A stretch of 64,000 nucleotides of DNA from the IMG/VR virus record IMGVR_UViG_3300037458_001303, positions 8,994-72,993 of that record; one strand, written 5' to 3'. The notes under the pieces were generated by a model, which was not told where the DNA came from, did not search any database, and saw only the letters and a program-made list of their open reading frames with translations. This document shows positions 1-64,000 of the stretch, in pieces (the first letter of the stretch is position 1; the number at the start of each line of letters is the position of its first letter). Made by a program: the position numbers and the translations under genes. This DNA is from a virus (taxonomy: Duplodnaviria; Caudoviricetes).

Positions 1-631
1 GATCGAACACCTCGCGCGGGCAGGTCTTCATCTGCCAGTAGGACAGGATCTCCTTGATCGGGCTCCAGCCTCGGCGCTTGAGCCTCGGTGCGATGTAATA
101 GTCCCAGCCGGAATTCGGGGCCGCCCCGCCGATCTTACGGATCATCTCCAGGTCGTTTAAGTCAGCGGATAGCAGCATGTTACCATTGATGTGCTCCGCC
201 GGGGCCGTCTGCAGCGACCCCGCGCAGATTGACCCGGCCGGCTGTCTAGCGTCCCAGGCTTTGTGCAACCGCTCGATCCAATCGGGCTGCATGGGAACAC
301 AATCCGACTCAAAAGTCAGGATGGCTTTGTAAGCCGGCCACTTTTTCAAGAGGATATTCTGCCGGCAGAATTCCACAGTATCGAACCACAGCTCGTTGCA
401 GCCATGCGGCCATCCGGTTCCGGTCCGCTTAGCGACGAAGGGCACCGTGTTGAAGGACCGTGCAACATAGGCTATGGTCTCGGCATCATGTTTTACGTCG
501 AACCGTCCGGCTAACATAAGATCGGCATGGTCCGAGTGTCGAGGTTCGAGATCCGCCAGGAGCCTAGCGAGACGCATGGCGTCCTTTTGGTCCCCGGGAT
601 AGAACTGCAGAGCGAGCAGGATCTTAGACAT
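1..631 (-). CDS. Glycosyltransferase-like protein (GT-A-like), truncated by the window edge
   Basis: Manually translated from ATG at 631 (overlaps the stop of the 624-1751 gene): MSKILLALQFYPGD...TGWPHGCNELWF...ILTFESDCVP...HINGNML; open to base 1; ESD is a DxD-like motif. Confidence 0.6.
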   Translation of the reverse strand, partial: MSKILLALQFYPGDQKDAMRLARLLADLEPRHSDHADLMLAGRFDVKHDAETIAYVARSFNTVPFVAKRTGTGWPHGCNELWFDTVEFCRQNILLKKWPAYKAILTFESDCVPMQPDWIERLHKAWDARQPAGSICAGSLQTAPAEHINGNMLLSADLNDLEMIRKIGGAAPNSGWDYYIAPRLKRRGWSPIKEILSYWQMKTCPREVFD

Positions 632-1751
632 GGACGAAGCCTCCCACAGGGAACGTATTATGGGGCCCAAAGATCTGGGAGCCCACGTGACCGCACACGA
701 GTCCCAGATCAACGTGCGGTTGGATACCGGCGGCAGAAGCCCGCGTGCTGAAGATCACGTCCTCACCGGTGCCAACTCGGGAGTTGGTGTTAGAAAGGAT
801 CCGCCCTTCCTCCAACAAGGTAGCCGCGCGCAAGCATCGCTGCTCCGCGGGAATGGTCTTGTCAGTCAGAAGTGCCTGCATCTTCTCCATCTTGTCGATC
901 AAGTCGTGCTCCGACGGAGAGAAGTAGCCGCCTTTCAGGTGGGGAAACTTCTTGTCGATGGCCTCGAAGACGGACCGATGGACCAGCAGACACCCTGTGG
1001 CGATCCACTTGGTGGGCTTGCAGACGTTCTGCGGGCCTCGCCGGGCCATCTGGGCCTCGGTCGGGTTGTTGACGCCTTCAGCATACATTGGGCGCCCATT
1101 GACAGCCCGTCCGAAGTAAAGACCGCCAACCAGAGGCTTCTGGTGGCTCATTAGCCGGTTGAGTGTGTGCAGACCGGCAAACTCCGCGGGGAGCGAAAAT
1201 CCGGTAATGCCGTTGAACCACTCGGCCTTCCCCATCGGAAGAACCATGTCGTCGTCGACCCAGAGGCTCCACTCGGCCTTCGTCGCGAGAAAAGTCCGAG
1301 CGATCTTGTTCCGAGTGTGCGAAATGAAGGCATCGCCGCATTGCATGATGATGCCCATCTTTTCCCGCTCGTAAAGCGCCATCACCGAAAACGCGGTGAA
1401 CGGGCTGCAGCTCTTGTAGAACGGGAGGCAGATCATCACGTTCTTGCCTTCCCAGTCCGCGCACAGCGGGGGTGCTCCGTCCTCGGGAGACTCGGCCTGT
1501 TGCTCCAAATCCTCGATGTAGAGCTTTTCAGCGGCCCAGCTGGGGAGCGCCTCTTCGCGATGGTCCCACCGATTGATCTCCTCGGTGGAAACATCAAGCA
1601 AAGCGGCTACGCCGGCGACTCCCATCTCGGAGATCTTGCGGCGGAGGATTCCGAGAAAGATAGGAATCTCCCGAGCCCGACGCTTTCGGATGACTGCTTT
1701 CTTCTCGGACTTGTAGAGGGGCCTCTCCGGGTTAATCGGATCGTCCATCAT
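624..1751 (-). CDS. HTH-glycosyltransferase (GT2/GT-A-like) fusion
   Basis: N-terminal XRE-like HTH (GVAGVAALLDVSTEEINRWD); C-terminal GT-A motifs (VMICLP, RNKIARTFL, WSLWVDDDM, IATGCLLVHRSVF, GEDVIF, HVDLGLVCGHVG). Confidence 0.75.
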   Translation of the reverse strand: MMDDPINPERPLYKSEKKAVIRKRRAREIPIFLGILRRKISEMGVAGVAALLDVSTEEINRWDHREEALPSWAAEKLYIEDLEQQAESPEDGAPPLCADWEGKNVMICLPFYKSCSPFTAFSVMALYEREKMGIIMQCGDAFISHTRNKIARTFLATKAEWSLWVDDDMVLPMGKAEWFNGITGFSLPAEFAGLHTLNRLMSHQKPLVGGLYFGRAVNGRPMYAEGVNNPTEAQMARRGPQNVCKPTKWIATGCLLVHRSVFEAIDKKFPHLKGGYFSPSEHDLIDKMEKMQALLTDKTIPAEQRCLRAATLLEEGRILSNTNSRVGTGEDVIFSTRASAAGIQPHVDLGLVCGHVGSQIFGPHNTFPVGGFVHV

Positions 1752-3151
1752 GACCTCCCTGCGGCTATGACCTCTTCCCGCAGGCGATCGAGAGCGACTT
1801 CAGTCCGCTCGCCGGGCCGATACGAAGACGTCGCGTTGAGACGAGACCGGGAGCCGCTCGAAGATGGCTCGTCGGGCCGTTTGCTCTTTGAGGCGGCCTT
1901 GATCTTGGCTAGCTCAGACGCCACGGTTTCCTTTTCCTTGGCGGCAGCCTCAAGTTGCTTCGTCAGATACTCGACCTGGGCCGATAGGTAGAACGCCATG
2001 GCGTTACCATAAGCCAAAGTCGCATGCATTTCAGGCGAGGTGTCGTCCAGCGCCACCTTGATCTTGCTCTTCAGGTCGTTCTGGAACTTGACAACGGCCT
2101 CGTGCTCCTTCTTTTGCTCCGGAGATGCGTCCTTGGGCAGATCAGGGGCCTTGAGCCAGCCTGCCGACGATTCGAGCTCCGAGGCGGTCTTGATCCGGGT
2201 GGCCTTGGCCGCCTCGACCTGCGCCTGGGTTTTCCGCGAACGCTCCTGGAAGAACTTGTCAGCGTTGGCGCGGGCTTCTTCGAGCGCTTCCTTCTTTTCG
2301 ATTCCGGCATTCTCCACGTCGAGCAACCGGGATTCCACAAATCGCTTCTGCTGGGGCGTCATGTGCTGGTAGATCGGGTCCCAGTTCACGTTGGTCAGGC
2401 CAGCCTTGCGGATGATCTCGACGTTTTCCTTGGTCATGCCCCATTCGGCGAGCTTGGCCAGCACGGCCTCGGTGTTCCGCTGGACTCGCTTATCGAACAC
2501 CTGGAATTCCTCGGCCGATTCGATGTCCGAGTTTCGCTTGAATTCGCGGAGCTCCTTCAGCTCCGTCTCCAGAGACTTGATCTTCTCAGCGAACTCTTCG
2601 GGGCTCTTCCCTTCGAGCTTGCTCTTCAGCGTCTCGACTTCCTTCAGCGCTTCGGCAGCCTTAGACTCGGCCTGCTGAATTCGCTCGCGAGCCAGACGCT
2701 TGACGGTTTCAAAGGACTCCTTTGCTTTGACGCTTGCTGACTCAGGAAAGACGACCTTCTCAACATCTGTTGGCGTTCCTTCCGTTCCTGGTTCAGCAGG
2801 TCGACTTTCTCCAGGGTCCCCGGATCGGACGCTTCCATCCTTGCCAGGGTCCGCTCCAGTCTTGTCACTCGGCGCTTCAGTCGGGCCAGCTCCTGGGTCA
2901 CCTTGGCCGCTCTTTGAACTGCCTTCCCCGCTTCGGGTATTCGAGGTGGTTGCATCGTTGGCTTTCTTACGAAGTTCGTCGAGGGCATCAGAGGTTCTTT
3001 TGATGGGTCCTACTGTCGATAGGCTTGACGGGGCTGGCTCCGAAGGCTTTGCCGGTGGCGGCGAAGCCGATTGGCTTTTCGGTGGAGTGCTCGATGGGCT
3101 TTGTCCGCCGGGAATAGCGGACCCGATGTCGATGTCAATGTTGTCCGGCAT
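1748..3151 (-). CDS. Putative capsid scaffolding protein
   Basis: Disordered Pro/Ser/Gly-rich N-terminus, long coiled coil, lies downstream of the portal. Confidence 0.5.
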   Translation of the reverse strand: MPDNIDIDIGSAIPGGQSPSSTPPKSQSASPPPAKPSEPAPSSLSTVGPIKRTSDALDELRKKANDATTSNTRSGEGSSKSGQGDPGAGPTEAPSDKTGADPGKDGSVRSGDPGESRPAEPGTEGTPTDVEKVVFPESASVKAKESFETVKRLARERIQQAESKAAEALKEVETLKSKLEGKSPEEFAEKIKSLETELKELREFKRNSDIESAEEFQVFDKRVQRNTEAVLAKLAEWGMTKENVEIIRKAGLTNVNWDPIYQHMTPQQKRFVESRLLDVENAGIEKKEALEEARANADKFFQERSRKTQAQVEAAKATRIKTASELESSAGWLKAPDLPKDASPEQKKEHEAVVKFQNDLKSKIKVALDDTSPEMHATLAYGNAMAFYLSAQVEYLTKQLEAAAKEKETVASELAKIKAASKSKRPDEPSSSGSRSRLNATSSYRPGERTEVALDRLREEVIAAGRS

Positions 3152-3549
3152 TAGCTACCTTCCGTTTTCTGAGTTTGGGCCTCCAGTGGAGCGGAGGCTT
3201 CGTTTGGCACCAAAACCTGGGACCGGGCGATGGTCTGAAGCTCTTCAGGCCACCCCGAGTCGTCGTCGATGTTGGGGTAAGCAAGAGACTTCTCTTCGAC
3301 CTTCGACTCGGTGACGAGACAGTCGAAAATGCTCGCGATGCACTGCTCGTAGCCTTCGATTTGCTTGGCGGCCAAAGCTACGGCATTCGGGTCCCCACGC
3401 TCCGGGGCAACCACTGGAAGCATCGGACGGTTCAGGCGGAGCCGAAGAATGAATCGCTTGCCAGTGCGATGCTTCAGGAAGTCGCGGAGACGGTCGGCGT
3501 CAGTGGAATCCCAAAGGGCGCCATGGAATGGGTCAGCGTAGTCGCTCAT
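3151..3549 (-). CDS. Hypothetical head-module protein (Bbp19-like position)
   Basis: 132-aa ORF tightly packed between portal and scaffold; W..D...L..FL...G motif. Confidence 0.5.
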   Translation of the reverse strand: MSDYADPFHGALWDSTDADRLRDFLKHRTGKRFILRLRLNRPMLPVVAPERGDPNAVALAAKQIEGYEQCIASIFDCLVTESKVEEKSLAYPNIDDDSGWPEELQTIARSQVLVPNEASAPLEAQTQKTEGS

Positions 3550-3907
3550 GTTGTTTTTCGTAGTCAGGGTAAAGAGCCACCGTATTGGCTCGCCATTTCA
3601 CTCGTAAAGCGTGCTTCCGTTTAGCCGGCTTGTCATCTAACTTCGTATAGTAGGGTTCAATGGCAACTCCAGAAGACCCGAAACGCAGAACCCCGTGAAA
3701 ACCAGCCGGCAGCTCATCGTGGAACCAAAAACGACCGTAGACAGCCGAGACCTCGAAAAACGGCAGGTGGATGGCCGCTCCGAACCACTTAGTAAGGGAT
3801 AGTGGGGCGTCGTGCCCGAAGAGCGAGAACACGGCCCTGAGAGGACCGACTTCGAGTGCAAGAGAAACGGTGCAGTATCGTAAGAGGAAGAGATGGATCT
3901 TGCTCAT
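3533..3907 (-). CDS. Hypothetical protein
   Basis: ATG overlaps the portal stop; fills the gap in the operon. Confidence 0.4.
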   Translation of the reverse strand: MSKIHLFLLRYCTVSLALEVGPLRAVFSLFGHDAPLSLTKWFGAAIHLPFFEVSAVYGRFWFHDELPAGFHGVLRFGSSGVAIEPYYTKLDDKPAKRKHALRVKWRANTVALYPDYEKQHERLR

Positions 3908-6027
3908 GCAACAGCACCGGGTTGCGGTGCCTGCGCCCCGAGAACTCCGGCGGCGGCCTGTTCAGCCATGGCAACCGCTTGTTCAGGAGGAACGCCCTGC
4001 GCGACGGCGGCCTGGACGTTTTCCTCGAAGGCTAGCACCTGTTTGACTCTCTGCTCTATGATCGCGATCTTGTTCTGGATCGCGGCGAAGGCCGACTGAT
4101 CCTCACCGGTCGCCGCACCCATCTGCACGTGTTCCCGCGCGTGCCCAAGGATACGGGACAAAACATCGGCCACCCCGGGGTCGGAAGGGAGGCTATCCAC
4201 CATGGACTGCATGATCGGGTCAAGCACCTGGAGGTGGATCAGGTGGTTGTCTCGCGGCGATACCGGGACCTCCTGGCTCGTCGCCAAGATCATGTTCTCC
4301 ATCGTCTGCAGACGGGACTGTTCAGCGGTCTGCGTCGGGTCATTAACCGGAAGAAGCAGCGACTCGGCGAGATCGTCCGAGAAGATCGCGGAGATCTTGC
4401 GGCGTAGCAATTCACGTTGGTCAAGAAGCGGGTTGCCGGCCTGCTCGGTGGCGAAGATCGACATGTTCTGGCGCTCCAGGTCGGTGAGGTCGCGGACCAC
4501 GGTCGCCGATGGCTGACTAGCCAGCTCCTGGAGCTCTTCCTCGGTCATGATCGAGAGTAGCCGCTCGCGCATAGCTTTCGCGTCGTCGTCATCAACCTCA
4601 GGGCTGCAGGCACGTTTCTGAATGGTCGACATCATGTTCGAGAACTGCAGGAGGAACCGGGCCAAGATGTTGTCCTTGGACTCCTCTTCCCGCTGCGCGA
4701 ACAGATTAACCTGATCATTTGTGACCCGCTCGCCCTTCAACTGTTTCGGGGACACGTTGCCGGAGAGCTCGTCAAGCAACGACCTCATGAACCCATCCAA
4801 AGCGAGAAACTCGTCGACGTAAGGCTTGAAAACCTGCTGGGTCTGGACGACGAAGGGCTGCCCGATCAAAACAGCATTGCCCCAGACCGACATCTTGAAC
4901 CGACGCAGTTGCTTCTCGTCGCCCTGAACCAGAACTTTGCCAGCGAGCTGCAGCCGATCGACTACCTCGTTGCGGGCTCGGTCCAAAATGCCGGCCATGG
5001 CGTAAACGATACGACCGATACCCTTTGACGAATGCATAGTCCCCGTCCCCTGCTGGAACGAGAAAAAGCAGGCAGCATCCGACATCGAGTCGAACCGGTC
5101 GTATCGCTTGAACAACACCTTCATGTCCGGGTAGCGAACCTTCCAATGAGACACTTTGCCGGTCACCTCATAGACCAGAAGGTTGTAGACGATAATCTCC
5201 TTGGCGCCGGAGTTGATCGAGTTCGCGAGATTGCTCTCGCGCGCGAGGTCAACGAATAGACGGGAGAATTCACCGCCATCGATCTTGATGGAGGTGGGCA
5301 TCGCGTTGTTGATCGCCTCGGTGGTCTCCTTGATCTGCCAGCCGGCATCCTCGGCCGCGGAAACGTCACGGATCTTGGCGAACAGCTCGTGGGGCTGGTA
5401 ATGCTCAACGAACGCTACGACCTGTGCGAGGTTCGCGTGTTGCTTGGTCCCCATCGGGATCAGGAACTTGTCACCCCGGTAGTGAGACGGAAACCACGTA
5501 TACTCGTCGAGCCAGCCCACCGAGGTGTAGCCGAAAAGAGTGTTCTCCTGACTGATCTCGCCGATCAGGTCGTTCCAGCCGGCGCGGTTTCGACAGAGGG
5601 CAGTAATCTCGCGCCGGAAGGCCTCCGTCTTTCGAGATGAACCGGGGATCGTGTCGGGGAGCTTCGAGGAAGTCAGATACTTGGCTGCAGCAACCGAGTT
5701 TTGGAACCGAGGTGCTACCTTGTCGACCAGCACGGACATCGGCTGGGATGAAAAGTTGGACTTCCACCCGAGCCCTTCGGCCTTGAGATTCTCCTGAGCA
5801 CCAAACGGGCGCTCGGAGTCATACTTGCTTTGGATCCGGGCATTCTTGAGGTTGCGGTCGCGGTTGTCGTTTTCCAGCCGTCGGATGATGTTGGCGCACT
5901 GCTCGGGATTGGCGACCGCTCTCTGCGGAGGCTCCCCGCCAGGGAGCTTGCCGGTAGACGGGATATTCGGCGGGTTGATATCGATCGAACCAGTGCCTTG
6001 AGCGTGGGTGGAAGCGGGGTAGGGCAT
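3904..6027 (-). CDS. Portal protein
   Basis: 707 aa, downstream of TerL; podoviral portal-like features (KGIGRIVY...RARNEVVD; C-terminal PVSPRDNHLIH). Confidence 0.8.
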   Translation of the reverse strand: MPYPASTHAQGTGSIDINPPNIPSTGKLPGGEPPQRAVANPEQCANIIRRLENDNRDRNLKNARIQSKYDSERPFGAQENLKAEGLGWKSNFSSQPMSVLVDKVAPRFQNSVAAAKYLTSSKLPDTIPGSSRKTEAFRREITALCRNRAGWNDLIGEISQENTLFGYTSVGWLDEYTWFPSHYRGDKFLIPMGTKQHANLAQVVAFVEHYQPHELFAKIRDVSAAEDAGWQIKETTEAINNAMPTSIKIDGGEFSRLFVDLARESNLANSINSGAKEIIVYNLLVYEVTGKVSHWKVRYPDMKVLFKRYDRFDSMSDAACFFSFQQGTGTMHSSKGIGRIVYAMAGILDRARNEVVDRLQLAGKVLVQGDEKQLRRFKMSVWGNAVLIGQPFVVQTQQVFKPYVDEFLALDGFMRSLLDELSGNVSPKQLKGERVTNDQVNLFAQREEESKDNILARFLLQFSNMMSTIQKRACSPEVDDDDAKAMRERLLSIMTEEELQELASQPSATVVRDLTDLERQNMSIFATEQAGNPLLDQRELLRRKISAIFSDDLAESLLLPVNDPTQTAEQSRLQTMENMILATSQEVPVSPRDNHLIHLQVLDPIMQSMVDSLPSDPGVADVLSRILGHAREHVQMGAATGEDQSAFAAIQNKIAIIEQRVKQVLAFEENVQAAVAQGVPPEQAVAMAEQAAAGVLGAQAPQPGAVA

Positions 6028-6028
6028 A

Positions 6029-6322
6029 TTACCATTTCTTGAGAGGGCAACTCTCGGTTTTCAGAACTGTCTTCAGCCTGATGAAGCACGAGCATTCCTG
6101 GCACTGGTCAAAGCTCTTGTCGTAACGGTCGCATTCCCAGCAGTGGGCTTCTCTTTTCCACTGCAGCACGCGGCTGGCGACGACCTCGTCGCCGCGGAAC
6201 CACGCCTTAGCAACGCGCCAGATCGCTTGAGCAAAGCTAAAAACGTTGGGGACACGCATTACCTCGTAAGCCTCCAGCAGTTCTGCGGCTGGCCAACAGA
6301 TTTCGGCGGCTGCTCCAGCCAT
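6029..6322 (-). CDS. Small Cys-rich protein (DUF6171-like)
   Basis: CWEC...CQECSCFIRLKTVLKTESCPLKKW pattern. Confidence 0.6.
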   Translation of the reverse strand: MAGAAAEICWPAAELLEAYEVMRVPNVFSFAQAIWRVAKAWFRGDEVVASRVLQWKREAHCWECDRYDKSFDQCQECSCFIRLKTVLKTESCPLKKW

Positions 6323-6843
6323 ACCGAGAGGCTAGTCTCCTCGGCCAGGGCCCCACAAGCCCGGAGCGCTCGCACCTCTTGCGGCGAGTCAACTCGGTTG
6401 GTCTTGAGGAAATGATCTTTCAAAGCGTTCACGTTCTTGACGCTGCACCCACAGGATCCCGTCCAGTCTCTCTGCTGAGGGCAACCCGCACAGATGGCTG
6501 CGCGAGCCCTGGCGGTGCTGGCCGAAACAGTGCGTGTCGAAGCTCGACCGACCAAGTTTGCAACCCAAGCGACCACGCGACCTCCAAACCCTTTATCAGA
6601 TTTTTGGTGCTCGACGAAGACTTTTCGGCTGGATGCTTCATAGCAGTAGGTCGGGTGCTTCTGACAAAAGTTCGAGTATATCTCGGCGATCGGCTCCCCA
6701 ACAGGGGAACCTCGGGCCCGCCGGTGGTTCTCGATCTTCCGAGCAACGTCCGACCAAGAGTCCCCGGTAAACTCCAGCCCCGATTCCACGTCGAAATGAC
6801 GGTAACCGTTTGGCGGGAAAAGACCTTGGTTAGGTCGCTGCAT
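6259..6843 (-). CDS. Cys-rich hypothetical protein
   Basis: RAAICAGC, CGC, C-terminal CW; directly after a promoter-like motif. Confidence 0.6.
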   Translation of the reverse strand: MQRPNQGLFPPNGYRHFDVESGLEFTGDSWSDVARKIENHRRARGSPVGEPIAEIYSNFCQKHPTYCYEASSRKVFVEHQKSDKGFGGRVVAWVANLVGRASTRTVSASTARARAAICAGCPQQRDWTGSCGCSVKNVNALKDHFLKTNRVDSPQEVRALRACGALAEETSLSVWLEQPPKSVGQPQNCWRLTR

Positions 6844-6850
6844 TCAATGA

Positions 6851-6879
6851 TATATCGGGTCCAGCCGCGGGGCTGTCAA
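6851..6879 (-). promoter_or_regulatory. Sigma70-like promoter TTGACA-N17-GATATA
   Basis: Read from sequence; 7 nt upstream of the ATG at 6843. Confidence 0.6.
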
Positions 6880-6958
6880 CTAGGGCCTGTGTGAAAACGT
6901 CGCCACTTGCCCAGGATTGCATACGTTTTGTCACAAAAACTGGGTAGTTTTTCTGACA

Positions 6959-8851
6959 TTACAGGTCATCGAAAAGGTTCGTAACGTCGCACGGCAGAGG
7001 GATTTCCGCTTCCTGGTAGTCGTCGGATGCCCCGCCCGAGAGCACTAACCCACTCGGGACGATTTTTGACTCCATTCTGACTCCGTGGAGCACCAAACCG
7101 TAAGCATCCGCTTCGTTTGGGGAGATGTCCTCGGTCTGACGCTTCACCCAGTCCCGCTTGGACTCCACTCGGCTCTTCGACCGCGGGTCGAATCGGCGGT
7201 CCAGCAACTGCCGGCGCAGAACGTCACGGTAGTCACACTGGGGATGGACCTTCATCAGCCCAAACTCGGTCCACTTACCGACGGCGAACCAAACCTCAGA
7301 GTAGACCCGGTCGTAGAGATCCTTGGCCACCGACTCCGATTCTTCGAGCACCTTCAGATCCGAAGCCGACTCAGAATAGTTGATGGCGCGCACCTCTGGC
7401 GACCATAGCGTCTTGAGCACATCGTGGACACCGGCGCCGTTCCCAGTCCGGTCTAGCATAAGCCACGGCGGCATGATGCCCTCGATCTTGCACATGTCGA
7501 TGATCTGGCGCGCCATCTTCATCGTGTCGCCCTTCGCGAGCCGTCGAATGTGCATGACCCCCAGGGCGACCCGTCGGATCGGCTTGCCACGTTCGTCAAC
7601 GAACATCACCGTGCGGCCTTCCGGATGCTCCGGAGACGCCGGGTATTTCACGCCAAGCGCCGAGCCGAAATCAGCGATAGCGGCGACAGCCGGATCACCG
7701 CCTTCGAGCGCCAGATCAACGCCGGCAACCCGACGCGGCTTGTCGGCCCAAACAAACTCGCCTTCCCACTCGTGCAGCGTCGTCGGCGGGATCACCGCAT
7801 ACGACATGCTCTCCTCGGGGAACATCGCGCGCCCAAACGTCAGATAGCCCGCAGAGTCGACACCGCCCGTCGACTTGGCCAGGATCTCCAGGCCGCGCTT
7901 AGTCTGGAGCCCCGAATAGATCACCTTCCCTTCGATGACGTTCTCGGACTTCTCGGCGTCCAGCCGAACGACGCGCCATCCGCGCCGGCTGGACCAGATC
8001 TCGTCCTTGTCCAGGTCAACGTTCTTCCAGCCCTTCTCGGGCTCAGCACGCGCCGCCACGGGGCCGCTGATCTCCTTGGGGTTGAAGGCGCCGACGATCT
8101 TCAGCCCCTCCACGCCGTCCTCCTCGGCGTCGATGTTGGACGTCAGGTTGTCCAGATCACTCCAGACCGACCCGGGGATGTTCTCGATTTCGTCGAGCAT
8201 CGTCCTCAGGCGGGATTGCTCGCCGAACACCGGGTGTGGCCGCGACCGCTGGAAGCGTTTACTTCCCTGCAATTTTCCTGCGGCTTTCGGCCCGCGCGGC
8301 ATGACCACGCCCGACAGCCCCCCACGGGTATCCCGGCGGGACAACCCAATGAACAGGTCACCGACCACCCCGGGCACCGGAAGCGACGCTTCCATGTGGA
8401 GCCGCGTCAGGTGCGAAAACAGATTGCGTTTGAGGTGGTCCTCAGTTGGCCCGATCACGGTGCAGGTCGTAAACTCGGGATCGCGCAGCCAGTCCAAGAA
8501 GAAATACACGCCGCTCGAATAGCTCTTGGACATCGAGCTGGCGCCCATCAGCAGCACGGTCGAATAGCCGTCCAGGGCGTCCCAGATCATCTGAGTCGAC
8601 CGCGGCAGGGGCGTGAACATCGTGGGCGTCCACAGCAGCAACGCGGCGTCCGCATAGTGGTCCCTCTGCAGGCACCAGTCCACCAACGACCAGCACAACC
8701 GCTGGGCCGACTTGGGCCCGTCCGGCTTGCGGCACTTCGAGAATTCATGAAGCACGAGCGCGGCCTTCATCAGCTCGCCCTCGTGCAGAAACCGCGACAC
8801 TGCGTCTATCAGCGTGCGGCGAGGTCCCTCAACCAGTGCTACACGACGCAT
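6959..8851 (-). CDS. terL: Terminase large subunit
   Basis: Walker A-like GASSMSKS, Walker B MLDE, coupling motif GAFNP, nuclease VAGVDLALEGGD / LDRTGNGAGV / PNEADAY; likely start 8851 (ORF extends to 8932). Confidence 0.85.
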   Translation of the reverse strand: MRRVALVEGPRRTLIDAVSRFLHEGELMKAALVLHEFSKCRKPDGPKSAQRLCWSLVDWCLQRDHYADAALLLWTPTMFTPLPRSTQMIWDALDGYSTVLLMGASSMSKSYSSGVYFFLDWLRDPEFTTCTVIGPTEDHLKRNLFSHLTRLHMEASLPVPGVVGDLFIGLSRRDTRGGLSGVVMPRGPKAAGKLQGSKRFQRSRPHPVFGEQSRLRTMLDEIENIPGSVWSDLDNLTSNIDAEEDGVEGLKIVGAFNPKEISGPVAARAEPEKGWKNVDLDKDEIWSSRRGWRVVRLDAEKSENVIEGKVIYSGLQTKRGLEILAKSTGGVDSAGYLTFGRAMFPEESMSYAVIPPTTLHEWEGEFVWADKPRRVAGVDLALEGGDPAVAAIADFGSALGVKYPASPEHPEGRTVMFVDERGKPIRRVALGVMHIRRLAKGDTMKMARQIIDMCKIEGIMPPWLMLDRTGNGAGVHDVLKTLWSPEVRAINYSESASDLKVLEESESVAKDLYDRVYSEVWFAVGKWTEFGLMKVHPQCDYRDVLRRQLLDRRFDPRSKSRVESKRDWVKRQTEDISPNEADAYGLVLHGVRMESKIVPSGLVLSGGASDDYQEAEIPLPCDVTNLFDDL

Positions 8852-9498
8852 TTCTTGATCGTATCCAGCTTGTGCTGCCCGGTGCCCCGGCACGCCGCCG
8901 CAGCGAAGTGCCATGCCTTCGCGTTCTGCCACTCGGGGTTGTTCTTATCTCCATAGAGGTAGCACCAGTGCGGCCCGTGCTTGACCTTATTTCCGTCCTT
9001 GAGGTCCTGCAGAAAGAACATCATGTCCGAGACCTGGGTCAGATCGGCCGGCGGCTGGTAAGCCATCATCCAGTTGACGATCTTGCGCCCGCCTTCCGGA
9101 GTCAGGTAAACCAAGCACGGCACCCCGTGCCGGTCGAGCAGGTGCACCGGGTCAGAGAGCGCCTTGGTATCCGCCGGCTTCAGGTCCCGCGGCATCACGT
9201 CCGAGTCGGCCACAACGATCGGCTGCCCCAGCCGGTCCGCCAGCTTCGACGCGGCGAGCCATCGCACCCAGCACCCGGTCTCGTAGTTGCGCCCGTTGCT
9301 GGTCCTGTATGTCGACACGCGCGACACGAGCGGGTGGTAAAACGGATGACACGTCGCATGCGGTTTACTCACCACCTCCGCATTCCATCCCATCATCGTC
9401 CATTTGGCCTTCCAGATCTTGATAATCTCCTGGAAGGCGGGTTCCGCGCCGGCCATCTCGGGCGTCGGCTGGTGCCAGCAAACTATTCTGTTCGTCAT
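8839..9498 (-). CDS. Glycosyltransferase-like (nucleotide-diphospho-sugar transferase fold)
   Basis: CWVRWLA...IVVADSDVMP (DSD motif), SDMMFF, AWHF; likely start MTNRIV at 9498. Confidence 0.6.
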   Translation of the reverse strand: MTNRIVCWHQPTPEMAGAEPAFQEIIKIWKAKWTMMGWNAEVVSKPHATCHPFYHPLVSRVSTYRTSNGRNYETGCWVRWLAASKLADRLGQPIVVADSDVMPRDLKPADTKALSDPVHLLDRHGVPCLVYLTPEGGRKIVNWMMAYQPPADLTQVSDMMFFLQDLKDGNKVKHGPHWCYLYGDKNNPEWQNAKAWHFAAAACRGTGQHKLDTIKKCVV

Positions 9499-9637
9499 AT
9501 CGGCCGTCCAATGGCGTCGACGCACGGAGATGCCAGATAGCGCTGCCGAGCAGCCCAGCAACATGCCGGGTCGCCGGATTAGCCTCCAGCTCGATCTGAG
9601 CTTCGCGCAGCCGCCGCTCTATCCACCCCGTGTTCAT
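9365..9637 (-). CDS. Hypothetical protein (MNTGWIERR...)
   Basis: TAGTAT -10-like box 7 nt upstream of the ATG; overlaps the downstream GT gene by 134 nt, so uncertain. Confidence 0.3.
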   Translation of the reverse strand: MNTGWIERRLREAQIELEANPATRHVAGLLGSAIWHLRASTPLDGRYDEQNSLLAPADARDGRRGTRLPGDYQDLEGQMDDDGMECGGGE

Positions 9638-9812
9638 ACGCACGATACTACAAAATTTTTGAGGAAACATGCGGGCCGACGACCGAAGTCGAGCGACCGT
9701 CGACCCGCACACACGAGACCTGAAGACCTCACGCTATCATTGCCGGACCTGCTGGCGCAGTTGGCTCAAAACGCGATAGCCCACCCAACATCCCACCCTG
9801 AGGCGGCCTCGA

Positions 9813-10214
9813 TCACTTAACTATCGCGTCGAGAGGCAACAGTGTCAACTTTCTCTTGCGCCGCCACTGCCTCAGGAGCCACTGCGAAAACTCCCCGGTG
9901 TGGTGCGCCACGCTCTCCTCTCGGATCTCCCCGCGCAGCCCCATCAGCCGCGCATTGTGCGTCGCTGCATGCACCGCCTCATGGATCACCGTGTTCTGGG
10001 ACGACGTCAGCGGGATCCAAACCTCGGCGATGTGCTTCCACCTGCCTCTCGGCGCCGGGAAGATCCACGTCACGGCCAGCGAGCTGTCAGCTATGAGTCC
10101 CCAGCCCTCTGCGTCGCCCCGTTCTCGAAACTCGGCCGCCGAATCGGGGAATAGCACCTTGACGCGATACTTGGACCCGGGGAACTGATAGACCAACGGC
10201 CTGAGCGGTTTCAT
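9813..10214 (-). CDS. HExxH zinc-metallopeptidase-like small protein
   Basis: TVIHEAVHA followed by EESVAH; likely start MKPLRP at 10214. Confidence 0.55.
   Translation of the reverse strand: MKPLRPLVYQFPGSKYRVKVLFPDSAAEFRERGDAEGWGLIADSSLAVTWIFPAPRGRWKHIAEVWIPLTSSQNTVIHEAVHAATHNARLMGLRGEIREESVAHHTGEFSQWLLRQWRRKRKLTLLPLDAIVK
9820..9848 (-). promoter_or_regulatory. Promoter TTGACA-N17-GATAGT
   Basis: Same -10 hexamer as the motif at 12254-12282. Confidence 0.55.
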
Positions 10215-10852
10215 TCGGTTACAGGTTGAACGTCCCCACCAGCTGACTCTGCCGGGCTTTGAACTCCGACTCCGGGAGCCACTGCACGTATGCGATGCCA
10301 AGCCCCGACTGGTATCTCGCTTCGAGTTGGACTCTCTTGTCGAACCGCTGCACTTCGCGAACCTGGACGCATGCCCCAGCCGTAGGTTTTCCGACGGGGT
10401 CCTGGTGGGGCGACTTGGGGGTCTTGTCGTTCGTCATAGACGTATTCTCTCCGGCGGAACCGCTGCGTGACGACGATCATCGAACCGACGCCGCGGATGG
10501 CGCCACGCTGCGATCCAAAGATGACGATGTTAGCCCGCGGCATCGAAATAGTCAAGAACGTATCATCCATCCGGCGGACGACCTCCCTCCGAAGTGCCTC
10601 GCAGGCGCGCGCATACCCGCGACCTGATGCGGTGTGTGTCGTCGGCGTCTCGATCACCACCAGCCGCGCCGGCATCGCCAGGGCGGTATCGAAAGCCTCC
10701 TGGACTACCTGCTTCACCATCGTCGTCAGCGGGTGGCGATGGACGAACTTGCGGACTAGGACCTGCTCAAAATCGATCCGCTGCGGCGCAGGCGGCTGCC
10801 GGTAGATTGGCGGACGTCCCCGCGGTCTACCTGTTGGACTCCGTTTCTTCAT
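10211..10852 (-). CDS. Hypothetical protein with N-terminal AT-hook (GRPRGRP)
   Basis: Promoter motif 6 nt upstream; C-terminal part overlaps 10219-10437 and may be spurious. Confidence 0.5.
   Translation of the reverse strand: MKKRSPTGRPRGRPPIYRQPPAPQRIDFEQVLVRKFVHRHPLTTMVKQVVQEAFDTALAMPARLVVIETPTTHTASGRGYARACEALRREVVRRMDDTFLTISMPRANIVIFGSQRGAIRGVGSMIVVTQRFRRREYVYDERQDPQVAPPGPRRKTYGWGMRPGSRSAAVRQESPTRSEIPVGAWHRIRAVAPGVGVQSPAESAGGDVQPVTE
10219..10437 (-). CDS. Hypothetical protein
   Basis: 72-aa ORF, co-oriented with its neighbours. Confidence 0.45.
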   Translation of the reverse strand: MTNDKTPKSPHQDPVGKPTAGACVQVREVQRFDKRVQLEARYQSGLGIAYVQWLPESEFKARQSQLVGTFNL

Positions 10853-10858
10853 GATGGA

Positions 10859-10887
10859 AGAATCTCGTCAGGACTGAGGGTTGTCAA
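10859..10887 (-). promoter_or_regulatory. Promoter TTGACA-N17-GATTCT
   Basis: 6 nt upstream of the ATG at 10852. Confidence 0.6.
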
Positions 10888-11384
10888 GGGCAGGAAGGCA
10901 GTTCGAGGATCGAGGTTCGAGTGCAAAACCCTTATACTTAATTGGTTAGTCACGGGGCATTTTTCTTAGCGCGCTCTTTTGGCTGAGCGAAGTTTCGGGT
11001 GGGCTCGGACCCCCCATGGGGTGCGGTTCCCGGCCCTTCGCGGCCTCCCGCCCAGCGTCCTGGCCGTCGGGCCCTGGCCCGCGGCGCTCGACCCTCGGAA
11101 TGACGACCGACTAGGTAGTCAGCCAACCCATTGGGACAGAACGAGATCCGAGGACAACACGAAACGCGAGACGCACAACATCAGTTATATTTAATACGCT
11201 GCAAGAATCGGGGCAAACCGTTGAGCCGCAAGGGGTTCAGCACGAGAATCGAGGTTCGAGGACCGTCCTGGCCGGCCTCCAGGCGGGGTGGGGGTGGCTT
11301 TTTTTGCGCAGGCTGCGCAAATCGCGACACCCGCCAGCCGGCACGCAACTTTGCTCACGATATCAGAGTGATATCACTTTGCAA

Positions 11385-12062
11385 TCAGTCTTCTGCAACT
11401 TGTTGATCCCCAGAGGCTTCTGCATGGTCGAGAACGCCGGCGAGATCTCCGGCCGAAGTTTCAGGCTTACGCCCAAGCTTGCGGTTGGTTGAACAGTTAG
11501 CTTTAACCGAAGCAAACCTCGCTTTGGCGCCCGCGCGCGCTCCTGGAGCGTCCAGGGCATCGGAGAGGGCTGCGCCTGGGGTCTGGGCCCGGGACGCGGC
11601 GGCAGCGGCAAAGCGGCCCGGCGCGAGCCGGTTGGTGTCCGACGCGCGTTCGGTGGCCGTGTCGCCCAGGGCACGGTAAGTCAATGACTGCACCGTCTCC
11701 AGGGCTTTGACCAAGTCAACCAGAGGCCGGGCCGTGTAGTTCGCGCTCTTCTCCGTCTCGACCGTCGTCAGCTTATCGATCGGCGCTTCTGCGAAATGGA
11801 AGAGCGCCTTGTCCAGAAGGTCCCGGGCCCGTTGTGCCTGACCGAGGTTCGAGAGCCGGTTGAGCTCACGGGTCATCGCATCGAGGCCTTCGAGCTCCCT
11901 GGTAGCCCGTAGCGCATCGAATCTATCCTCCCAACCTAGCTGATCGGCCACGTCTCGGAGGGAAGGCGCGTCCACTCCGGCCAGCGCCGCGGTCCTCTGC
12001 AAATCACCGTCCAGGCTCGCGGCCAGGAGGAATAATGGGCTATAGTCCTTGGGGTCAATCAT
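11385..12062 (-). CDS. Putative terminase small subunit / HTH protein
   Basis: N-terminal HTH-like helices ending in GW (LQRTAALAGVDAPSLRDVADQLGWEDR), helical middle; first large gene of the late strand. Confidence 0.45.
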   Translation of the reverse strand: MIDPKDYSPLFLLAASLDGDLQRTAALAGVDAPSLRDVADQLGWEDRFDALRATRELEGLDAMTRELNRLSNLGQAQRARDLLDKALFHFAEAPIDKLTTVETEKSANYTARPLVDLVKALETVQSLTYRALGDTATERASDTNRLAPGRFAAAAASRAQTPGAALSDALDAPGARAGAKARFASVKANCSTNRKLGRKPETSAGDLAGVLDHAEASGDQQVAED

Positions 12063-12247
12063 GTCTTAATCCCTTCCGGCTCAGAGGTTTGCGACTGCCG
12101 ATCCATGAAGGCCTTGCGGTCCTGGCGCCGCTTTTCAGACTTGTGCAATGCAAGTGCATCGCGGACGTGTTGCGGAGAGTCCTCGAAGAGCTGGTCGACC
12201 GCGGACAGTCCGGACGTTGGTTTCGATTGTTTCCCGTTCATAATCAT
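12059..12247 (-). CDS. Small hypothetical protein
   Basis: ATG at 12247 is 6 nt after a promoter motif; stop overlaps the next start. Confidence 0.5.
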   Translation of the reverse strand: MIMNGKQSKPTSGLSAVDQLFEDSPQHVRDALALHKSEKRRQDRKAFMDRQSQTSEPEGIKT

Positions 12248-12253
12248 CAGATT

Positions 12254-12282
12254 ACTATCGACACGACGCGATGAGCTGTCAA
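12254..12282 (-). promoter_or_regulatory. Promoter TTGACA-N17-GATAGT
   Basis: CTAGTTGACAGC is identical to the motif at 6872-6883. Confidence 0.65.
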
Positions 12283-12421
12283 CTAGCACGCACCTAGCTA
12301 TTGAATCCGCCGTCGGTGCTGGTCGGCGGGCACGCAGGCCAGAACAACACAGACCCGCGGGGCCGGGACCCGGTAATGATACCCGGAGCAATTTAGCGAA
12401 AGGGCAACGTTGAGGTGCATT

Positions 12422-12781
12422 ATGAAGCGAAAGTCAATCTGGTCTCACTTCCGAGCGGCGACCCACTGTGGGCTTACCGATGTTGCGGGGTTCAAATACG
12501 GCTCCTTTCCGGTCCGGGCCGAGTGGTCTGGGCTGGAGGGAGGCGAGCCCTGGGTGCGTCATGCCGAGGCCCGGGTGGTCGCGCGGTCAGCTGCTGATGC
12601 CGCGAACCATTGGCTGGAGGAGTGTTGCAAAGCGTGGCCCGGCCAACCGGTCGAGGTCGAGGCGGTGGGATACAAAGGCGGGACCGTTGTCCGGTATGCG
12701 GGATGGGACCGGTCGGTGTTTTTGGCGATGATCCTGGAGCGGCACGAGTCGCCTGCGGTGCAACTGGAGTTCAACCTATGA
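12422..12781 (+). CDS. Hypothetical early protein
   Basis: First plus-strand ORF; GAGGTG upstream; ATGA overlap with the next gene. Confidence 0.6.
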   Translation: MKRKSIWSHFRAATHCGLTDVAGFKYGSFPVRAEWSGLEGGEPWVRHAEARVVARSAADAANHWLEECCKAWPGQPVEVEAVGYKGGTVVRYAGWDRSVFLAMILERHESPAVQLEFNL

Positions 12782-13539
12782 GACCGATCGAAATAGCAGC
12801 CAACGCGCTGGAACCGGCGCTGAAGGACCTGGGGGTGAGCCGGGACCATCCGGCGCTTCGGGTCAAGATCGCCGAGGACACCCCAGACAAGGGCAAGCTG
12901 GAGGTCCAGCTACGGGGGCCAAACGGCCCGAGGTCGTTGTTCATATTCGTCCTGGCCAACGGCGAAAGCAGTCGCGTCGTGTCGGTCTGGGCCGGCCGCG
13001 GCTGGAAGACTTTCTTCGCGCCAAACGCCAAGCGAGCGATAGCTGGGCTGAAACGCCGGCTGGTCACCGCGTTGCGCCGCCGGGCAGAGCGGGCCGGCGT
13101 GCCGGTCAAAGGTGCAGTGCAACTGCAACGCGGACGCAATGCAGGCGAGGCAGGGATCGTGGACGACAAGGACTGCACCGTCGAAGCCCTGGCCAACGCG
13201 GCCGGCATTAGCTACGCCGACGCACACGCGTTCTGGGAGTTGCTGGGCCGGGAGCGGGGGCACGGTATCCGGATGTTCCACGAGCTGAAGAAGCACGCCA
13301 ACGCCTTGTTCAGCTGGGACGAGTTCAATGTGGAACTACTTGGGGTCAAGATGATTAGAGTCAAAGAAGCCCACGGGGTCCAGGTGAGGACCGCGGCCAA
13401 GATGCTGCCGCAAGGCCGGCACCTGCTGAATGTTCTCGGGCACGCTCTCGCGATTATCGATGGGGTTGTGGTAGACTCGGGTTCTGGCAGCCTGGGGAAG
13501 CGCGTCGTGAATATCTACCGGGTAGAGAAGCTGGCATGA
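12778..13539 (+). CDS. Hypothetical protein with C-terminal papain/C39-like Cys-His module
   Basis: DCTVEALANAAGISY...GHALAIIDGVVVD; start at the ATGA overlap. Confidence 0.5.
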   Translation: MRPIEIAANALEPALKDLGVSRDHPALRVKIAEDTPDKGKLEVQLRGPNGPRSLFIFVLANGESSRVVSVWAGRGWKTFFAPNAKRAIAGLKRRLVTALRRRAERAGVPVKGAVQLQRGRNAGEAGIVDDKDCTVEALANAAGISYADAHAFWELLGRERGHGIRMFHELKKHANALFSWDEFNVELLGVKMIRVKEAHGVQVRTAAKMLPQGRHLLNVLGHALAIIDGVVVDSGSGSLGKRVVNIYRVEKLA

Positions 13540-13865
13540 GGCCTGCTGAGAGGTTGAGTATAAGCATGAAAGCAAACAAGAACAGCAAACGGCCGGGCTT
13601 GAAGGCCCGGGTGCGATCGTATCGGCACATTCAGCGGACCATCCGCGGGCTCCACGAGTCGGCCGCGCGGCGACTGGCTGACCTGCGAGGCGAGCGGCAG
13701 GTTGGGCATTCATTCTGGCTTGGCCCCGGGGTCAAAGTCCGATGGATGCTGGTGCCGGAGGTCCTGGTGCCCCGGCATGTGGTGAAGCCCCACGTGCGGG
13801 TCGTGGTGCGGACGGTAGCACGGGACAGGGACTTGGAGCGGGTCAATCGAGCGCTGGGGGACTGA
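13536..13865 (+). CDS. Hypothetical basic protein
   Basis: ATGA-coupled ORF. Confidence 0.5.
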   Translation: MRPAERLSISMKANKNSKRPGLKARVRSYRHIQRTIRGLHESAARRLADLRGERQVGHSFWLGPGVKVRWMLVPEVLVPRHVVKPHVRVVVRTVARDRDLERVNRALGD

Positions 13866-14029
13866 TGACTCAGGCTGCGGTGGAAACGAGCGCCGGTGGC
13901 GAAAGCTGCCGGCGTTTTTCGTTGGGCCCTCGAATCTCGAACCTCGAATCAAAGGGTCAAAGGTCAAAGGAGAGGGGGCCCAGGCCGAGAAACCCTAAAT
14001 AAATTCGGGAAAGCGAATCAAATTCCCTA

Positions 14030-14220
14030 GGTAAAAACGGCCTTTTTCGTCCACTTCGTATAAGGGTTTCCTCCTATATCCTATCTTTTTATATCCTTTT
14101 TTCTTTTCGCGCGCGTAATATAAAAGACTTATATTAAAGACTTATACGATGTGGTCGGAAAAGGGCTTTTTTGGCTAGGGGATTTGATTCGCTTTCCAGA
14201 ATTTATTTAAGGTTTGACAA
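14030..14220. other. AT/pyrimidine-rich non-coding tract with direct repeat AAAGACTTATA x2 (possible origin or regulatory region)
   Basis: Marked drop in GC; repeats at 14123-14133 and 14136-14146. Confidence 0.4.
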
Positions 14221-14242
14221 CGGCGCCCTTCTCGACGATTGT
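14214..14242 (+). promoter_or_regulatory. Promoter TTGACA-N17-GATTGT
   Basis: 6 nt upstream of the ATG at 14249. Confidence 0.6.
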
Positions 14243-14248
14243 CTCGTC

Positions 14249-15628
14249 ATGTTCAAACTATTCTGGGACCATAAGAACCAACGGGCGCCGTCGGCTCGGG
14301 CCCATCGGTGCTTCACACACACTCTGACGCTTCGCCGGCACCCGGCCGAGCGCCTGAAACAGCATCCTCCCGCCTCGGTCGGCTGGCGCCGTTTCACCGT
14401 GAACGACTCCCTCTATGGCGCGCCCGCCAGCCTCATGTTTGCTGAAGCTCAGGCCCGCCGCGACTCGGTAGCGCTGAGTTTCATCCGGGGCTTCCAGGCG
14501 GCGGATCAGCTCGCCGTTCCCCTGGGTGACGACCTGGGGCACAGTTGGTGCCCAACCTGGGCGCTGCCCGTTAGCACCGGCCGTCCGCCCGGAGGCGGTC
14601 GACCGCCCAGCGTGCTCGCTCAACTTTGCGCCAGCCCGATCGCCTCGGACCTGCTGGACCTGACCGGCACCGCCCTGGTGCAGCCCAGCACGCCGCGCCG
14701 TTATCACAGTGCCTTGGGTGACGCCGAGCGGCTCGGGCTGGCCGAGGCTGCCCCGTTTCGCGATTCGAGGGTCGAGATCGGCGCGTGGCTGGACGAGGGT
14801 AGCCTGGAGCCCAACCGGCCGGTTTTCCTGGAAGGGCCCAACGCGGCCGCCGTTTGGGCGTGGTTCCAGGTCATGATCGTTTGGCCCGCCCTGGCGGCGC
14901 ACTGGGTGCGCTCGGCCATGGACGGGGTGGACGGCTGGAAGACGCCGGACGGTTACCCGGAGGTGCCGCCCTGGCTCGCTGCGGGGGCGCAGGCGCTACT
15001 TGAGGGCTCGACCCTGGTCCAGACACGGTCCCGGCTCGAAAACGCCGCCAAGGGCATCCTGGACTCCAGGAATTGGGGGTGCTTTGCGCTCATCGTGACC
15101 CAGATGCGATCGCGGATGGCTAATAGCCGCCGGGTGGCCGAGCGGATGAGATTGGCGGCGCGTCGTTGGGACGCTGCCCGCTTCCGTCATTCGGCCGCTG
15201 AGGATCGCGCTAAGCTCGGGCTGGAGGACGGGCACGTTGCCTGGGTCCAGGCCGAGGTCGAGTTCGTGCTCGATTACTACCGGGATGTCCGCCGGGATCT
15301 GGACAAGCTGTCCGGGGATTCGAACGCCTTGCGCGGGACAAACTGGGACGCCTTTTCGGTAGCTCGGCAGGCTGCCGAGGACGTCCAGGCGTTGGTCCAG
15401 GTGGCTAAGGCGCTCCGTTCTGCCGGCGGCGACGTCCGGCGGGCCGCGTCTTACTTCCACGGCGTCGGGGACTGGGCGCGGGCTCAGTTAAGCGGGCCCG
15501 TGCAGGAGATGCTCGACCGCGCATGGCAGGTGCTTTGCGAATGCAATGCGCCCTCGAATCTCGAATCTCGCACCGACGGAAAACCCCAGGAAAACCCCGG
15601 GGACTCGGTTGGCACGCCCACTGCTTAA
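14249..15628 (+). CDS. Hypothetical protein (459 aa)
   Basis: Long ORF right after the promoter; no motif recognised. Confidence 0.65.
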   Translation: MFKLFWDHKNQRAPSARAHRCFTHTLTLRRHPAERLKQHPPASVGWRRFTVNDSLYGAPASLMFAEAQARRDSVALSFIRGFQAADQLAVPLGDDLGHSWCPTWALPVSTGRPPGGGRPPSVLAQLCASPIASDLLDLTGTALVQPSTPRRYHSALGDAERLGLAEAAPFRDSRVEIGAWLDEGSLEPNRPVFLEGPNAAAVWAWFQVMIVWPALAAHWVRSAMDGVDGWKTPDGYPEVPPWLAAGAQALLEGSTLVQTRSRLENAAKGILDSRNWGCFALIVTQMRSRMANSRRVAERMRLAARRWDAARFRHSAAEDRAKLGLEDGHVAWVQAEVEFVLDYYRDVRRDLDKLSGDSNALRGTNWDAFSVARQAAEDVQALVQVAKALRSAGGDVRRAASYFHGVGDWARAQLSGPVQEMLDRAWQVLCECNAPSNLESRTDGKPQENPGDSVGTPTA

Positions 15629-15637
15629 CTGCCCGGC

Positions 15638-16243
15638 ATGAAGGACAAGATTTACAAGCGGGACGAGGCCAAGAGCTGGTTTATGAAAAAGTTCGAATTA
15701 GTTGAGGTTAATGGTGAGGTCCGGATCCGTGCGTTGCGAGATTTCGGGTCCGTCAAGGCCGGCGATGTCGGCGGCCGGGTCGATGGCGAGCACAATCTGG
15801 ACCACGATGGGGACTGTTGGATCGACGCCCAGGCCCAGGTCTACGGGGATGCCCAGGTCTCCGGGAATGCCCGGGTCTCCGGGAATGCCTGGGTCTACGG
15901 GGGTGCCCGGGTCTCCGGGAATGCCTGGGTCTACGGGGGTGCCCGGGTCTCCGGGGATGCCTGGGTCTACGGGGGTGCCCGGGTCTCCGGGGATGCCTGG
16001 GTCTACGGGGATGCCCAGGTCTCCGGGAATGCCCGGGTCTCCGGGAATGCCTGGGTCTACGGGGGTGCCCGGGTCTCCGGGGATGCCCGGGTCTACGGGG
16101 ATGCCCGGGTCTCCGGGAATGCCTGGGTCTACGGGGGTGCCCGGGTCTCCGGGAATGCCTGGGTCTACGGGGGTGCCCGGGTCTCCGGGGATGCCTGGGT
16201 CTACGGGGATGCCCAGGTCTCCGGGAATGCCCGGATCTCCTAG
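15638..16243 (+). CDS. Left-handed beta-helix hexapeptide-repeat protein
   Basis: Typical phage N-terminus (ALRDFGSVKAGDVGG...NL...GDCWI) plus 22 V[SY]G[NDG]A[RWQ] repeats. Confidence 0.85.
   Translation: MKDKIYKRDEAKSWFMKKFELVEVNGEVRIRALRDFGSVKAGDVGGRVDGEHNLDHDGDCWIDAQAQVYGDAQVSGNARVSGNAWVYGGARVSGNAWVYGGARVSGDAWVYGGARVSGDAWVYGDAQVSGNARVSGNAWVYGGARVSGDARVYGDARVSGNAWVYGGARVSGNAWVYGGARVSGDAWVYGDAQVSGNARIS
15839..16234 (+). repeat. 18-bp tandem repeat, 22 units
   Basis: Units such as GTCTCCGGGAATGCCTGG and GTCTACGGGGGTGCCCGG. Confidence 0.95.
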
Positions 16244-16461
16244 AACGCCCACGTCACTGAGGTATTTCGGAGTGAGCAATGCGACGTCAGAGCATCTGCG
16301 ATGCAGCCGTCGGAGCGGACAACGTAACCCGTTGGTAATTAGCCAGCGCAGGCTGGCACGGAGTAAGCTATGCTAGATCCTATGGTGATGATTGCAATGC
16401 TGGGGCTCGCGGCATGGCTCGCGGGCCGGGTGGATTGGGGTGGCGACGATAGTTTAGACCC

Positions 16462-16689
16462 GTGACGACTATGAACAAAGCGATCGACGGAAACGCATTG
16501 GGGTGGCGGAAGCCCTGGGACGATCTTGAGCCGGCCGTGCAGGCCGCGATCATCTCTGGCGACGAGCAGCGGGCCCGCCGTGTGCAGAAAGCATACGGCC
16601 ATGGCGCCTACTGGCGCGGCTACGGTCCCGGGCACGAGCGAGCGGAGTGTCTGGCGTGGCGTAACATCAACGGCGAGGTGGTATCGTGA
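16462..16689 (+). CDS. Hypothetical protein
   Basis: GTGA-coupled to the next gene. Confidence 0.5.
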   Translation: MTTMNKAIDGNALGWRKPWDDLEPAVQAAIISGDEQRARRVQKAYGHGAYWRGYGPGHERAECLAWRNINGEVVS

Positions 16690-17075
16690 ACATCATGTGG
16701 GGCGAGTTTTTTCGGCGGCTCCGCGAGGTGGCCGGCGAGGTGGCCTGCGAGGTTGGCCGTAAAGACGGCCGGTTTGTCGACGTGGCGGGTGCTCGGTTCT
16801 GGACTGCCCCTGATGGGCGGTCCGAGGGCGGGCTCGACTACGACACTGTGGACCAGCTGTGCGCCAACAAGGGCGGCCTGTCGGTGCATTACAAAGTCGT
16901 CGGCGACGTTGTGGTGGTAACCGGGATCGGGGTGGTGCGGCGGTTCTCGATTGCCGATGTCACCCAGGCGATCCAGGCCGACGTTCTGCACGGTTGGAAG
17001 CATGGGCAGGGCAATGTGGTCAGTCGGGCGATCACCCGGCGGGCCGGTTGCGAATGGGGCGCGGAGACCCCGTGA
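16686..17075 (+). CDS. Hypothetical protein
   Basis: Coupled ORF in the early cluster. Confidence 0.55.
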   Translation: MNIMWGEFFRRLREVAGEVACEVGRKDGRFVDVAGARFWTAPDGRSEGGLDYDTVDQLCANKGGLSVHYKVVGDVVVVTGIGVVRRFSIADVTQAIQADVLHGWKHGQGNVVSRAITRRAGCEWGAETP

Positions 17076-17083
17076 AAGGGAAC

Positions 17084-17443
17084 ATGAAGAAACGTTTCGT
17101 TGTGGAAGTATCCGGGACTGGCGGCGTGCTGTTGCGCGCCGTCACTCCGGGCGGGAGTCCGGGCCCGGCGATCCAGTTGTCAGCGTGCGAGGCCGGCGAG
17201 CTTGCGCGGGACCTGGACAACGCGGCACTCGAAGCTTACGCGGGGTGGCCTAACGCGCGCCGCATGTCGCCGGCACACTGGCACGTGGGGCCCTACGTCG
17301 TTTTTTGCCCGGAGCCCTTCATGGAGTGTCGGGTGGCCGACAAGGGAACCCTGCAGCCCCTGGCGCATTTCACCGGGCCCGGGTGCTTGACAAAAGGGCT
17401 TGACTGGGCGAAGCAGCACGCTTACGGTGGCCGAGGTGCGTGA
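17084..17443 (+). CDS. Hypothetical protein
   Basis: AAAGGG upstream of ATG MKKRFVVEV. Confidence 0.55.
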   Translation: MKKRFVVEVSGTGGVLLRAVTPGGSPGPAIQLSACEAGELARDLDNAALEAYAGWPNARRMSPAHWHVGPYVVFCPEPFMECRVADKGTLQPLAHFTGPGCLTKGLDWAKQHAYGGRGA

Positions 17444-17516
17444 TGGAAGCCCTCGCGCTAGTGTTCGTTGTTTGGCTGGCCGTGCGGCTGGCCTATCGTG
17501 GAAACTGGAGTCGTTT

Positions 17517-17828
17517 ATGAAGAGACACAAAGCATGGCAGATCGGGCTGGCGCTCGCGGCGCTGGCGTTGGAAGTGCAAGCGGATAGCCCTCGCTGGGCG
17601 CCAGGGTTGGAGATATCGGACGCTCGGCCGGGCAAGGTCCGGGTTACCACAGAGAACCGGGCGAAGCGGCCCGGCGTGGTTGTGGTCGAGACCGCGCCGG
17701 CGATCGAGGGGCCCTGGACGGTGGCGTTCGAGGTCAAGGCTGGCACCCGGCAAAGTCGGGTGGTTGCTGTGGACGAGTCGGCCCGATTCTTTCGGGCGCG
17801 GTTCAACAAGGTGCCTGGAGGGAAGTGA
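17517..17828 (+). CDS. Secreted small beta-rich protein
   Basis: Signal-peptide-like MKRHKAWQIGLALAALALEVQA; GGAG upstream. Confidence 0.55.
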   Translation: MKRHKAWQIGLALAALALEVQADSPRWAPGLEISDARPGKVRVTTENRAKRPGVVVVETAPAIEGPWTVAFEVKAGTRQSRVVAVDESARFFRARFNKVPGGK

Positions 17829-18193
17829 ACGTTCCTGCGCTCATCCTGGTGATGGCTATCTGGTGCGCCGAAGGCGGCGATCGCACCCGGTTCCCGTATG
17901 GGATCAAGTCGGTGCGGACGGACGACCCGCGGCAGGTGTGCCTGAACACTGTTTGCAACCAGTGGGAGCGCTGGAACGGGACGGGGTGTTTCATCGATTC
18001 CCTGGCGGACCGCTACTGTCCGCCGGGGGTCGACCCCGTCGGCAACGCACGATGGAAACGCAACGTTAAAGTAATGGTAGGCCACAACGTCTGTCGGTGC
18101 GCGAAGACTGTCGAGCGGCTGGAAAGGCCGGCGGCGTTCCCGCCGACGTCGGAATATAGGTCCCGGTTGCGGGACTGGCGGAGGAAGCTATGA
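17825..18193 (+). CDS. Lysozyme-like / glucosaminidase-like protein with N-terminal anchor
   Basis: AIWCAEGG...PYGI...FIDSLADRYCP...ARWKRNV resembles lysozyme-fold motifs. Confidence 0.45.
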   Translation: MNVPALILVMAIWCAEGGDRTRFPYGIKSVRTDDPRQVCLNTVCNQWERWNGTGCFIDSLADRYCPPGVDPVGNARWKRNVKVMVGHNVCRCAKTVERLERPAAFPPTSEYRSRLRDWRRKL

Positions 18194-18438
18194 TTTTTTT
18201 GCTGTTAGCTTTACTGGCGGTCAAGGTGCTGGCCGTGCTGATCGGCATGGGGCTGGTGGGCATCGCCGAGATCGGGGACCGGATCATTCACCCGCGGCCG
18301 CGGTTTCAGCCGGCGTTGAAACCGGCCCCCGTGGTGAAACCGGCCCCTGTGGTCGAACCTCGGGAGTCCGGGCTGACCACAACCGAGCTGGCCTGGATTG
18401 TGTGCTTGACAATCGTCCTGGTGAAGCTATGCTCTTGA
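18190..18438 (+). CDS. Small membrane protein
   Basis: Two hydrophobic segments separated by a Pro-rich linker. Confidence 0.55.
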   Translation: MIFLLLALLAVKVLAVLIGMGLVGIAEIGDRIIHPRPRFQPALKPAPVVKPAPVVEPRESGLTTTELAWIVCLTIVLVKLCS

Positions 18439-18509
18439 GCAGATTTCGGCCTCGTGTCGCCGCGTGTTGCGGTGGCTGTCGTCCTGGTCGGTGGTGGTGG
18501 TGAACGAAG

Positions 18510-18998
18510 GTGAAGCCTATGAAAAGCAGACTGAGATACGGTTGGTTGGTTGCCCTGGTGCTTATGGCCGGCGTCGTTTTCGCCGGGCCCGGGGATCGCA
18601 AGCAGATCGGTTTTCTGTGGGACCCGCACCCCGAGGACCCGTGGTTCAATCTCTACTGGAGCCCAACGGTCCAGGGGACAATGGAGGATCCTGACGAGGC
18701 CGGCACGACCTGGGTTAGGCTGGCCACGATCCCGCGCGGAGTGAATGAATTCACGCTGCCCGAGGATTGGACCGATGAACATCGCACTGGGTTCTTCGCG
18801 TTGACGGCGGAGAACACTGTGGGGGAATCGGATTTCAGCAACGGCTTGTGGGTGGAGCCGTTCCCGAGCCGGCCGCAAAACCTGAGGATCCGACTCGTGG
18901 AGCCCCAAGCCTCCTCGGCATCCTCGCCATCGTCTGGCGCGTTGTCGCCCATCAAATTGACGGCGCCTGGGCGCCCAACACCGCCGACTAGCCGCTAG
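18510..18998 (+). CDS. Secreted fibronectin type III-like protein
   Basis: Signal peptide; LWDP...FNLYW...FFALTAENTVGESDFSN...PSRPQNLRI. Confidence 0.65.
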   Translation: MKPMKSRLRYGWLVALVLMAGVVFAGPGDRKQIGFLWDPHPEDPWFNLYWSPTVQGTMEDPDEAGTTWVRLATIPRGVNEFTLPEDWTDEHRTGFFALTAENTVGESDFSNGLWVEPFPSRPQNLRIRLVEPQASSASSPSSGALSPIKLTAPGRPTPPTSR

Positions 18999-19044
18999 AG
19001 ATCAGACAGTCTGCCTCCGCTGGGGGCAGACCAATCTGGACTTT

Positions 19045-19311
19045 ATGCAAAACACCAAAGCAAACCGTCGGGCGCTACGGCTTCAGCGCGAAGCCGCCGA
19101 GCGCAAGGTCGTCGTGGCCTCCCGCCTCGTGGAGGCTGACATCATGGCCAAGCGGGAGCCGGCCTGGGGCAAGCTCCAGGTGGCCGTTCAAGAGCTTGAG
19201 CTGGCTCAGGGCTCGCTCCGCACCTCCTATGTTGCGGGGCCCGAGGTCAATGCCCTGATGCTGCGTGCGGCAGCGTTGAAGCTGCCGGGCGTTCCGATCT
19301 TGGGGGTATGA
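19045..19311 (+). CDS. Hypothetical protein
   Basis: 88-aa ORF in the operon. Confidence 0.55.
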   Translation: MQNTKANRRALRLQREAAERKVVVASRLVEADIMAKREPAWGKLQVAVQELELAQGSLRTSYVAGPEVNALMLRAAALKLPGVPILGV

Positions 19312-19312
19312 C

Positions 19313-19528
19313 ATGGCTAGCCGCTGGGTCAAAAGAGTCGATGCGCGCCAAGCCCCAAGAGTGTCGAAATTCTTGGCAATCGCCTCGTCAGCGGCGCTCT
19401 TTCTGTTGTGGCTGTTGTGGTGCTCTGTTGTGATATTCCTGTGGGTGGCCCTACAGGGTGCCGCGGCCGTCGGGTGTTGTTACCGTGTCGCCCGACGGCT
19501 GCGGCCAACCAGTGTCTTAATGCCATGA
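19313..19528 (+). CDS. Small membrane protein
   Basis: Long hydrophobic stretch. Confidence 0.45.
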   Translation: MASRWVKRVDARQAPRVSKFLAIASSAALFLLWLLWCSVVIFLWVALQGAAAVGCCYRVARRLRPTSVLMP

Positions 19529-19902
19529 ACCGGCTGCGATGTTACTTCGATCAGGTCTTGTGCGCCTTGCTGGCGCCCGTGCTTCGCCTCGTTGAGCTGG
19601 AAGCTCGCGCTTCCAAACGCCGCGACGACGAGCTTTTCGACAAGCTCTCGAAACTCGAAACGACCATCCGCGAACGGTGCGACGCCTTGGATGCGGGCGT
19701 GCCGGCCGCGGTGCTCGGTCAGTATGGGACGGACGAGGCTGCCAGCATTGCCCGGGAGAAGGCCATGCTGAAGTTCCGGATGGAGCGCCAGACCACTGAA
19801 GCGCTGAAAAGAGAGCTTGCAAGAGTGCGGGAGATCCTATACGCTTTTTGTGATGAGAAGAACATGGGGCAACCTAAGGCCAACCGAAAGAGTTCACGGT
19901 AG
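19525..19902 (+). CDS. Coiled-coil hypothetical protein
   Basis: ATGA overlap with the previous gene. Confidence 0.5.
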   Translation: MNRLRCYFDQVLCALLAPVLRLVELEARASKRRDDELFDKLSKLETTIRERCDALDAGVPAAVLGQYGTDEAASIAREKAMLKFRMERQTTEALKRELARVREILYAFCDEKNMGQPKANRKSSR

Positions 19903-19943
19903 GCGGCCCGGATACGACCGGGCGGTAGAGAGGCGCTGGAAAT

Positions 19944-20126
19944 ATGAAGACGAAGAAAACGACGAAGCGGGCGGAGAAGTCAGCGTGGCTGCTGCTCGAC
20001 GGCGACCTCCCTGTTGCTGTCACGACGATGTTGGGAGTTGCGGCACTGTGGGCGAAGTCGAAGGACAGTCGGCTGTCTGTGAGGAAACCCCTGGCGCTAA
20101 CCTCTGAGGATCTTGGTGACCTGTGA
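19944..20126 (+). CDS. Small hypothetical protein coupled to TnpB
   Basis: GTGA overlap with the TnpB start. Confidence 0.5.
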   Translation: MKTKKTTKRAEKSAWLLLDGDLPVAVTTMLGVAALWAKSKDSRLSVRKPLALTSEDLGDL

Positions 20127-21604
20127 CAACGCGTGCTTTCAAATACCGGCTGCTGCTCGACGATCACCAGGAGCGCCGCTTGCTTGATGTGCAGGCGCGC
20201 CTCCGCATGCTGTGGAACCGCGCTGTGGGCCATCTCAACCACGCCCTGTGGATGATCCAGCACGGTCGTCGGTCGAGCCTCATCGCCGAATTCCGGCGGC
20301 TCCGCGGCGACGTGAAGCCGGTTGGCGCTCGTGCAGGGCAGATCAACAAGCTGGTCGCCGCCGGCCGAACCCGCGAAGAGGCTATCAAATTGCTCGATGA
20401 GAAAACAGTCAGCGAAGCTGTGTCCATTTACCGGGCGAAGAAGACCGGGCCGCGCATGATATGGGCCGCGGCACGTCGGCTCGCTGCGGCCTACGCCGAG
20501 TTGTGGCTTACCCAAGACGCGCCGAGACAATGGTTTGATGGACTGCACGCCGACGCGTATTCGGCAATGAGTCAGCGGTTCCACGATTGCCTGGAGGCGT
20601 GGAAAAAGAATTCGAAAACGCACGGGCCGCCGAAGCGCAAGAAAATGCGGAACGGCGTAGCTCTCGGGTTTAAGGCGCGGAAGTTCTCGCTCCAGCGGGA
20701 GGGAGACCGCGTGTTTGTGGACCTGAGTCGGATCGGTGGGAGCCACCTGAGTCGCTGCCGCCTCGTGCTGCATCGCGAGCTGCCTGAGCAAGCGGAAGTG
20801 CTAAACGTTCGCGTTGCCGGGTCACGCGGCATGTGGACCGTCTCGTTCGAGCTGCGCGCTCCCGATGAGGCGTTTGCCATAACCGGCGTGCAGACCGGCG
20901 GACAGGTCGGCATCGACCCCGGGCTCAAAGCTGCCCTGACGATCGTGCGCGGTGATGATACCCATGGCAAGCATCCCGAGACGGTGACCCCGGCCTCTGA
21001 GATGCCCAACGCCAACCGGGTGCTCGCACAGCAGAAGCGATTACAGCGCCATCTGTCGCGCCAACTGAAGCTCAACAACCCTGATTGCATTGGGAAAGAT
21101 GGTGCCTGGATCAAAGGCAAGCGTGCCTCGAACATCAGCCGAGGCATGATCAAGACTCAGGCTCGATTGGCTCGGTTGTCGATGCGCGTCACGGACTTTC
21201 GGACTCAGTTTTACCATCGGGTCGCGAATCGGATCCTGGCCCAGAATGATCTGGTTGCAGTGGGGTCGTTTCGCCCGACGGATATGGCCAAGAAGAATCG
21301 CACCGGCAAAGCGGCCAAGAAGGGTTTGGGAGCGGCACGTCGTGGGCGCAATCGAAAGTCGTATCAGCACGCTATCTCGACGTTTGTCGCGATGCTGAAG
21401 GACAAGGCCCGACGCTATAACGTTGAGCGGAAGGTGGTCGACGTTGCCGAGCAAAACACAACGCGGACGTGCCCAAATTGTCTTGAAAAAAGTGGCCCGA
21501 CATCGCTTGACATCCGCTCGTGGGTGTGCGATAAGTGTGGCGCAGGGCACAACCGGGACGGCGCAGCCGCCTGGAATATCCTGCAGAAAGCTTTGACGAC
21601 GTAA
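20123..21604 (+). CDS. tnpB: CRISPR-adjacent TnpB/Cas12-like RNA-guided nuclease (IS607/Fanzor-type rearranged RuvC)
   Basis: N-terminal RAFKYRL; RuvC-I VGIDPG (D265); NNPDC...KGK insertion; RuvC-II VAVGSF (G381); VAEQNTTRTC (E443); zinc finger CPNC...CDKC; RuvC-III HNRDGAAAWNI (D479). Confidence 0.92.
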   Translation: MTTRAFKYRLLLDDHQERRLLDVQARLRMLWNRAVGHLNHALWMIQHGRRSSLIAEFRRLRGDVKPVGARAGQINKLVAAGRTREEAIKLLDEKTVSEAVSIYRAKKTGPRMIWAAARRLAAAYAELWLTQDAPRQWFDGLHADAYSAMSQRFHDCLEAWKKNSKTHGPPKRKKMRNGVALGFKARKFSLQREGDRVFVDLSRIGGSHLSRCRLVLHRELPEQAEVLNVRVAGSRGMWTVSFELRAPDEAFAITGVQTGGQVGIDPGLKAALTIVRGDDTHGKHPETVTPASEMPNANRVLAQQKRLQRHLSRQLKLNNPDCIGKDGAWIKGKRASNISRGMIKTQARLARLSMRVTDFRTQFYHRVANRILAQNDLVAVGSFRPTDMAKKNRTGKAAKKGLGAARRGRNRKSYQHAISTFVAMLKDKARRYNVERKVVDVAEQNTTRTCPNCLEKSGPTSLDIRSWVCDKCGAGHNRDGAAAWNILQKALTT

Positions 21605-21876
21605 GTCGTCGGTGGGAGCGGAAACGCATGCCGTTCCTGGGCGAAAGCCCGAATTGCGGTGGCGCTAAGCTGGCATTAGTCGGCTTGTCATCGAAGGATC
21701 CCGAGGGACCCTTGCTGTAGTGAGAGCGTAGCGGCAGTTTGCTGTCGTGAACATAATCCGGCGCAGCCGTGTGCTGCACCTTAGCGTTGGCCAAGTGGCT
21801 GGCGTAGGACAGAGATCGCTCTGGCTTCAGCGAGCCGCCCTGTAAGCGGATCCATCGCGCGTGCGCGAAGTGCGGG
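21595..21876 (+). ncRNA. Putative omegaRNA / tracrRNA-like scaffold
   Basis: Non-coding, many hairpins: GACGAC-GTAA-GTCGTC, GGGC-GAAA-GCCC, CAGAG-ATCG-CTCTG; long-range GGCGCTAAG (21661-69) pairs with CTTAGCGTT (21780-88); ends in the 3' part of the repeat. Confidence 0.7.
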
Positions 21877-22173
21877 GACAAGAAAGAGGCTCGGTGCATT
21901 GCCAACGTCGCATCTCGCGCGCGTGCGCGAAGTGCGGCGCGAGCAACTTGTGCAGTTCCTCGGGGTCGCATCTCGCGCGCGTGCGCGAAGTGCGGCGGGC
22001 GTCGGATGAAGGTCGCATCTCGCGCGCGTGCGCGAAGTGCGGCACGAAGGGAGTGAAGCATGAGTAGTGAAAACGAAGTCGCATCTCGCGCGCGTGCGCG
22101 AAGTGCGGCTCGAGACGATCGCGCACTACACCGCGGCGCAAGTCGCATCTCGCGCGCGTGCGCGAAGTGCGGC
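21845..22173 (+). CRISPR. Mini CRISPR array: five perfect 32-nt repeats plus one 5'-degenerate repeat, five spacers
   Basis: GTCGCATCTCGCGCGCGTGCGCGAAGTGCGGC at 21907, 21965, 22012, 22078, 22142; degenerate copy 21845-21876; unique spacers of 30, 26, 15, 34 and 32 nt; orientation inferred. Confidence 0.88.
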
Positions 22174-22186
22174 GCGGAGCTAGGAT

Positions 22187-22534
22187 ATGGAATTTATGAA
22201 AAAAACGAAAATCAGAGAGATGGGACGGGATTTCACGGTGGGTAAACCTCCGATGTTTTCGCCGTTGGAACGTATGTATCGCAAGGTGCGCGCTGCCACG
22301 ATCTGGCAGCTGAAGCGCTGGGCAAAGTCCTGGCCGGCCAAGGCGCGTCGCCTGGGTGAGATGCACGCCGCCTGGGTATCCATCCACGGGGACGACCGCT
22401 CGCCGTTCATTCGCCACCTGTTCGATCTCGCCGGCGCGATCGAGTCGATCCGCGACGAGGTGGCCCATCGCCAGACAGGCACGCCGAGAGCGTTTAACCC
22501 GGGAACCTATGAGCTCGGCCGCATTACCCAATAA
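22187..22534 (+). CDS. Hypothetical protein
   Basis: 115-aa ORF starting 13 nt after the last repeat. Confidence 0.6.
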   Translation: MEFMKKTKIREMGRDFTVGKPPMFSPLERMYRKVRAATIWQLKRWAKSWPAKARRLGEMHAAWVSIHGDDRSPFIRHLFDLAGAIESIRDEVAHRQTGTPRAFNPGTYELGRITQ

Positions 22535-22541
22535 CGGCGAA

Positions 22542-22700
22542 GTGCGCCGGTGGCTGGCCCTCTACCATAACCCCTACAACGAGGTGTATGTGGGCCGGTC
22601 TCGGCGCCTGAACTACTATCCGATTTATCTTGAGTTCGACCCGAAACGCGGATACAAACCACATCATGAAAAGCAAGCTGAAGCACGCACTGATCAGTAA
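22542..22700 (+). CDS. Small hypothetical protein
   Basis: GTG start; fills the gap before the dNMP kinase. Confidence 0.3.
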   Translation: MRRWLALYHNPYNEVYVGRSRRLNYYPIYLEFDPKRGYKPHHEKQAEARTDQ

Positions 22701-23466
22701 AGGTGTCATCGGTTTCACGGGATCGGCCTGTGCTGGCAAGGACTACCTCGCCGGCCTGTTGGGCGCCCGGACCGAGGGAATGGCCGAGCCACTTTACTGG
22801 ATGACGGACTGCCTATTCGGCCTCACGTCGGAGGATCGTGGCGTCGTTGGGCTGCGCGAGACGTGGCAGACCCTGGGGCAGTGGGGTAAGGGCACGGTCA
22901 ACGACCGCTATCCCATCACGCCGGCCCGCGGTGTCTTCTGCGAGTTTGTCCGTAGCTACTTCGAGTCGCGGGACGAGGACTACGAAGCGAAGCACGACCG
23001 CCCGCTCTGCGTTGACTGGCCCTCCTACGGGTTCCAGGAGGGAATCTGGATCGACTCCATGGTGGACCGCATCGACCACCGCCTATTGACCAAGAAGGAC
23101 CGGCTGATCGCCGTCACTGGACTGCGGTTCCCGATCGAGATCGAGGCGTTCGCCGAGAAGGGGTGGCCGGTGCTGCACGTCATGGCCAGTCCGATCACGC
23201 TTGGCCGGCGCCAAGCGACACAAAACATCACCGACGAGGCCCGGCGTGACGTGTCCGAGGGGCTGGCCCACCGTCTGAACAGTATCCTGTGGGACGCGGC
23301 TAGCCCGACTACCCCGGTGCCGGACATCCCGGATCTGCTTGAGATGAATGACATCCGGGGAGTCTGGGGGGCAGTCTGGAACGATCCTGAAGCCCCCTGC
23401 AGGAATGAAGAGTTCTTGACACCGGCGGAGCTTTTGGGTATGTTGCCGCCGATGATAAAAGACTGA
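22666..23466 (+). CDS. Deoxynucleoside monophosphate kinase-like protein
   Basis: VIGFTGSACAGKD P-loop, RETWQTLG, GIWID, VTGLRFPIE. Confidence 0.8.
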   Translation: MKSKLKHALISKGVIGFTGSACAGKDYLAGLLGARTEGMAEPLYWMTDCLFGLTSEDRGVVGLRETWQTLGQWGKGTVNDRYPITPARGVFCEFVRSYFESRDEDYEAKHDRPLCVDWPSYGFQEGIWIDSMVDRIDHRLLTKKDRLIAVTGLRFPIEIEAFAEKGWPVLHVMASPITLGRRQATQNITDEARRDVSEGLAHRLNSILWDAASPTTPVPDIPDLLEMNDIRGVWGAVWNDPEAPCRNEEFLTPAELLGMLPPMIKD

Positions 23467-23467
23467 T

Positions 23468-24109
23468 ATGTGTTTTCCAAGAGGACATTTCATGACGGCA
23501 TCGGGGCGGGCGGTGAACCCGTTCACGATGGAACCCAAGGACGTGCTACTGAGCGACATTGGCCGTGCCTTGAGCAACACGTGCCGGTGGGGCGGGCACC
23601 TGCCCCCTGGCGTTTGGATCTCGGTCGCCCAGCATTCGGTGTGGGTCAAAGAGTTGCTCGAATACATCGGGGTCGAAGACGAGAGCATCATCAGCCAGGG
23701 GCTGCTGCATGACGCGTCTGAGGCGTATGTTGGTGACATGGTCAGCCCGTTCAAAGAGCAGGTCGCGATTTACAACGAAGTCGAGCACAAGGTGCAGTCG
23801 ACCATCGCCAAGGCTTTCGGGATTCCCCACCCGTGGGACCCGATCGTCCATTGGGCGGATAAGGCCGTGATGGTGGTGCTGGAGTCGGAGCGCGCCGGCA
23901 AGAACCCGGCTGAGGAGGTCTTCAGCGGCTACCTTGAAAATGCGTTGACCGCCGAGGTTTGGCGAAAACGCTTTTACCCTGGCGGCATTATCGACTACCT
24001 GCAGGAGTTGAACACGCTGTGGACGCCCGGCGAGGCCTACGCCAATTTCATGCGGGCAGCCCGGACCCAGAAATTGATCGAGAAAGCTGACCGAAGCGGC
24101 GGTCAATGA
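23468..24109 (+). CDS. HD-domain 5'-deoxynucleotidase (YfbR-like)
   Basis: SVAQHSV, LLHDASEAYVGDMVSPFK, WAD. Confidence 0.85.
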   Translation: MCFPRGHFMTASGRAVNPFTMEPKDVLLSDIGRALSNTCRWGGHLPPGVWISVAQHSVWVKELLEYIGVEDESIISQGLLHDASEAYVGDMVSPFKEQVAIYNEVEHKVQSTIAKAFGIPHPWDPIVHWADKAVMVVLESERAGKNPAEEVFSGYLENALTAEVWRKRFYPGGIIDYLQELNTLWTPGEAYANFMRAARTQKLIEKADRSGGQ

Positions 24110-24164
24110 CCCACGAAAGCACAACTGGCGTGGCCCGCCGCTTTCGGTCCAGCGCCCTTGTTAG

Positions 24165-24602
24165 ATGACGACCTATGTATCCTCAACCAAACGAAATCGT
24201 AACAGTGGAAGATGGCAACGGAATCCTGCACGAAATGGTAATCAAGTCGGTGGACACCACCAAAGATACCGTAACCGGAGAAGTCTCCGCGTGGCCCGGT
24301 GGAAAGGAACGCGGGAAAACAGTGGAGACTGTCACTGTCCCACTCATGTCAATCGTGTCATGAACTTCTCAAAGAACCAAATCGTTCGGATACGGTGGGC
24401 ATTCAAACGCCGGGACGCTGCCGAAAAGATCATCAATGAAGCCCGCGCCAAAGTGCCAGGAAAGAACAAAACGCACGCCTTACGGAAACTGCTCGGGCTG
24501 TGTCCTGAATGTGGCGCTGAAACGCCGTCCGGTAGGCACTACTGCGATGAGTGCCGAATGACCATGAACGCGAGACACCGCAAGTCATCTAACGTATCAT
24601 GA
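24165..24602 (+). CDS. Basic hypothetical protein with C-terminal zinc ribbon
   Basis: CPECG...YCDEC; true start uncertain. Confidence 0.5.
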   Translation: MTTYVSSTKRNRNSGRWQRNPARNGNQVGGHHQRYRNRRSLRVARWKGTRENSGDCHCPTHVNRVMNFSKNQIVRIRWAFKRRDAAEKIINEARAKVPGKNKTHALRKLLGLCPECGAETPSGRHYCDECRMTMNARHRKSSNVS

Positions 24603-25387
24603 AACAGCACATCTTTTTTACACTCGACCCCGAGAACGAGATCGAGTTAACCGGCCTGCTGGAAAACCTGCGAAGGATCCCGGTGATATACCCGAGCTGG
24701 GAGCCGATCGTGGTCGTTCCTGAGGGTGCCGATACGTTGAAGCTCGGTCTGATCACCGGCCTGGGCGCCTCCATCGAACTTGAGCAGACGTCGCAGCTAT
24801 TCGTTCACCGGTCGGTCATGTCGCTGCTGCACGCCATTTCGAGGCGTGGCGGGAACTTTCGTTTCCTGATTCGGTCTCCGTTCTGCCGCATCGGGCGTCG
24901 AGAAGCGGCGGCCGTCGACGCGTGGGTTAAATCGTCTGTTCAGACGCACGTTATACGTGACCACGCTACCGAGCACGATACGCGCATCGTCCCTCACCTA
25001 TGGGGAAGCTTTCAAGCCCGAGTGCAACAGCTTGGCAAAAAGGTCACGCTGTGGTTCGATGACCTCTACAAAGGGAGGTCGCGCGACATGATCGACTTGA
25101 CCAAGGTCGAATCCAGGATGCTGGGCGACGTTGTGTGGCCGCGGCTCGTAAACTGGGGGATCCTCCGCCACGACCCGTTTCCTCGCACGTTCGATCATCC
25201 AGGAGTGCCGTGGCCGGCTTACGAGCCGGACGACCAGGAAGCCTGTGGGATCGTCTATATCGACGACCCTGAGAAAGGAACCAATGCCACTGAAGAAAGG
25301 AACCTCGAAGAAAACCCTGCAGACAAACATCCGGGAAATGATCCGCGCGGGGAAACCCAGGGATGTTGCGGTAGCTGCGGCATTTAG
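24599..25387 (+). CDS. Glycosyltransferase-like protein, paralogue of 25909-26622
   Basis: FLIRS...RREAAAVDAWVKS...HVIRDH..EH....LWG...VWP...GILRHD matches the downstream paralogue; DxD is degenerate. Confidence 0.6.
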   Translation: MKQHIFFTLDPENEIELTGLLENLRRIPVIYPSWEPIVVVPEGADTLKLGLITGLGASIELEQTSQLFVHRSVMSLLHAISRRGGNFRFLIRSPFCRIGRREAAAVDAWVKSSVQTHVIRDHATEHDTRIVPHLWGSFQARVQQLGKKVTLWFDDLYKGRSRDMIDLTKVESRMLGDVVWPRLVNWGILRHDPFPRTFDHPGVPWPAYEPDDQEACGIVYIDDPEKGTNATEERNLEENPADKHPGNDPRGETQGCCGSCGI

Positions 25388-25456
25388 CCAGCAGCGTCGC
25401 AGTCGCAGGTCTAAGTAAGTAAAGCCATGAAGAAAAAGAAAGGCTGCAAGAAGTGA

Positions 25457-25485
25457 TTGACAGGGCCCGCTGAGTCGGGCATCCT
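25457..25485 (+). promoter_or_regulatory. Promoter TTGACA-N17-CATCCT
   Basis: Precedes the structured non-coding region. Confidence 0.55.
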
Positions 25486-25489
25486 GTCT

Positions 25490-25907
25490 CGGTTATCCGG
25501 GCCCGATGCGACCGCGTCGGGATTAAATGAGGTGTGATGCCTCGCCGGAACTAACGGGCCGCCGGGTTAGTTGCGGCCCTCCTTGGGACGAGCTCCGTTA
25601 AGCGTCCGGCGCGCGATGGGCTGAGCCGGTTGATATCCCGATCTCACGCGGGGAGCCGAAAGGACTGTAAGCCCCGAACGGGGCTCGTCCCAGGGACTGA
25701 GCCGGACAACACAAGACACCGGCCGGCGACTGGTAGCGACTGCCGTGAGGTGGTGCTAAAACTGAGCAATTACATTCGCGAACGCTGCTGAATCTATGCG
25801 ATAGACCAGACAACGGGTTCGAACAAAAAATGCTGTGGAGCCGTCCAGCATCTGCCAACCTTGCTGGACGGTTCTTCGAGCGGCCCTGAGGGGCCTTTCG
25901 GAGAACC
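25490..25907 (+). ncRNA. Unidentified large structured RNA candidate
   Basis: 17-bp stem 25581-97/25679-95; 7-bp pseudoknot 25604-10/25701-07; several hairpins; 13-bp stem 25838-50/25862-74; own promoter. Confidence 0.6.
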
Positions 25908-25908
25908 G

Positions 25909-26622
25909 ATGAAAATCTTGATTGGCTACTCCGTATACGGAAAGCATCCGAAGTATGTCTACGGTGCCATCGCGAACGCGCGGGCCCGCCATCTATACTA
26001 CCAGCTGTCTTTCGGCGTGCAGCAGGTATTCTGGCTGGCCAACGACGTGCCGGCGTGGCTGGGCCCGTTGCTATCCGACGAGCGCGCCCTGGTCAAGTGC
26101 GCTTCTCTCCCCAGCCTTCCGCACCCCCGGTTTGCTCGTCTTCTGACCGCCGACATGGATTGCGACGTGTTCTTCATTCGCGACGTCGACTCTCGACCCT
26201 CGGACCGCGAACTGAAGGCCATGTCGGCTTTCCTGAAGTCGTCACACACTTTCCATTGCATGCGCGACCATCCGCACCACCACGACCCAGTCCTGACGGG
26301 GATGTGGGGCGGCATGCATGTGGCATTCAAGCACGACAAGATGTGGGATCGGATCCTGCGGTGGGGCGCCAAGAATAAGTTCGAGGCTTACGACATTTAC
26401 GGCAAAGATCAGAAGTTCCTGGCAGCCGAGGTCTGGCCTCAGATGCTACAGCTTGGCGTGCTTCAGCACGACACGTTCAGCCAGTTCGAGGGATCCATTC
26501 CTTTTCCGGACGGCGACGGTGGTCCTGATTTTGTCGGTGAGATTGTCGACGAATTTGGTCGACCCCGGCAGGACGACAGGAATATAAGAGAGCAGGCACT
26601 GAAAGAAAGGGTTTCAGCGTGA
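25909..26622 (+). CDS. Glycosyltransferase-like protein
   Basis: FFIRDVDSR...RE...FHCMRDHPHH..VLTGMWGG...DQKFLAAEVWP...FVGE; GGAGAA RBS. Confidence 0.75.
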   Translation: MKILIGYSVYGKHPKYVYGAIANARARHLYYQLSFGVQQVFWLANDVPAWLGPLLSDERALVKCASLPSLPHPRFARLLTADMDCDVFFIRDVDSRPSDRELKAMSAFLKSSHTFHCMRDHPHHHDPVLTGMWGGMHVAFKHDKMWDRILRWGAKNKFEAYDIYGKDQKFLAAEVWPQMLQLGVLQHDTFSQFEGSIPFPDGDGGPDFVGEIVDEFGRPRQDDRNIREQALKERVSA

Positions 26623-26906
26623 CGAACAAGAACGTTTGGTCTAGCGCCAAGTTGCACACTACGGAACGTGGGTGGCTGGGGCGCACCGGGATGACGCAGC
26701 GCGAGGTGGCCGAAGTCATGGGGATCAGCTATCAGATGGTCCAGCAGATCGAGCGAAGCGCTATGCTGAAGCTGCAAGTGGCGTTGGGTGTGGTGAAGCA
26801 GACTCGGATACCGGGTAAGGGACGCCCGAGGTATCACTACGAGCGAGTCGAGACCCCGGTAGCTCAAGAGATGCGTGAGGCGGTGCAGGAACATTGCAGA
26901 AAGTGA
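26619..26906 (+). CDS. Sigma70 region-4-like HTH protein
   Basis: MTQREVAEVMGISYQMVQQIERSAMLKL. Confidence 0.75.
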   Translation: MTNKNVWSSAKLHTTERGWLGRTGMTQREVAEVMGISYQMVQQIERSAMLKLQVALGVVKQTRIPGKGRPRYHYERVETPVAQEMREAVQEHCRK

Positions 26907-26917
26907 AAGGAACCATT

Positions 26918-27808
26918 ATGTCAGTCCGAGGATACAGTGACGTCGAAAACACGTGGAACCCATTGGCCAGGGCGACCCTGGGGAAGGTGTTCTTGGTTCA
27001 GGAAAAGCTGGATGGATCGCAGTTCGCGTTTCACGCCGGCGAGTCACGCTCAAAGCGCATGCCGCTCACTGAGACGGCTGCGGATCCCAGCCTATTCTCA
27101 CCGGCGGTCCGTTGGCTCACCGAGCATCGAAGGGAGATACCCCCGGGGCTGATCTTCCACGCGGAGGCTATCTGCAAGCCGAAGCACAACGCGTTGACCT
27201 ACGGTCGGGCCCCTGAGGCCGGCTTCGTTGTGTTCGACGTCGAGACCGAGGACGGCCTATGGCTTACCGTCGACCAATGCCGTGACCTGTGTCGGACGCT
27301 CGGTCTGGAGTATGTCCAGGTCTTCGCTGAGGCCATGACGATCACGGCCTGGACTGACCTGGAACAGTTCCTCGACCGGCCGAGCATGCTTGGCGGCGCG
27401 ATCGAAGGTGTTGTGGCAAAACCGCTGGACCGGTCGGTGCTGGATCCGCATAGCAAGCGGCCGGTGCTGGTCAAGGTGGTGCGGCCCGAGTTCAGAGAAA
27501 AGAACAACAAGGCCCAGAAGGAGTTCAAGAAGGCGCAGTCTGTCGACCAGTTGATCGCCGACGTTGTGGAGCAATATCGGACCGAGGCCCGCTGGGATAA
27601 GGCGCGGCAGCATCTGCGTGACGCAGGCCAGCTTGAGAACCACATGCGCGACATCCCAAAGCTGATCGCGGAGATAGTTCGCGACGTCGTAAACGAAGAG
27701 GAGGACGCCATCCGGGATACCCTTTGGGAAGCCGCCCGAAAACAGATCGCGCGCCGAGTGGCCGCGGGACTGCCCGAGTGGTATAAAACTCAGCTCGGTT
27801 CTTTATGA
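26918..27808 (+). CDS. ATP-dependent RNA ligase (Rnl2-like)
   Basis: Motif I VQEKLDGSQF, FVVFDV, EGVVAK, VKVV; start at 26894 or 26918. Confidence 0.75.
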   Translation: MSVRGYSDVENTWNPLARATLGKVFLVQEKLDGSQFAFHAGESRSKRMPLTETAADPSLFSPAVRWLTEHRREIPPGLIFHAEAICKPKHNALTYGRAPEAGFVVFDVETEDGLWLTVDQCRDLCRTLGLEYVQVFAEAMTITAWTDLEQFLDRPSMLGGAIEGVVAKPLDRSVLDPHSKRPVLVKVVRPEFREKNNKAQKEFKKAQSVDQLIADVVEQYRTEARWDKARQHLRDAGQLENHMRDIPKLIAEIVRDVVNEEEDAIRDTLWEAARKQIARRVAAGLPEWYKTQLGSL

Positions 27809-28290
27809 ATCCCGTCGCGTATCTTCCTATCAACTGGGGGGCGTTAGCCAGCGCCTTTGCGCTCGACGCCGGCTTGTTGAAGCGGCTGTCTCAAGACGGT
27901 CGGTTCCTGTCTAAGCCTTTAGAGTTGTCGCTCGCGCATGCTTTCGGGCTCCGCATCAATACCAATTCGAACGGTAGCTTCGATGTCGAGTGCCCGGACT
28001 TCGGCATGAAGTATGAGGTCCGGTTGGTGACTTTATCTGGGACCAACATAACGCCGAGCAGGATGCGCGGGGCCGGCCGATCGTTTGACTTACCCCGGTT
28101 CGTTCGATGGGTCTCGTCGCTACATGGGTTTTACTTCATCGACTGCGTGGGCACTAGCTGGAGCTCTGGTGACACCGAACTTTTCCCGGTTTACAAAGTC
28201 TCCCGGGAGTGTGCTATGTCTTGGTTTCAAGGGCTACCAAGCCCTCATCTATCCGCCGCCAAGTTCCAACAGCTCATCTCCGCCTTATGA
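27805..28290 (+). CDS. Possible PD-(D/E)xK restriction-endonuclease-like protein
   Basis: E...SFDV......KYEVR pattern; weak. Confidence 0.35.
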   Translation: MNPVAYLPINWGALASAFALDAGLLKRLSQDGRFLSKPLELSLAHAFGLRINTNSNGSFDVECPDFGMKYEVRLVTLSGTNITPSRMRGAGRSFDLPRFVRWVSSLHGFYFIDCVGTSWSSGDTELFPVYKVSRECAMSWFQGLPSPHLSAAKFQQLISAL

Positions 28291-28946
28291 AGCCAACTCT
28301 CGTGTGCATGACTTACGCCGGCGCAGATCACCTGTGCCGAGCCCACTTTGGGAACTGGGACCAGATGGTGGACCCCGCGCGGATTGTCTTCGCTGGCGCT
28401 GACAAACCGTTCTGGCATCCCAGTCACGCCTTCGCGATCCGCCACGGCATTGATACTTACCCGGACCGTCGGCCGGATAGCCGCGATCTGAACATGCCGC
28501 ATCGGCTCACTGAAGCGATCAACTTTGCGATGTCACTGTCTGCTAGGCCGGCGCCTGTCGTGGTGGTCGAGCCCGACGTCTGGTTCTGGAAACCGCTCAC
28601 GGTTCAACCCGGAATCGAGGGGCGCATCTTCGAGGAGAACGACGGGCGGCGGTTTGTTCATTGGCCGGTTATCATCGACGCCCACTACGTCAAAACGGTA
28701 GTGCGGGTGCTGAAGCGTGCTATGCTGTATGGCATGAGCTGCAACCCCTGGGGCTCGTTCCCGGACAGGTTTCTAGCCGCCGTCTTGGATGTGGCCAACC
28801 TGCCGCTCCGGGACTACGGTCGGATCGTGTCGCACAATACTATTGACACCGAGGCCAAGATCCAGGAATGTCTCCGCGAGAAGGCCCGCGGGTGCATGGC
28901 CGTCCACGGTATCAAGAACCAACAGGTGCTCGAAAGGTTAGCATGA
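28287..28946 (+). CDS. Glycosyltransferase-like protein
   Basis: VVVVEPDVWF (ExD), FPDRFL; ATGA-coupled to glf. Confidence 0.5.
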   Translation: MKPTLVCMTYAGADHLCRAHFGNWDQMVDPARIVFAGADKPFWHPSHAFAIRHGIDTYPDRRPDSRDLNMPHRLTEAINFAMSLSARPAPVVVVEPDVWFWKPLTVQPGIEGRIFEENDGRRFVHWPVIIDAHYVKTVVRVLKRAMLYGMSCNPWGSFPDRFLAAVLDVANLPLRDYGRIVSHNTIDTEAKIQECLREKARGCMAVHGIKNQQVLERLA

Positions 28947-30139
28947 GAGGTCGAATAAACGTTGTCGTTGGGGCGGGACTTACCGGAGCTACAATCGCCC
29001 GGCGCCTCGACAGTCTTGGCGAAGAGGTAATCGTCCTGGAGGCCTCCGATCATGTGGGAGGCAAGTGCGAAGATGGGTTCGAGCAGGACGAGGTCACGGT
29101 AGCCCCGCACTATGTGCAGAAGCACGGCCCTCACATCTTCCACACTCATAAACGGGAGCTCTGGAACTTCGTCAACAGCATCACCGAGTTTGTTCCAACG
29201 ACCTTTATGAGCATGACGCGCACCGAGATTGGCTACTTGCCGATCCCGGTGAATCTGTTCACCGTCTCACTGGTGCGGCAATTCATCCATGGGGAGTTTG
29301 TTCCGCTGCTGATTCCGGGCCCCGGGAATGACGACGTGGAGCGCATCTTGAAGTCGACCCGTGCCCAGCAGGAGCCCGCCGGGTCGTTCGCGCGGGTCTG
29401 CCGGGAGCGAGTCGGGGACGATATCTACGATTTTGCTTTCAAGCATTACACTGAAGCGTGGTGGGGTCAGCCGTGCCAGGAGATACCCGGGGCGATCGCG
29501 GAGCGTATTCCGGTGCGGAGGAACTTCGATGTCCGCTACCACGATAGCCGAGACATCTATGTCGGGGTGCCATCAGGCGGTTTCTCTGCGATGATCCGAA
29601 AGATGTTACAGGGTATCCCAGTTCATTTCGACTATCCGGCAACCCTCGGACTGGTGTTGTCGGACTTCCCGGGAGCCCGGATCTTCTGCACTGCCGACGC
29701 CTCCGTGTTCCTGGATGGGGTTGGCAGCCTGCCTTATCGTGGGTTCTATCCAGTTCACCACCGGCTCGTGCTTCAGAATCCTGGGTTCCAGCAAATCCTC
29801 GATAGCCGGCCCAGTAAAGGCGAGGCCGGGTCGCGATTCTACTGTTCCCAGAATCTTTTCTCGACTGACTTAAACCAGACGGCCATACGAGGACCGCGGA
29901 TCGTATCGAAGATGATCCCCTATCCCGACGTTCTAACTGGGGAGAACCAATACGCTGCCTACCCTGTGCCGCACACGTGCAAGGAGCTCGCCGATCTTTT
30001 TGAGCTTCGAAAACGCGACCTTGCTCGCAAAGACGTCTTTTTCGCAGGACGGCTCGGGAGCTATAAATACCTTGACATGGACGACGCGATCCAGGAAGGT
30101 CTCGACATTGTAGAGACAGCCTTAACACCCTTGCCATGA
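28943..30139 (+). CDS. glf: UDP-galactopyranose mutase
   Basis: VVGAGLTG Rossmann motif, HGPHIFHT, HYTEAWWG, RIPVR, YP, GRLGSYKYLDMDDAI. Confidence 0.9.
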   Translation: MRGRINVVVGAGLTGATIARRLDSLGEEVIVLEASDHVGGKCEDGFEQDEVTVAPHYVQKHGPHIFHTHKRELWNFVNSITEFVPTTFMSMTRTEIGYLPIPVNLFTVSLVRQFIHGEFVPLLIPGPGNDDVERILKSTRAQQEPAGSFARVCRERVGDDIYDFAFKHYTEAWWGQPCQEIPGAIAERIPVRRNFDVRYHDSRDIYVGVPSGGFSAMIRKMLQGIPVHFDYPATLGLVLSDFPGARIFCTADASVFLDGVGSLPYRGFYPVHHRLVLQNPGFQQILDSRPSKGEAGSRFYCSQNLFSTDLNQTAIRGPRIVSKMIPYPDVLTGENQYAAYPVPHTCKELADLFELRKRDLARKDVFFAGRLGSYKYLDMDDAIQEGLDIVETALTPLP

Positions 30140-30855
30140 GACTCGCCTTCAGTTGTGACGTAAGCTATCGGTATTGGCCGAAGTTCATCAATTCTGTCCA
30201 GCAGTGTGTCAACGTCCCGCGGACGCATATCGCTCTGGGGCCCGGGTGGCCGCCGGGTATGCCCAGCACATCCTACATGCCCGTGGTTCCGAAGCTCAAC
30301 GGCCGTCCCATTGTCCAGCACGGCTCGTTCCTGCCGTTCCTGCCGACGGTCCCCGACGACGAGGTGCTGCTGTTCGTCGATGTCGACGCAGTCTTTCAGC
30401 GTCCTTTCGAGCCGCGTGAGTATCGGCTACTCGACAGCCTGAAGGAGGACGAATGGCTGGTCGGAATGAACCGCATGGACCCGGAATACTGGCGTGACGA
30501 GGCGCCTAGGCTTTGCCCGACGCATCGATACGGCACGGAGTATAAGGGCGAATTCGATGGAGTTCCCGTGTTCAACACGGGCTTCATGGCGATGCGCCGA
30601 TCGACTTACAAGCGAGTTTATGACGAGTTCATGATCCTCCACCGTCGTCACCACCACTGGTTTCAGCACCACGCTGCGACCCAGCTGTTCATTTGCGCGG
30701 CAGCGTATTCCCTGGGACTGACGCGCGTTCGACCCAGCCTTGGCCTGACTTCTCACGGCCATTGCGGGATCCACCCCGGGGTAAGTATCCTCGATAACCG
30801 GGCTTACGAGCAAGGGATCCTCCTTTGCTACGCCCACATGCTCTGCGGACTATGA
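30136..30855 (+). CDS. Glycosyltransferase (GT8/GT-A-like)
   Basis: LFVDVDAVF (DxD), FNTGFM, ATQLFI, C-terminal AH. Confidence 0.7.
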   Translation: MRLAFSCDVSYRYWPKFINSVQQCVNVPRTHIALGPGWPPGMPSTSYMPVVPKLNGRPIVQHGSFLPFLPTVPDDEVLLFVDVDAVFQRPFEPREYRLLDSLKEDEWLVGMNRMDPEYWRDEAPRLCPTHRYGTEYKGEFDGVPVFNTGFMAMRRSTYKRVYDEFMILHRRHHHWFQHHAATQLFICAAAYSLGLTRVRPSLGLTSHGHCGIHPGVSILDNRAYEQGILLCYAHMLCGL

Positions 30856-31067
30856 CAACAAACAACCATTGCTCTGAACATCCTGGCTACACCGGCCAGG
30901 AGACCCCAATTTCCAACTGCAGCCGGTGCTGGACGATCCGGAAGCGCGTGGTAGGGTGCATCCGTGCGGACATCGAATTGGACGCGTTTCTCGCGTCCCA
31001 GGGCCTCGCACGGACCTACAACACGGTCGTATCGGTTCCCTGGGGCGGCCGCAAACACGTGATGTAA
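30852..31067 (+). CDS. Small Cys-containing protein
   Basis: CSEHPGY...CSRCW; coupled on both sides. Confidence 0.5.
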   Translation: MTTNNHCSEHPGYTGQETPISNCSRCWTIRKRVVGCIRADIELDAFLASQGLARTYNTVVSVPWGGRKHVM

Positions 31068-32479
31068 TGCCGACGTTCGACCCAACCGGGCTCCGGGACT
31101 ATCAAATCCCGCATGCCATAGCGCTGGCTCAGGCGATCAACAAGCCCGGGTTTCCCTGCGCGTGGGATACCTCCGACACGGGCACGGGGAAGACGTATGC
31201 GGCCTGCGGGCTGGTGCGTCATTTCAACGTGCCGGCGACGGTGGTGTGCCCCAAGGCACTGATGCCCGGGTGGCAACGCGTCGCCAAGCAGATGGGGCTG
31301 CGTGACGGGCTGCTGCGGACGATCAACTACGAGATGGTCCGGACTGGACGCGCCGTCGAATTTGGGGAGTGGGCCACGCTGCCGCGGGGGACGACTCGGA
31401 TGCGCTACTTCAAGTGGCGAAAGGAAACCGGGATCCTGCTATTCGACGAGGCCCAGCGGTGCCGTGGACACGACACGCTCAACCACCAGATCATGGTTGG
31501 GGCTAAGCTGTCGGGAGTCCCCGTCATCGGACTTTCGGCCACGCCGGCGGAGTCGCCGATGGACATGCGGGCCCTGGGATACCTCAGCGGATGGTTTGAT
31601 TACTACCACTTCTACAACTGGGTCCAGAACCATAACTGCGTTAAGCCCTTTGGGGCGCACAAGTGGATGTTCGTTGACCGCACCGGACGCACGACTACCC
31701 AGGTCATGGACGGGCTGCGGGAGAAACTCCTGGAACGCGGCAGTCGCATTTCCATTGCCGATCTTGGCGACGCGTTCCCTAAGAACACCATCGATTGTCA
31801 GTTATATCGCATCTCCGAGGCCGGCAAGATTAACCGTCTCTACGACCGGGTAGCTAAAGAGATCGACTTGCTCGAACGCCGCAAGGCTAACGACCGGGAC
31901 CCAGAGCATGGGCTGACGAAGACCCTACGGGAGCGCCAGGAGATCGAACTACTCAAGGTCGGGCTATTAGAAGAGCTGACACGTGACGAGATCCTGCAGG
32001 GCCGGAGCGTGGTCATCTTCTGCAACTTTTTGTTGACGATACAGGCGCTCGCCTCGATATTTCATTCACTAGACCCTGCGATTATTACTGGAGCCGATGG
32101 ATGGACTTACGAAATCAAACGACGCCATGAGACTACAGATCAAGCCAACCAAAGGTTCCAACGCAACGAAACTTTCCTGGCTATTGCTCAATCCGACGTC
32201 GGAGGGGTGGGCCTTGGTTTCCACGATCTTTGCGGTCGCCCGCGGACGTCACTGGTCAATCCGCACTGGTCGGCGATGGTCTTCGCTCAGAACCTCGGAC
32301 GGATCCACCGCGATGGTGCTCTATCTCCCGCACTTCAGAAGTTCCCGCTCATTGAAGGGACGATCGAGGAGCGCGTTTACGAAGCCCTAGTTCAAAAGCG
32401 AGGCAACTTACAAAAGCTCTTGACAGACGCCGATCTTCAGCCATACTGCGGCCTCACACCAAAACTTGTTCACGTATGA
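31067..32479 (+). CDS. SF2 (SNF2-like) helicase
   Basis: LRDYQ, DTGTGKT, FDEAQ, LSATP, GGVGL, QNLGRIHR. Confidence 0.9.
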   Translation: MPTFDPTGLRDYQIPHAIALAQAINKPGFPCAWDTSDTGTGKTYAACGLVRHFNVPATVVCPKALMPGWQRVAKQMGLRDGLLRTINYEMVRTGRAVEFGEWATLPRGTTRMRYFKWRKETGILLFDEAQRCRGHDTLNHQIMVGAKLSGVPVIGLSATPAESPMDMRALGYLSGWFDYYHFYNWVQNHNCVKPFGAHKWMFVDRTGRTTTQVMDGLREKLLERGSRISIADLGDAFPKNTIDCQLYRISEAGKINRLYDRVAKEIDLLERRKANDRDPEHGLTKTLRERQEIELLKVGLLEELTRDEILQGRSVVIFCNFLLTIQALASIFHSLDPAIITGADGWTYEIKRRHETTDQANQRFQRNETFLAIAQSDVGGVGLGFHDLCGRPRTSLVNPHWSAMVFAQNLGRIHRDGALSPALQKFPLIEGTIEERVYEALVQKRGNLQKLLTDADLQPYCGLTPKLVHV

Positions 32480-33813
32480 AAGCCTCCAAAGACGATATTG
32501 CCCTGTTGATGAAAGAGACTAGCCTCGGACCGTCACCGGTTACGCTGGCTATCGAAGAGAGCGAGAACCTCGACGACGCGCGCGACTTGCTGAAGTCTTT
32601 TGGCGCACGGCTGACCCAGATGATCGTTGTTCGCCGGCGGGCTCAAGTCGAGGCCGAGCGGGCTCGGCGGGACTCGGTTTCGTCGGAGGAGCGGCCGCAC
32701 CACAAGGAAAGCGCGTCAAGTCTGCAGCCGAAAGAGTGGTGCCCTCGATACAAGTCGGAATCATCGAGCAACGAGGCCGCCGAGATCGGAACGCTGCAGC
32801 ATTACGCTGCGGAGACCGGGGATCTGTCTGGCCTGGATGACACGCAGGCGGAAAAAGTCACCGTTTGCCTCGACTTCATCGCCAATCGCGTCAAGGAGCT
32901 CAGGGCCCAGTATCCGGATCTGGTTGACATCAAGGAGGTCTACGGGGAGATCGACGAAGTTGAGTGGCCAACGATGAACGAACGATCGACCTCCGGCGGG
33001 TTTGTCGACCGGGTGCTACTATTCGATGACGGCCGGCAAGCCGAGATCTGGGACTATAAGTTTGGAAAGTGGCCGGTCGAGCCAGCCGAGAACAACCTTC
33101 AAGGCATCGTATACTTGCTGAACCTTCGTAAGCAATACCCCACGCTGGAGCGTGCTCGGGTTGGGTTCCTGATGCCTTACCTCGACATAATCGACTTCCA
33201 CGACTTTACTCAGGCCGACTTCCCCGAGCTCTACGTGCGGGTGAAACGTCTAGTGGCCAAACGGCAGGACCCCAATCTGGCCGAAGAGAACCCGTCTTTC
33301 ACCACGTGCATGTGGTGCGCGAATATCGCGAAGTGCAAGGCGGTCACTAACGCGGTGGTGAAAGCGGCCAAGAAGTTCAGCCCGCTGAAGGTCCCGAAGA
33401 ATCTGGACCCGAACAGCATCTCGGCCTCCGACGACATCTCGGCGTGGATCCAATTTGGTGACGTATGTTCAGCCTACGGGTCGGCCGTCCGGGAGCTCTG
33501 CACGCAGCTGGTCGTCGAGGATCCTGCCCTGGTTCCCGAGAGCCACGACCTCATCGACCAGACTCTCCGCGAAGTGAGCGATCAAAGTAAGTGGAAAGCG
33601 TTCCTGGCTGACAAGGGCGTGCCGTCCTCTGTGCTTGAGAGAATCTCGAAGATCTCGCTGACCTCTGCCACTAAGGCGCTCCGGGATCTCGCGCCGCGTG
33701 GCGAGAAAGAACTATTTTCCAAGGCTGCGGAAGCTGAAGCTGCCGAGGCCGGGCTCCTGGTTCCAGGAACCACCAAGATCTTCCTTCGGGCGAAGCGCCC
33801 GCAGGTGGAATAA
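32476..33813 (+). CDS. PD-(D/E)xK exonuclease (DUF2800/Cas4-like)
   Basis: GTLQH, GFVDRV, WDYKFG, NLQ..VY, CMWC...C. Confidence 0.8.
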   Translation: MKASKDDIALLMKETSLGPSPVTLAIEESENLDDARDLLKSFGARLTQMIVVRRRAQVEAERARRDSVSSEERPHHKESASSLQPKEWCPRYKSESSSNEAAEIGTLQHYAAETGDLSGLDDTQAEKVTVCLDFIANRVKELRAQYPDLVDIKEVYGEIDEVEWPTMNERSTSGGFVDRVLLFDDGRQAEIWDYKFGKWPVEPAENNLQGIVYLLNLRKQYPTLERARVGFLMPYLDIIDFHDFTQADFPELYVRVKRLVAKRQDPNLAEENPSFTTCMWCANIAKCKAVTNAVVKAAKKFSPLKVPKNLDPNSISASDDISAWIQFGDVCSAYGSAVRELCTQLVVEDPALVPESHDLIDQTLREVSDQSKWKAFLADKGVPSSVLERISKISLTSATKALRDLAPRGEKELFSKAAEAEAAEAGLLVPGTTKIFLRAKRPQVE

Positions 33814-33843
33814 ACCAAAAACAACAAGCAGAAAGTAAAACAA

Positions 33844-34971
33844 ATGGCTAGCATGTCATTCTCCAAAATCCAACCGTTCGCCCCGGCCGCCGCACCGGCC
33901 GCCGCACCGGCTGCTCCCGCAACTTATCCGGGTCAGATCGCTGACGACCTCCGTGCCCGGGAAGCGGTCCCTGCCGCGCCGCAGGCCGTTCCAGCAGCGC
34001 CGCCGGCCGTCGCCGCGCCGAAGAAGGCCCGAAAGGTGAAGGTGCCTGAGGCCCCGGTCGAGATGCCCGTCACGCAGGTTCAGAACGAGGCCGAACCGCC
34101 TATGGACCCACAGATGGCGGAGTTCCTGGCCTGGAAGCGGGCTCAGGCAGCCACCGCCCCGGCCCCGGCCCCGGCTCCGGTTCCGGACCCGGCTCCCGTT
34201 CTTGCTCCGCCGGCGCCTACCAAGGCCCTGGCGACTTACCAAGCCCCGGGTGTCCCGGCCAAGTTCGACACGCCATTCGTTGGCGGCGACCGCCAAATCG
34301 ATACCAACGACCTCTCGGTGCAAAAGCTGCACATCGTGCAACAGATCGGCGAGCTGTCCCGGTCGTTCCGGCCCGGTGAAGTAGTCCTTGACCGTCGCGT
34401 CTCGCTCTACCGTCCTCTCGCGCAGGGGGAACCGGCGCAGACGTGCAATAGCCCCGTTCAGTTCTACGTCCTGGGCTTTCAGGACAAGCTGTGGGTCGAA
34501 CGAACGCAAGGCGGTGGCGGGCGGGTTGCTCGCAGCCAGGACGAAGTCATCAAGCTGGGCGGTGCGCTCACGTTTGCTGACGCGCAAACCAACAACAAGC
34601 CCTGGTTCCAGACCATGTCCAGGGCTATCGTGCTCGTCCGGAAACCGGACCACCTGGATGTCGACGATTTCTGCTTCGAGGACCCCGAAGGCGCCTATTG
34701 GGCCCTGGCCCAATGGGGGATGAAGGGCGGAGCTTACACCCACGGAGCTCGGCCGATCTATACGGCCCGGCGCATGGGCGTCCTGCGGCAGTCCTGGGTG
34801 GCCCGGAGCTGGCTCCTGACGACCAAGTTCGCGAGCTACCCGAACGGGCATAGCTCGTTCATTCCGTCCCTGGCTGTAGGGTCGGCCCCCTCCGCCGAGT
34901 GGGTCCATTGGTTGTCGGACGTTCTGTCTGGCCGCGACCTCGACGCCGAGGCGGCCCTGGGCGACGAATGA
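33844..34971 (+). CDS. Putative ssDNA-binding protein with Ala/Pro-rich N-terminus
   Basis: Between exonuclease and polymerase; L.I.QQIG motif; acidic end. Confidence 0.45.
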   Translation: MASMSFSKIQPFAPAAAPAAAPAAPATYPGQIADDLRAREAVPAAPQAVPAAPPAVAAPKKARKVKVPEAPVEMPVTQVQNEAEPPMDPQMAEFLAWKRAQAATAPAPAPAPVPDPAPVLAPPAPTKALATYQAPGVPAKFDTPFVGGDRQIDTNDLSVQKLHIVQQIGELSRSFRPGEVVLDRRVSLYRPLAQGEPAQTCNSPVQFYVLGFQDKLWVERTQGGGGRVARSQDEVIKLGGALTFADAQTNNKPWFQTMSRAIVLVRKPDHLDVDDFCFEDPEGAYWALAQWGMKGGAYTHGARPIYTARRMGVLRQSWVARSWLLTTKFASYPNGHSSFIPSLAVGSAPSAEWVHWLSDVLSGRDLDAEAALGDE

Positions 34972-34986
34972 CATAGTCGTATCGCG

Positions 34987-35026
34987 GGCCCGGGGGCTTG
35001 ACAACCCCCGGGCCTTCTGTCATTTT
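34987..35026 (+). promoter_or_regulatory. 10-bp hairpin with TTGACA in the loop; promoter TTGACA-N17-CATTTT
   Basis: GGCCCGGGGG (34987-96) pairs with CCCCCGGGCC (35005-14); -10 is 6 nt before the polymerase ATG. Confidence 0.55.
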
Positions 35027-35032
35027 TGCGCC

Positions 35033-36919
35033 ATGCGAACCATCGCCATCGACTGGGAGACCTACTACGACAAGGAGTGTAGCGTAAAAACCCTGGGGAA
35101 CTGGGCTTACACGCACCATCCCGATTTCGAGGCTTACATGGTTTCCGTCTACGACGGCAACGAAGCATGGGCCGGACACCCGAAAGATCTGAACTGGGAT
35201 GCCGTATCCGGAGCGCGGTTGCTTTCCCACAATGCCGGGTTCGACATCGCAGTTTACATGGCTGAAGCGGAACGGGGCCGCGTCCCCTGGATCGATGTGC
35301 CTTCCTGGCATTGCACAGCTAACCTGACGGCTGCCATTTGCGGTCAGCGCAGTTTGAAAAAGGCCAGTGAGTGCTTGCTGAAGGACCGCCTTGCAACCCT
35401 TATCGGAACTGACGAGGTAAGCAAAGAGATGCGCGGGACGGCCGAAGGGATCCGTTACGAGGAGTTCATAAAGAACCCCGCTCAGTGGGAGGCGATGTGT
35501 GATTACGCGAAGCACGACGCGATTTTGTGCTGGCACATCTGGGACCTTTACTCCAGCCAGCTCCTTCCTTTGGAGCACAGGATGTCTGACGAGACCGTCC
35601 GTCTGGCGATCGAGGGCGTCAAGGTCGACTGGGCCCTTGTTGATACCTATGAGACCTGGATTTACAACGACCTTACGGAGGTTCGCGCCCATTTGCCTTG
35701 GGTTCTGGACGGCAAGCCCGAGACCAGCCCCCTGGCAATCAAAGACCATTGCGCTCGCAACGGCATCCCTGTGCCTCCCATAAAAGACGAGGACGAGGAA
35801 GGTTACGAAAAGTGGGTCGCGACTTACCGAGACGAATATCCCTGGGTTGCCAAGATCTCCGAGTATCGTAAGCTCGCTAAGATGGCCGCGTTCCTCCAGC
35901 GGTTGAAAGCTCGCCGGCGGACTGACGATTGCATCGACGCGCAACTGCTCTATTTCGGTGCCCATACTGGACGCTGGGCCGGCGCGCTAGGCGAGAAAGG
36001 ATCCAGCGGAATCAACCTGCAGAACCTTCGGAAAGAACCGCTTCAAACGGCTTCTGGGCCCGTGCATCAACGACACGTTTTCATCCCGAAGAACGCCAAG
36101 TTCATCATCGCGGATTACGCCCAGATCGAGGCCCGCATCGTGAACTGGCTCGCCGGCAACTACGAGTTGCTCGCTTTGATCCGCGGCGGGATGAACATCT
36201 ACGAGGCTCACGCCCGCATGACGATGGGCTGGACCGGCGGCAAGTTAAAGGAGGAAGACCCGAAGACCTATGCTCTAGCCAAGGCGCGTGTGCTGATGCT
36301 CGGATATGGAGCCGGTTGGGAGAAGTTCCGGGACACCGCTTTCAAGTTGATGGGCTTGAAGCTGACCGACGAGGACTGCGTGACGGTCGTCGAAGAGTTT
36401 CGGCGCACCAATCCTATGATCGTGGCTCTATGGCGCAATCTAGGGGACGCTCTGCTCGAAGCTGCGAGAGAGGACCAGGGTAAGAACATCTTCCACCTGC
36501 CTCTCCGGTCCGGGCGTGATCTTGTCTATACGAACGTTCACGCTTGCCAAACACCCAAGAAGGTTACGGAATGGGCCAGAGACAGGGACGGAAAGCCCAC
36601 CCATAAGACCTCCAAGTCTGTGATAGGATGGAAAATCACAGCAGATTCTGGGGGGCGAAAAGTTGATCTCTACGGAGGGAAACTCGTCGAGAATCTCGTC
36701 CAGGCTACGGCCCGCGATGTTTTCGCCGAGGGCATTGCCCGGTTGTTGGACCGCGGTTGGCACGTGCCGCTGCACATCCATGACGAAGTCGTGGTTGACG
36801 TTCCCGCCTCGGTTACGGTAGAAGAAGTGGTCCGTGAGCTTGAGACCATTCCGAACTGGGCCAAAGAATGCCCAATCGGAGTCGAAGCGCACGAGGCTGA
36901 CCATTATTGCAAGGAATGA
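35033..36919 (+). CDS. polA: DNA polymerase family A with 3'-5' exonuclease
   Basis: IDWET, HNAGFD, DYAKHDA, HTGRWAG, NLQN, ADYAQIEAR, KARVLMLGYG, ENLVQATARD, HIHDE. Confidence 0.95.
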   Translation: MRTIAIDWETYYDKECSVKTLGNWAYTHHPDFEAYMVSVYDGNEAWAGHPKDLNWDAVSGARLLSHNAGFDIAVYMAEAERGRVPWIDVPSWHCTANLTAAICGQRSLKKASECLLKDRLATLIGTDEVSKEMRGTAEGIRYEEFIKNPAQWEAMCDYAKHDAILCWHIWDLYSSQLLPLEHRMSDETVRLAIEGVKVDWALVDTYETWIYNDLTEVRAHLPWVLDGKPETSPLAIKDHCARNGIPVPPIKDEDEEGYEKWVATYRDEYPWVAKISEYRKLAKMAAFLQRLKARRRTDDCIDAQLLYFGAHTGRWAGALGEKGSSGINLQNLRKEPLQTASGPVHQRHVFIPKNAKFIIADYAQIEARIVNWLAGNYELLALIRGGMNIYEAHARMTMGWTGGKLKEEDPKTYALAKARVLMLGYGAGWEKFRDTAFKLMGLKLTDEDCVTVVEEFRRTNPMIVALWRNLGDALLEAAREDQGKNIFHLPLRSGRDLVYTNVHACQTPKKVTEWARDRDGKPTHKTSKSVIGWKITADSGGRKVDLYGGKLVENLVQATARDVFAEGIARLLDRGWHVPLHIHDEVVVDVPASVTVEEVVRELETIPNWAKECPIGVEAHEADHYCKE

Positions 36920-36922
36920 TTT

Positions 36923-39139
36923 ATGATAAACGAACATGCTTGCGTCCCCACGATATCAGCGCAGGGGACTTTCTTCGCCACGCCCTGGACTTGGCTACCC
37001 GACCGCCAGGACATGGAGCAGTGCCGAAACAAGGACTACCGGCTGTCGACGTTCGAAACAGTTCCGCACTGCTTCTACTCCGGCTTCGTCGGCCGGGTCC
37101 CTTCGATGCGGGTCTCGAAAGAAAATCCCGCGATGGAAATGAGGAGCTTCATCGCCGACATTGATGCCAAACTCTCCTTCGAGGTGCTGATCCGGGCCAT
37201 AGAATCGATCCCCGAAACGCGACGGCCCCGGTTTCTGGAGTCGACCTTGTCTGACAAGTGGCGACTCGTGTTTCCATTGGAGCGGCCATTTAGCTGGGGC
37301 AGCCTCGACGACCCGTCGCGCTTGTGGGACGAGTTTCTGAAGCTACTTGCCGGAGAACTAAAGCTGACCGCCCTATTCGCTGAGTCACTCGATAAAAAAT
37401 CGATGACCACAACACAGGTTTGGTGGAATCACTGCAACTGGAGCAGCGCCGGCGACGCGTATTTCTTGCGGAAAGAACTGATCGACAAAATCGCTTGCGA
37501 CGCGTTCGACAAGGTATCGCGCCGGCACAAGGTGGCTCAGGGGCGGCTCTCGAACCTCGAAGCGGCGAAGGAAGAACTGGGCCGACGTTACCCTCGTTTC
37601 CTGCAGGAATGGGATCCCGAGAACTTCAAGATCGGTGCGCGGGGCTCCTCGTTCTGGATCACGGGATCCCAGTCTCCGCTCTCCGCCATCGTCAAGGAAG
37701 AGGGTATCTTCACGTTTGCGGATCACGCGGACCGGAGCTTCTACTCTTGGAAGGATCTCCTCGGGGAAGGCTATGTTGACAAAGACCACTCCGACCGCGA
37801 CTATAACATTAACCGGACCTACTATTTCAACGACACTGAGAACCGGTTCTACAAACTCAAGAACGGATCGGAATGGTTGACGCTCACGCCCGAAGCGGTC
37901 CGGCAGGAGTTGGTGCTTCTTGGTCTATCTCCGCGGGTGGAGCGGGACGGTGGCGACTTGGTCGCCGAGGTGGACCAGTGCATCATCCGGCTGCGGAACA
38001 TGAATCAGGTGTCCGGGAAGGGCCCGTTCATGTGGAACCCCGAGAGGATTATCCAGCCCAGAGGTTCCTCGAAGCGATACCTCAACTCGTTCTACGAAGT
38101 GAAGCCGATTCCTCCAACCGCGGAGCGGACGCCCTGGGGCCCCGAGGGAAAGTTTCCGACGATCTCATGGCTCGTGGATCATCTATTCGAGGGACAAGAT
38201 CGTGACATGTGGCTGAGCTACGCAAAGATCGCGTATATCCACTTTCTTGAACGCAAGAAGCAACTCAAGCAAGCGCTGATTGTCGCTGGCCCGCAGGGCA
38301 CTGGCAAGACGCTGCTGCAGACCGGCGTCCTGTCCGCGCTGCTTGGCGGCCATGGCCAGGGCAACGGCTATCTCACTATGGAAACCCGCTTCTGCGGAGA
38401 GATGTTCGACCACGCAGTAATCTGCGTCGATGACGGTGAGGGCGGCACCACCCAGGCCAAGCAACGCCAGATGACGGAGCGGCTCAAGACGCTCGTCTCC
38501 AAGTCCGGGGTTACCGTCGAAGAAAAGTTCAAGACTACATCCCGAGGCGAGTGGTTTGGTGTCATCACGATCTCGGTCAATACCGACGTCGGGTCGCTCC
38601 ACAACAGCATGCCCGATACGACCATGGCGATCGCCGACAAGTTGATCATTCTCCGCGTCCATTGTCCGGCGACGGACGACCGGGAAGGTCTCCTGGGGAT
38701 GAAGCAGCCCGAGTGGGAGAAGGTCATCGCCCAAGAGATCGCCTACTTTGCCGCATGGCTTTACCACACTTACCAGATCCCGGACTGGGCGATTAGCCGG
38801 GGGCGGTATGAGCTGGTCCCCTACCACAACGAAATGATCATGACGGAGCTGGAGCACATGAGCGAGTATTTCCTCGCGTCCCGCATCATGACCAAGGCGA
38901 TGCGCCTTTACTTCGGATCAGACCCCGAGGGAGTCAAGAAAGATACCTTCACTGGAGACCCCCTGGAAGTCTGGAGCTTGGTCGCACCCCTAATCCAGTC
39001 CAGCCGGGAAATGAACCAGCAGAGCTTCCTGAAACTGCTCATGAAGTTTGTGCAGAGCTCGCGTGTTCCGAATTCCTGGCTGCATTACGACCGCCTGAAG
39101 GGTAAGTGGACAGTCTACAAATCAAGGCTGCCGGCATGA
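36923..39139 (+). CDS. Primase-helicase (primase-like N-terminus, SF3/D5-like ATPase)
   Basis: FIADID...KWRLVFPL; GPQGTGKT; ICVDD; VEEKF; ISVN. Confidence 0.8.
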   Translation: MINEHACVPTISAQGTFFATPWTWLPDRQDMEQCRNKDYRLSTFETVPHCFYSGFVGRVPSMRVSKENPAMEMRSFIADIDAKLSFEVLIRAIESIPETRRPRFLESTLSDKWRLVFPLERPFSWGSLDDPSRLWDEFLKLLAGELKLTALFAESLDKKSMTTTQVWWNHCNWSSAGDAYFLRKELIDKIACDAFDKVSRRHKVAQGRLSNLEAAKEELGRRYPRFLQEWDPENFKIGARGSSFWITGSQSPLSAIVKEEGIFTFADHADRSFYSWKDLLGEGYVDKDHSDRDYNINRTYYFNDTENRFYKLKNGSEWLTLTPEAVRQELVLLGLSPRVERDGGDLVAEVDQCIIRLRNMNQVSGKGPFMWNPERIIQPRGSSKRYLNSFYEVKPIPPTAERTPWGPEGKFPTISWLVDHLFEGQDRDMWLSYAKIAYIHFLERKKQLKQALIVAGPQGTGKTLLQTGVLSALLGGHGQGNGYLTMETRFCGEMFDHAVICVDDGEGGTTQAKQRQMTERLKTLVSKSGVTVEEKFKTTSRGEWFGVITISVNTDVGSLHNSMPDTTMAIADKLIILRVHCPATDDREGLLGMKQPEWEKVIAQEIAYFAAWLYHTYQIPDWAISRGRYELVPYHNEMIMTELEHMSEYFLASRIMTKAMRLYFGSDPEGVKKDTFTGDPLEVWSLVAPLIQSSREMNQQSFLKLLMKFVQSSRVPNSWLHYDRLKGKWTVYKSRLPA

Positions 39140-40011
39140 ACGACCCTTTCCTTAGTCTCCCGCGGCCTAAGCCGTTGTCGCGGACGGCTGAGCGAGAGCT
39201 TTTCTCCAAGCTGCATCGGTGCCTGAAGCGCAACCGGGATCCGAGAGATATCATGACCGAGATCTACAACCAATACATTCACTGGGCGGCCTTCTTGGTA
39301 TCGCGCGGGTGCCGGTGGTCGGTCGACCGGAGAGAAGTGCTGTCGCTGGCTTGCGAGGTTCTCATGCGGACCGCCAACCAGTATGACCCAGAATCGGGTA
39401 TTCGTTTCTGTAGCTACGCCCGGCATCGCATCGAAGGCGTCGGCCGCACCCAGTTGGCTGCGAAGTCCTGGCACAACGCCACGCACTGTTCCCCAAGCGA
39501 TCAATGCCCGGACCCGGCGGACATCCAATACCGAAGCGCTATCAAGCAGCCCGACGAGGCGGTCGATGATTGCATCGATCAGGTCGATGCCAACCTCAGG
39601 GTCGAGCTCGTGCGACGATACCTCAAGGAAATTCCGCCCTTGACACGGCGGTTCATTCTCGCTTACTATTCGGGCGTCACGCTCAGAGAGCTTGGCAGAA
39701 AGCATAACTTGTCACATGAAAGAATCAGACAGCTCATCGGTGCCGCACTCAACCAGCTCCGGAAAATCATTCCGAATGAATCAGGGGTTCCTCAAGAAGG
39801 GCTGGGTAGTCGAACTGTTCCCGGAAGGACCCTGCGAGATCGTCCTGGTCAACGACTGCAGGGCGGCAGCGGTTCCGCTGGCCAGAAGGGAGGTCGTAAT
39901 CCAGCGGCCTCAGGGGGAATCCTCAGTCCGGTTTACCGCCGTCCGAAACGGCATCAACATCAGCCCGATGTCCGAGGTCAGGATACTGGCACGATCAAGG
40001 AGGGAGTATGA
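39136..40011 (+). CDS. Sigma70-family RNA polymerase sigma factor
   Basis: LSRTAERELF, YDPESGIRFCSYARHRIEG, TLRELGRKHNLSHERIRQL; low-complexity tail after about 39780. Confidence 0.8.
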   Translation: MNDPFLSLPRPKPLSRTAERELFSKLHRCLKRNRDPRDIMTEIYNQYIHWAAFLVSRGCRWSVDRREVLSLACEVLMRTANQYDPESGIRFCSYARHRIEGVGRTQLAAKSWHNATHCSPSDQCPDPADIQYRSAIKQPDEAVDDCIDQVDANLRVELVRRYLKEIPPLTRRFILAYYSGVTLRELGRKHNLSHERIRQLIGAALNQLRKIIPNESGVPQEGLGSRTVPGRTLRDRPGQRLQGGSGSAGQKGGRNPAASGGILSPVYRRPKRHQHQPDVRGQDTGTIKEGV

Positions 40012-40171
40012 TCGGGAGCATCGTGGGAGTGGATCTGGGGACCCGGACGGGGGTGGCGACATTGCCGCTGATGGCGGGGCAGTCGATCCGCGTGATGACG
40101 CTCGACCTGCTCGCCGAAAGAGAACGTCGACAGCTGACAAAAAGCAACCCGAACGCCCTGAGATTCTTTGA
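39776..40171 (+). CDS. Hypothetical protein overlapping the sigma tail and RuvC
   Basis: Protein-like N-terminal half (KKGWVVELFPEGPCEIVLVNDCRA). Confidence 0.4.
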   Translation: MNQGFLKKGWVVELFPEGPCEIVLVNDCRAAAVPLARREVVIQRPQGESSVRFTAVRNGINISPMSEVRILARSRREYDREHRGSGSGDPDGGGDIAADGGAVDPRDDARPARRKRTSTADKKQPERPEIL

Positions 40172-40550
40172 CCCACGAGTGGAGCGCCTATGGAAGCAGA
40201 TGACCGATATCATCTCGATGTTGCCCGAGCCCGTGTTCTTGGCCTTCGAGGACGTCAGATTCGCAAAGTCTTTGGCTCAGGCTCAACTGTGGAGTTCTCT
40301 GAGAGGAGCGCTGTGGTGCCTACCGATACATCCCAGCCGGTTCTTCTCAGTCCCGACATCCACGCTGAAAAGCTATGCCGGCGCCAAGGGTCCGTCGAAG
40401 GAGGCGATGGAGGCGGTGTTCCGGGCGAAGTTTCGCTGCCAGGGAACGGTTGACGACAACATGGTCGATGCGGCCTGGGTTCTGACCTGGGCTGCTGAGA
40501 CTAAACTCGGTCTAACCTTGATTGGAGGTAACTATGGGAAGACGACCTAA
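40008..40550 (+). CDS. ruvC: RuvC-like Holliday junction resolvase
   Basis: VGVDLGTRTG, AFEDV, TLKSYA, DNMVDA. Confidence 0.8.
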   Translation: MIGSIVGVDLGTRTGVATLPLMAGQSIRVMTLDLLAERERRQLTKSNPNALRFFDPRVERLWKQMTDIISMLPEPVFLAFEDVRFAKSLAQAQLWSSLRGALWCLPIHPSRFFSVPTSTLKSYAGAKGPSKEAMEAVFRAKFRCQGTVDDNMVDAAWVLTWAAETKLGLTLIGGNYGKTT

Positions 40551-41211
40551 CAACTCGGAAGGAAAGACCATCCTTCCGGGCATTGGAGACACGACGCACT
40601 ACCAGCTTACGACGTTGCTGTCGGCAGCTTCATCGATGATCCCCTTTGTCCTTGAAGGAGCGGTCCGCGTCGGTCCCGAGATGGAAAAGCCCGCCATGGA
40701 CGGCGGCGTGGCTATGGCTGCGGCGTCCAGCTGCATCCGTGTCTTCAGCCGCATCGACGAGATACTCGACGACCCTCGCCGGTGGTCGGTAGATGGGGTA
40801 ATCGCCAACCAGGAGGTCGTCTCCGAGGCCGTTAAGACTCAGAAGAAGCTTCTGGAGGCGCAGCTGGCCCACGTCCAGCGCCCCAGCACTCGGTTGTCGC
40901 CCAAGCTCGGACGGACGCCGGCAGGAACCTGGGTGGCTGTCCTGGAGACTCCGGATCCGTCCTTCGCTCCGATCTTTGGGACAGGCCAAGATCCTGAGTC
41001 AGCATTGGCTGATTTCGACCGGTCATTCAAGTCTATCATGGGGGTCATGGAGGCCGTCGCCCGGCAGCCGGAGCCCAAACAGTCTGCGGAGCCGGGGTCG
41101 TCTGACCCGGGTCCGCCGGATCCGATGGAGAGGCTCCATCGCACGGCAGACGAAACGCCCAAGAAAAATCGACGACCAAGAAAGGATGCTGGAAATGATT
41201 CAAAAGAATAA
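40534..41211 (+). CDS. Hypothetical protein with HicB-like C-terminal motif
   Basis: WVAVL...GTGQDPESALADF; GGAGG RBS. Confidence 0.55.
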   Translation: MGRRPNNSEGKTILPGIGDTTHYQLTTLLSAASSMIPFVLEGAVRVGPEMEKPAMDGGVAMAAASSCIRVFSRIDEILDDPRRWSVDGVIANQEVVSEAVKTQKKLLEAQLAHVQRPSTRLSPKLGRTPAGTWVAVLETPDPSFAPIFGTGQDPESALADFDRSFKSIMGVMEAVARQPEPKQSAEPGSSDPGPPDPMERLHRTADETPKKNRRPRKDAGNDSKE

Positions 41212-42454
41212 CGCCTGGACTGCCGAGGACATCGAGAAACTGAAGAAGCTCCGCGCCGACGGCGTGAGTATACGCGACGCTTGCATCCAGATGGGGCGAA
41301 GCTACAAGAGCGTTGAGAATGCCGCGATGCGTTACGGCATTCCTGCTGCTGAGGCACAAGCTGACGTGACCGCAGAAGACGACTACTGGAGAGACCGATA
41401 CAACGAGGTCAATCGAAAGTATGCTGCGTTGGTGAAAGAACGCACCGTGGTCGACGTGCTGGCCGAGTCGATCCGGGACATCGCGCCGCGTTCCTATGAG
41501 ACGCAGCCGAGCCGATACGTCCCGCCGAAGGAACCCGTCAGTCAGCCACAGCATGCGGTGCTACACATTTCGGACAGCCACGTCGGTCAGGTGGTAAGCG
41601 CTGACCAGACGCTCACGTTTGGATCTTACGATACGCGCATCTTCCTGGACCGTCTCGCCTATCTGGAGCGCGCTGTGACCTCGATCTGCACCCAGCACGT
41701 CAACACGGATCTGCCCGTTCTACACGTATGCTGGGGTGGTGACCTTCTCCACGGTGATCTGCAGCATGCCAACGAGGCGGGGCACGTCATGACGTTGTTC
41801 CACCAGTATTACGTCGCCGGGCACGCCTTCGCCCAGTTTATTCGAAACGTGAGCCAGCATTTCCGACAAACCATCTGCCACGGCGTCGTCGGCAACCACA
41901 CGAGGTGGTCCAACCAGAAGAAGATGCCAACCGTCAATCGGTTCTCGAACCTCGATATGTTCTGCATGACGCTCATGGAAGCGCTGACACGAGAGGTCGC
42001 CGGCGTGAAGTGGGACCTGACCACGCAGCCGTTTGCCGAGTTCGAGGTTCAAGGCTGGCTCCACAGGATGGCCCACGGGGACCACCTGAAAGGCGGCGAT
42101 CGAGCCCTGGGGATCCCAGCGCATGCGGTAGGACGCGAATTGTCGTCGACGGGTCAGCTCTACAGCAAGCATCGCAGGCGCCCCGTGAACTACTTCCTGC
42201 ACGGTCACCTGCACCGCCCGATGGAGCTTCCCCACGCCAACGGGGACGTCCTGGTGAACGGCGGCTGGCCGGGCGTCGACGAGTATGCGCTGACGAACAA
42301 CTTCAACCCGGTCGATCCGCAGCAGCGGCTGTATTTCGTTCACCCGCGTTTCGGGCGGACCGCCAACTACTATCTGAGTCTCCGTCACGCCGAGCCGGGC
42401 AGCGGGGCGAAGCATTACACACTTCCGGTGTTTGGAGGAAACAGCAATGAGTGA
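41195..42454 (+). CDS. HTH plus calcineurin-like metallophosphoesterase
   Basis: WTAEDIEKL HTH; SDSHVG, GGDLLHG, GNH, HGD, GHLH. Confidence 0.85.
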   Translation: MIQKNNAWTAEDIEKLKKLRADGVSIRDACIQMGRSYKSVENAAMRYGIPAAEAQADVTAEDDYWRDRYNEVNRKYAALVKERTVVDVLAESIRDIAPRSYETQPSRYVPPKEPVSQPQHAVLHISDSHVGQVVSADQTLTFGSYDTRIFLDRLAYLERAVTSICTQHVNTDLPVLHVCWGGDLLHGDLQHANEAGHVMTLFHQYYVAGHAFAQFIRNVSQHFRQTICHGVVGNHTRWSNQKKMPTVNRFSNLDMFCMTLMEALTREVAGVKWDLTTQPFAEFEVQGWLHRMAHGDHLKGGDRALGIPAHAVGRELSSTGQLYSKHRRRPVNYFLHGHLHRPMELPHANGDVLVNGGWPGVDEYALTNNFNPVDPQQRLYFVHPRFGRTANYYLSLRHAEPGSGAKHYTLPVFGGNSNE

Positions 42455-42644
42455 ACAGCAAAAAGTTCTCGATGTAATCGAAGCGGAAATCAATTCGCTT
42501 CCTGACGAGGCGCAGAACCGAATTCGCCGGGTCATCGCTTACCTCATGGGCCTTGTCGCCAGCGATCGGGCGGCGGTTACCATCGCCATCGCTTACGTTG
42601 GTGCCTGGGCCCTGGTGCAGCAGGAGAAAGAGGAGCGTCAATGA
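42447..42644 (+). CDS. Small hypothetical protein
   Basis: GGAGG RBS; coupled. Confidence 0.6.
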   Translation: MSEQQKVLDVIEAEINSLPDEAQNRIRRVIAYLMGLVASDRAAVTIAIAYVGAWALVQQEKEERQ

Positions 42645-42949
42645 AGTTTCGTTTCACGATCATCGCGCAAGTTGCCATCCCGGTAGACGACCCCAAGGCG
42701 TGGCCTGCGGAATCCGAATTAGCGGGACACGTTCTCAGGAGCAAGGGCATCCAAGGATCGTGGATCGAGATCTCGGATGTGGAGGAGGCCAACCAGAAGT
42801 GGGACGTTCTCCTGGGGGAGCACCGGTTTATCCAGCGCCGGCTTCAGGACCGGATCGAGGTCCTGGTCGTGCCTATGGAGGGCTGCGAAAAAAAAGTTGA
42901 AAATAATGTTGACCTGCCGCCGGAATCGGGTAAATTGTCCGGCGTATGA
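42641..42949 (+). CDS. Hypothetical protein
   Basis: GAGGAG RBS; ATGA overlaps. Confidence 0.6.
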   Translation: MKFRFTIIAQVAIPVDDPKAWPAESELAGHVLRSKGIQGSWIEISDVEEANQKWDVLLGEHRFIQRRLQDRIEVLVVPMEGCEKKVENNVDLPPESGKLSGV

Positions 42950-43719
42950 AGAAACTAAACTTAGTCCTCCACACCGGCGGGGCGCACGCCTCCCGTAACG
43001 AAATCTCGGCTGTCCGCACCCCGATGCCCGAAGGCCGATGGCACCCGCTGCCCCACATCGATCTGATCAATCAGGTCGAGCGCAGTCTCGCAGACCGAGG
43101 CATCCAGGTGGTCAATGAAGCGTTTGCCCTGGCCAAGGGCGGCAACCGTATGTTTGGAATGATGCAGCTGTCCGGGCAGAGCAACCCGGAAGATTACTCC
43201 TGGATTGCCGGGATCCGGAACAGTCACGATCAGAGCTTCCCCGTGGGGCTCGCGATCGGGTCAGGCGTGTTCGTTTGCGACAACCTCGCCTTCAGCGGCG
43301 AGATCGTCTTCAAGCGCCGCCACACCACCAACGTCCTGGAGGATCTGCCGGCGCTGACCACCACCGCGATCGCTGCCCTGGCGAACGGGTGGACCAGCCA
43401 GGATGTCCGGATGGAAGCCTACAAGTCCCAACAGCTCTCCCGGGCCGGCGCCGCGGAGCTGATCATCGACCTCGCGGAGAACGACGTCCTGAATACCCGG
43501 CAGGTGCTCCCGGCATTCAAGGAATGGGACTGCCCGCGCCACCCGGAGTTTGCCGCGCACTCGAACGTTTGGCGATTGTTCAATGCCGTCACCGAAGTCA
43601 TCAAGCCGCCGGTCGACAAGTCCGGGCTCCGGAAGGGGCATTACCTCTTCGAGCTGCCGGCGAAGACCGAGCGGCTTCACAGTCTGTGCGATGCCGCGTG
43701 TGACCTGATGGTCAACTGA
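42946..43719 (+). CDS. DUF932-family protein
   Basis: NSHDQS...G..VFVCDNLAFSG...RHT...NVWRLFNAVTE. Confidence 0.8.
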   Translation: MKKLNLVLHTGGAHASRNEISAVRTPMPEGRWHPLPHIDLINQVERSLADRGIQVVNEAFALAKGGNRMFGMMQLSGQSNPEDYSWIAGIRNSHDQSFPVGLAIGSGVFVCDNLAFSGEIVFKRRHTTNVLEDLPALTTTAIAALANGWTSQDVRMEAYKSQQLSRAGAAELIIDLAENDVLNTRQVLPAFKEWDCPRHPEFAAHSNVWRLFNAVTEVIKPPVDKSGLRKGHYLFELPAKTERLHSLCDAACDLMVN

Positions 43720-43729
43720 GACTGGTCAG

Positions 43730-43770
43730 CAAAAAGAAACCCGGTGCAGGGTAACCCGCACCGGGTTTCA
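43730..43770. terminator. Intrinsic terminator at the convergent junction
   Basis: 12-bp stem GAAACCCGGTGC (43736-47) / GCACCGGGTTTC (43758-69); flanking A-tract is the U-tract on the minus strand. Confidence 0.8.
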
Positions 43771-43784
43771 TGCTTTTGGGTGGG

Positions 43785-44021
43785 TCAGTAGCCGAGAGCT
43801 CTCAGGTCAGTAGCGACTGCCTGGAACAGATCCGCGACTTGCTCCAGATTCTCGAATCCGATGTTGCCGCGTTGCGCGCCGTTGATCTTCAGTTCAGCCT
43901 GAAGCGCCGTTCCCGTTTTTGTCAGCGTGAATTCATAAGCCGTTCCGCTGATGTCGTCCGTCGCGAGCCACTTACGAACTGTGGGCTCTTCCTGGTTCCA
44001 TGTGAGGTTTTCGCCTGCCAT
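43785..44021 (-). CDS. Hypothetical protein
   Basis: GGAGA RBS; last gene of the late strand. Confidence 0.6.
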   Translation of the reverse strand: MAGENLTWNQEEPTVRKWLATDDISGTAYEFTLTKTGTALQAELKINGAQRGNIGFENLEQVADLFQAVATDLRALGY

Positions 44022-44066
44022 TGTTTTCTCCGTCGTTGGGTTGTGGTTTGGGTTTTCCCGCCCTCC

Positions 44067-44849
44067 CTACGGAAGGCGGAAATTTATGAAGGTCTCCGCA
44101 TAGACCCGTTCCTCCGGTCGGATCGGGCGAGACCCATGTAATTCGGTATGCTCGCCCTGGAGGATACGTTCCGGGTGTCCAGGTGGCCAGCTACGTCCTA
44201 AACGACGGTTGTGCCAGTCTTCCCACCAGCCTGGATCGCTCTCGGAAGAGGTGACTCGCCCCGCTATCTCGGCCTCAAAGAGCTTCCGGGAGAAGAAAGC
44301 CTCGTCAATACCCCACCAGCCGTCGGCAATGTCCGGCCACATCACTTTCACTCCAGACCGTCGGACGGTTTCCAACGCGCGGTCCCAATCGCTAAACCCA
44401 AGGATCCGCTGAAACACCTCGGACGTGGCGACGAGATGCGTGGACGGGTAATAGTTGCAACCGAACACCTCGCCGTGGTCGTCATAGCATCGGCTTCCTG
44501 CGAACCCAACGAACAGGTCCGCACGGATGATAGAGGTTGCGTCTATGAATCGGCGGGAGAGCGGAACTTGGTCGAGACCGGAGGTCATCACGACTTCACC
44601 AGGATACTGGCACGCGCCCCACAGCAGAGCGATCGTGGGCACCCAGTTTCTTGGCGGCTTGGTCCCGATGCCGAGTGGGACCTGGACGTGGATGGCATCC
44701 ATTCCCGGCGGCTGGTTCAGAGGCTGGTCACCGCAGTAGACCACGGTGGACCGGATTCCCAGCCTAGCGTAGGCGCGCGCGTTGAGCGCAAGGTAATCCC
44801 CGAATTCGCCCGCGCCATCCCAACCAAAGATGACACGATCGATCCGCAT
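44067..44849 (-). CDS. Glycosyltransferase-like protein
   Basis: VVMTSGLDQVPLS, YYPSTHL, WGIDEAFFS, RLGR. Confidence 0.5.
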   Translation of the reverse strand: MRIDRVIFGWDGAGEFGDYLALNARAYARLGIRSTVVYCGDQPLNQPPGMDAIHVQVPLGIGTKPPRNWVPTIALLWGACQYPGEVVMTSGLDQVPLSRRFIDATSIIRADLFVGFAGSRCYDDHGEVFGCNYYPSTHLVATSEVFQRILGFSDWDRALETVRRSGVKVMWPDIADGWWGIDEAFFSRKLFEAEIAGRVTSSESDPGWWEDWHNRRLGRSWPPGHPERILQGEHTELHGSRPIRPEERVYAETFINFRLP

Positions 44850-45400
44850 CAGATCGCTTTGGCCTGGATGCCAGCCAGGACATTCGACGCTCCTGGTGGC
44901 GTCGGTGGCACTAGATTGCTGAGCCGGCCCTGCTGGGTCTTGTTGACCGTGGCGGCTGGTGCCTTGGGCATTCCTTGCGGGGTTGGCGGGACCATCCCAG
45001 CGGCGGGCGCCGCTACGGGGGTTTCACCGCCTTCCGAGGGCGCAGCTCCAGTCAGCTCACCGTATTCCGGAAAGATCTCCATGAGCTTCCCGGCGTTATC
45101 GGCGGCCACCACCTCGTCCTGGGAGATGACTACCGGGTTGAATAGGGCTACGGATTCGTCCTTCGCCCGGTAGAATTCCAGCCCCATCTTCTCGCGGATG
45201 AACTGGGCATGCTCGCCAACAGCATCCGCCTGGGCGTAGGTCTTCTCCCGCGGGACGATCACGCCAGGAATCTTCTGCTCCAGGACGAGCCTAACTGCCG
45301 GATCTTTCGCTACCGGATCCGGGATCTTCAGCTTACCGGCTGGAGCTTCCGCAGCCGGCATTCCGGCCGGCGGCGCCATCTGGACTTCATTCAGTGCCAT
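44849..45400 (-). CDS. Ala/Pro-rich virion-module protein
   Basis: Follows the large internal virion protein. Confidence 0.6.
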   Translation of the reverse strand: MALNEVQMAPPAGMPAAEAPAGKLKIPDPVAKDPAVRLVLEQKIPGVIVPREKTYAQADAVGEHAQFIREKMGLEFYRAKDESVALFNPVVISQDEVVAADNAGKLMEIFPEYGELTGAAPSEGGETPVAAPAAGMVPPTPQGMPKAPAATVNKTQQGRLSNLVPPTPPGASNVLAGIQAKAI

Positions 45401-45524
45401 CTTCGTTCTCCTCTTCGTCTTCCTCGCCGACGCCGAACAGTTCCTTCGCGCCTTCGACGAATAGTTTCATCTCTTCCTCGGTCAGCCCGAGGTCTTCCAA
45501 TGTGATGTCTCGATCCGTGATCAT
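45387..45524 (-). CDS. Small acidic protein (45 aa)
   Basis: MITDRDITLEDLGLTEEEMKLF...; ATGA overlap with the giant gene; missing from the ORF track. Confidence 0.5.
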   Translation of the reverse strand: MITDRDITLEDLGLTEEEMKLFVEGAKELFGVGEEDEEENEDGTE

Positions 45525-48500
45525 TGCAGGTTCAACTCAACTTGACCTTCGAGCTCGCCCAGCCGACGGAGCTTGTTCTCCAGGTTGGCTTCCACGAGCG
45601 ACTTGAGCCCGAAGGCTTCGACTGGGGCCCTGGCGATGGACGGCGGAACGGTGAAACCCTCCGCCTGTTCTTCAGTGAGGTCGAGACCGGCCAGATCTTT
45701 CCCGGGCTCCGGCTGGATGACGAGCTCGCCCTCCGGGGTCCGACGCAGTGCCTCCATGAATTCGACGAAGCTGGCGAGCTTGGCACCGGTTTTCTCAGTC
45801 CATCCGCTTTGGTCCCACAGCTTTTTCTCTCCGAACCAAACGATAGCTTGCAGATCTGCCGGCTCCATGCCAAGATCCTTCGCAGCCTGCCGAAAACCAT
45901 CCGCAATGACGTCGTAAGCCACATCATCCACTCCCGTTTCGTTCCGCGCCAGAATGCGCCATTGCTCTTTCCCACGATTGAGCAAACGGTGCGCGATGCG
46001 CGCGGCCCACACATCAATAGTCGGCCCCCAGTCGGCGCCCGTCAAGTTTCCCGTGAATTGCTTGGTCTTTTTGCCACCCGACCCATCGTCCCAAGCATCA
46101 CCCAGCACCAAAGCAACCGAAGTGCTGTTGGCCCCGAATAGTTTCCCGTTGCTTTTTCGCGGCTTCAGGCCTTCCCGATTGATCAGCCAGGACAGGAACG
46201 ATCGCTGCAGATCGCCGCCTTCCTTCTGACTCCCGCTTTTGACGTCGTTGTAGAAGGCTGTCATGATTTCGGGGTCTTTCGCCTCGAACTTTTCCCAGCC
46301 TTCGTTGATCCGGTTGACGATGTCCTTGTAGTCGCCTTTCTTGAACCGATTGTAAGCGTCCAGCGCCATCAAGAAGTTCTCGCGGACTCCGGTTCGAGGC
46401 GAAGTCGCCGCCAGAAGCTGCGCGAACATGACCATGTCCTCGCCAAAAATGCTCTTCCCGAGCTTGGCCGCCAGCCGATACCACTTTCGGGCCAGGGCAA
46501 CCCTGGGGTTCTCCATCATCTTGCGCCCCTCTTCCGCTAGACGCTCCCCGAGGACTTTACTGACCTGCGTCCGGACTTCCATCGCGGCCTCCCGCGCGCC
46601 CAGATCTTTCGGCAGCGAGTTGGCGACTTCGTTGCCTACGACTGAGTCCGTGATCTGATACGGCAGCTTGGCATAAACCAGATTGCCCTTCTCATCCTGC
46701 TGCGGGACGTTGTTTTCATCCCGAGAGAACTGGACCGGCATTGACTCCGGGAATTGCTTCGCGGCTGCCTCGATCTCTTCCTTAGCCGCGCGTCGCTTTG
46801 CTGCGATGCTAGCGTTTTTTGGCAGGAACAACCCGCCCATGCCACGCTTCCGAAGGTTATCAAGCGAGTCGGAGAACACTTGGAACTTGTTGTCCTCCTG
46901 GCTCAGGTTGGCCCGCATGAAGTCGAGCACCTTAGGCGTCTTCGGTTTGGTGTCTACGAGCGAGACCTGGGCATTGTCGACCCAGTCCTCGTTGTCCAGG
47001 AAAATCCCCTCCACCTTGCCGCGGACGGCAGGCCACTTGCTATCGGGGATCTCGATGTGCAACCGGCCCTGGTTGGGCTCGTAACGAATCCGGACGAACC
47101 CGGCCTTGAGCGCTTTTTCGCGCTCGGCCACGTCCGGACGGTCAGTAAACTTGGTCCCGAACCGCTTGTTGTAATCAGCCGAGTTCTCGGCCAGATCGTT
47201 CTCGTGGAGACCCGACGTCACCTTCTTGACCGACCCATCCGGTAGAATCCACCCTGCGCGGTCGCCCTTCAGCCCGGCGAAGTCGAGATCTTTCTTGCGC
47301 CGTGGAGCGAACGCCGGTTGGGTCGCCGGCTGCGTCATGCGCTCAACGCCGATTGCGGCCAGATCAAGGGGCGCCTCGGCCGTTCCCTCGGGGGTCGTCC
47401 AGGGCATCGTCGGCTGCGCCTGTTCTTTCAGGATCCGGTTGACCTCGGCCTCCGGGAGAACCCGGTTGATCTTCATTGATCCGCCGATCATCCAGTCACC
47501 GGTCATGTTGGGGTTGGTCTTGTATCGGTAGTAGCCGTCCTCCGGGATCTTCGCAAGATCCGCGCGAGTCGGACTGAAAACGCCACGAGCATTAACTCCC
47601 GCCGCGTTAGCCTCAGGCTGGTAGTCCACGTCGGCAGCCAGTTCCACTTCGGCCCAGACTTCGTTAGGCCGGCGCGCCCAAACTTTGCCGTCCTTCTTGA
47701 TGCCGATGTGGGTCGCCAGAGGCAGATCCCCGGCGTGCCATCCCGGGCGGAACTTGAGCGGCCCGAGCTTCGAGCGGACTTTTCCACCTTCTGCCGAAGG
47801 GCCCGCCGTCGCGTCAAGCCATAGCCCGCGGGGCAACGGATCCGTCGCACCAACGAAAAGTGGGTATAGCTTACCGTCCCGGACTCGGAAGAGCTTGTAG
47901 GCCTTGACCGTCTTCTCGGGGGCGTCCTTGGTCCGGACCCGGTATCCGCCTCCAGCGGGATCCGACATGACGTCGCCCTGGGTCGGGAACACGTCAGCGT
48001 CGGGAAGCGCATCGGACCGTTTCCGCGGCAGGAAATTCAAGCCTTCGGGGCCCATGCCCTCCTGCGCGACGTCCTCTGACTGCAGCGACTGCATCTCCTG
48101 CGAGTTGGTCGCGTCGGCCTTCAGCTGATTGGCCCTCTCTGCAATCTCGAAAGCCTCGGTGCGGGTCACATACCGGCCCGTGCTGGTCACAAACCCGTTG
48201 TCGACATAGGTGTCCGGGAAGTGACGCAGGATATCCTGGGGACCCCAGTTGTTTTCCTTGATCGCGGTCATCAGCGCCGCGAAGTGCATCGGGCCGGTCC
48301 AGACCCGTCCGTCCAGACGAGAGCGGATGGCGGCCATCTTGATCGTCTCGACGTCAGTCCGGTCAGCGGGCAGGAACGCGGTGCGGTCCTCGTCGTAGGG
48401 ACGCAGCTTCTCGACCGTAGCGTCGTCGGCACCCTGCTCCTTCGCCCATTCGGTTACCGGCTTCTCCACGGCGGGAGGCGGCGTTGTCTCCGGGGCGGGA

Positions 48501-51500
48501 ACCGGCAGCGTTTCAGGTTCTCCCGCGGACCTCCGCATTTGCCTCATAAACCACGAGGCACCGCTCTTCGCCATATTGATCTGACCAACTGCCGGGCGCG
48601 GTCCAGGGAATTCCCGGCCACGGAAATATCGGGACCGATACCGGGGCAACGCGGCGCCTTGGGCCGGAAACGTGGGCATCCGCCCATTCACAAGAGCGTC
48701 CGCTGCGGCTCTCATCTGGGCCGGGTCGGTGAGCACGGTCTCTCCACTGCCACCCGTCGGGACGACGTCACTTGCCACCGAGTCCCAGATTGCCTGCTGG
48801 TTGTTCCGCTGCGCGAAAGCTACTGAATTGGCCCGGTGCTTCTGATTGACGACCGCGTTGACGTCGATCGATACCATCGCTTCGCCACGTGGGCCCTTGG
48901 CCTCAATCTTGAAGAGCCCCGGTTTTACCCGGTAGTTGCTCAACGCATCCGTGTAGGGCTGAAGCGCGGATCGGACTCTCTCGACCGTCAACTCATTGGC
49001 GGGCACGTTGACCGAGGCAAGCGTTACCACATCCGTCGGTTCTTGCCGGGTGACCCCGGGGTTATCCGGATCGACCTCCCGAAGACGAGCCGGGTCGAAC
49101 AATGTCCCGTCCGCGTTGAGCGTTCCACCAAATTCTTCGCCGCTTCGGATCTTGTCGATGAGCTGGACGGCGTTCTTGTGGATCATCAGCAACGAGGGGT
49201 CCAGCAAACCGATCTGGGTGCTGAATCCAGCCATGCTGCCGGAATCTTCCATCACCTCACGCGCCTCGCGGAAGAACTGGCCCTTCATCATGACCGCCAG
49301 CGCTTGGTCCATGCGCCCGGCCGCCATGTCGGCTTCGAACTGCCGATTCACCTGATCGCGGAGAGCGTTGGCAAGCGGAATGCCCATCTCCGTATCGCCG
49401 GCGAGCGAGATGCCAACCGCGTAAGCCTGCCCAGTCAGCCCGCCAGGGCCCTTGGCCAGCGCCGCAAACTGCTCGGGAGTCATCGTCGCGACGTCACGCA
49501 AGCGTTGGATCGCGTCCGCGCGCGGCAGGAACCCCGCCGTCGCCAGCGGTGTGCTGATTTCCCGGATCGGCGTTTCGCGCACCCCGATTCCTTCCGGCGG
49601 CGTGACGATGTCTTCGAGGTTAAGCGCCTCGATCGCCTCCGTCAGGTTGTCCTTGGCGTTGTAACCCTGCCGGGACAGCTCAGTCCGGATCGGGTTCATC
49701 TCCATGATGTCGAAGCGTTGGTTCCCGAGCTCCGGCACAACGAACTGTGGGCGCGGGCCGCCCACCTGAGGCACCACGCTGGGCAGCCCCCGGGCTTTCG
49801 CCTCGGCCTTGGAGAACCGAATGCCTTCCGCCGGCACCGGGGTCAGATTGTTCTCGGTGGCCAGGATCTGCGCCTCGACGTTCCCGGGGATCGTGATGCG
49901 TTCCCCGGTAACCGGGTTGACGCCAGCAGGCTGACGCTTGGTCGTGGTTGGCGGCGCGATCCCCATGAGCAGGTTCAGCATCGTCGCCGTCGTCGCCGGC
50001 AGCTGATTCGGGCTGAACCCGGGTGTCGGCTGCGGGACATACCGTTGGTAGCCTTCCGGCACTCGAATCGGCTGCCCTTGGCCCGTAAAACCATTGGCGT
50101 GGTTCTGCGAGTAGGCCGCCAGATCGCTGGCCATGGCGTTTAACCCGTCCGTCGTAAACCGGAGCCCTTCGGGTGTCTGGATATACTCCCACGCCGCGGG
50201 AATCAGGTCGGCGATCTGCCGGACACCCGGCTTGTCCGACGCCATCAGGTCGTTCAACAGGATCGTGGCGTTGCCCAGGACCTTGTCCGGGCTCAGACCG
50301 AGCACCTGGATGCGCGGGGCGCCTCCAGGCTGAGTCGAACGGAGCATGCGGAACCGGTAGGGGATCGTGTTCTTCTGGAAGATCGCCCTGGTGGACTCCT
50401 TGATGTTGGGGTCCGCGGAGAGCTGTTCCCTGTAGTAGGCCTCGGCTTGGTCGTTCCGGCGTTGCCACCGTCGCAGGGCATCCTTGCCGGCCGACGGCTT
50501 CACTGACTGATAGAAGAGCGATACCAGGGGACCGCCGCGGTCCATTCCGAGGGTCCGGATGGCCCCGGCGATGCGCCGGAGGTTCTCAACCTGGGCTTGG
50601 TCGATGTCGGGGTTCTGCTCGACGGCCTGGAGGATCTTCTCCACGTCGTTCAGGTCCCGGACGTCCCGGGCTGCCGTCCGAGCGAATTCACCGGCGCCCA
50701 TACCACCCCGGAGGTTCTCCGGCTCTTCCCCGGCAGCTACCGGGGGAGTCTGGACACCGGGCACGGTCATCGCGCGCGGCGTAATGGGCGCCGGCGGCGT
50801 TACCGTGGGGGTGACTTGGGACAATGGAGCCCCCGCGGGCGTAGGAGTTTCACCAGGAGCCGGAATCGGTGCTGGCGCGGTTGGTCCGCCGGTCGGGGGC
50901 AAAGGAGGGGGCTGCGCTGGGCCGCTAGGGGGGCTAGAAGGCGTCGGGGGTAGCGGGGGCGGTGTCGGGGCCGCCGCGGCCGCAGGAAGCGGTGGCGGGG
51001 TCGCCGCTGGCGAAGGCGCCATGGTCCCGGCGGTCTGGAGGACGCGGAAAGAAGGCTCAATCGGGAGCGTCCCGGGCACGGCAGAGGCCATTTCGGCCAC
51101 CTCGGGACGGAATCCGGGGATTACCGCCTGGAAAAAGCGTCCAACAAGCCCCGCGATAGGCTGGACGACCCCCGGAGGGAGCCCGTCAAGCCGGGATCCA
51201 CGGGATACTAGGGAAAAATGTTCCGCAGCAATCTCGCCGAGGGCCTGTTCCCGCGAGATAGACACCGGGGTCGCCCCTTCGGGGAGGTTGGCGTTGAGCA
51301 TCCGCTCGTAAAGCGACCGGAAGGCCTCAATCTTATCGGGCCCGTAAGCCTTCTCGATGTCCCGCTGCAGCTGGATTGACTGTTCCGGGGTGGTCAGAGC
51401 GTGCATGAGGTGCCCCAGCTCGTGGTGCATCCCCGTGGTGTCTTCGGACAGGTAAATCTCGTAGCTGCCGTCGGGCGCCGTCCCGGCGAAATAGCCATGG

Positions 51501-53566
51501 GCGTCCGCACCGAAACGGTTTTGGAAGGCGTCCCTGGGCATCAGCCAGATCTTGGTCTCGACGGACCGGCCCGTGTTGGGGTCCTGGACCCGCCGGTAAT
51601 GCTCTCGCATCCTGGCGATCAGTGCGGCGGCCTTTTGGCCCACCGGATTCGTTGCCATCCGCCTGACGGCGGCCTCATGCCCGGCGTTGAGGTTCTTGAT
51701 GTCAGTAGCACGCTCCCCGGTCTCAGCGTAGGGCGCTGAAGGGACCCCCTGGACGTCCGCCTGTTTCCAGGCTTGGTGCAGCCCGGTAAGTGCCGAGTCG
51801 CGTCCATACTGGAATGCCTCCGACCCCAAAGCACCGTAGGCACCCAGAGCGCCCGAAGAGATGATGCCGGCGGCCATTTCCGGGTCGTCGGCCAGAAGCG
51901 CCAACGGAACCGCACCGGCCGTGCCGTGGACAACGCCTCGGCTGCCGGTAGCAATGCGGCGTCGGATCCATTCCAGGCCGCCCTCACCCCTAGCAAACTT
52001 GGCTCCGCTCTTGGCCATCTTTTCGCCCATTGCCTTCACGCCCCGACTACCCAGCGCCAGTGCCGTGCCGATCAGAAGGCTGGCTGGATTGCCAGACATA
52101 ACGGCAGCGGTCAGACCGGTCGCCATGGCGATGCCGGCGACTTTCGATCCCATGAACTTGCCCAGCCCGGCGATTTCCTTCCCCGCTTTCTCCAGGGGTG
52201 CCGCCACGGCAGCACGACCCGCTCTGCCGACCGCCTCCACCGTGCCGCGTCCCGCGGCCGATATGGCACGTCCGATCCTCGACTTGGCCGCTTCCAACGC
52301 TGCGGCGTCCGCTGCCTGGGCGATCGTTCGACCCGTCCGGGTGTTGACCAGCTTGAAACCCTTCGCGCCGGCGCCTACGGGAATCGCATTCGAAATGTCG
52401 GTGAAGATCGAGACGTTGTCGATCTCTTCCGGATCAAGCTTGACGCCGATCTGCTGCAGCTCTTCCTCGTTCAGTCCACCGAGCGCTTCGGTGACAACGC
52501 CCTGGCCGGAGCGCGCCCGATCATACTCGTAGTAGCGGCCCATCCGGTTAATGAATTCTTCAGCCGGATCCCGCGGGTCAAGCTTCTCGATACCAGCCTG
52601 GACGAACCGCTCTGCGGGTCCCCGCAGTAGCGAATTCATAAAGCTGGCGACACGCATCCCGCGGCGGAGCGTTTCTCCGACGCCTCGCTGCGTAGCTTCA
52701 AGCGCACTGCCGCCGGTCGCGGCCGTCGCTGCCGCCTCCGCGACACCACCGACGATCGGGACTGCGTTCATGAGCAGGCCACCCGATTCAACACCGCCGA
52801 GCTCGATAGAGGCCAGCAACGTCTGAGCTGCGCGAGCTTTCTCCTCGTCCGTGCTGCCGGGGAGCGCTGCGTAAAGGTTCGCACCGAGCTGCCCCGCCCC
52901 CTTGAGAGCGGAACCGAACATTCCGGGCATGCCCGAAACGCCGGCGCGGAGGACCTGACGGATCGCCTCGGAAGTCAGGCCACGGGCGTCCTTCTCTTTC
53001 CGAATCCGGAGCATCCGGTCGAAGGTCGCTTGGTCGTAAGCTCGATTCTCGATCCAGAACTTCGCCATCTCCTTTTCGGGGACGAAGAGCGCATCGTTGA
53101 TCAGATCGTCGTCGGTCCGGTCTTCCCACTCGGCCAGCGGGGACCAGTTGGTGTCGTTGGTGACAGGAGCAGCCGCTTCAGGCTGCGCGGGAACGCCCGG
53201 TTCGTCGACAGGCTCCCAGCCGGAGGTGTCAGTGACGACCATCCCCGGTTCCGGTGTGAAGGCGGGAGGCGATTCGAGGATCGAGGGCGAAGAAAGAGTC
53301 TGAGGTGGGGCACCTACGGGCCCGTTTGATTGCGGAAGCATGGCTTCAGCACCCGCCACCTCAGAAAGGGGAGCCGCCGGTTCCGGTTTTCGAACGCCGA
53401 AAACGTTGGCGACAGAGGGATGGAGTTGGCTTTGAAACGCAGAAAGAGCGGGAGCAAAAACGGAGGCATTGCTAGCGCTCAGTCTCTTGAGCCGCTCCGA
53501 AGGGAGATCCTGCACATTCAGGGGCATAAGCTTACTATCGTGACCGAGTTGATACCCGTCAACCAA
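45521..53566 (-). CDS. Large internal virion (ejection) / polyvalent protein, 2681 aa
   Basis: Last of three ejection-like genes; Gly/Ala-rich hydrophobic segments, HHELGH motif, Pro-rich linker, KAYKLF...RPGWH module, C-terminal HhH-glycosylase-like module. Confidence 0.75.
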   Translation of the reverse strand: MVDGYQLGHDSKLMPLNVQDLPSERLKRLSASNASVFAPALSAFQSQLHPSVANVFGVRKPEPAAPLSEVAGAEAMLPQSNGPVGAPPQTLSSPSILESPPAFTPEPGMVVTDTSGWEPVDEPGVPAQPEAAAPVTNDTNWSPLAEWEDRTDDDLINDALFVPEKEMAKFWIENRAYDQATFDRMLRIRKEKDARGLTSEAIRQVLRAGVSGMPGMFGSALKGAGQLGANLYAALPGSTDEEKARAAQTLLASIELGGVESGGLLMNAVPIVGGVAEAAATAATGGSALEATQRGVGETLRRGMRVASFMNSLLRGPAERFVQAGIEKLDPRDPAEEFINRMGRYYEYDRARSGQGVVTEALGGLNEEELQQIGVKLDPEEIDNVSIFTDISNAIPVGAGAKGFKLVNTRTGRTIAQAADAAALEAAKSRIGRAISAAGRGTVEAVGRAGRAAVAAPLEKAGKEIAGLGKFMGSKVAGIAMATGLTAAVMSGNPASLLIGTALALGSRGVKAMGEKMAKSGAKFARGEGGLEWIRRRIATGSRGVVHGTAGAVPLALLADDPEMAAGIISSGALGAYGALGSEAFQYGRDSALTGLHQAWKQADVQGVPSAPYAETGERATDIKNLNAGHEAAVRRMATNPVGQKAAALIARMREHYRRVQDPNTGRSVETKIWLMPRDAFQNRFGADAHGYFAGTAPDGSYEIYLSEDTTGMHHELGHLMHALTTPEQSIQLQRDIEKAYGPDKIEAFRSLYERMLNANLPEGATPVSISREQALGEIAAEHFSLVSRGSRLDGLPPGVVQPIAGLVGRFFQAVIPGFRPEVAEMASAVPGTLPIEPSFRVLQTAGTMAPSPAATPPPLPAAAAAPTPPPLPPTPSSPPSGPAQPPPLPPTGGPTAPAPIPAPGETPTPAGAPLSQVTPTVTPPAPITPRAMTVPGVQTPPVAAGEEPENLRGGMGAGEFARTAARDVRDLNDVEKILQAVEQNPDIDQAQVENLRRIAGAIRTLGMDRGGPLVSLFYQSVKPSAGKDALRRWQRRNDQAEAYYREQLSADPNIKESTRAIFQKNTIPYRFRMLRSTQPGGAPRIQVLGLSPDKVLGNATILLNDLMASDKPGVRQIADLIPAAWEYIQTPEGLRFTTDGLNAMASDLAAYSQNHANGFTGQGQPIRVPEGYQRYVPQPTPGFSPNQLPATTATMLNLLMGIAPPTTTKRQPAGVNPVTGERITIPGNVEAQILATENNLTPVPAEGIRFSKAEAKARGLPSVVPQVGGPRPQFVVPELGNQRFDIMEMNPIRTELSRQGYNAKDNLTEAIEALNLEDIVTPPEGIGVRETPIREISTPLATAGFLPRADAIQRLRDVATMTPEQFAALAKGPGGLTGQAYAVGISLAGDTEMGIPLANALRDQVNRQFEADMAAGRMDQALAVMMKGQFFREAREVMEDSGSMAGFSTQIGLLDPSLLMIHKNAVQLIDKIRSGEEFGGTLNADGTLFDPARLREVDPDNPGVTRQEPTDVVTLASVNVPANELTVERVRSALQPYTDALSNYRVKPGLFKIEAKGPRGEAMVSIDVNAVVNQKHRANSVAFAQRNNQQAIWDSVASDVVPTGGSGETVLTDPAQMRAAADALVNGRMPTFPAQGAALPRYRSRYFRGREFPGPRPAVGQINMAKSGASWFMRQMRRSAGEPETLPVPAPETTPPPAVEKPVTEWAKEQGADDATVEKLRPYDEDRTAFLPADRTDVETIKMAAIRSRLDGRVWTGPMHFAALMTAIKENNWGPQDILRHFPDTYVDNGFVTSTGRYVTRTEAFEIAERANQLKADATNSQEMQSLQSEDVAQEGMGPEGLNFLPRKRSDALPDADVFPTQGDVMSDPAGGGYRVRTKDAPEKTVKAYKLFRVRDGKLYPLFVGATDPLPRGLWLDATAGPSAEGGKVRSKLGPLKFRPGWHAGDLPLATHIGIKKDGKVWARRPNEVWAEVELAADVDYQPEANAAGVNARGVFSPTRADLAKIPEDGYYRYKTNPNMTGDWMIGGSMKINRVLPEAEVNRILKEQAQPTMPWTTPEGTAEAPLDLAAIGVERMTQPATQPAFAPRRKKDLDFAGLKGDRAGWILPDGSVKKVTSGLHENDLAENSADYNKRFGTKFTDRPDVAEREKALKAGFVRIRYEPNQGRLHIEIPDSKWPAVRGKVEGIFLDNEDWVDNAQVSLVDTKPKTPKVLDFMRANLSQEDNKFQVFSDSLDNLRKRGMGGLFLPKNASIAAKRRAAKEEIEAAAKQFPESMPVQFSRDENNVPQQDEKGNLVYAKLPYQITDSVVGNEVANSLPKDLGAREAAMEVRTQVSKVLGERLAEEGRKMMENPRVALARKWYRLAAKLGKSIFGEDMVMFAQLLAATSPRTGVRENFLMALDAYNRFKKGDYKDIVNRINEGWEKFEAKDPEIMTAFYNDVKSGSQKEGGDLQRSFLSWLINREGLKPRKSNGKLFGANSTSVALVLGDAWDDGSGGKKTKQFTGNLTGADWGPTIDVWAARIAHRLLNRGKEQWRILARNETGVDDVAYDVIADGFRQAAKDLGMEPADLQAIVWFGEKKLWDQSGWTEKTGAKLASFVEFMEALRRTPEGELVIQPEPGKDLAGLDLTEEQAEGFTVPPSIARAPVEAFGLKSLVEANLENKLRRLGELEGQVELNLQ

Positions 53567-54923
53567 TCACCCCGGGACGAACATTCTGCAGACTGCCGGA
53601 GGGGACGGTGGGGGCTGGTAGAGCTGCCGGTGGCGTGGCCATGGGTGTCGCCGAAGAGCGTTGCTTACGCTGCTCGCTCTGGACCCACTTCCAGGTCTCG
53701 TCGCCCACGCGAAGGATCTGCCCGCCGATGTCGATTCCCAGCGCGCCCGTGCGCGTATCCCGCACGAGACGACCGCGGAGCAGCGTGGAATTCGGAACGC
53801 TCTGCACCCTGGCCGGCTGACGATCATACGTCGAGTAGTCGATGCCGCCGGGCATCGCGGGCGCCGCCGTCGGTGTCATGGTGGATCCAGTGGCCGGCGC
53901 TGTAGCCGAGCCAGGAGCCGGAGTCGCCACGGGCTGACCGGAATCAATGCTGAGTGCGGTATTGGAGCCCTCGGGGAAGTAAAGACCCGCCTGACGGTTC
54001 GCGATGGCTTTCTTCGTCAACTCGCGCCGAAGGTTCAGATACTCGTTCCAGGCTTCCGGTGTGTCCGTCATGCTGCGAACCGATCTCAGCAAGAAAGCGA
54101 TGTCCTTGTCGGACAAGGCGCCCTTCATAAACTCGACCTGCCGAAGGGCCTGATTGTTGATAAACATCTCAAGATCGCGTTGATCCTGAAAACGCTTGGT
54201 CGCGGCCTCGCCACCGAAGGCGGAGCTGACGAAATTCCACTTCTGCGCGGCCCAGTTGCCTCGCAAAGGACCGACGGTTTCGGGGGACACCGCCTGCTGC
54301 GCGCGGTCGATGTCCAGCAGTGCCGTTTCAAGCTGAGCTAGGTTTTCCTGGACCTTCCGGGCGTCGGCCGGATCGATCGAGGGCATCTGACGGAGCGCTT
54401 CAAAGAGTCCCTCGTCGTCCTTCAGCCCACCAGTGCGAGGGTCGAACGCTGCGGCCAGATAGCCGCCCTTCGTCAGCGACGAAAGCGCCGCTTCAGCGAA
54501 TGGAGTGAGCTTCTCGCGCCCGAACCCGCCCTCGGCTTCGAACTGGAGCGCCCGCTTGTTGGACATCATGTTGCGGATTGCTCCCATGTCGTAGACCTGC
54601 CGGCCATCCGCGGCGGTATACATTGGGGCTTCCCCACCGACCTCGTTGTTAAAAGATTCGAGGATCTGCAGGTCGAGGATAGTGGCGTCCCGAGGGAGCT
54701 TCGCGTCGAGGTTTCGCTTCAGCCGTTGCATCCGCGCCGTCTCGTCGATCTTGACCCGCATATCAAGCCCCTGCTCGAAGGCCTGCATTCCGCGTTGGTA
54801 GGCGGCCGCGGCTTCGACCGGAGCGCTACGGAGCGATTCCGGCGAGGCGATGACTGGCGAGGAGATATTGGGACCGGAAAGGTCGATCCCACCCAAGGTA
54901 AATTGAGCGTCGTTGAGTGCCAT
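53559..54923 (-). CDS. Internal virion protein (putative)
   Basis: Helical; G..SDKD...L motif; position in the module. Confidence 0.55.
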   Translation of the reverse strand: MALNDAQFTLGGIDLSGPNISSPVIASPESLRSAPVEAAAAYQRGMQAFEQGLDMRVKIDETARMQRLKRNLDAKLPRDATILDLQILESFNNEVGGEAPMYTAADGRQVYDMGAIRNMMSNKRALQFEAEGGFGREKLTPFAEAALSSLTKGGYLAAAFDPRTGGLKDDEGLFEALRQMPSIDPADARKVQENLAQLETALLDIDRAQQAVSPETVGPLRGNWAAQKWNFVSSAFGGEAATKRFQDQRDLEMFINNQALRQVEFMKGALSDKDIAFLLRSVRSMTDTPEAWNEYLNLRRELTKKAIANRQAGLYFPEGSNTALSIDSGQPVATPAPGSATAPATGSTMTPTAAPAMPGGIDYSTYDRQPARVQSVPNSTLLRGRLVRDTRTGALGIDIGGQILRVGDETWKWVQSEQRKQRSSATPMATPPAALPAPTVPSGSLQNVRPGVIG

Positions 54924-54924
54924 A

Positions 54925-55893
54925 TCACTTGACTAGGGAAGAGGCGCCTTTTGTCACACCGCTGGCCCCGCCACCGAAGAGGCTGCCAAAACCACCTCCG
55001 CCGGCGGCGCCGCCGAGAAGGCCTCCGAACATGTTGGTCCCAGACTCGATCATGCTGTTAATCATCGAGGCTTGAGACAGAGCTTTCTGACCCCTGAGCC
55101 CGGCCACCTGTAGGGCCTTCTGGTTTTCGAGGTCCAAGTTCTGCAGATCCATCGCAAGCTGGTCGCGCCCGGTCAAGCCGACCGGCCGGATCTGCTGCGC
55201 GACACCCTGCTGGACGTTGCCGTAGAACCCGGCCCTGGTCGCTGGGCGTGCCGTGGACTGCGTGACAAGGTCGCCAAGAATTCGCTGCCGGCTTTGAGTC
55301 AGCAGGTCATTCAACTGAAGTGCCTGCGCGGCCTCGGCCCTGCGTTGACTCTCCAGTTGGAGTCCGGCCGAACCGAGCAACGTCCCGAGGCGTGCGGCCA
55401 CGGGGCCCGTTCGATTGCCTCCGATTCCGGTAGCTGCGGCCTCTTCAAGACCCGTCCGGACCAGCTCCGCCTGAAACTCGGGCGGGAGCTGGGCGCCACG
55501 CCGAAGATTCTCGCGCGTCTGGGCGAGCAACTCGCGGCGAATCTCCTCAGCAACCGGACTGACAGCCTGCGCTTCTCGCACCTGCTGGGCGAACAGTTCG
55601 TCCGCAGCGGCAAAGTCACGCTCAGCACCCTCTACGGTCCGTCGAAGACCGGTTTCCGCGGCGGCCCCAGCGGCAGCCAGATCCGGGTTGGCTTTGCGAA
55701 ACTCTTCGAGCGACCGAGTGTAGAAGGCGATGTCTCGCGCGGCGGTAGTCTTCGCCACGGCGGGAACGTCGATCCCTTTCAGGGCCTTGATGGCGTCCAT
55801 CTGGGTGTTGATGGCTTTGCGCTCAGCGTCGCCTTTTACGGCCGCCTGGGCGATCCCGCCTACGGCTTGAAGCACTGGTCCGAGGAACCACAT
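54925..55893 (-). CDS. Internal virion / pilot protein (putative)
   Basis: Gly/Ala-rich hydrophobic termini, coiled coil. Confidence 0.55.
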   Translation of the reverse strand: MWFLGPVLQAVGGIAQAAVKGDAERKAINTQMDAIKALKGIDVPAVAKTTAARDIAFYTRSLEEFRKANPDLAAAGAAAETGLRRTVEGAERDFAAADELFAQQVREAQAVSPVAEEIRRELLAQTRENLRRGAQLPPEFQAELVRTGLEEAAATGIGGNRTGPVAARLGTLLGSAGLQLESQRRAEAAQALQLNDLLTQSRQRILGDLVTQSTARPATRAGFYGNVQQGVAQQIRPVGLTGRDQLAMDLQNLDLENQKALQVAGLRGQKALSQASMINSMIESGTNMFGGLLGGAAGGGGFGSLFGGGASGVTKGASSLVK

Positions 55894-55897
55894 AGCG

Positions 55898-56968
55898 TCA
55901 TTCTTTCACGAGGCACCACAGGGCATACCGGGGGCCATTGTTTTCATGTCCCGACACGGTCGGGAGATCGTAGTTGTCACTCTCTTGCATCGGAGGAGTC
56001 GTCAAGGTCCCGCGGATCGCATTGACGACGGTATCCTGGGTGATCGTCTGGGTAGTAGCGCTGGCTTGGGGGCCACCGCCCTGGCATTGACGAAGCAGAT
56101 AGTCCTTATCAGCCACCCATCCGTCCTGAGTTATCAGGTAGATGTCATCGTTGACATCGGCGGCAAAGCGGCCTGTGGCGTGCCAGTGGGTTTCCGGCCA
56201 CCCTGGAGTTTCCTCGTTAGTCAGAACGTGGGTTTCTTCACCGAAGACATCACCTGCGGCCCGCGGCGTAGTGACCCCGGAGACCGCCGGGTTGTTAGCA
56301 ACCGGCGAGGTGCCGGCGTCCTTGTGCGCGGCGGCCAAACAACGCCCGCGGATCGAGGGGCCGAGTCCCGTTACGCTGGCTTCAGACCAGCCGGGGTTAT
56401 ATCGTAGAGCCTCCGACAGAGTGCGGTGCGTGACGAACTTGACGTCACCAGGAGAACCGCTCTGGGTTCGCCATTGGCCTCGTTCAAAGATCAGCTGGGC
56501 CGCGATGTCGGTGTCCCAATAAAGCTGCCCCTCAGCTGGAGACGCTGGCCGCGCAGCGGTTGTCCCTCGGGCGCCAACAAACGCCTGCCAGACGCCACCG
56601 GTCTTGACCCACAGCGTCTGTGGGAGGTTGTCCGAGTCCGTTTGGAGCCAGATCAGCACGCTCGAATCGGTAGGCTGCGTCTGGCTGACGGCGTAAATCG
56701 ATTGGCTCGACGGGCTGATATCGAGCGGGACGTAGGTCTTGGCGTTGTCATCCCAGACCCAGAGACTGGTTCCCGTCGAGGTAATCAGGAACAATGGACC
56801 CTGGTCGCTCGTCGGGATCTGAGTGCCGATGACGAAGGTGGAAATCCCGAACGGTGCGACGATCCGGAGCCGCTCGACAATGTGGTTGACGAGCTCTTGG
56901 AGGTTACCCTCGAACGCGGGATCGACCGGAGCGGCCTGGATTACGAGTTGGGTGTCATTGATCGCCAT
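55898..56968 (-). CDS. Tail fibre / collar-domain protein
   Basis: PGDVKF...GW....IRGR...FGEETHVLT...H.H...HEN..P.YAL. Confidence 0.6.
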   Translation of the reverse strand: MAINDTQLVIQAAPVDPAFEGNLQELVNHIVERLRIVAPFGISTFVIGTQIPTSDQGPLFLITSTGTSLWVWDDNAKTYVPLDISPSSQSIYAVSQTQPTDSSVLIWLQTDSDNLPQTLWVKTGGVWQAFVGARGTTAARPASPAEGQLYWDTDIAAQLIFERGQWRTQSGSPGDVKFVTHRTLSEALRYNPGWSEASVTGLGPSIRGRCLAAAHKDAGTSPVANNPAVSGVTTPRAAGDVFGEETHVLTNEETPGWPETHWHATGRFAADVNDDIYLITQDGWVADKDYLLRQCQGGGPQASATTQTITQDTVVNAIRGTLTTPPMQESDNYDLPTVSGHENNGPRYALWCLVKE

Positions 56969-56971
56969 AGG

Positions 56972-57115
56972 TCAGACAATAGATGTGCCCTGGTCGGGCG
57001 TCGACGTGTCGGTGGTGGATCCAGACGCTGGCACGGGCGGCAGGTTGAACGGAGGAGAGATATAGTCCTCGATGCAATCTGCCCGCTTGTCGTATGGATC
57101 GATGTGTTCCTGCAT
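56972..57115 (-). CDS. Small hypothetical protein (47 aa)
   Basis: TGATG overlap with the nozzle stop; MQEHIDPYDKRADC... Confidence 0.35.
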   Translation of the reverse strand: MQEHIDPYDKRADCIEDYISPPFNLPPVPASGSTTDTSTPDQGTSIV

Positions 57116-59115
57116 CAGACAAAAGGTTGTGTGGTCGGGAAACAGATCCCGGATTTGAACCCGCCGAAGAACTTGGGCCCATAGACCCGGAGATCCTCAG
57201 CCGCGCGCGCCTCTGCCGTCTTTTTCGCCCGGTTGGCTGCCGCCGCAGCGCTAATGACCGACGTCTCGCACGCTACCCCGGTTGCCGTGTAGCCCCCGTA
57301 GGATTCCATCACCGTAGCACACGATTCCCAAATCTGCGGCGGATTCAGCAGCAGGGCCTCAAGCGCTTCCTCTAAACTATCGCCGGCAGAGGCAGCTCCG
57401 TCAAATCGCGTCACGCGGACGTTGCTCTCGTTTTTCTCGCACACGCCGGATTGCTCGTCGTTTTCCAGCGTCGCGAAGACCCGGATGGTCCGGATTCCGC
57501 CGGGTCCGGACCCCATGACGCACAGCTGGAAACCGTAGTCGATCGGGTCCGTCCGATCCGACTCGACGCCGCAGGAGTCCAAGGAATCGTCCGGGGACTG
57601 CCGCGTGTCGACCGTCGAAACGGTCCGGGACTGCTTCTTGAACCCGAAAAACTTGGTGTCCGCGGTGTAAATGTCCGACGCCCGAATCACGCCGCGCTGT
57701 GCCTTGACAATCTTTGTGCAGCTCTGCTTGTAGCGTCCCCGGGTCGTTCCGGCCCACGAGATCTTCAGGTGAGTCTCGTCCCAAAACTCGGACATGCTCA
57801 GCTTCGCGTATTTCCACTGCTTGGGCTGCTTCGTCCCGAACAAATACCCGCGGGTCTCCAGGGCCCAGGTAATCGGCGTGAAGTTGTCCAGCCGCTCGTG
57901 CATGAAGGCTTCCCACATCCGATAGCGGCCGTCGCGGTCATAGCTGACCTGGAAGATCCGATCCTGGCCGGCGATGTTGGCCGTGACCCACTGAACCGGA
58001 CGGGTCCCGACCCAGAAGCTGTCCCAAGTCGGTCCTTCCTCTTCGATCGTAGTGTCCAGGCCTTCAAGGTCGGCAACCCAGGTGTGCCGGTTCCACTTGT
58101 CGGCGTAGGGAACGCTAATCAGCAGGTAGCCCAGGTAAGCGCCGGCGGCAACGCCCGAGAGATCGGGATCCAGCCGCTGCTTCGACCAAACCATGTTCGT
58201 ATCGATGACCTTCCGCTCGGAAGACGTCTGAGTCTGCACGGCAAGGTTGATGTTGACGGCTCCCTTGGGGGAGAACCACCAGAGATACCCGAAGTGCGCG
58301 ACGATCGAGCGGGCAGACGCGCAGCCGACGTCCGGGAAGACCACCTTCTGGAAGTCGGGAGTCTGGGCCCAAGCATCTCGATCCCGGAGGTTGGACTGAA
58401 ACGCCGTGGTATTCTCTTTGGTGAAGACCAGGAGCAGCGGGTTCTCGACAGAGGGGGTCTCGGTCATGCCGGTGACCTCGCCTGGGAGGATGAAAGCGTT
58501 GATGCCGGAGGGCCCGATGTATTGGCCTTCGCGGAAGCTGAACGGATCGTAAATGTCCGAGGCGAACACGCGCCGGCCGTTGGCAACCCAGAGGCGTCCG
58601 CCAGACCAGACCATGTGCGTCCCGATCGGAGTCGTCTCGTCGCCGCGGATATGCCCACCCTTGGCCCCATCCCAATATGCCGGCGCCGACTTCCCGTCCT
58701 GGATCATCAGGACGGCCTGCGGGTTGATCAGCGTCAAGGAGTTGTCATCATTTCGGATGACCGACTGCTCCGCCCGCTCGAAGTAGACTTCCCGGACTCG
58801 ATTGCTGAGCGCGATCCCGGTGATCTCGACGAACCCGTCGAACGGCGGCGTCGAAAGGTAGACCTTTCCGTCGATGACGAAGATGAACTGCACCTCGCCA
58901 CCGGAGGGCCGAAACCACGTGAACCCCTGGAAGGTGCCCTCGGGCAACAGTAGCCGTTCACGGTAGCCGGGTCGGCACTGATAGATGCCGCCACGTCGGA
59001 CCATGTTCATCGCGCGGGCCACGGCGCCCTCAGGCAACATCTCCGGGTCGCCCGCGGATTGCATCCCGAACTTGAACGTCAGGTCCCGATCAGCTACTCG
59101 TTCTCCACCAGCCAT
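57115..59115 (-). CDS. Tail nozzle / stabilisation protein (T7 gp12 / P22 gp10-like)
   Basis: 666-aa beta-propeller-like sequence (NMV.RGG...CRPG, GRLWV, GCAS..SI, YLWW). Confidence 0.7.
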   Translation of the reverse strand: MAGGERVADRDLTFKFGMQSAGDPEMLPEGAVARAMNMVRRGGIYQCRPGYRERLLLPEGTFQGFTWFRPSGGEVQFIFVIDGKVYLSTPPFDGFVEITGIALSNRVREVYFERAEQSVIRNDDNSLTLINPQAVLMIQDGKSAPAYWDGAKGGHIRGDETTPIGTHMVWSGGRLWVANGRRVFASDIYDPFSFREGQYIGPSGINAFILPGEVTGMTETPSVENPLLLVFTKENTTAFQSNLRDRDAWAQTPDFQKVVFPDVGCASARSIVAHFGYLWWFSPKGAVNINLAVQTQTSSERKVIDTNMVWSKQRLDPDLSGVAAGAYLGYLLISVPYADKWNRHTWVADLEGLDTTIEEEGPTWDSFWVGTRPVQWVTANIAGQDRIFQVSYDRDGRYRMWEAFMHERLDNFTPITWALETRGYLFGTKQPKQWKYAKLSMSEFWDETHLKISWAGTTRGRYKQSCTKIVKAQRGVIRASDIYTADTKFFGFKKQSRTVSTVDTRQSPDDSLDSCGVESDRTDPIDYGFQLCVMGSGPGGIRTIRVFATLENDEQSGVCEKNESNVRVTRFDGAASAGDSLEEALEALLLNPPQIWESCATVMESYGGYTATGVACETSVISAAAAANRAKKTAEARAAEDLRVYGPKFFGGFKSGICFPTTQPFV

Positions 59116-59117
59116 AA

Positions 59118-60068
59118 TCAGTCAAGGTAGTCCTCGCCGGCCAGCTGCGTCGAGGGGTCGTGGATCTGCGGCGGCGACTGAACCGGGGAGTCGGCCGCTC
59201 GAACAGCTTCCGTCAGGAATCGCCGGGCCGTCGCTTCGAACCCAGCGGCCTGGGCGACGTTGCCCTCGTCGTAATACTTGAGAGCGTGAACCATCAGCTT
59301 CACGGCGATCGGAGATGGCAGCGGGATCTGATCGTCGAGCGACTTGACGGCGTAAACGCGCCGGCGATAGGCAACGCGGATCCAGTCAGCGTCCTTTTCG
59401 AGCTTGATCTGCTTATACATCGGCTCCGTCTCGTCGTAATCGAAGACGCCCAGCTGGGTCCCCGTCGACGTGTCGGAGTCGAACGAAGAAACCCGGATGC
59501 TTCCGACAGTCTGCTGTTTCCGGAAGCGAGCGATGCGAGAAATCGTCGGGGCACCCGCATCGGGAAGTGCGTAGCCAAAGATCGTGGGCACTTGGTAGCC
59601 GTCGACAACCGTGCCGTCCGCATTGACGGTCTTCAGTTTCTGATTCTGCGTGTCCCAACCGTAGACCCAGAGCTCGGCTCCTTCATCCGCTTCGTCTTGC
59701 AGGAACGCGACAATCTTCCCGGGGCGCTGCATGGGCCGGTAAGCCGGGACGAGACCGAAGTCCCGCCATCCGACTTTTCCGGTATCCCAGCAGTCGCCCG
59801 GACCATTCAGATGAAATTGAAACATGAAGTCCCGACCAATCGCGGGCTGGCCGTTAAGGTTGACAGACAACACCGTGTAAACCTCGCGCGGCAGCGTCAC
59901 CAAGCGGTCCTTCACGCAGATGTCAACCACCCCGAAGAGCGGGTCGAATTCGCCAGTATTGGCAAGCACCTGAACGGCGTCGGTCACCTTCCGATAGATG
60001 TCCGGCAGACTGCACGCCCCCAGGATCTTCTTGAGGTCGTCGATGATGTCTCTGACGGTCACGATCAT
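59118..60068 (-). CDS. Head-tail adaptor / tail tubular protein A-like
   Basis: Upstream of the nozzle; helical N- and C-termini around a beta core. Confidence 0.55.
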   Translation of the reverse strand: MIVTVRDIIDDLKKILGACSLPDIYRKVTDAVQVLANTGEFDPLFGVVDICVKDRLVTLPREVYTVLSVNLNGQPAIGRDFMFQFHLNGPGDCWDTGKVGWRDFGLVPAYRPMQRPGKIVAFLQDEADEGAELWVYGWDTQNQKLKTVNADGTVVDGYQVPTIFGYALPDAGAPTISRIARFRKQQTVGSIRVSSFDSDTSTGTQLGVFDYDETEPMYKQIKLEKDADWIRVAYRRRVYAVKSLDDQIPLPSPIAVKLMVHALKYYDEGNVAQAAGFEATARRFLTEAVRAADSPVQSPPQIHDPSTQLAGEDYLD

Positions 60069-60070
60069 AA

Positions 60071-60388
60071 TCAGTCCTCGTCTTCGTATTCGGCGCGGAG
60101 CTTGTCGAGGGCCTCCGATGCCGAGGGCAGTTTGCTCTTCTTCTCAGACTTTTCGGCCCGGACGGAGACGATGTCCTTCAGCTCGATCGAATACTCGACG
60201 GATACTTTGTCCCGGGAGGCCTCGACCGATTTGCGCCGGACACAAAACCGCACTGTCATCGTCCCTTCTTTCGGAAGGTCTGGGTCGTCAGCGCCAAACC
60301 GGAGGTAAACGCTGGGATACATGGGGCCCTCGTCCATGCGGAGGGGCTCACCAAGACCTTTGTCACTTTGCTGAAGACTGATTTCCAT
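60071..60388 (-). CDS. Hypothetical protein
   Basis: Likely start MEISL at 60388. Confidence 0.55.
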   Translation of the reverse strand: MEISLQQSDKGLGEPLRMDEGPMYPSVYLRFGADDPDLPKEGTMTVRFCVRRKSVEASRDKVSVEYSIELKDIVSVRAEKSEKKSKLPSASEALDKLRAEYEDED

Positions 60389-60389
60389 A

Positions 60390-61271
60390 TTATTGTCTTT
60401 CCCAGGACCGACAGATCGTCCAGATTGAGGCGAGCTCCATATTCTGGCCCGCCCCCGCAAAAACCTTGCAAGACATCACCGGAGACATCGAGGCTTCCGG
60501 GAACCGACTGTTGAACAGAGCAACCTGGACCCCGTCGAGGTAGAATCGGGTCGTGCCAGCCACCGGGGCCAGCCGGATTTCCCAATCGTGCCAGTCGGTA
60601 TCAGCAGCCGCTAGCCCTGTTGAAGCCGTCTCGCTGCCAGCGACGCCGTTATTGCACTGCGCCACCCACTCGGTGTCGCCCGAGGTATTAACGAAGAGGC
60701 GGAATCGAGCGTAATGCTGCACCGGCTCCTCAGGGTCCATGCCGGCGGGGACTGTCGAGATCAGGCCGAACTGACGGTCGGTATCCGCCACGCCACCAAC
60801 GTTCCGAAAGCGCCCTTTCAGCAGTGTTGGTGTGAACTCGGTATGAACGAAGCTATTACTGGATAGCCAGTAGCCGTTGAATAGCACAAGACGGTTCGGT
60901 TGTCCACTCCCTGCGATAGTATACGTCGCTGAGGTCGCCGACGTCTGGCCGCCGATCAGCTGGCTCCAAGGCCCGAGACCACCAGAGGCTCCGGGAGGCT
61001 GCCACATCCCGATCTGGAACCCCGCGGCCAGCCCACGGCGCGCGATGATCGCCCATTCTTCCCAGGTGAGCCGCCGGCCTTCGCCGATCGCAGTCGCGAT
61101 AATGACGACTTCCTCCGGAGTCGCGCCGGTCAGCGCCGAAAGACTCTGTATCGAGCGGACGACATTACGCAGCGAGACTTTTCTGGTCTCACCAGACTGG
61201 ACGACAGGCATGACATCGTCCGGGAGGACGAATCCAGCGGCGGTCGTTGCGGTTAGTTTCTGGTTGGCCAT
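60390..61271 (-). CDS. Virion protein with ConA/LamG-like C-terminal domain (paralogue 3)
   Basis: Start at TAATG overlap (MANQKL); WHDWEIRL...TRFYLDGVQVA. Confidence 0.65.
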   Translation of the reverse strand: MANQKLTATTAAGFVLPDDVMPVVQSGETRKVSLRNVVRSIQSLSALTGATPEEVVIIATAIGEGRRLTWEEWAIIARRGLAAGFQIGMWQPPGASGGLGPWSQLIGGQTSATSATYTIAGSGQPNRLVLFNGYWLSSNSFVHTEFTPTLLKGRFRNVGGVADTDRQFGLISTVPAGMDPEEPVQHYARFRLFVNTSGDTEWVAQCNNGVAGSETASTGLAAADTDWHDWEIRLAPVAGTTRFYLDGVQVALFNSRFPEASMSPVMSCKVFAGAGQNMELASIWTICRSWERQ

Positions 61272-62215
61272 TACCACTCCAAAGGCGCCCGGTAGCCAGC
61301 GCTCAGATAAAAGTCGAAGCCCTTGTTGGTTCCCGCGCGCGCCATACCGTAAGAGATCGAGGCTAGCGGCGAAGTCGGCAGCGGTGGGACTACAACCGGA
61401 ACCGCGGTCCCGTTGATCCGAAACTCCAGATTCTGGCCCGCATCGTCGGTCTCTAATTCGAGTAGCATCAACGTCGTGGAGTCCAAAGCAACCCCGGTGT
61501 CGAGGTAAGCCACGGGGCCCGCGCCCGTCCGGACCAAGGCCTGCCACGTAGCGTGGCCCAGGCCGTCGCCGGCCCAGTTGCTAAAGCCGAACCCTACAAA
61601 CTCCACACCCGGATCGGTCACCCCGATATTGATAGCGCCTCCGTCGTAGAGACCTAGCCAGATCCGGGTGTCGGTCGGATCCTGGAGGCGGACACGCCAC
61701 TGATAGTAGACTTTGGCGCCCGGGAAAAAGTATCGTCCGCTAAACTGGAGGTTGGTGTGCCCCAGGATGAACGAAGAAACGGCGGCTTGGCACGGATACC
61801 GAGCGAACCGACCATACTCATTGCTCACCCCTACGTCCGTGTAGGATCCATTGGGGAACACGCCACATCCAACGGAAGCCACCGATCCTGAAACGGCTCC
61901 GGCCGCATTGGCCCAGATGTATTCCTCGACTTTGTCCCGGGAGTAAATCGTAGCCGCGCCCAGATTCAGCAGGGGGCCCAAATCGCCGACTCGGATCTTC
62001 TTCGCAACGCCAGCTTCCAGCATCAGAATCAGGTCATCGTCCGTCAGATCGTCAGCGAGCACCTCGGGCAGCGTCTCACAGACGGCGGCGATGCGATTCA
62101 GGACGGCGGACCGGGACGCGTGGGCGCCCAGCGGGTCCATCACGACGCAATAGATGTCGTCTGCGGTTACCGCTCCGCCGGCTTGCACCGGTAGCTCTGA
62201 GATCCTTTTGTCCAT
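61271..62215 (-). CDS. Virion protein with ConA/LamG-like C-terminal domain (paralogue 2)
   Basis: MDKRISELP N-terminus; RIWLGL...LDTGVAL...LEFRING. Confidence 0.65.
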   Translation of the reverse strand: MDKRISELPVQAGGAVTADDIYCVVMDPLGAHASRSAVLNRIAAVCETLPEVLADDLTDDDLILMLEAGVAKKIRVGDLGPLLNLGAATIYSRDKVEEYIWANAAGAVSGSVASVGCGVFPNGSYTDVGVSNEYGRFARYPCQAAVSSFILGHTNLQFSGRYFFPGAKVYYQWRVRLQDPTDTRIWLGLYDGGAINIGVTDPGVEFVGFGFSNWAGDGLGHATWQALVRTGAGPVAYLDTGVALDSTTLMLLELETDDAGQNLEFRINGTAVPVVVPPLPTSPLASISYGMARAGTNKGFDFYLSAGYRAPLEW

Positions 62216-63363
62216 TACCAGGAAGTCGGTGTGACGTCAATCAGCACGATTTCGATGTTGTTCGCGGCGGTTCGACCTGACAGGGCATGCGCTTGCAGCC
62301 CAGCGGTAAAGTCGGGGAGGTTCGAATCAGCGACGTAAACCTCCACGTCGTCGATGTAAAACCGGACTTCTCCGGGTTCCGAAACGATGTCGAACTTCAC
62401 CGGGACCGAGGAGTTGACCGCGATTCCCGTATCGTAATTGTGGGTCTCGGATGCCCCATCGTAGACTCGGCAGTGCCACGTGGTGTAAGTGCTGGCTGCC
62501 CAAAAGGCCACGCTTCGGACGTTAGGCGTATCGGTATCGATCGGGACCAACGAAACGGCGTTCTCGGATAGACCGATCGAGAATCGAGCGTCGGTATTCC
62601 GATTTGTCGCGGCCACGCAGCGGAATCTAACGCCCTGCTCCAGCCTGACTGCCGGATACGAGATTGGGCCGGCCGGAACAACGAGCCCCTGGCGGCGGAT
62701 CCGCCCGTCGGTCGTTGCCGTCGGCGGAACGTTGATAAAGGTGCCGTAGTTGATCCACGGACCGGGGCCGTCGTAAAGCGCGGAGATGTTGTTGAAGGCC
62801 CCAACCGTTCGAAGGATCTGCCCCTCGGGGAGCAGACCGCCGATTAGCTCCAGGTAGGCGTAAAGCTGGAACACCGTGACGAACGAGGCGGTATCCGACT
62901 GGACCAGCCACATCTTGCTCTCGGGAGCTCCTTCCAGGAACCCGCTGGCGAGATCGTTCATCCCGTCCAAGAGGTCCTGAAACGTCACCTGCCGGCTGAC
63001 TGCCGCCCCGGCCGGATCATCGACGATGTAGCCGGGAGTCGACGGCTGCAGGTCGGTTGCCTCGGGCAACGCTCCGATCAGTATTGTCCCGCCGTCCTCC
63101 GGCAGGACGTTCCCCTGGCCGTCCTCGTTCTGTAAGAAAACGCCGGGTGCGAGCAGCAGCCCGTTTTCGATTACCGGCGGCGGGACTGGAGGCTCGGGCG
63201 GGGTTGGCGGAGGATAAACCTCGCCAGGATACCGGACGCTGCGGATCGATCGCCGGGGCGCCGGTGGTTCCTCGGGCGTAATAGGACCAGACTGCGACGA
63301 GGATAGTTCCCCATCGCAGTCGGAGATGCGATCACGTTCGCGAACTGAAACCGCCTTAAACAT
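62215..63363 (-). CDS. Virion protein with ConA/LamG-like C-terminal domain (paralogue 1)
   Basis: IGALPEA motif; RFSIGL...YDTGIAV...VRFYIDDVEV. Confidence 0.65.
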   Translation of the reverse strand: MFKAVSVRERDRISDCDGELSSSQSGPITPEEPPAPRRSIRSVRYPGEVYPPPTPPEPPVPPPVIENGLLLAPGVFLQNEDGQGNVLPEDGGTILIGALPEATDLQPSTPGYIVDDPAGAAVSRQVTFQDLLDGMNDLASGFLEGAPESKMWLVQSDTASFVTVFQLYAYLELIGGLLPEGQILRTVGAFNNISALYDGPGPWINYGTFINVPPTATTDGRIRRQGLVVPAGPISYPAVRLEQGVRFRCVAATNRNTDARFSIGLSENAVSLVPIDTDTPNVRSVAFWAASTYTTWHCRVYDGASETHNYDTGIAVNSSVPVKFDIVSEPGEVRFYIDDVEVYVADSNLPDFTAGLQAHALSGRTAANNIEIVLIDVTPTSW

Positions 63364-63763
63364 TCGGGACCTTGTCCAGGCCCCGCAAGACAGGCATCAA
63401 CGCCGCCAACATCCCAGGAGTCGGGGGCGCCCCCTCGAAGAGCCTGGGGGCTCCGATTGTGTGTAGCTCGATCTCGATGTCCTGGTTGGCCACCTCGATC
63501 AGCCGGGACCGGATCTCGGCCTCGGGCGTCAGCTTGAGTTGCGGGCTTTTTGTGACGATAGGGTTGCTGTGTCCTTCGACCACTTCTTTCTTGATCTGCT
63601 CTTCGATCAAAACGTGCTTGTCGATCTCCTCTTGGAGGGTGGTGATGTTCTCCGCGATCTCGATCAGAAGATGCGGATCCTTCAATTTCAGCCCGTCGAT
63701 GGCTACGTGGCCACGGGCGAGATCACCGAGTCGTCGGACTTTAACTTTGATTTTGGTTTTCAT
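63356..63763 (-). CDS. Hypothetical protein
   Basis: Likely start MKTKIK at 63763 with AGGGG/AAGG upstream. Confidence 0.6.
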   Translation of the reverse strand: MKTKIKVKVRRLGDLARGHVAIDGLKLKDPHLLIEIAENITTLQEEIDKHVLIEEQIKKEVVEGHSNPIVTKSPQLKLTPEAEIRSRLIEVANQDIEIELHTIGAPRLFEGAPPTPGMLAALMPVLRGLDKVPNV

Positions 63764-63782
63764 GTCGGCCTTTCGTCCCCTA

Positions 63783-63811
63783 TCTATCGCGGGAAACGAG
63801 GCACCTGTCAA
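63783..63811 (-). promoter_or_regulatory. Promoter TTGACA-N17-GATAGA
   Basis: Same family as the other late-strand motifs. Confidence 0.5.
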
Positions 63812-64000
63812 CGGAATTCTTTCCAATTCAAGGACACCCGAGCCGTGGGCGTTCCGGTCGCGGAGTAGCATACGACCGCGAGTCCGTATTGGGTGGTCCC
63901 GTCAGCTCCTACCGTCAAAGCCGCGCGGCCCTGAATGTCGCGCACGTTACCCGATCTTGACTGCGTGGTAGCAGCGAACAGCCCACTGGCAACCTTAACG

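Follow-up and report, generated by a model that had tools for sequence, protein, structure and literature searches.

TranC systems (transposon-CRISPR intermediates) have effectors of ~300–600 aa, downstream arrays of 3–20 repeats of 32–38 bp and no accessory cas genes, and their DNA cleavage is guided by crRNA and also by reRNA. Structures of one member, LaTranC, are available (PDB 9jfo/9jfq), and another, CauTranC9, comes from a Caudoviricetes genome. The candidate type V-U subtypes V-U6 to V-U45 (V-U6-45; PMC10691335) are associated with an array only, which is short and lies downstream of the gene, and they have independent TnpB origins. Cas12r of the Thermus phage Lalka27a is a TnpB-like protein of 564 aa whose gene precedes a short array, and it has been shown experimentally to be crRNA-only (no tracrRNA) and RuvC-dependent (bioRxiv 10.64898/2026.04.20.719267).

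We analysed a 64,000-nt stretch of a Caudoviricetes virus (positions 8,994 to 72,993 of IMG/VR record IMGVR_UViG_3300037458_001303), which we call the window and to which all coordinates refer; the parts of the locus described below all lie on the + strand. The phage record, 72,993 bp (73 kb) in length, contains a compact gene of the TnpB-derived RNA-guided nuclease kind and, after it, a six-repeat CRISPR array. The locus is of the TranC / type V-U kind, already known, with V-U6-45 and the numbered TranC clades compared by description only. It shares with TranC a TnpB-sized effector, a downstream array and the lack of accessory cas genes, and with V-U6-45 the array-only association, the position and shortness of the array and an origin from TnpB. 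With Cas12r it has in common that it is phage-encoded, that it lies among middle replication and nucleotide-metabolism genes including one for a dNMP kinase, and that one spacer is aberrantly short; Cas12r, however, belongs to another lineage, thermophile-specific in its authors' proposal, and has 29-bp degenerate repeats. We think that the locus is probably a functional CRISPR system, type V-like and of the TranC / V-U class, that is carried by a phage and lacks adaptation genes.

A first-pass annotation of this DNA had described a 493-aa protein of TnpB fold, and family profiles, structure prediction and structural comparison all agree with it. The ORF call places the effector gene at 20123..21604, with GTG as the sole open start. 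Its product matches the Pfam families Cas12f1-like_TNB (2.4e-15; score 56.9 against a cut-off of 26.3), OrfB_IS605 (1.6e-6) and HTH_OrfB (1e-3), as well as NCBIfam guided_TnpB (NF040570; 144.3 bits, above its cut-off of 100). The PADLOC Cas12f and u1–u4 models gave generic matches, the best at 1e-29, and HMMs of named Cas12 subtypes stayed under their cut-offs (C2c8, 56.7 vs 350; Cas12f2, 23.5 vs 450). An AF2 model of high confidence (pLDDT 94.4, pTM 0.86) was matched by Foldseek to structures of ISDra2 and ISFba1 TnpB, Cas12f, Cas12m2, Cas12p and LaTranC, with E of 2e-14 to 8h1j and a TM-score normalised to the target of 0.77 to 8iaz. As modelled, the effector has the WED-REC-RuvC-zinc-finger fold of the TnpB superfamily, its zinc finger being CPNC...CDKC.

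In structure the two TnpBs came closest to the model (target-normalised TM 0.71–0.77), and ISDra2 TnpB was also matched by the family profile (5e-29); the window effector is ~85 residues longer than these proteins, with a larger REC region and a rearranged RuvC-II. The generic TnpB profile aligns residues 126–489 to profile positions 54–389 and HTH_OrfB aligns residues 1–35 to 1–35, leaving ~70 extra residues at ~aa 36–125, all helical in the AF2 model. The N-terminal insertion proposed earlier at ~aa 40–130 is supported as an enlargement of the REC region. LaTranC was the best single-sequence PDB match (E 1e-10; Foldseek 3e-11), but the sequence similarity to it is confined to the C-terminal RuvC / zinc-finger part.

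The locus is part of a phage operon, as the first reading had proposed. A 60-aa ORF immediately upstream (19944..20126), which matched no family in Pfam or PHROG, ends in a stop codon that overlaps the GTG start of the effector (GTGA), the two genes being translationally coupled. At the other end, the trailer and next gene (22174..22534) comprise a ribosome-binding site, an ATG at 22187 and a 115-aa ORF that begins 14 nt past the final repeat, which places the array inside the operon; a scan of 19300–23000 found no promoter-like site and no terminator-like site on the + strand. Genes for RNA ligase, helicase, exonucleases and DNA polymerase are on the same strand as the effector, and the locus is followed directly by genes for a dNMP kinase-like protein and a dNMP phosphatase. 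Overlapping and opposite-strand ORFs across the array and the region before it gave no meaningful family match. A comparison of a 20-kb phage segment with 301 Verrucomicrobiota genomes, made to infer the host, returned only short conserved-gene matches.

HMM searches of the whole 73-kb record found no Cas1, Cas2 or Cas4, and neither Y1 TnpA (PF01797) nor serine recombinase (PF00239), in line with the earlier claim that TnpA, cas1 and cas2 are missing. The proposal that the phage carries an effector derived from TnpB, together with an array of its own and no adaptation genes, is supported. The TnpB HMM matches, and the naming of the nearest ESM-Atlas clusters as IS607 or mobile element, are what one would expect of an active IS200/IS605 or IS607 element, tnpB with its omegaRNA, inserted into the phage. 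We consider this extremely improbable, as neither kind of TnpA is encoded, tnpB is present in a single copy, its start codon overlaps an upstream phage gene and the base composition of the locus is like that of the phage. The family is, moreover, single copy in one bacterial genome that carries it (G001) and was not found in the 400 other genomes sampled from that phylum, and unlike ISDra2 and ISFba1 TnpB the window locus lacks transposon ends and has an array in place of a single guide.

The array itself is well defined. The 32-nt repeat GTCGCATCTCGCGCGCGTGCGCGAAGTGCGGC occurs in five exact copies, where shuffled sequences would be expected to contain none, and nowhere else in the 72,993-bp record. 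The effector-proximal end of the array is a degenerate sixth copy (21845..21876) with 25/32 identity, its 3' 21 nt being conserved, followed by spacer 1 (21877..21906, 30 nt) and the first perfect repeat (21907..21938), which forms a full-length hairpin. There follow spacer 2 (21939..21964, 26 nt), a second perfect repeat (21965..21996), spacer 3, of only 15 nt (21997..22011), a third (22012..22043), spacer 4 (22044..22077, 34 nt), a fourth (22078..22109), spacer 5 (22110..22141, 32 nt) and the last perfect repeat (22142..22173). The search for exact copies and the comparison of spacers, all five of which differ, agree with the six repeats (five perfect) and five unique spacers first reported.

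The repeat folds into a hairpin (-21.3 kcal/mol) that includes two G.U pairs and is stabler than its own reverse complement, and for 7/7 family repeats the effector-gene sense likewise gives the better fold. The strength of this stand-alone hairpin, the variable spacing and an A/T-rich stretch after the last repeat might be taken to mean that the repeats are not CRISPR at all but hairpins with a role in regulation or processing, or iterons of a replication origin, which by chance follow a domesticated tnpB. We regard this as very improbable: the G.U pairs imply that the repeat functions as RNA of the same sense as the gene, the A/T-rich stretch is where the next ORF starts, the termini of the repeat (GTCGCA...GAAG.TGCGGC) are common to the repeat of a viral relative (L008), and the same layout recurs in 12/13 relatives, whose arrays are regular and show turnover of spacers. 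The repeat core was not found in IMG/VR, and a pattern for termini like those of the window repeat gave two matches, neither with an array, which is the chance expectation.

Relatives of the effector are rare, and their sole label in public sources is "transposase". Genome and metagenome scans with a four-sequence alignment as query recovered them from Verrucomicrobiota MAGs, peat metagenomes and three viral contigs; a scan of IMG/VR with the single protein gave no close relative, and no close homologue was found in cultured phages (28% identity or less). The closest homologue (P0002) is 46% identical to the window protein, and the comparison of loci covered contigs other than the 12.6-kb one that encodes it. 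Whether homologues are array-associated had been set beforehand as a test, and 12/13 full-length relatives have a downstream array on the same strand, with 3–15 repeats at a period of 69–73 and a start ~330–360 nt past the end of RuvC. Two sets of loci (L029/L074 and L030–33) with near-identical bacterial effectors agree in the most distal spacer and in the trailer alone, the proximal spacers differing (9 versus 2); that arrays differ at the effector-proximal end indicates spacer turnover. Cas1 is encoded elsewhere in all three MAGs that bear relatives.

The first-pass annotation had taken the locus for a nascent intermediate between TnpB and Cas12, and this part of it is not supported. The family tree has three subclades, each with array-bearing members, and the window protein is nested inside it. 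The association with arrays is thus ancestral and predates the window phage copy, which is not nascent.

When aligned with ISDra2 TnpB and LaTranC, the effector has Gly381 (codon 21263-21265) where those proteins have their catalytic Glu, the canonical RuvC-II position, and Gly is kept in 23/23 aligned family members. Glu443 (21449-21451) is likewise invariant in 23/23, and Asp265 (20915-20917) and Asp479 (21557-21559) are present in 21/23, the substitutions at one or other position being in P0024 and P0027. The window family differs in this from LaTranC, which has the canonical Glu. A Glu-to-Gly change with a compensating Glu on beta-5 is the "RuvC-II rearranged" type of PMC10691335, presumed active there and in some branches virus-specific, and the portions of that paper used here make no statement of CRISPR association for any RuvC-II-rearranged branch. 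By analogy, the putative site of Asp265, Glu443 and Asp479 is presumed active.

The same substitution could be read in another way, with cleavage lost through the Glu-to-Gly change and the effector acting as a binding-only RNA-guided repressor, TldR-like or Cas12m-like, whose guides silence promoters or translation-start regions of the host or of rival elements. Spacer 4 resembles a ribosome-binding site followed by ATG, the short spacers (15 and 26 nt) would be enough for binding, and P0024 and P0027 are altered at an Asp of the triad. TldRs are also domesticated, immobile TnpBs with an adjacent guide RNA, are sometimes prophage-borne and lack the canonical Glu, but they are truncated at the zinc finger and C-terminal RuvC-III. 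The window effector retains an intact zinc finger (CxxC...CxxC) and C-terminal RuvC-III motif as well as all three triad residues, and the locus has a multi-spacer array where TldRs have a single guide. Together with the near-uniform conservation of the triad and the view of the published rearranged class as active, this makes a repressor rather unlikely, and we continue to favour a nuclease.

The region between gene and array (21605..21844) had been described as ~240 nt of structured non-coding DNA with an omegaRNA-like scaffold. Its length of 240 nt is confirmed, but its structure is only moderate (z = -2.9), since 3/200 shuffles folded equally well. In the relatives, as in TranC, the stretch from gene to array contains a tracr-like scaffold, which is conserved and has an anti-repeat; in its consensus fold a conserved segment pairs with the repeat ends. 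A covariance model of this scaffold (R1) and two nhmmer profiles gave no match in 21605–21844, Rfam has no family matching the region, and RNAduplex found no anti-repeat in the window beyond shuffled controls. The proposed scaffold is therefore unproven, and the window copy differs from TranC in having no detectable tracr or anti-repeat.

Searches with the spacers returned no convincing protospacer. None matched the phage's own genome, and there was no significant match among 50,697 phage records or in three Verrucomicrobiota MAGs; prefixes of spacers 1, 2 and 4 were not found in IMG/VR (for spacer 1, the exact first 20 nt). The first 20 nt of spacer 5 match 20/20 at positions 3574-3593(-) of another 60%-GC viral contig (L112), inside a major head protein (capsid) gene, with the remaining 12 nt unmatched; at a rough expectation of 0.1–0.2 per query this is about chance level. 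Spacers of the relatives' arrays matched neither the phage database nor the window phage.

These results, and spacers of irregular length (15–34 nt in the window vs 33–38 nt in relatives), would suit an inherited cassette that is decaying and no longer works, its scaffold lost and its spacers shortened by repeat-repeat recombination; one viral relative (L006) has kept the scaffold and wholly lost its array. Against such decay, the intact ORF lacks none of the family-invariant residues (pLDDT 94), five repeats agree at all 32 nt, ~570 nt of non-coding DNA are kept inside a tightly packed operon after a gene with a coupled start codon, and the working phage array of Cas12r includes an aberrant spacer of 6 nt (bioRxiv 10.64898/2026.04.20.719267). 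We judge a relic to be quite unlikely.

Several lines of evidence thus favour a functional locus: the confident TnpB-fold model, arrays in 12/13 relatives, spacer turnover and the conserved triad, the identical repeats, the coupled start, sense-strand hairpins and L008-like repeat termini, and the experimental precedent of Cas12r. The irregular spacers, the undetectable scaffold and anti-repeat, the lack of a significant protospacer and the missing canonical RuvC-II Glu weaken the case. In such a system transcription of the replication / nucleotide-metabolism operon would take in the effector gene together with the 240-nt region and the array, and each 32-nt repeat, as an RNA hairpin, would supply a crRNA with its 5' handle, with a guide of perhaps 15–20 or more nt 3' of it. 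To our knowledge, the guide lies 3' of the repeat or handle in every TnpB and Cas12 system. The 493-aa effector would bind these crRNAs, recognise a motif 5' of the protospacer and cut DNA with its RuvX-like rearranged site, and its targets may well be competing mobile elements in the same host. A bolder proposal, which we put forward tentatively as a possibility, is that the family is an unclassified type V subtype marked by this site (Gly on beta-4, Glu on beta-5), and that the window lineage switched from a tracr-type guide to a self-folding, crRNA-only repeat, making it a 493-aa tracr-free RNA-guided nuclease; the array-less L006 would then represent the reverse path to a single guide.

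The locus opens no new category, the principle having been published in 2023–2026 with V-U6-45 (PMC10691335), TranC and the phage-encoded Cas12r. If active, it would be a very compact (493 aa) phage-carried RNA-guided nuclease and a further natural example of phage mini-arrays directed against competitors, with a rearranged catalytic arrangement so far studied mainly in Fanzor and TnpB and not in CRISPR-associated effectors. The family unites several states in one clade: on chromosomes the arrays are long, turn over and are accompanied by a tracr-like scaffold, whereas one phage copy has the scaffold and no array and another has an array and no recognisable scaffold, a series useful for understanding how guide-RNA architecture changes after the domestication of TnpB.

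The effector ORF (20123–21604, + strand) encodes a 493-aa protein whose TnpB fold, proposed in the first-pass annotation, is supported by Pfam matches (Cas12f1-like TNB, OrfB_IS605 and HTH_OrfB) and by a score of 144 bits against NCBIfam guided_TnpB, above the cut-off of 100; none of the named Cas12 subtype models reached cut-off. Its GTG is the earliest possible start and overlaps the stop of the preceding 60-aa ORF. Foldseek comparison of an AlphaFold2 model (81-sequence alignment; pLDDT 94.4, pTM 0.86) ranked ISDra2 TnpB and ISFba1 TnpB highest (TM normalised to target 0.71–0.77), followed by Cas12p, AsCas12f, Cas12m2, Fanzor2 and LaTranC, a ranking indicating that the predicted fold is that of a slightly enlarged TnpB with no one Cas12 subtype nearest. 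The top PDB match from the single sequence was LaTranC, one of the TranC effectors (1e-10, confined to the C-terminal part), and that of the family profile was ISDra2 TnpB (5e-29). The REC-like N-terminal insertion suggested earlier is present in the model as ~70 additional residues relative to the generic TnpB profile, located between aa 36 and 125 and helical throughout.

In alignment with ISDra2 TnpB and LaTranC, Gly381 of the window protein falls exactly on their catalytic RuvC-II Glu. The beta strand that follows ends in Glu443, ahead of the zinc finger. Among 23 family members Gly381 and Glu443 are invariant, and 21 of the 23 retain both Asp265 and Asp479. The same pattern is described in PMC10691335, a RuvX-like rearrangement of Glu to Gly with a compensating beta-5 Glu that its authors presume to be active. 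From the conserved residues and this precedent, the effector is more probably an active nuclease than a nuclease-dead RNA-guided binder.

Exhaustive HMMER searching returned 44 cluster representatives at E < 1e-30 (490–680 aa, 30–47% identity); the source labels of family members read "transposase" and nothing else. The family is rare; its gene is single copy in G001, a genome carrying a member, and a sample of 400 further genomes of that phylum yielded no member. We examined the DNA of 13 full-length relatives: viral contigs L006–L008 (n = 3), JGI metagenome contigs L029–L035 (n = 7) and Verrucomicrobiota/Chthoniobacterales MAG contigs L073–L075 (n = 3). Whether homologues also carry arrays had been put forward as a check, and 12 of the 13 do, on the same strand, with the first repeat ~330–360 nt past the RuvC end, 3–15 repeats of ~35–37 nt and spacers of 33–40 nt. 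Repeats are heterogeneous within single arrays of L007 (5943–6918; central hairpin) and L075 (4609–4900; 5′ half), and this between-copy variation looks compensatory. Housekeeping genes surround the MAG cassettes, no cas genes were seen within 3.5 kb of them, and Cas1 is encoded at other sites in 3/3 MAGs carrying relatives. L029/L074 and L030-33 have near-identical effectors followed by 12 repeats (L029:2070–2882 / L074:5289–6101) versus 5 (L030:5289–5611); their effector-proximal spacers differ (9 vs 2), and only the most distal spacer (24/36 nt) and the trailer are in common. Shared distal and differing proximal spacers suggest polarised spacer turnover in arrays to which cas1/cas2 are not adjacent.

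At the window, 240 non-coding bases separate the effector gene from a degenerate repeat (21845–21876, +; 25/32 identical) and five perfect 32-nt repeats (0 expected by chance), in agreement with the six repeats and five spacers first described; the spacers measure 30, 26, 15, 34 and 32 nt, and 14 nt separate the final repeat from the start of the following ORF. The repeat, whose termini are common to viral relative L008, forms a full-length hairpin (−21.3 kcal/mol, two G.U pairs). For it and for 6/6 relatives' repeats the effector-sense strand folds more stably than the reverse complement, which argues for transcription in the effector-gene direction.

The relatives have in common a ~250-nt conserved scaffold, in which RNAalifold pairs a near-invariant segment ~85 nt past the RuvC end with both repeat ends, making it a candidate anti-repeat; the segment also closes a predicted core domain, in which an invariant helix of 7 bp encloses two hairpins that show covariation. 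The core covariance model matches all its source or close relatives (1e-21 to 1e-39) and also L006:5578–5729 (E 3e-5), so the scaffold is retained in the sole array-less relative. On L006, a 219-kb viral contig, the next gene directly follows the scaffold; the array could have been lost, or the system could be single-guide. ORFs in L008 (3995–5821), L073 (3393–5336) and many family proteins (P0005–P0011) extend 100–130 low-complexity residues beyond the RuvC end into the scaffold region, probably as read-through annotation artefacts or real gene/RNA overlap. With filters off, the covariance model found no match in window 21605–21844 or in L007; nhmmer profiles found none in 21605–21844, no window repeat–scaffold duplex was better than those of shuffled repeats, and the stretch is only moderately structured (z −2.9). 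The omegaRNA-like scaffold of the first-pass annotation is thus not established here: its ~240 nt are non-coding as claimed, but their structure is moderate. Hairpin-only crRNA has been shown for phage Cas12r (bioRxiv 10.64898/2026.04.20.719267), and by analogy its use by the window system is a real possibility.

Window spacers had no match in the phage's own genome, INPHARED phages or three related MAGs. Following the proposed spacer search, IMG/VR was searched for exact copies of the 20 nt nearest the repeat in each of four spacers. One match resulted, spacer 5 to L112:3574–3593(−), in a gene for a major head protein (phrog_10 7e-52; Pfam Phage_capsid) carried by an unrelated viral contig (60% GC). 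Identity ends at 20 nt, and by rough estimate ~0.1–0.2 matches per query are expected by chance; the match is a lead, not evidence.

The source record in IMG/VR (72,993 bp, GC 60.5%), of which the window covers bases 8994–72993, is rated 100% complete by CheckV, and the cassette has the base composition of its flanks. Genes for RNA ligase, helicase, exonucleases and DNA polymerase are among those on the plus strand between ~12.6 and 43.7 kb. Immediately 3′ of the cassette lie genes for a dNMP kinase-like protein and a dNMP phosphatase (HD) (22630–24109, +), a neighbourhood similar to that of the Cas12r cassette of Thermus phage Lalka27a. The phage has one tnpB copy, and searching it for Cas1, Cas2, Cas4, Y1 TnpA and serine recombinase found none, as had been noted for cas1, cas2 and TnpA. 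An Rfam sR17 C/D-box snoRNA match (25423–25475, +; 36.2 against a gathering score of 36) inside the long intergenic gap 25388–25860 is probably spurious as a snoRNA. A single ORF of 2681 aa (45521–53566, −) presumably encodes a giant structural or ejection protein.

Several published systems indicate that this kind is already known. V-U6-45 effectors (PMC10691335) and the TranC clades (32–38-bp repeats, 3–20 repeats, accessory genes absent) are array-only and TnpB-derived; CauTranC9 is located in a Caudoviricetes genome, and Thermus phage Cas12r, with the same layout as the window cassette, interferes with plasmids and phages (bioRxiv 10.64898/2026.04.20.719267). By these descriptions the window family would sit beside V-U6-45/TranC. 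In a quick IQ-TREE phylogeny (SH-aLRT support) its members form a single clade to the exclusion of distant TnpBs (91). The window protein and family protein P0002 are sisters (100) and share a subclade (91), with no firm internal order, with the chromosomal Verrucomicrobiota array-bearing group; a second subclade joins viral L006 and L008 (99) with L075, and a third includes L007 (viral, 15 repeats). The first-pass annotation thus had the kind of system right and overstated it as a nascent TnpB-to-Cas12 intermediate: arrays in 3/3 subclades indicate that, on this tree, array association is ancestral to the family, and the window locus is a derived member of it.

What the first reader, a model, noticed from the sequence alone, without database searches (positions are those of the whole stretch)
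20900..21604. RuvC site is the rearranged Fanzor/IS607 type
Seen: RuvC-I is D265-P-G; the canonical RuvC-II Glu is replaced by Gly (VAVG381SF); E443 lies seven residues before the first zinc-finger Cys (VAEQNTTRTC); D479 is intact; an NNPDC...KGK insertion is present. Known: this DPG / G / relocated-E arrangement marks Fanzors and their IS607-type TnpB relatives. Inferred: the enzyme is probably active despite looking dead at RuvC-II, and the array was acquired in a Fanzor-related lineage rather than in classical Cas12f lineages.
Basis: partly seen in the sequence, partly recalled or inferred. Interest (0 to 1): 0.75.

Follow-up and report, generated by a model that had tools for sequence, protein, structure and literature searches.

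The report
Phage CRISPR nuclease with relocated glutamate
A phage carries a small RNA-guided DNA-cutting enzyme, with its own mini CRISPR array, whose catalytic glutamate sits at the alternative position so far described for eukaryotic Fanzors and some transposon TnpBs, so the enzyme is probably active rather than dead.

Summary
ORF 20123-21604 (+) encodes 493 aa with D265-P-G, Gly381 at the canonical RuvC-II Glu position, E443 seven residues before the first zinc-finger Cys, D479, and the NNPDC...KGK segment at 318-333.

It is not chance. G381 and E443 are invariant in 50 relatives. Across 152 homologues, Gly at RuvC-II pairs with Glu at the alternative site, and Glu at RuvC-II pairs with a non-acidic residue there.

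A family profile aligns D265/E443/D479 with D324/E467/D501 of mimivirus Fanzor2, the triad seen by cryo-EM; E467A abolishes cleavage. An active nuclease is therefore the best reading. I could not measure distances, because model coordinates are not exposed.

The protein belongs to a clade of about 45 clusters. In all 8 distinct loci with enough downstream DNA (phages, Verrucomicrobiota MAGs) a CRISPR array follows the gene. None has cas1 or tnpA nearby.

The evolutionary claim is only partly supported. The sister clade is also Glu-relocated, and its one visible locus has no array. Whether this lineage shares its rearrangement with Fanzor and pro-Fanzor is unresolved (AU tests). The NNPDC segment is not a Fanzor mark.

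The scan has met this family before on other DNA (e1-5819875, e1-5808994, e1-5297068).

The parts
20123..21604 (+). Gene for the 493-aa TnpB/Cas12-like effector (GTG start; stop at 21602-21604)
   Evidence: ORF list. Pfam Cas12f1-like_TNB scores 56.9 bits against a cut-off of 26.3, with weaker OrfB_IS605 and HTH_OrfB_IS605 hits. AF2 model pLDDT 91.9. VIA-align Z 23.1 to ISDra2 TnpB.
20915..20923 (+). RuvC-I motif D265-P266-G267 (catalytic Asp)
   Evidence: At least 90% conserved in 50 relatives. Aligns with GIDPGLR (D324) of ApmFz2.
21074..21121 (+). NNPDC...IKGK segment (residues 318-333), inserted relative to ISDra2 TnpB
   Evidence: a 21-residue gap in ISDra2 and Cas12n. N319, P320 and G332 are invariant in the close family. 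Also present in canonical-Glu TnpBs, including IS607-borne ones, and absent from Fanzor2 and short relocated-Glu TnpBs.
21263..21265 (+). Gly381 at the canonical RuvC-II (beta-4) glutamate position
   Evidence: Aligned to the catalytic Glu of LaTranC and ISDra2 TnpB. Invariant Gly in 50 relatives. Lies at the end of predicted strand 377-382.
21449..21451 (+). Glu443, the relocated (alternative) catalytic glutamate, directly after predicted strand 437-442
   Evidence: Invariant in 50 relatives. Aligns with E467 of ApmFz2, which is a cryo-EM triad member and is essential for cleavage (PMC11832414, PMC10530073).
21470..21538 (+). C4 zinc finger (C450, C453, C469, C472)
   Evidence: At least 90% conserved. 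Covered by the Pfam TNB domain at 420-486.
21557..21559 (+). RuvC-III Asp479 (R478-D479)
   Evidence: Aligns with D501 of ApmFz2.
21605..21843 (+). Structured non-coding stretch between gene and array; candidate guide-RNA scaffold / tracrRNA region (inferred)
   Evidence: MFE -106.5 kcal/mol, z = -2.07 against shuffles. No Rfam family. No significant anti-repeat. In relatives this distance is filled by a poorly conserved C-terminal tail of the ORF that runs up to the array.
21844..22173 (+). Mini CRISPR array: a degenerate first repeat (3' 20 nt conserved) plus five 32-nt repeats beginning GTCGCATCTC and ending GAAGTGCGGC; spacers of 30, 26, 15, 34 and 32 nt
   Evidence: Homologous repeat ends (GTCGC... 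and ...GTGCGGC or ...GGGGAC) occur in arrays behind relatives.

Best explanation
The gene at 20123-21604 encodes a compact, phage-borne type V CRISPR effector (TnpB-derived, Cas12/TranC-like). It is most likely an active RNA-guided DNA endonuclease.

Its RuvC site would be built from D265 (beta-1, DPG motif), E443 (directly after beta-5, seven residues before the zinc finger) and D479 (RuvC-III). Gly381 fills the usual beta-4 glutamate position and so leaves room for the relocated carboxylate.

Guides come from the adjacent six-repeat array at 21844-22173, probably together with a scaffold RNA encoded at 21605-21843. The phage would use the system against competing DNA.

By analogy with Fanzors and TnpB2, the relocated glutamate probably gives target cleavage with little or no collateral single-strand DNase activity.

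Shown here: the residues, their family-wide conservation and coupling, their one-to-one alignment with a validated triad, the TnpB fold, and the consistent array association.

Inferred: the three-dimensional convergence of the three residues, cleavage itself, the RNA components, the targets, and the lack of collateral activity.
For: - Residues are confirmed.
- G381 and E443 are invariant, and D265/P266/G267/D479 at least 90% conserved, in 50 relatives.
- RuvC-II and the alternative site are coupled in reciprocal fashion across 152 homologues.
- The family profile aligns GiDPG, vaiGdw, vnEanTTrtCsaCg and hdRD with ApmFz2 GIDPG (D324), ICIGKL, VNEYLTTKTCSNCG (E467) and ADRD (D501). That triad is seen in the 9B0L cryo-EM structure (PMC11832414). 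D324A and E467A abolish cleavage, and the relocated-Glu TvTnpB is also active (PMC10530073).
- The AF2 model has pLDDT 91.9 and places E443 right after strand 437-442 and G381 at the end of strand 377-382. This is the beta-5 versus beta-4 swap described for RIIr-5 TnpBs (PMC10691335).
- The fold matches ISDra2 TnpB at Z 23.1 and ApmFz2 at Z 16.9.
- The query lies in a clade with 99% SH-aLRT support. Its members are followed by CRISPR arrays in all 8 distinct loci with at least 300 nt downstream: the window, L002, L038, L040, L041, L042/L197, L043/L044 and L046/L198.
Against: - No coordinates are exposed, so the distances between E443, D265 and D479 were not measured.
- There are no biochemical data for any member of this clade.
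- A few clade members have lost an Asp (P0018 and P0027 have Lys at RuvC-III; P0024, P0042 and P0045 have Asn at RuvC-I), so nuclease-dead offshoots exist in the family.
- The window's spacers are irregular (15-34 nt) and have no match in this phage, in IMG/VR (one spacer, exact match only) or in GenBank phages.
- No clear anti-repeat lies upstream of the array.
Confidence: 0.75

Rival explanations
1. The enzyme is a nuclease-dead, RNA-guided DNA binder or repressor (like TldR, Cas12m or Cas12k). Loss of the RuvC-II glutamate inactivates it, and the array provides several binding guides.
For: - Gly replaces the canonical Glu.
- One spacer is only 15 nt, a length that in other systems supports binding rather than cutting (general knowledge).
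- Some relatives have lost a catalytic Asp.
Against: - E443 is invariant in 50 relatives and aligns with the essential E467 of ApmFz2 (PMC10530073).
- D265 and D479 are intact and conserved.
- Strict Gly/Glu coupling across 152 homologues is what compensation predicts, not decay.
Confidence: 0.12
2. The relocated glutamate of this CRISPR-linked clade arose independently of the Fanzor / pro-Fanzor / TnpB2 lineage, from canonical TnpBs that carry the NNPDC segment. On this view the likeness to Fanzor is convergent. This rivals the reader's evolutionary inference, not the mechanism.
For: - The NNPDC...IKGKR segment is shared nearly verbatim with canonical-Glu TnpBs (P0067, P0072, P0099, P0110, P0071, P0080, P0117, L051, L056, L200). 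It is absent from short relocated-Glu TnpBs and from giant-virus Fanzor2.
- ISDra2 TnpB is closer than ApmFz2 by fold and by profile score.
- PMC10691335 reports RuvC-II rearrangements in two major clades and eight large branches, so the change has recurred.
- A tree that constrains this clade together with the NNPDC canonical TnpBs is not rejected (AU 0.40).
Against: - The constraint 'all relocated-Glu proteins one clade' gave the best likelihood found (-65402.6; AU 0.70) with the trait columns removed.
- NNPDC-bearing canonical TnpBs are scattered over the tree, so the segment may be ancestral and often lost.
- DPG is shared with ApmFz2.
Confidence: 0.4
3. The array is not this protein's own. 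It is either a decaying remnant or a mimic of a host array (its 32-nt repeat starts GTCGC like type I-C repeats) used with host Cas proteins.
For:
- Spacer lengths are irregular, and the phage has no cas1.
Against: - Relatives at 27-36% identity carry arrays in the same place and orientation. Their repeats share the GTCGC start and a G-rich 3' end. L002, with about 32% protein identity, even shares ...GTGCGGC.
- That co-inheritance ties the array to the effector.
Confidence: 0.05

Closest known systems
Fanzor2 of Acanthamoeba polyphaga mimivirus (ApmFz2 / ApmFNuc, PDB 9B0L)
   Same: The RuvC layout is the same: G-I-D-P-G at RuvC-I, Gly at the canonical Glu position, Glu six residues ahead of CxxC, and R-D at RuvC-III. 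The residues align one to one. Glu to Asp spacing is 36 here and 34 in ApmFz2. It is a single-chain TnpB-type fold (Z 16.9).
   Different: ApmFz2 is a giant-virus protein in an IS607-like element guided by a single omega-RNA, with no CRISPR array. It lacks the NNPDC segment and has an N-terminal extension. In trees giant-virus Fanzor2s sit on a very long branch whose attachment is unresolved.
Prokaryotic relocated-Glu TnpBs: TnpB2 (e.g. Thermoplasma volcanium TvTnpB), RIIr-5 of Altae-Tran et al. 2023, and 'pro-Fanzor' IS607 TnpBs of Yoon et al. 2023
   Same: Gly at RuvC-II together with the alternative Glu. The query meets every element of the published DPG+Ealt regular expression except one spacing. 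These proteins have been shown to be active nucleases without collateral activity (PMC10530073).
   Different: They are mobile, about 350-450 aa, and omega-RNA guided. The short relocated-Glu TnpBs in my sample are mostly D-L-G and lack the NNPDC segment. The query has 175 residues between G267 and E443, outside the 120-160 of the published pattern (PMC10711439), so that screen would miss it. It has no TnpA and a CRISPR array instead.
ISDra2 TnpB (PDB 8EXA/8H1J/8BF8)
   Same: It is the closest solved fold (Z 23.1, rmsd 3.4 A over 324 residues) and the best natural sequence-profile match (153 bits). Domain order is the same: WED, REC, RuvC, zinc finger.
   Different: ISDra2 has the canonical Glu (E271-type, IIGTEHL), D-V-G at RuvC-I, no NNPDC segment, a smaller REC, an IS200/605 context and a single omega-RNA.
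Cas12n (type V-N; RdCas12n, PDB 9J09)
   Same: It is the only solved CRISPR effector that the family profile aligns over its full length (positions 5-490, E 3e-42). Size is similar, an array follows the gene, and relatives have a disordered C-terminal tail overlapping the RNA-coding region.
   Different: Cas12n keeps the canonical Glu (GFEDLNV) and D-L-G, and lacks the NNPDC segment in the alignment.
TranC, transposon-CRISPR intermediates (LaTranC, PDB 9JFO/9JFQ; Jin et al., Cell 2025, not held here)
   Same: Concept: a TnpB-sized protein with a short CRISPR array and no adaptation genes. LaTranC is the best single-sequence PDB hit (E 1e-10). TranC clades are said to derive from IS605 or IS607 TnpBs (PMC13565253). 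Repeats of 32-36 nt and arrays of 3-20 repeats are reported for TranC clades (10.64898/2026.03.27.714800).
   Different: LaTranC has the canonical Glu (LLAVETL). I could not check whether this clade is one of the numbered TranC clades.
Cas12f (type V-F)
   Same: A miniature effector with the Pfam Cas12f1-like TNB domain and a related fold (Z about 17).
   Different: Cas12f has the canonical RuvC-II Glu in the solved structures that aligned, and works as an asymmetric dimer (published). The sequence-profile match is weak (E 1e-17 to 5e-4). It was not included in my trees.

Membership tests
TnpB/Cas12 superfamily | RuvC (RNase H-like) nuclease domain split into three motifs, with a zinc-finger/TNB insert | tested here: met
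   Pfam PF07282 scores 56.9 bits against a cut-off of 26.3. VIA-align Z 23.1 to ISDra2 TnpB over residues 1-493.
Relocated-Glu ('Ealt', TnpB2, RIIr) class | Non-acidic residue at the canonical RuvC-II Glu position, and a Glu six residues upstream of the first CxxC | tested here: met
   G381 lies opposite the Glu of ISDra2 and LaTranC. The protein reads E443-x6-C450. Both residues are invariant in 50 relatives.
DPG+Ealt 'Fanzor fingerprint' (Yoon et al. 2023 regular expression) | DPG at RuvC-I | tested here: met
   D265-P266-G267.
DPG+Ealt 'Fanzor fingerprint' (Yoon et al. 2023 regular expression) | 120-160 residues between DPG and the alternative Glu; then CxxC-x(12,18)-CxxC-x(4,8)-D | tested here: not met
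   There are 175 residues between G267 and E443. The rest fits: 15 residues between the two CxxC motifs and 6 before D479 (pattern quoted in PMC10711439).
Fanzor (Fanzor1/2) | Encoded in a eukaryote or a virus of eukaryotes | tested here: not met
   The record is a 73-kb IMG/VR phage genome with PHROG DNA polymerase, helicase and exonuclease. Cellular relatives are found only in Verrucomicrobiota MAGs.
Fanzor / pro-Fanzor lineage | Phylogenetic placement inside or next to Fanzor2 and pro-Fanzor TnpBs | tested here: inconclusive
   Trees with trait columns removed leave the deep order unresolved. AU tests keep all three hypotheses. No verified cyanobacterial pro-Fanzor sequence was available for the tree.
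IS607 TnpB | Adjacent serine-recombinase TnpA, or a non-autonomous multi-copy element | tested here: not met
   PF00239 is absent from the whole genome. The gene is single copy. No TnpA homologue occurs in any locus of the clade by tblastn with an IS607 TnpA.
IS200/IS605 TnpB | Adjacent Y1 (HUH) TnpA | tested here: not met
   PF01797 is absent from the genome.
Type V CRISPR-Cas effector (Cas12 in the broad sense) | RuvC-only effector encoded next to a CRISPR array, with the association conserved among relatives | tested here: met
   An array lies 240 nt downstream. Arrays follow the gene in all 8 distinct family loci with enough downstream DNA.
Type V CRISPR-Cas effector (Cas12 in the broad sense) | crRNA-guided target cleavage | not testable with these tools
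   Needs expression, small-RNA sequencing and a PAM/cleavage assay.
TldR / nuclease-dead TnpB derivatives | Loss of the catalytic triad without a compensating residue | tested here: not met
   A compensating Glu443 is present and invariant, and D265 and D479 are intact.
TranC (transposon-CRISPR intermediates) | Membership of a named TranC clade; use of both crRNA and reRNA-type guides | not tested
   The defining paper (Cell 2025, doi 10.1016/j.cell.2025.09.004) is not held. Use of the RNAs cannot be tested here.

The most novel reading that the evidence does not exclude
This protein represents a sizeable clade of CRISPR-array-associated effectors, carried by phages and Verrucomicrobiota, that all use the Fanzor-type D / relocated-E / D RuvC site. 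The clade holds about 45 clusters at 50% identity among the best 150 hits. If so, the relocated-glutamate site is not confined to transposon TnpBs and Fanzors 'separate from the Cas12 family' (PMC11832414). It has also been recruited for CRISPR function, possibly giving compact effectors that lack collateral cleavage by nature. The clade may not yet be described as such: a published regular-expression screen would miss it because of the longer DPG-to-Glu spacing.
Probability: 0.5. Interest if true: 0.7.

Novelty: new variant of a known kind. Interest (0 to 1): 0.6.

Why it matters
Two published statements are touched:
- The DPG plus relocated-Glu combination is called the molecular fingerprint of Fanzors, found in under 1% of TnpB homologues (PMC10711439).
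- The rearranged site is said to mark a branch separate from the Cas12 CRISPR nucleases (PMC11832414).

Here the same site sits in an effector whose whole clade carries CRISPR arrays. Either the Fanzor-type lineage also gave rise to a CRISPR system, or the rearrangement evolved more than once; both outcomes inform how plastic the RuvC site is.

In practice, relocated-Glu enzymes tested so far lack collateral ssDNA cleavage (PMC10530073). Moving the Glu back switches trans-cleavage on in Fanzor2 (bioRxiv 10.64898/2026.06.23.733943, abstract). A 493-aa crRNA-guided enzyme of this type would therefore be a natural test case and a candidate compact editor.

It also settles a disagreement between first readers, one of whom read Gly381 as inactivation.

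Tried and rejected
Single-protein and two-protein queries found no close relative in IMG/VR. tblastn against GenBank phages gave only distant TnpBs of at most 28% identity.
- treekit's AU test under the PMSF mixture model did not finish in three calls, and a full IQ-TREE search timed out. I fell back on LG+F+G4 with short searches, which is weaker against long-branch artefacts.
- Row L054 in the last tree had a 10-unit branch, probably a mistranslated or truncated ORF, and is disregarded.
- Spacers: no self-match in the 73-kb genome, no exact IMG/VR match for spacer 4, and nothing significant in GenBank phages.
- Anti-repeat search: nothing above shuffled controls in the window. The strong values for the window are the degenerate first repeat pairing with its own palindromic core.
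- Rfam found no family at 20000-23000.
- The supplement of PMC10691335 (V-U6 to V-U45, RIIr branches) is not held, nor is the TranC paper. I could therefore not check whether this clade already has a name.
- Cas12p ('Cas12 hacker'), a phage-encoded mini Cas12 and second-best Foldseek hit, was considered and set aside. Its triad D378/E478/D582 is canonical.
Full report
OBSERVATION

The ORF at 20123-21604 (+) encodes 493 residues.
- D265 in GIDPGLK.
- G381 in LVAVGSFRP.
- E443 in VAEQNTTRTC, seven positions before C450.
- The C4 zinc finger, C450/C453/C469/C472.
- D479 in NRDG.
- NNPDC (318-322) and KGK (331-333).

Pfam identifies a Cas12f1-like TNB domain above its cut-off, with weaker OrfB_IS605 and HTH_OrfB_IS605 matches. 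HMMER alignments to solved structures place G381 opposite the catalytic glutamate of LaTranC and ISDra2 TnpB. The canonical RuvC-II glutamate is therefore really missing.

IS IT MORE THAN CHANCE?

An exhaustive HMMER search of 1.84 billion representatives found 1595 homologues, 44 of them at E below 1e-30. Aligning the best 152 shows a reciprocal pattern:
- Sequences with Gly at the RuvC-II column have Glu at the column of E443, mostly with D-P-G at RuvC-I.
- Sequences with Glu at RuvC-II have Pro, Ala, Arg or Gln at that column, mostly with D-[VLI]-G.

The 117 sequences that are at least 330 aa long and gap-free at the four catalytic columns were classed as 67 of the first kind, 47 of the second, one with both and two with neither. 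In a 50-sequence alignment of the family, G381 and E443 are invariant. D265, P266, G267, D479 and the four cysteines are at least 90% conserved. This is what compensation predicts, not decay.

STRUCTURE AND HOMOLOGY TO A VALIDATED SITE

An AlphaFold2 model built on that alignment has mean pLDDT 91.9 and pTM 0.82. G381 ends strand 377-382, E443 follows strand 437-442 directly, and D479 starts the last helix. This is the beta-4 to beta-5 shift described for RIIr-5 TnpBs and compared with RuvX (PMC10691335).

The family profile aligns with mimivirus Fanzor2 (9B0L) so that D265, G381, E443 and D479 fall on GIDPG (D324), ICIGKL, VNEYLTTKTCSNCG (E467) and ADRD (D501). In the cryo-EM structure D324/E467/D501 form the triad around Mg2+ (PMC11832414). 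D324A and E467A abolish cleavage, and a prokaryotic relocated-Glu TnpB (TvTnpB) is active (PMC10530073).

Model coordinates are not exposed to me.

By overall fold the nearest solved structures are as follows (Foldseek agrees):
- ISDra2 TnpB: Z 23.1.
- ISFba1 TnpB: Z 21.4.
- Cas12f: about Z 17.
- ApmFz2: Z 16.9.
- LaTranC: Z 16.2.

WHAT THE LOCUS IS

The window is part of a 72,993-bp IMG/VR virus record rated 100% complete. It carries phage DNA polymerase, helicase and exonuclease genes. The gene is single copy. The genome holds no serine recombinase, no Y1 transposase and no Cas1.

A 239-nt structured spacer region follows the gene (z = -2.07). After it lies a small array: a degenerate first repeat whose 3' 20 nt match the consensus, then five 32-nt repeats, with spacers of 30, 26, 15, 34 and 32 nt. 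The spacers match nothing in this phage or in the collections I could search.

THE FAMILY IS CRISPR-LINKED

Loci encoding relatives were fetched from IMG/VR, JGI metagenomes and GTDB genomes. Every distinct locus of the clade with at least 300 nt downstream has an array in the same position and orientation:
- L002, a 190-kb phage: 3 repeats.
- L038: 6 repeats.
- L040: about 7 repeats.
- L041: 13 repeats.
- L042/L197: 12 repeats.
- L043/L044: 5 repeats.
- L046/L198: 7 to 14 repeats.

The repeats are usually 36 nt, start GTCGC and end G-rich; spacing is 69-75 nt. L037 and L045 have under 200 nt downstream and say nothing. No cas1/2/4 or tnpA lies nearby where flanks are readable: L043 sits among chromosomal genes for a type III polyketide synthase and a phosphofructokinase.

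Among 185,579 species genomes, the only carriers are two Verrucomicrobiota MAGs. The array therefore belongs to the effector, and the system is a stand-alone type V-like CRISPR module. The resemblance of the repeat's start to type I-C repeats, noted by another reader, is explained by family-wide repeat homology rather than by mimicry.

EVOLUTIONARY PLACEMENT

I removed the trait columns (265-267, 381, 443) before building trees. FastTree on 131 sequences and IQ-TREE (LG+C20 PMSF) on 84 sequences agree on the following:
- The query lies in a clade of CRISPR-linked proteins (99% SH-aLRT).
- Its sister is a second relocated-Glu/DPG clade of 511-716-aa proteins, here called EaltB (98%).
- Short relocated-Glu TnpBs of about 350 aa, mostly D-L-G, form their own clade.
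- Giant-virus Fanzor2 homologues form a clade on a very long branch. I fetched them with the ApmFz2 C-terminal peptide printed.
- The order among these groups and several canonical-Glu clades is unresolved.

Under LG+F+G4, forcing all relocated-Glu proteins into one clade gave the best likelihood found (AU 0.70). The free tree (AU 0.53) and a tree joining the query's clade with canonical NNPDC-bearing TnpBs (AU 0.40) are not rejected either. In the constrained tree the query's clade plus EaltB is sister to short relocated-Glu TnpBs plus Fanzor2, not nested within them.

The one EaltB locus I could read (L270, a phage contig with DnaB) has neither array nor TnpA. The array was therefore probably gained after the split, in a lineage that already had the relocated glutamate. 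This rests on a single locus.

THE NNPDC SEGMENT

It is conserved in the family: N319, P320 and G332 are invariant. It is missing in ISDra2 TnpB and Cas12n. But it is not a Fanzor mark:
- Giant-virus Fanzor2s and short relocated-Glu TnpBs lack it.
- EaltB has a shortened form.
- Canonical-Glu TnpBs carry it almost verbatim. Three of these sit directly behind a serine-recombinase TnpA, that is, in IS607 elements (L051, L056, L200).

In a tree built without trait and insertion columns these carriers are scattered. The segment therefore looks old and repeatedly lost. It gives a weak, indirect link to IS607-type TnpBs and does not discriminate between the two evolutionary scenarios.

COMPARISON WITH WHAT IS KNOWN

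The relocated glutamate is well described. See TnpB2 and Fanzors (PMC10530073), RIIr branches (PMC10691335), DPG+Ealt as the 'fingerprint of Fanzors' restricted to Fanzors and cyanobacterial IS607 pro-Fanzors (PMC10711439), and the cryo-EM triad (PMC11832414).

The query meets the published pattern except that 175 residues, not 120-160, separate DPG from the glutamate, so that screen would have skipped it. [quoted passage not shown] The clade found here is CRISPR-linked, which qualifies that statement.

On the other hand, PMC10691335 mentions altered RuvC-II motifs in 'TnpB (or Cas12)' and lists 40 unnamed V-U branches. The TranC work (Cell 2025, known to me only through citing papers) reports many TnpB-sized CRISPR-linked clades derived from IS605 or IS607 TnpBs. 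I could read neither supplement, so the clade may already be catalogued without its active site having been discussed. I found no paper in the held library that describes a CRISPR-linked clade with this site.

Earlier follow-ups of this scan reached the same reading on other DNA of the same family: e1-5819875, the 190-kb phage that is my L002; e1-5808994; and e1-5297068. I treat these as leads, not as support.

VERDICT

The mechanistic inference, an active nuclease with a D265/E443/D479 triad, is well supported by conservation, coupling and homology to a validated site, though not by measured geometry or any assay. I put it at about 0.75 against 0.12 for a dead binder.

The evolutionary inference is partly supported. 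The array arose in a relocated-Glu lineage, but specific kinship with Fanzor or pro-Fanzor, and an IS607 origin, remain open. The finding is a new variant of a known kind: a CRISPR effector clade with the Fanzor-type RuvC site.

Noticed in passing
window 21877-22141: Spacer lengths are irregular (30, 26, 15, 34, 32 nt), whereas arrays behind relatives have regular spacers of about 34-36 nt. Spacer 4 contains GGGAG followed 7 nt later by ATG, like a translation start. No target was found.
   Followed up: partly
window 21844-21876: The first 'repeat' keeps only the 3' 20 nt of the consensus and follows the structured 21605-21843 region directly. The scaffold, half-repeat and 30-nt spacer therefore read like a built-in single guide RNA ahead of the array (a TnpB-to-CRISPR intermediate layout). 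No significant anti-repeat was found upstream.
   Followed up: partly
L038:1254-1318; L042:1746-1810; L043:5111-5175: In relatives a plus-strand stretch complementary to the repeat lies 115-265 nt upstream of the array and overlaps the 3' end of the effector ORF (duplex -44 to -46 kcal/mol against -31 to -36 for shuffles). This is a likely tracrRNA anti-repeat. Many relatives have a poorly conserved C-terminal tail of about 100 aa that runs right up to the array.
   Followed up: partly
L019-L030 (IMG/VR phage contigs): A different phage-borne family of 533-611-aa TnpB/Cas12-like proteins has D-P-G at RuvC-I but the canonical RuvC-II Glu. Each is followed immediately after the stop codon by an array of up to 28 repeats. 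So DPG alone does not mark the relocated-Glu class.
   Followed up: partly
Proteins P0018, P0027, P0024, P0042, P0045 (family members): Some members of the CRISPR-linked clade have lost a catalytic Asp (Lys at RuvC-III, or Asn at RuvC-I) while keeping the relocated Glu. These may be nuclease-dead offshoots.
   Followed up: no
L117, L118, L123, L128 (giant-virus contigs, IMG/VR): Fanzor2 homologues of giant viruses, one on a 1.26-Mb contig, have D-L-G rather than D-P-G at RuvC-I while keeping Gly plus the relocated Glu. L129 has D-P-G. DPG is therefore not universal among viral Fanzor2s.
   Followed up: no
L051:2-382, L056:660-1154, L200:3932-4495: These are IS607-type elements: a serine-recombinase TnpA (Resolvase domain, E 6e-19 in L200) lies directly upstream of a canonical-Glu TnpB that carries the same QRKxDRQRRANNPDCYD segment as the query's family. 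L200 comes from a Thermoleophilaceae MAG.
   Followed up: partly
L197, L198 (Verrucomicrobiota MAGs); L042-L044: Near-identical effector loci carry arrays with the same repeat but different numbers of units (12 against 5). This suggests spacer turnover without a local adaptation module. The likely host range of the window's phage may include Verrucomicrobiota (window GC is about 60%).
   Followed up: no
window 45521-53566 (-): A single 2681-aa ORF, the largest in the phage. It was not examined.
   Followed up: no
window 23468-24109 (+): A 213-aa ORF with weak, sub-threshold HD-domain / YfbR-like 5'-deoxynucleotidase matches lies two genes downstream of the array.
   Followed up: no

What the first reader, a model, noticed from the sequence alone, without database searches (positions are those of the whole stretch)
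21595..21906. Scaffold RNA runs directly into a half-repeat and spacer 1 (natural single guide?)
Seen: the first repeat keeps the 3' 20 nt (CGCGCGTGCGCGAAGTGCGG, 21856-21875) while its 5' part diverges. It is contiguous with a hairpin-rich region that begins across the TnpB stop codon. Inferred: this is the original omegaRNA 3' end with spacer 1 as its guide, and the other repeats are duplications of that end, a snapshot of an array arising from an omegaRNA. The alternative is an ordinary degenerate trailer repeat of a minus-strand array.
Basis: partly seen in the sequence, partly recalled or inferred. Interest (0 to 1): 0.75.

Follow-up and report, generated by a model that had tools for sequence, protein, structure and literature searches.

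The report
Phage TnpB guide RNA fused to first spacer
A wetland phage carries a small TnpB-type RNA-guided nuclease, and its folded helper RNA is transcribed as one molecule with a worn first CRISPR repeat and the first spacer, like a natural single-guide RNA. It is a variant of the recently described transposon-to-CRISPR intermediates and does not show an array being born.

Summary
The 20 nt at 21856-21875 are identical to the 3' end of all five full repeats. This first repeat, R0 (21845-21876), matches the 32-nt repeat at 25 of 32 positions, and the changes lie in its 5' 11 nt. Contigs from three wetland metatranscriptomes cover only 21552/21566/21594 to 21883/21890/21942. That span is the structured scaffold, R0 and 8-15+ nt of spacer 1 in one piece. 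The nuclease ORF and downstream genes have no RNA contig, and later array units are about 10-fold weaker. Fold asymmetry, G-U-containing covarying helices and an adapter remnant all point to the plus strand, so the minus-strand trailer alternative is rejected. The protein is a confident TnpB/Cas12 fold whose RuvC-II glutamate has moved (G381, E443), so it is probably an active nuclease. I found no anti-repeat above background in this locus. Relatives at 30-37% identity have regular arrays with a full first repeat next to the same scaffold motif, and they sit on both sides of the family's basal split. The array is therefore ancestral, and R0 is most likely a decayed first repeat that keeps its guide-proximal handle. 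Verdict: the natural single-guide layout is supported at the RNA level but its function is untested, and the "array being born" reading is not supported. The scan has noted similar fused layouts in other genomes.

The parts
20123..21604 (+). 493-aa TnpB-derived effector gene (P0001) with a relocated RuvC-II glutamate: D265, G381 at the canonical Glu position, E443, D479, and a CxxC...CxxC zinc finger
   Evidence: NCBIfam guided_TnpB at 6e-42 and Pfam Cas12f1-like_TNB. Best solved relative by sequence is LaTranC at 1e-10. AF2 model has pLDDT 94 and matches TnpB, Cas12p, Cas12f, Cas12m and TranC folds. G381 and E443 are invariant in 21 family members.
21507..21535 (+). Promoter-like element inside the ORF's 3' end: TTGACA (21507-21512), 17 nt, GATAAG (21530-21535). 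The predicted start is near 21541-21543.
   Evidence: Read directly. L007 has TTGACA-N17-TCTAAT at the homologous place. The consensus scanner did not call it because base 6 of the -10 hexamer is G. Inference only. RNA contigs begin 10-50 nt downstream.
21552..21844 (+). Structured scaffold RNA (omegaRNA/tracrRNA-like). It contains H1 21593-21612 (stop codon in the loop), H2 21614-21638, H3 21639-21650, H4 21657-21693, and a multi-branch domain 21696-21841 that ends in the motif TTCAGCGAG-CCGCC (21826-21839).
   Evidence: RNA contigs. Fold z = -3.17 on + versus -0.71 on -. H2 and H4 recur with compensatory changes in L007, L032 and L035. The terminal motif is shared with L032/L033. No Rfam match.
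21845..21876 (+). R0, the degenerate first repeat. Its guide-proximal 20 nt (21856-21875) are identical to every other repeat. Its 5' 11 nt are diverged (5 of 11 match), which weakens the outer stem the full repeats can form (4 of 7 pairs remain).
   Evidence: Repeat hairpin is -21.3 kcal/mol. Pair count is by direct reading.
21877..21906 (+). Spacer 1 (30-31 nt), the candidate built-in guide
   Evidence: The two deepest RNA contigs end at 21883 and 21890, inside this spacer. A third runs on to 21942. No target was found.
21907..22173 (+). Mini-array: five identical 32-nt repeats (21907, 21965, 22012, 22078, 22142) with spacers of 26, 15, 34 and 32 nt. The next ORF's ATG follows 13 nt after the last repeat.
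   Evidence: A weak RNA contig covers 21964-22040, at depth 2.2 against 19.3 for the scaffold. In the DNA run the repeat contig is about 5.9x deeper than the flanks, so the full array is present there.

Best explanation
The region is the guide-RNA gene of a phage-borne, TnpB-derived CRISPR effector of the TranC / Cas12-U kind.

Proposed mechanism, step by step:
1. A + strand RNA starts about 50-60 nt before the nuclease stop codon, probably from a promoter inside the ORF. This step is inferred.
2. The RNA folds into a scaffold that is conserved in the protein's relatives. It continues without interruption through a worn first repeat (R0) into spacer 1.
3. R0 keeps the 20-nt guide-proximal handle that all repeats share, but it has lost most of the 5' strand of the repeat hairpin. 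I infer that R0 is not cut out of the transcript, so the scaffold stays covalently joined to guide 1 and acts as a natural single-guide RNA. The contiguity is shown. The function is inferred.
4. Read-through gives lower levels of the five regular repeat-spacer units. How, or whether, these dock on the scaffold is open, because this locus has no detectable anti-repeat.
5. The loaded protein would cut DNA that matches the guide, using a RuvC site with a relocated glutamate (D265/E443/D479). This step is inferred.
6. The likely role is competition with other phages.

The fused state is derived within a family that already had arrays. It is not a primordial state.
For: RNA:
- About 13 wetland metatranscriptome runs hold roughly 300 nt of the 1.5-kb probe.
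- In the three runs I laid, contigs cover only 21594-21942, 21566-21883 and 21552-21890. None covers the ORF (21000-21550) or the downstream genes, while a DNA run covers everything. This rules out DNA carry-over.
- Every RNA contig bridges the scaffold/R0 and R0/spacer 1 junctions by more than 31 nt, except the R0/S1 junction in X5 and X7.
- The array is about 10-fold weaker: depth 2.2 against 19.3 in X5.

Strand:
- An adapter remnant abuts 21594/5, with the first mate on the - strand.
- The fold asymmetry between the strands is 34 kcal/mol.
- Helix H4 keeps pairing through G-U and compensatory changes that work only on the + strand.
- In the relatives L032 and L033 the last repeat keeps its 5' half and loses its 3' half. 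This mirrors R0 and fits repeat-then-spacer crRNAs.

Selection on the handle: 20 of 20 positions are conserved, against 5 of 11 in the rest of R0.

Sister locus L007 (46% identity) also has a decayed element at the first-repeat position. It keeps the repeat's guide-proximal tail (AGTGC..GGC) and is followed by a 34-nt spacer-like stretch.

No anti-repeat: the repeat-scaffold duplex is -29.6 kcal/mol, against a background of -31.9 +/- 3.6. The ungapped score of 22 lies within the cross-locus range.

Protein: fold and catalytic residues. A relocated glutamate replacing Gly at RuvC-II is described for TnpB clades as probably active (PMC10691335).
Against: - All RNA data are assembled contigs, not reads. 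Exact 5' and 3' ends, the relative amounts of cut and uncut forms, and the strand are therefore only indirectly supported.
- One contig (X4) reads through R1 into spacer 2, so precursor molecules exist.
- No target, TAM or PAM is known for spacer 1.
- R0's outer stem is weakened, so if that stem is needed for protein binding the fused guide could be inert.
- Only two loci (the window and L007) represent the subclade, so the 3' half of the structure model is not secured by covariation.
- The promoter is a consensus resemblance that lies inside conserved codons.
Confidence: 0.6

Rival explanations
1. Ordinary tracrRNA plus pre-crRNA co-transcript. In this reading the RNA seen is a tracrRNA-like scaffold with a 3' tail of unprocessed leader-proximal array. 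R0 is a dead first repeat and spacer 1 is not used. The working guides are the crRNAs made from R1-R5, acting with the scaffold in trans.
For: Relatives have a full first repeat at this position. In L032 a scaffold segment is complementary to its repeat: a 12-nt perfect block, and about 30 bp if bulges are allowed. The X4 contig continues through R1. TranC and Cas12f systems are known to work with split RNAs (bioRxiv 10.64898/2026.03.27.714800; PMC13565253).
Against: The window's scaffold has no anti-repeat above background. In L032 the complementary segment is itself the 5' strand of the conserved cis hairpin H4. R0's 20-nt handle is perfectly kept while its 5' part decayed. The two deepest RNA contigs stop inside spacer 1, not at a repeat. 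Downstream units are about 10-fold less abundant.
Confidence: 0.27
2. Primordial array. In this reading R0 is the original omegaRNA 3' end and R1-R5 are recent duplications of it, so the locus shows a CRISPR array being born.
For: Spacer lengths are irregular (31, 26, 15, 34, 32 nt; in L007 35, 37, 0, 42, 17, 37), and the phage has no Cas1. This fits duplication or recombination better than measured acquisition. In L007 the last spacer shares 12 nt with the flank after the last repeat, with 1 of 500 shuffles as good. Serial duplication of omegaRNA segments is a published hypothesis (PMC10691335).
Against: Array-bearing relatives occur on both sides of the family's basal split (99% SH-aLRT support). 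The window and L007 form a clade sister to array-bearing loci. Those relatives have regular 33-39-nt spacers and up to 15 repeats. R0 retains 5 of 11 positions of the repeat's 5' part, as a decayed copy would. The repeat family keeps a shared 5' GTCGC and a length of about 32-37 nt across the tree.
Confidence: 0.08
3. Minus-strand array whose degenerate trailer repeat happens to abut a structured region.
For: Degenerate repeats usually sit at the leader-distal end of arrays (general knowledge). The RNA contigs are unstranded.
Against: The - strand folds no better than shuffled sequence (z = -0.71). Covarying helices contain G-U pairs that are valid only on +. All neighbouring genes are on +, and the array is 13 nt from the next + strand start codon. 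Relatives lose the opposite half of their last repeat. The adapter remnant indicates that the first mate is antisense to +. Repeats begin GTCGC on +, as in all relatives.
Confidence: 0.03

Closest known systems
TranC (transposon-CRISPR intermediates; Jin et al., Cell 2025, doi 10.1016/j.cell.2025.09.004; solved example LaTranC, PDB 9JFO/9JFQ)
   Same: A TnpB-sized effector with a downstream mini-array and no adaptation genes. A scaffold RNA is encoded between the gene and the array, and such systems are found in phages. LaTranC is the best solved-structure sequence match (1e-10) and a fold match. The idea that crRNA plus tracrRNA arose by splitting an omegaRNA comes from this work. I know it from secondary sources and from memory, because the paper itself was not readable.
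   Different: The sequence match to LaTranC covers only the C-terminal ~150 residues, so this is not the same clade. This family has the relocated RuvC-II glutamate. The window shows no anti-repeat, and its dominant RNA is unsplit, with scaffold, repeat and spacer in one piece. The clade assignment in Jin et al. could not be checked.
TnpB omegaRNA / reRNA of IS200/IS605-IS607 elements (e.g. ISDra2, PDB 8H1J, 8EXA)
   Same: Top structural match. The RNA starts inside the 3' end of the ORF, is several hundred nt long and carries its guide at the 3' end as one molecule.
   Different: The phage has no TnpA (Y1 or serine) and only a single copy of the gene. No transposon ends were recognised. The guide is followed by five more repeat-spacer units instead of flanking DNA.
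RuvC-II-rearranged TnpB clades and Cas12-U groups (Altae-Tran et al., PNAS 2023, PMC10691335)
   Same: The canonical RuvC-II Glu is replaced by Gly, with a conserved alternative Glu on the next strand. The array lies downstream and there are no cas1, cas2 or cas4 genes. Some such branches are virus-specific.
   Different: I could not tell which named branch or V-U group this family belongs to. That paper reports no RNA-level evidence for a fused first guide.
Type V-F Cas12f with tracrRNA/sgRNA
   Same: A compact effector that needs a large scaffold RNA. PADLOC Cas12f, Cas12u2 and Cas12u4 models give the best named hits (1e-29 to 1e-21), and there are fold matches.
   Different: The NCBIfam type V models (C2c8, Cas12f2) score 56.7 and 23.5 bits, against cut-offs of 350 and 450. 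Natural Cas12f guide RNAs are split and pair through an anti-repeat, which is not detectable here.

Membership tests
TnpB / OMEGA (IS200/IS605, IS607) | TnpB fold: WED/REC, RuvC with an inserted zinc finger | tested here: met
   NF040570 at 144 bits, above the 100-bit cut-off. AF2 pLDDT 94, with top Foldseek hits ISDra2 and ISFba1 TnpB.
TnpB / OMEGA (IS200/IS605, IS607) | Single-molecule guide RNA that overlaps the ORF's 3' end and carries the guide at its 3' end | tested here: met
   RNA contigs run from 21552-21595 to 21883-21942. The stop codon is at 21602-21604.
TnpB / OMEGA (IS200/IS605, IS607) | Residence in a mobile IS with TnpA, or multiple copies and defined ends | tested here: not met
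   No Y1 or serine recombinase and one gene copy in the complete 73-kb phage. The sister phage has the cassette in a related early-gene neighbourhood.
TranC / type V-U CRISPR-Cas | TnpB-derived effector conserved next to a CRISPR array on the same strand | tested here: met
   Arrays lie 340-480 nt downstream of the gene in the window, L007, L010, L011, L032-L036 and L038.
TranC / type V-U CRISPR-Cas | tracrRNA with an anti-repeat that pairs with the repeats (split guide) | tested here: not met
   In the window the duplex energy and the ungapped complementarity do not exceed background or cross-locus controls. Some relatives (L032, L036) score above the controls.
TranC / type V-U CRISPR-Cas | Able to use both split (crRNA + tracrRNA) and unsplit (reRNA-like) guides | not testable with these tools
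   This needs biochemistry. Only the expression of an unsplit form and weak array transcripts is shown.
Cas12f (type V-F) | Scores above curated family thresholds | tested here: not met
   CRISPR_Cas12f2 scores 23.5 bits against a 450-bit cut-off, and C2c8 scores 56.7 against 350. PADLOC Cas12f hits are only moderate.
TldR / nuclease-dead TnpB-like repressors | Loss of the RuvC catalytic triad without compensation | tested here: not met
   D265 and D479 are kept. E443 is invariant wherever G381 replaces the canonical Glu, in 21 of 21 sequences. This is the published relocated-Glu arrangement. Three-dimensional proximity was not measured.

The most novel reading that the evidence does not exclude
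One natural locus expresses both states of the omegaRNA-to-CRISPR transition at once. The first state is a dominant, hard-wired, unsplit guide (scaffold-R0-spacer 1) that loads most of the effector. The second is a low-level set of exchangeable repeat-spacer units that work without any anti-repeat duplex, for example through protein recognition of the self-folding repeat hairpin or of the shared 20-nt handle. In this phage lineage the array units would be made by duplication or recombination, not by Cas1-Cas2, which would explain spacers of 0-42 nt.
Probability: 0.3. Interest if true: 0.65.

Novelty: new variant of a known kind. Interest (0 to 1): 0.5.

Why it matters
The current model for the origin of type V CRISPR systems says that a transposon's single guide RNA was split into tracrRNA and crRNA. 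A natural, expressed locus in which the scaffold is still, or again, covalently joined to its first guide while an array follows gives that model a concrete test case. One can ask whether fused and separate guides compete for the same protein, and whether an anti-repeat is needed at all.

The locus also offers a compact 493-aa effector with a ready-made natural single-guide design, from a rare family with a relocated catalytic glutamate. That is of practical interest for genome-editing tool discovery.

The evolutionary claim should stay modest. The family already had arrays, so this locus shows plasticity, not origin.

Tried and rejected
- Rfam scan of 19500-23000 at E <= 1: no family.
- Consensus promoter/terminator scan: no promoter called, and only one terminator-like site, on the minus strand, below the shuffle expectation.
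- Self-targets of the spacers in the phage and in L007: none beyond chance.
- Array against INPHARED phages in distant mode: only E >= 0.1 noise.
- Exact searches in IMG/VR for spacer 1 (22 nt), spacer 4 (21 nt) and spacer 2 (20 nt): no hits.
- The motif AATTGCGGNGGCGCTAA scanned in viral and genome collections returned 24 and more than 120 loci in unrelated organisms. That is about the number expected by chance for 16 fixed bases, so I did not pursue them.
- First viral scan with the two-sequence protein alignment: no relative.
- RNAduplex anti-repeat search: it looked strong at first in several loci, but cross-locus and background controls showed that gapped duplex energies do not discriminate. 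I kept only the statement that the window has nothing above background.
- A full covariation-backed model of the 3' half of the scaffold: the window/L007 alignment is ambiguous there, with two competing placements of TTCAGC and GGACAGAG, so I claim only H2 and H4. I did not build a covariance model because only two close sequences exist.
- The 235-nt shorter gap in a Logan contig is an assembly collapse of the identical repeats. 35 nt fit both sides of the joint, and the repeat contig is about 5.9x deeper than the flanks. It is not a deletion variant.
- The Cell 2025 TranC paper could not be read.
Full report
**What is there.** The window is part of a 72,993-bp IMG/VR virus record that CheckV rates as complete. 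The same phage also sits in an NCBI metagenome-assembled contig.
- On the + strand, a 493-aa ORF (20123-21604) is a TnpB-family protein. It scores 6e-42 against NCBIfam guided_TnpB and matches Pfam Cas12f1-like_TNB.
- Its best solved relative by sequence is LaTranC, at 1e-10 over the C-terminal 150 residues only.
- About 240 nt after the stop codon comes a degenerate repeat (R0). Five identical 32-nt repeats follow, with spacers of 31, 26, 15, 34 and 32 nt.
- The next + strand gene starts 13 nt after the last repeat.
- Neighbours are small unknown ORFs and nucleotide-metabolism genes (a dNMP kinase and a dNMP phosphatase), which fits an early phage region.
- The phage has no Y1 or serine TnpA, no Cas1 and only one copy of the effector.

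**Checking the observation.**
- Read without gaps, R0 (21845-21876) matches the repeat at 25 of 32 positions. All 20 handle positions match, 5 of the 11 5' positions match, and the last base differs.
- R0 is therefore a full-length copy whose 5' part has decayed, not a truncated half.
- The full repeat is a near-perfect hairpin (-21.3 kcal/mol), with an outer stem GUCGCAU/GUGCGGC and an inner stem UCGCGC/GCGCGA.
- R0 keeps a 5-bp inner stem, but only 4 of the 7 outer pairs can still form (direct reading).
- The upstream 290 nt fold far better on + (-146.5 kcal/mol, z = -3.17) than on - (-112.3, z = -0.71).

**RNA evidence.** A search of public runs found 13 RNA libraries on record as holding part of the stretch. 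Most are wetland metatranscriptomes that each hold 0.14-0.21 of the words of a 1.5-kb probe, about 300 nt. They are probably one sampling campaign. I laid three of them and one DNA run.
- The RNA contigs cover only 21594-21942 (X4), 21566-21883 (X5, depth 19) and 21552-21890 (X7). X5 also has a weak 77-nt contig over repeat 2, spacer 3 and repeat 3 (depth 2.2).
- Nothing covers the ORF from 21000 to 21550 or the genes after the array, while the DNA run covers all of it. The signal is therefore RNA-specific and not DNA carry-over.
- All three contigs bridge the scaffold/R0 junction, and the X4 contig also bridges R0/spacer 1, by more than 31 nt. Two contigs stop 8 and 15 nt into spacer 1, and one reads on through repeat 1.
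- In X4 an Illumina adapter remnant abuts 21594/5 in the orientation expected if the first mate lies on the minus strand. In the usual stranded libraries that means a + strand RNA with a fragment end at 21595, which is a weak hint.
- These are assembled contigs. Exact ends and the ratio of cut to uncut molecules are not established.
- Upstream, inside the ORF, TTGACA-N17-GATAAG (21507-21535) resembles a promoter. The sister locus has TTGACA-N17-TCTAAT at the same place. This is an inference.

**Relatives.** The protein family is rare.
- A word-indexed search of 5.8 billion proteins found one relative at 46% identity (P0003). An exhaustive HMMER search found 44 proteins at E <= 1e-30, all at or below 37% identity.
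- The sister locus L007 has the same layout: gene, ~270-nt scaffold, then seven 36-nt repeats ending in the same AGTGCGGC. Its spacers are 35, 37, 0, 42, 17 and 37 nt, and its last repeat is degenerate.
- The two phages share flanking genes at 55-60% identity.
- More distant members (L010, L011, L032-L036, L038) carry regular arrays of 3-15 repeats of 36-37 nt, with 33-39-nt spacers, 340-480 nt downstream of the gene on the same strand.
- In L032 and L033 the last repeat keeps its 5' half and loses its 3' half. This is the mirror image of R0 and fits + strand crRNAs that carry a 5' repeat-derived handle.

**Scaffold conservation.**
- Two hairpins recur in the window, L007, L032 and L035. One is H2 (21614-21638), with a CGCA-containing loop. 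The other is the long H4 (21657-21693), which follows a GAAUU linker.
- H4's outer stem changes as CGGUGGCG/UGUCAUCG, CGGGGGCG/UGCCCCUG and CGUCGGUG/UUGCCGACG. These are compensatory and G-U changes that are valid only on the + strand (pairs read directly).
- The scaffold ends in TTCAGCGAG-CCGCC (21826-21839), directly before R0. L032 and L033 have TTCAGCGAT 23 nt before their full first repeat, and L035 has a related sequence. R0 therefore occupies the family's first-repeat position.
- In L007 that position holds a 17-nt remnant (CTCGCA + AGTGCcacGGC). It keeps the repeat's two ends but has lost the internal hairpin, and a 34-nt spacer-like stretch follows before the first full repeat. Both closest relatives thus have a decayed first repeat that preserves the guide-proximal tail. 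The L007 reading is tentative.
- I do not claim the 3' half of the structure, because the alignment there is ambiguous.

**Anti-repeat.** An RNAduplex screen seemed to find anti-repeats everywhere, but controls showed that the method does not discriminate.
- The window's repeat pairs with its own scaffold at -29.6 kcal/mol. Against 90 other 302-nt windows of the phage the mean is -31.9 +/- 3.6.
- The ungapped complementarity score of 22 lies inside the cross-locus range of 18-35.
- Only L036 (21 nt) and L032 (a 12-nt perfect block, extendable with bulges) stand out. In L032 the complementary segment is itself the 5' strand of the conserved cis hairpin H4.
- The window therefore has no detectable tracr-type anti-repeat. 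This weakens a split-guide reading for this locus and leaves the use of repeats 1-5 unexplained.

**Protein.**
- The AF2 model is confident (pLDDT 94, pTM 0.85). It matches TnpB (8H1J, 8IAZ), Cas12p, Cas12f, Cas12m, Fanzor2 and LaTranC.
- The canonical RuvC-II Glu is Gly (G381), and E443 on the next strand is invariant in all 21 aligned family members. D265 and D479 are kept.
- This is the published relocated-glutamate arrangement, judged there to be catalytically competent and found in virus-specific branches (PMC10691335).
I could not measure distances in the model.

**Evolutionary reading.** A quick maximum-likelihood tree (35 rows, 8 ordinary TnpBs as outgroup, SH-aLRT support only) recovers the family at 99%.
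- It splits into two clades. One (98%) holds the array-bearing L010, L036 and L038.
- The other (96%) has the window plus L007 (100%) as sister to a group holding the array-bearing L032, L033, L035 and L011.
- Arrays on both sides of the basal split make an ancestral array the simplest reading. R0 is then a secondary decay, not the primordial omegaRNA end.
- Caveats: the search was short, array states are known for only about 12 tips, and two tips (L009, L037) showed no regular array in the DNA I held.
- The irregular spacer lengths in the window and L007, the lack of Cas1, and a 12-nt identity between L007's last spacer and the flank after its last repeat (1 of 500 shuffles) suggest something narrower. 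In this subclade, array units may turn over by duplication or recombination and not by measured acquisition.

**Comparison with what is known.**
- TnpB-derived effectors with mini-arrays and a scaffold between the gene and the array are the TranC / Cas12-U kind, including phage-borne examples.
- Array origin by duplication of omegaRNA segments, and guide splitting as the key step, are published ideas.
- This scan's own earlier follow-ups describe fused scaffold-first-guide layouts in other genomes. Those notes are leads, not evidence.
- What this locus adds is expression data showing that the unsplit form is the dominant RNA. It comes from a family with a relocated catalytic glutamate, and the locus has no detectable anti-repeat.

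**Verdict.** The single-guide layout is supported at the RNA level, but its function is untested. The "array being born" reading is not supported, and the minus-strand alternative is rejected.

Noticed in passing
window 22110-22129 (spacer 5, first 20 nt); L256:3574-3593 (-): The first 20 nt of spacer 5 match exactly inside the major head protein gene (PHROG 10, 1.7e-51) of an unrelated viral contig with the same GC content (IMGVR_UViG_3300045927_000061). The match stops at nt 20, and only 4 of the next 12 bases agree. I expect roughly 0.1-0.2 chance hits per query, so this is a weak candidate protospacer. Its 5' flank is ...GCTCCCGG.
   Followed up: partly
L007:8224-8260 versus L007:8297-8380: In the sister locus, the last spacer begins with 12 nt (GAGCGGCGCGAA) that recur 5 nt into the flank after the last repeat, at the start of the next gene. 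Only 1 of 500 shuffles scores as well. Another spacer (T4) also begins with GAGCGGC. This hints that units arise by duplication of the terminal repeat plus flank.
   Followed up: partly
window 21939-22141; L007:7913-8260: Spacer lengths are very irregular in the window (26, 15, 34, 32 nt) and in L007 (35, 37, 0, 42, 17, 37 nt). More distant relatives have regular 33-39-nt spacers. Spacer 4 reads like a ribosome-binding site followed by ATG.
   Followed up: partly
L011:3934-4320 and other family ORFs (P0008, P0010, P0017 and others, 560-660 aa): Many family members are called with long, unconserved C-terminal extensions that run across the scaffold region up to the array. These are probably ORF read-through over the RNA gene and not real protein. 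The 30-aa ORF called inside the window's scaffold (about 21628-21720) is likely spurious too.
   Followed up: no
L010:4428-5490: The 15 repeats of this relative's array are not identical. The central hairpin varies between copies (GGTTCCAACAGGCTGG, GGTTCCGGAGGGCTGG, GGTTCCGAACGGCTGG), which is unusual for a CRISPR array. The near-identical protein in L037 has no regular array.
   Followed up: no
L032:1824-1853: The 3' strand of scaffold hairpin H4 in L032 (GTTGCCGACG...GCGAGGGAC) resembles both ends of that locus's own CRISPR repeat (GTCGCCGACG...GCGTGAGGAC). However, it is conserved with L035, whose repeat differs, so the resemblance may be ancient or coincidental.
   Followed up: partly
window 25490-25830: Another first-reader note flags a long intergenic stretch here as a possible pseudoknotted ncRNA with its own promoter. 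I did not examine it.
   Followed up: no
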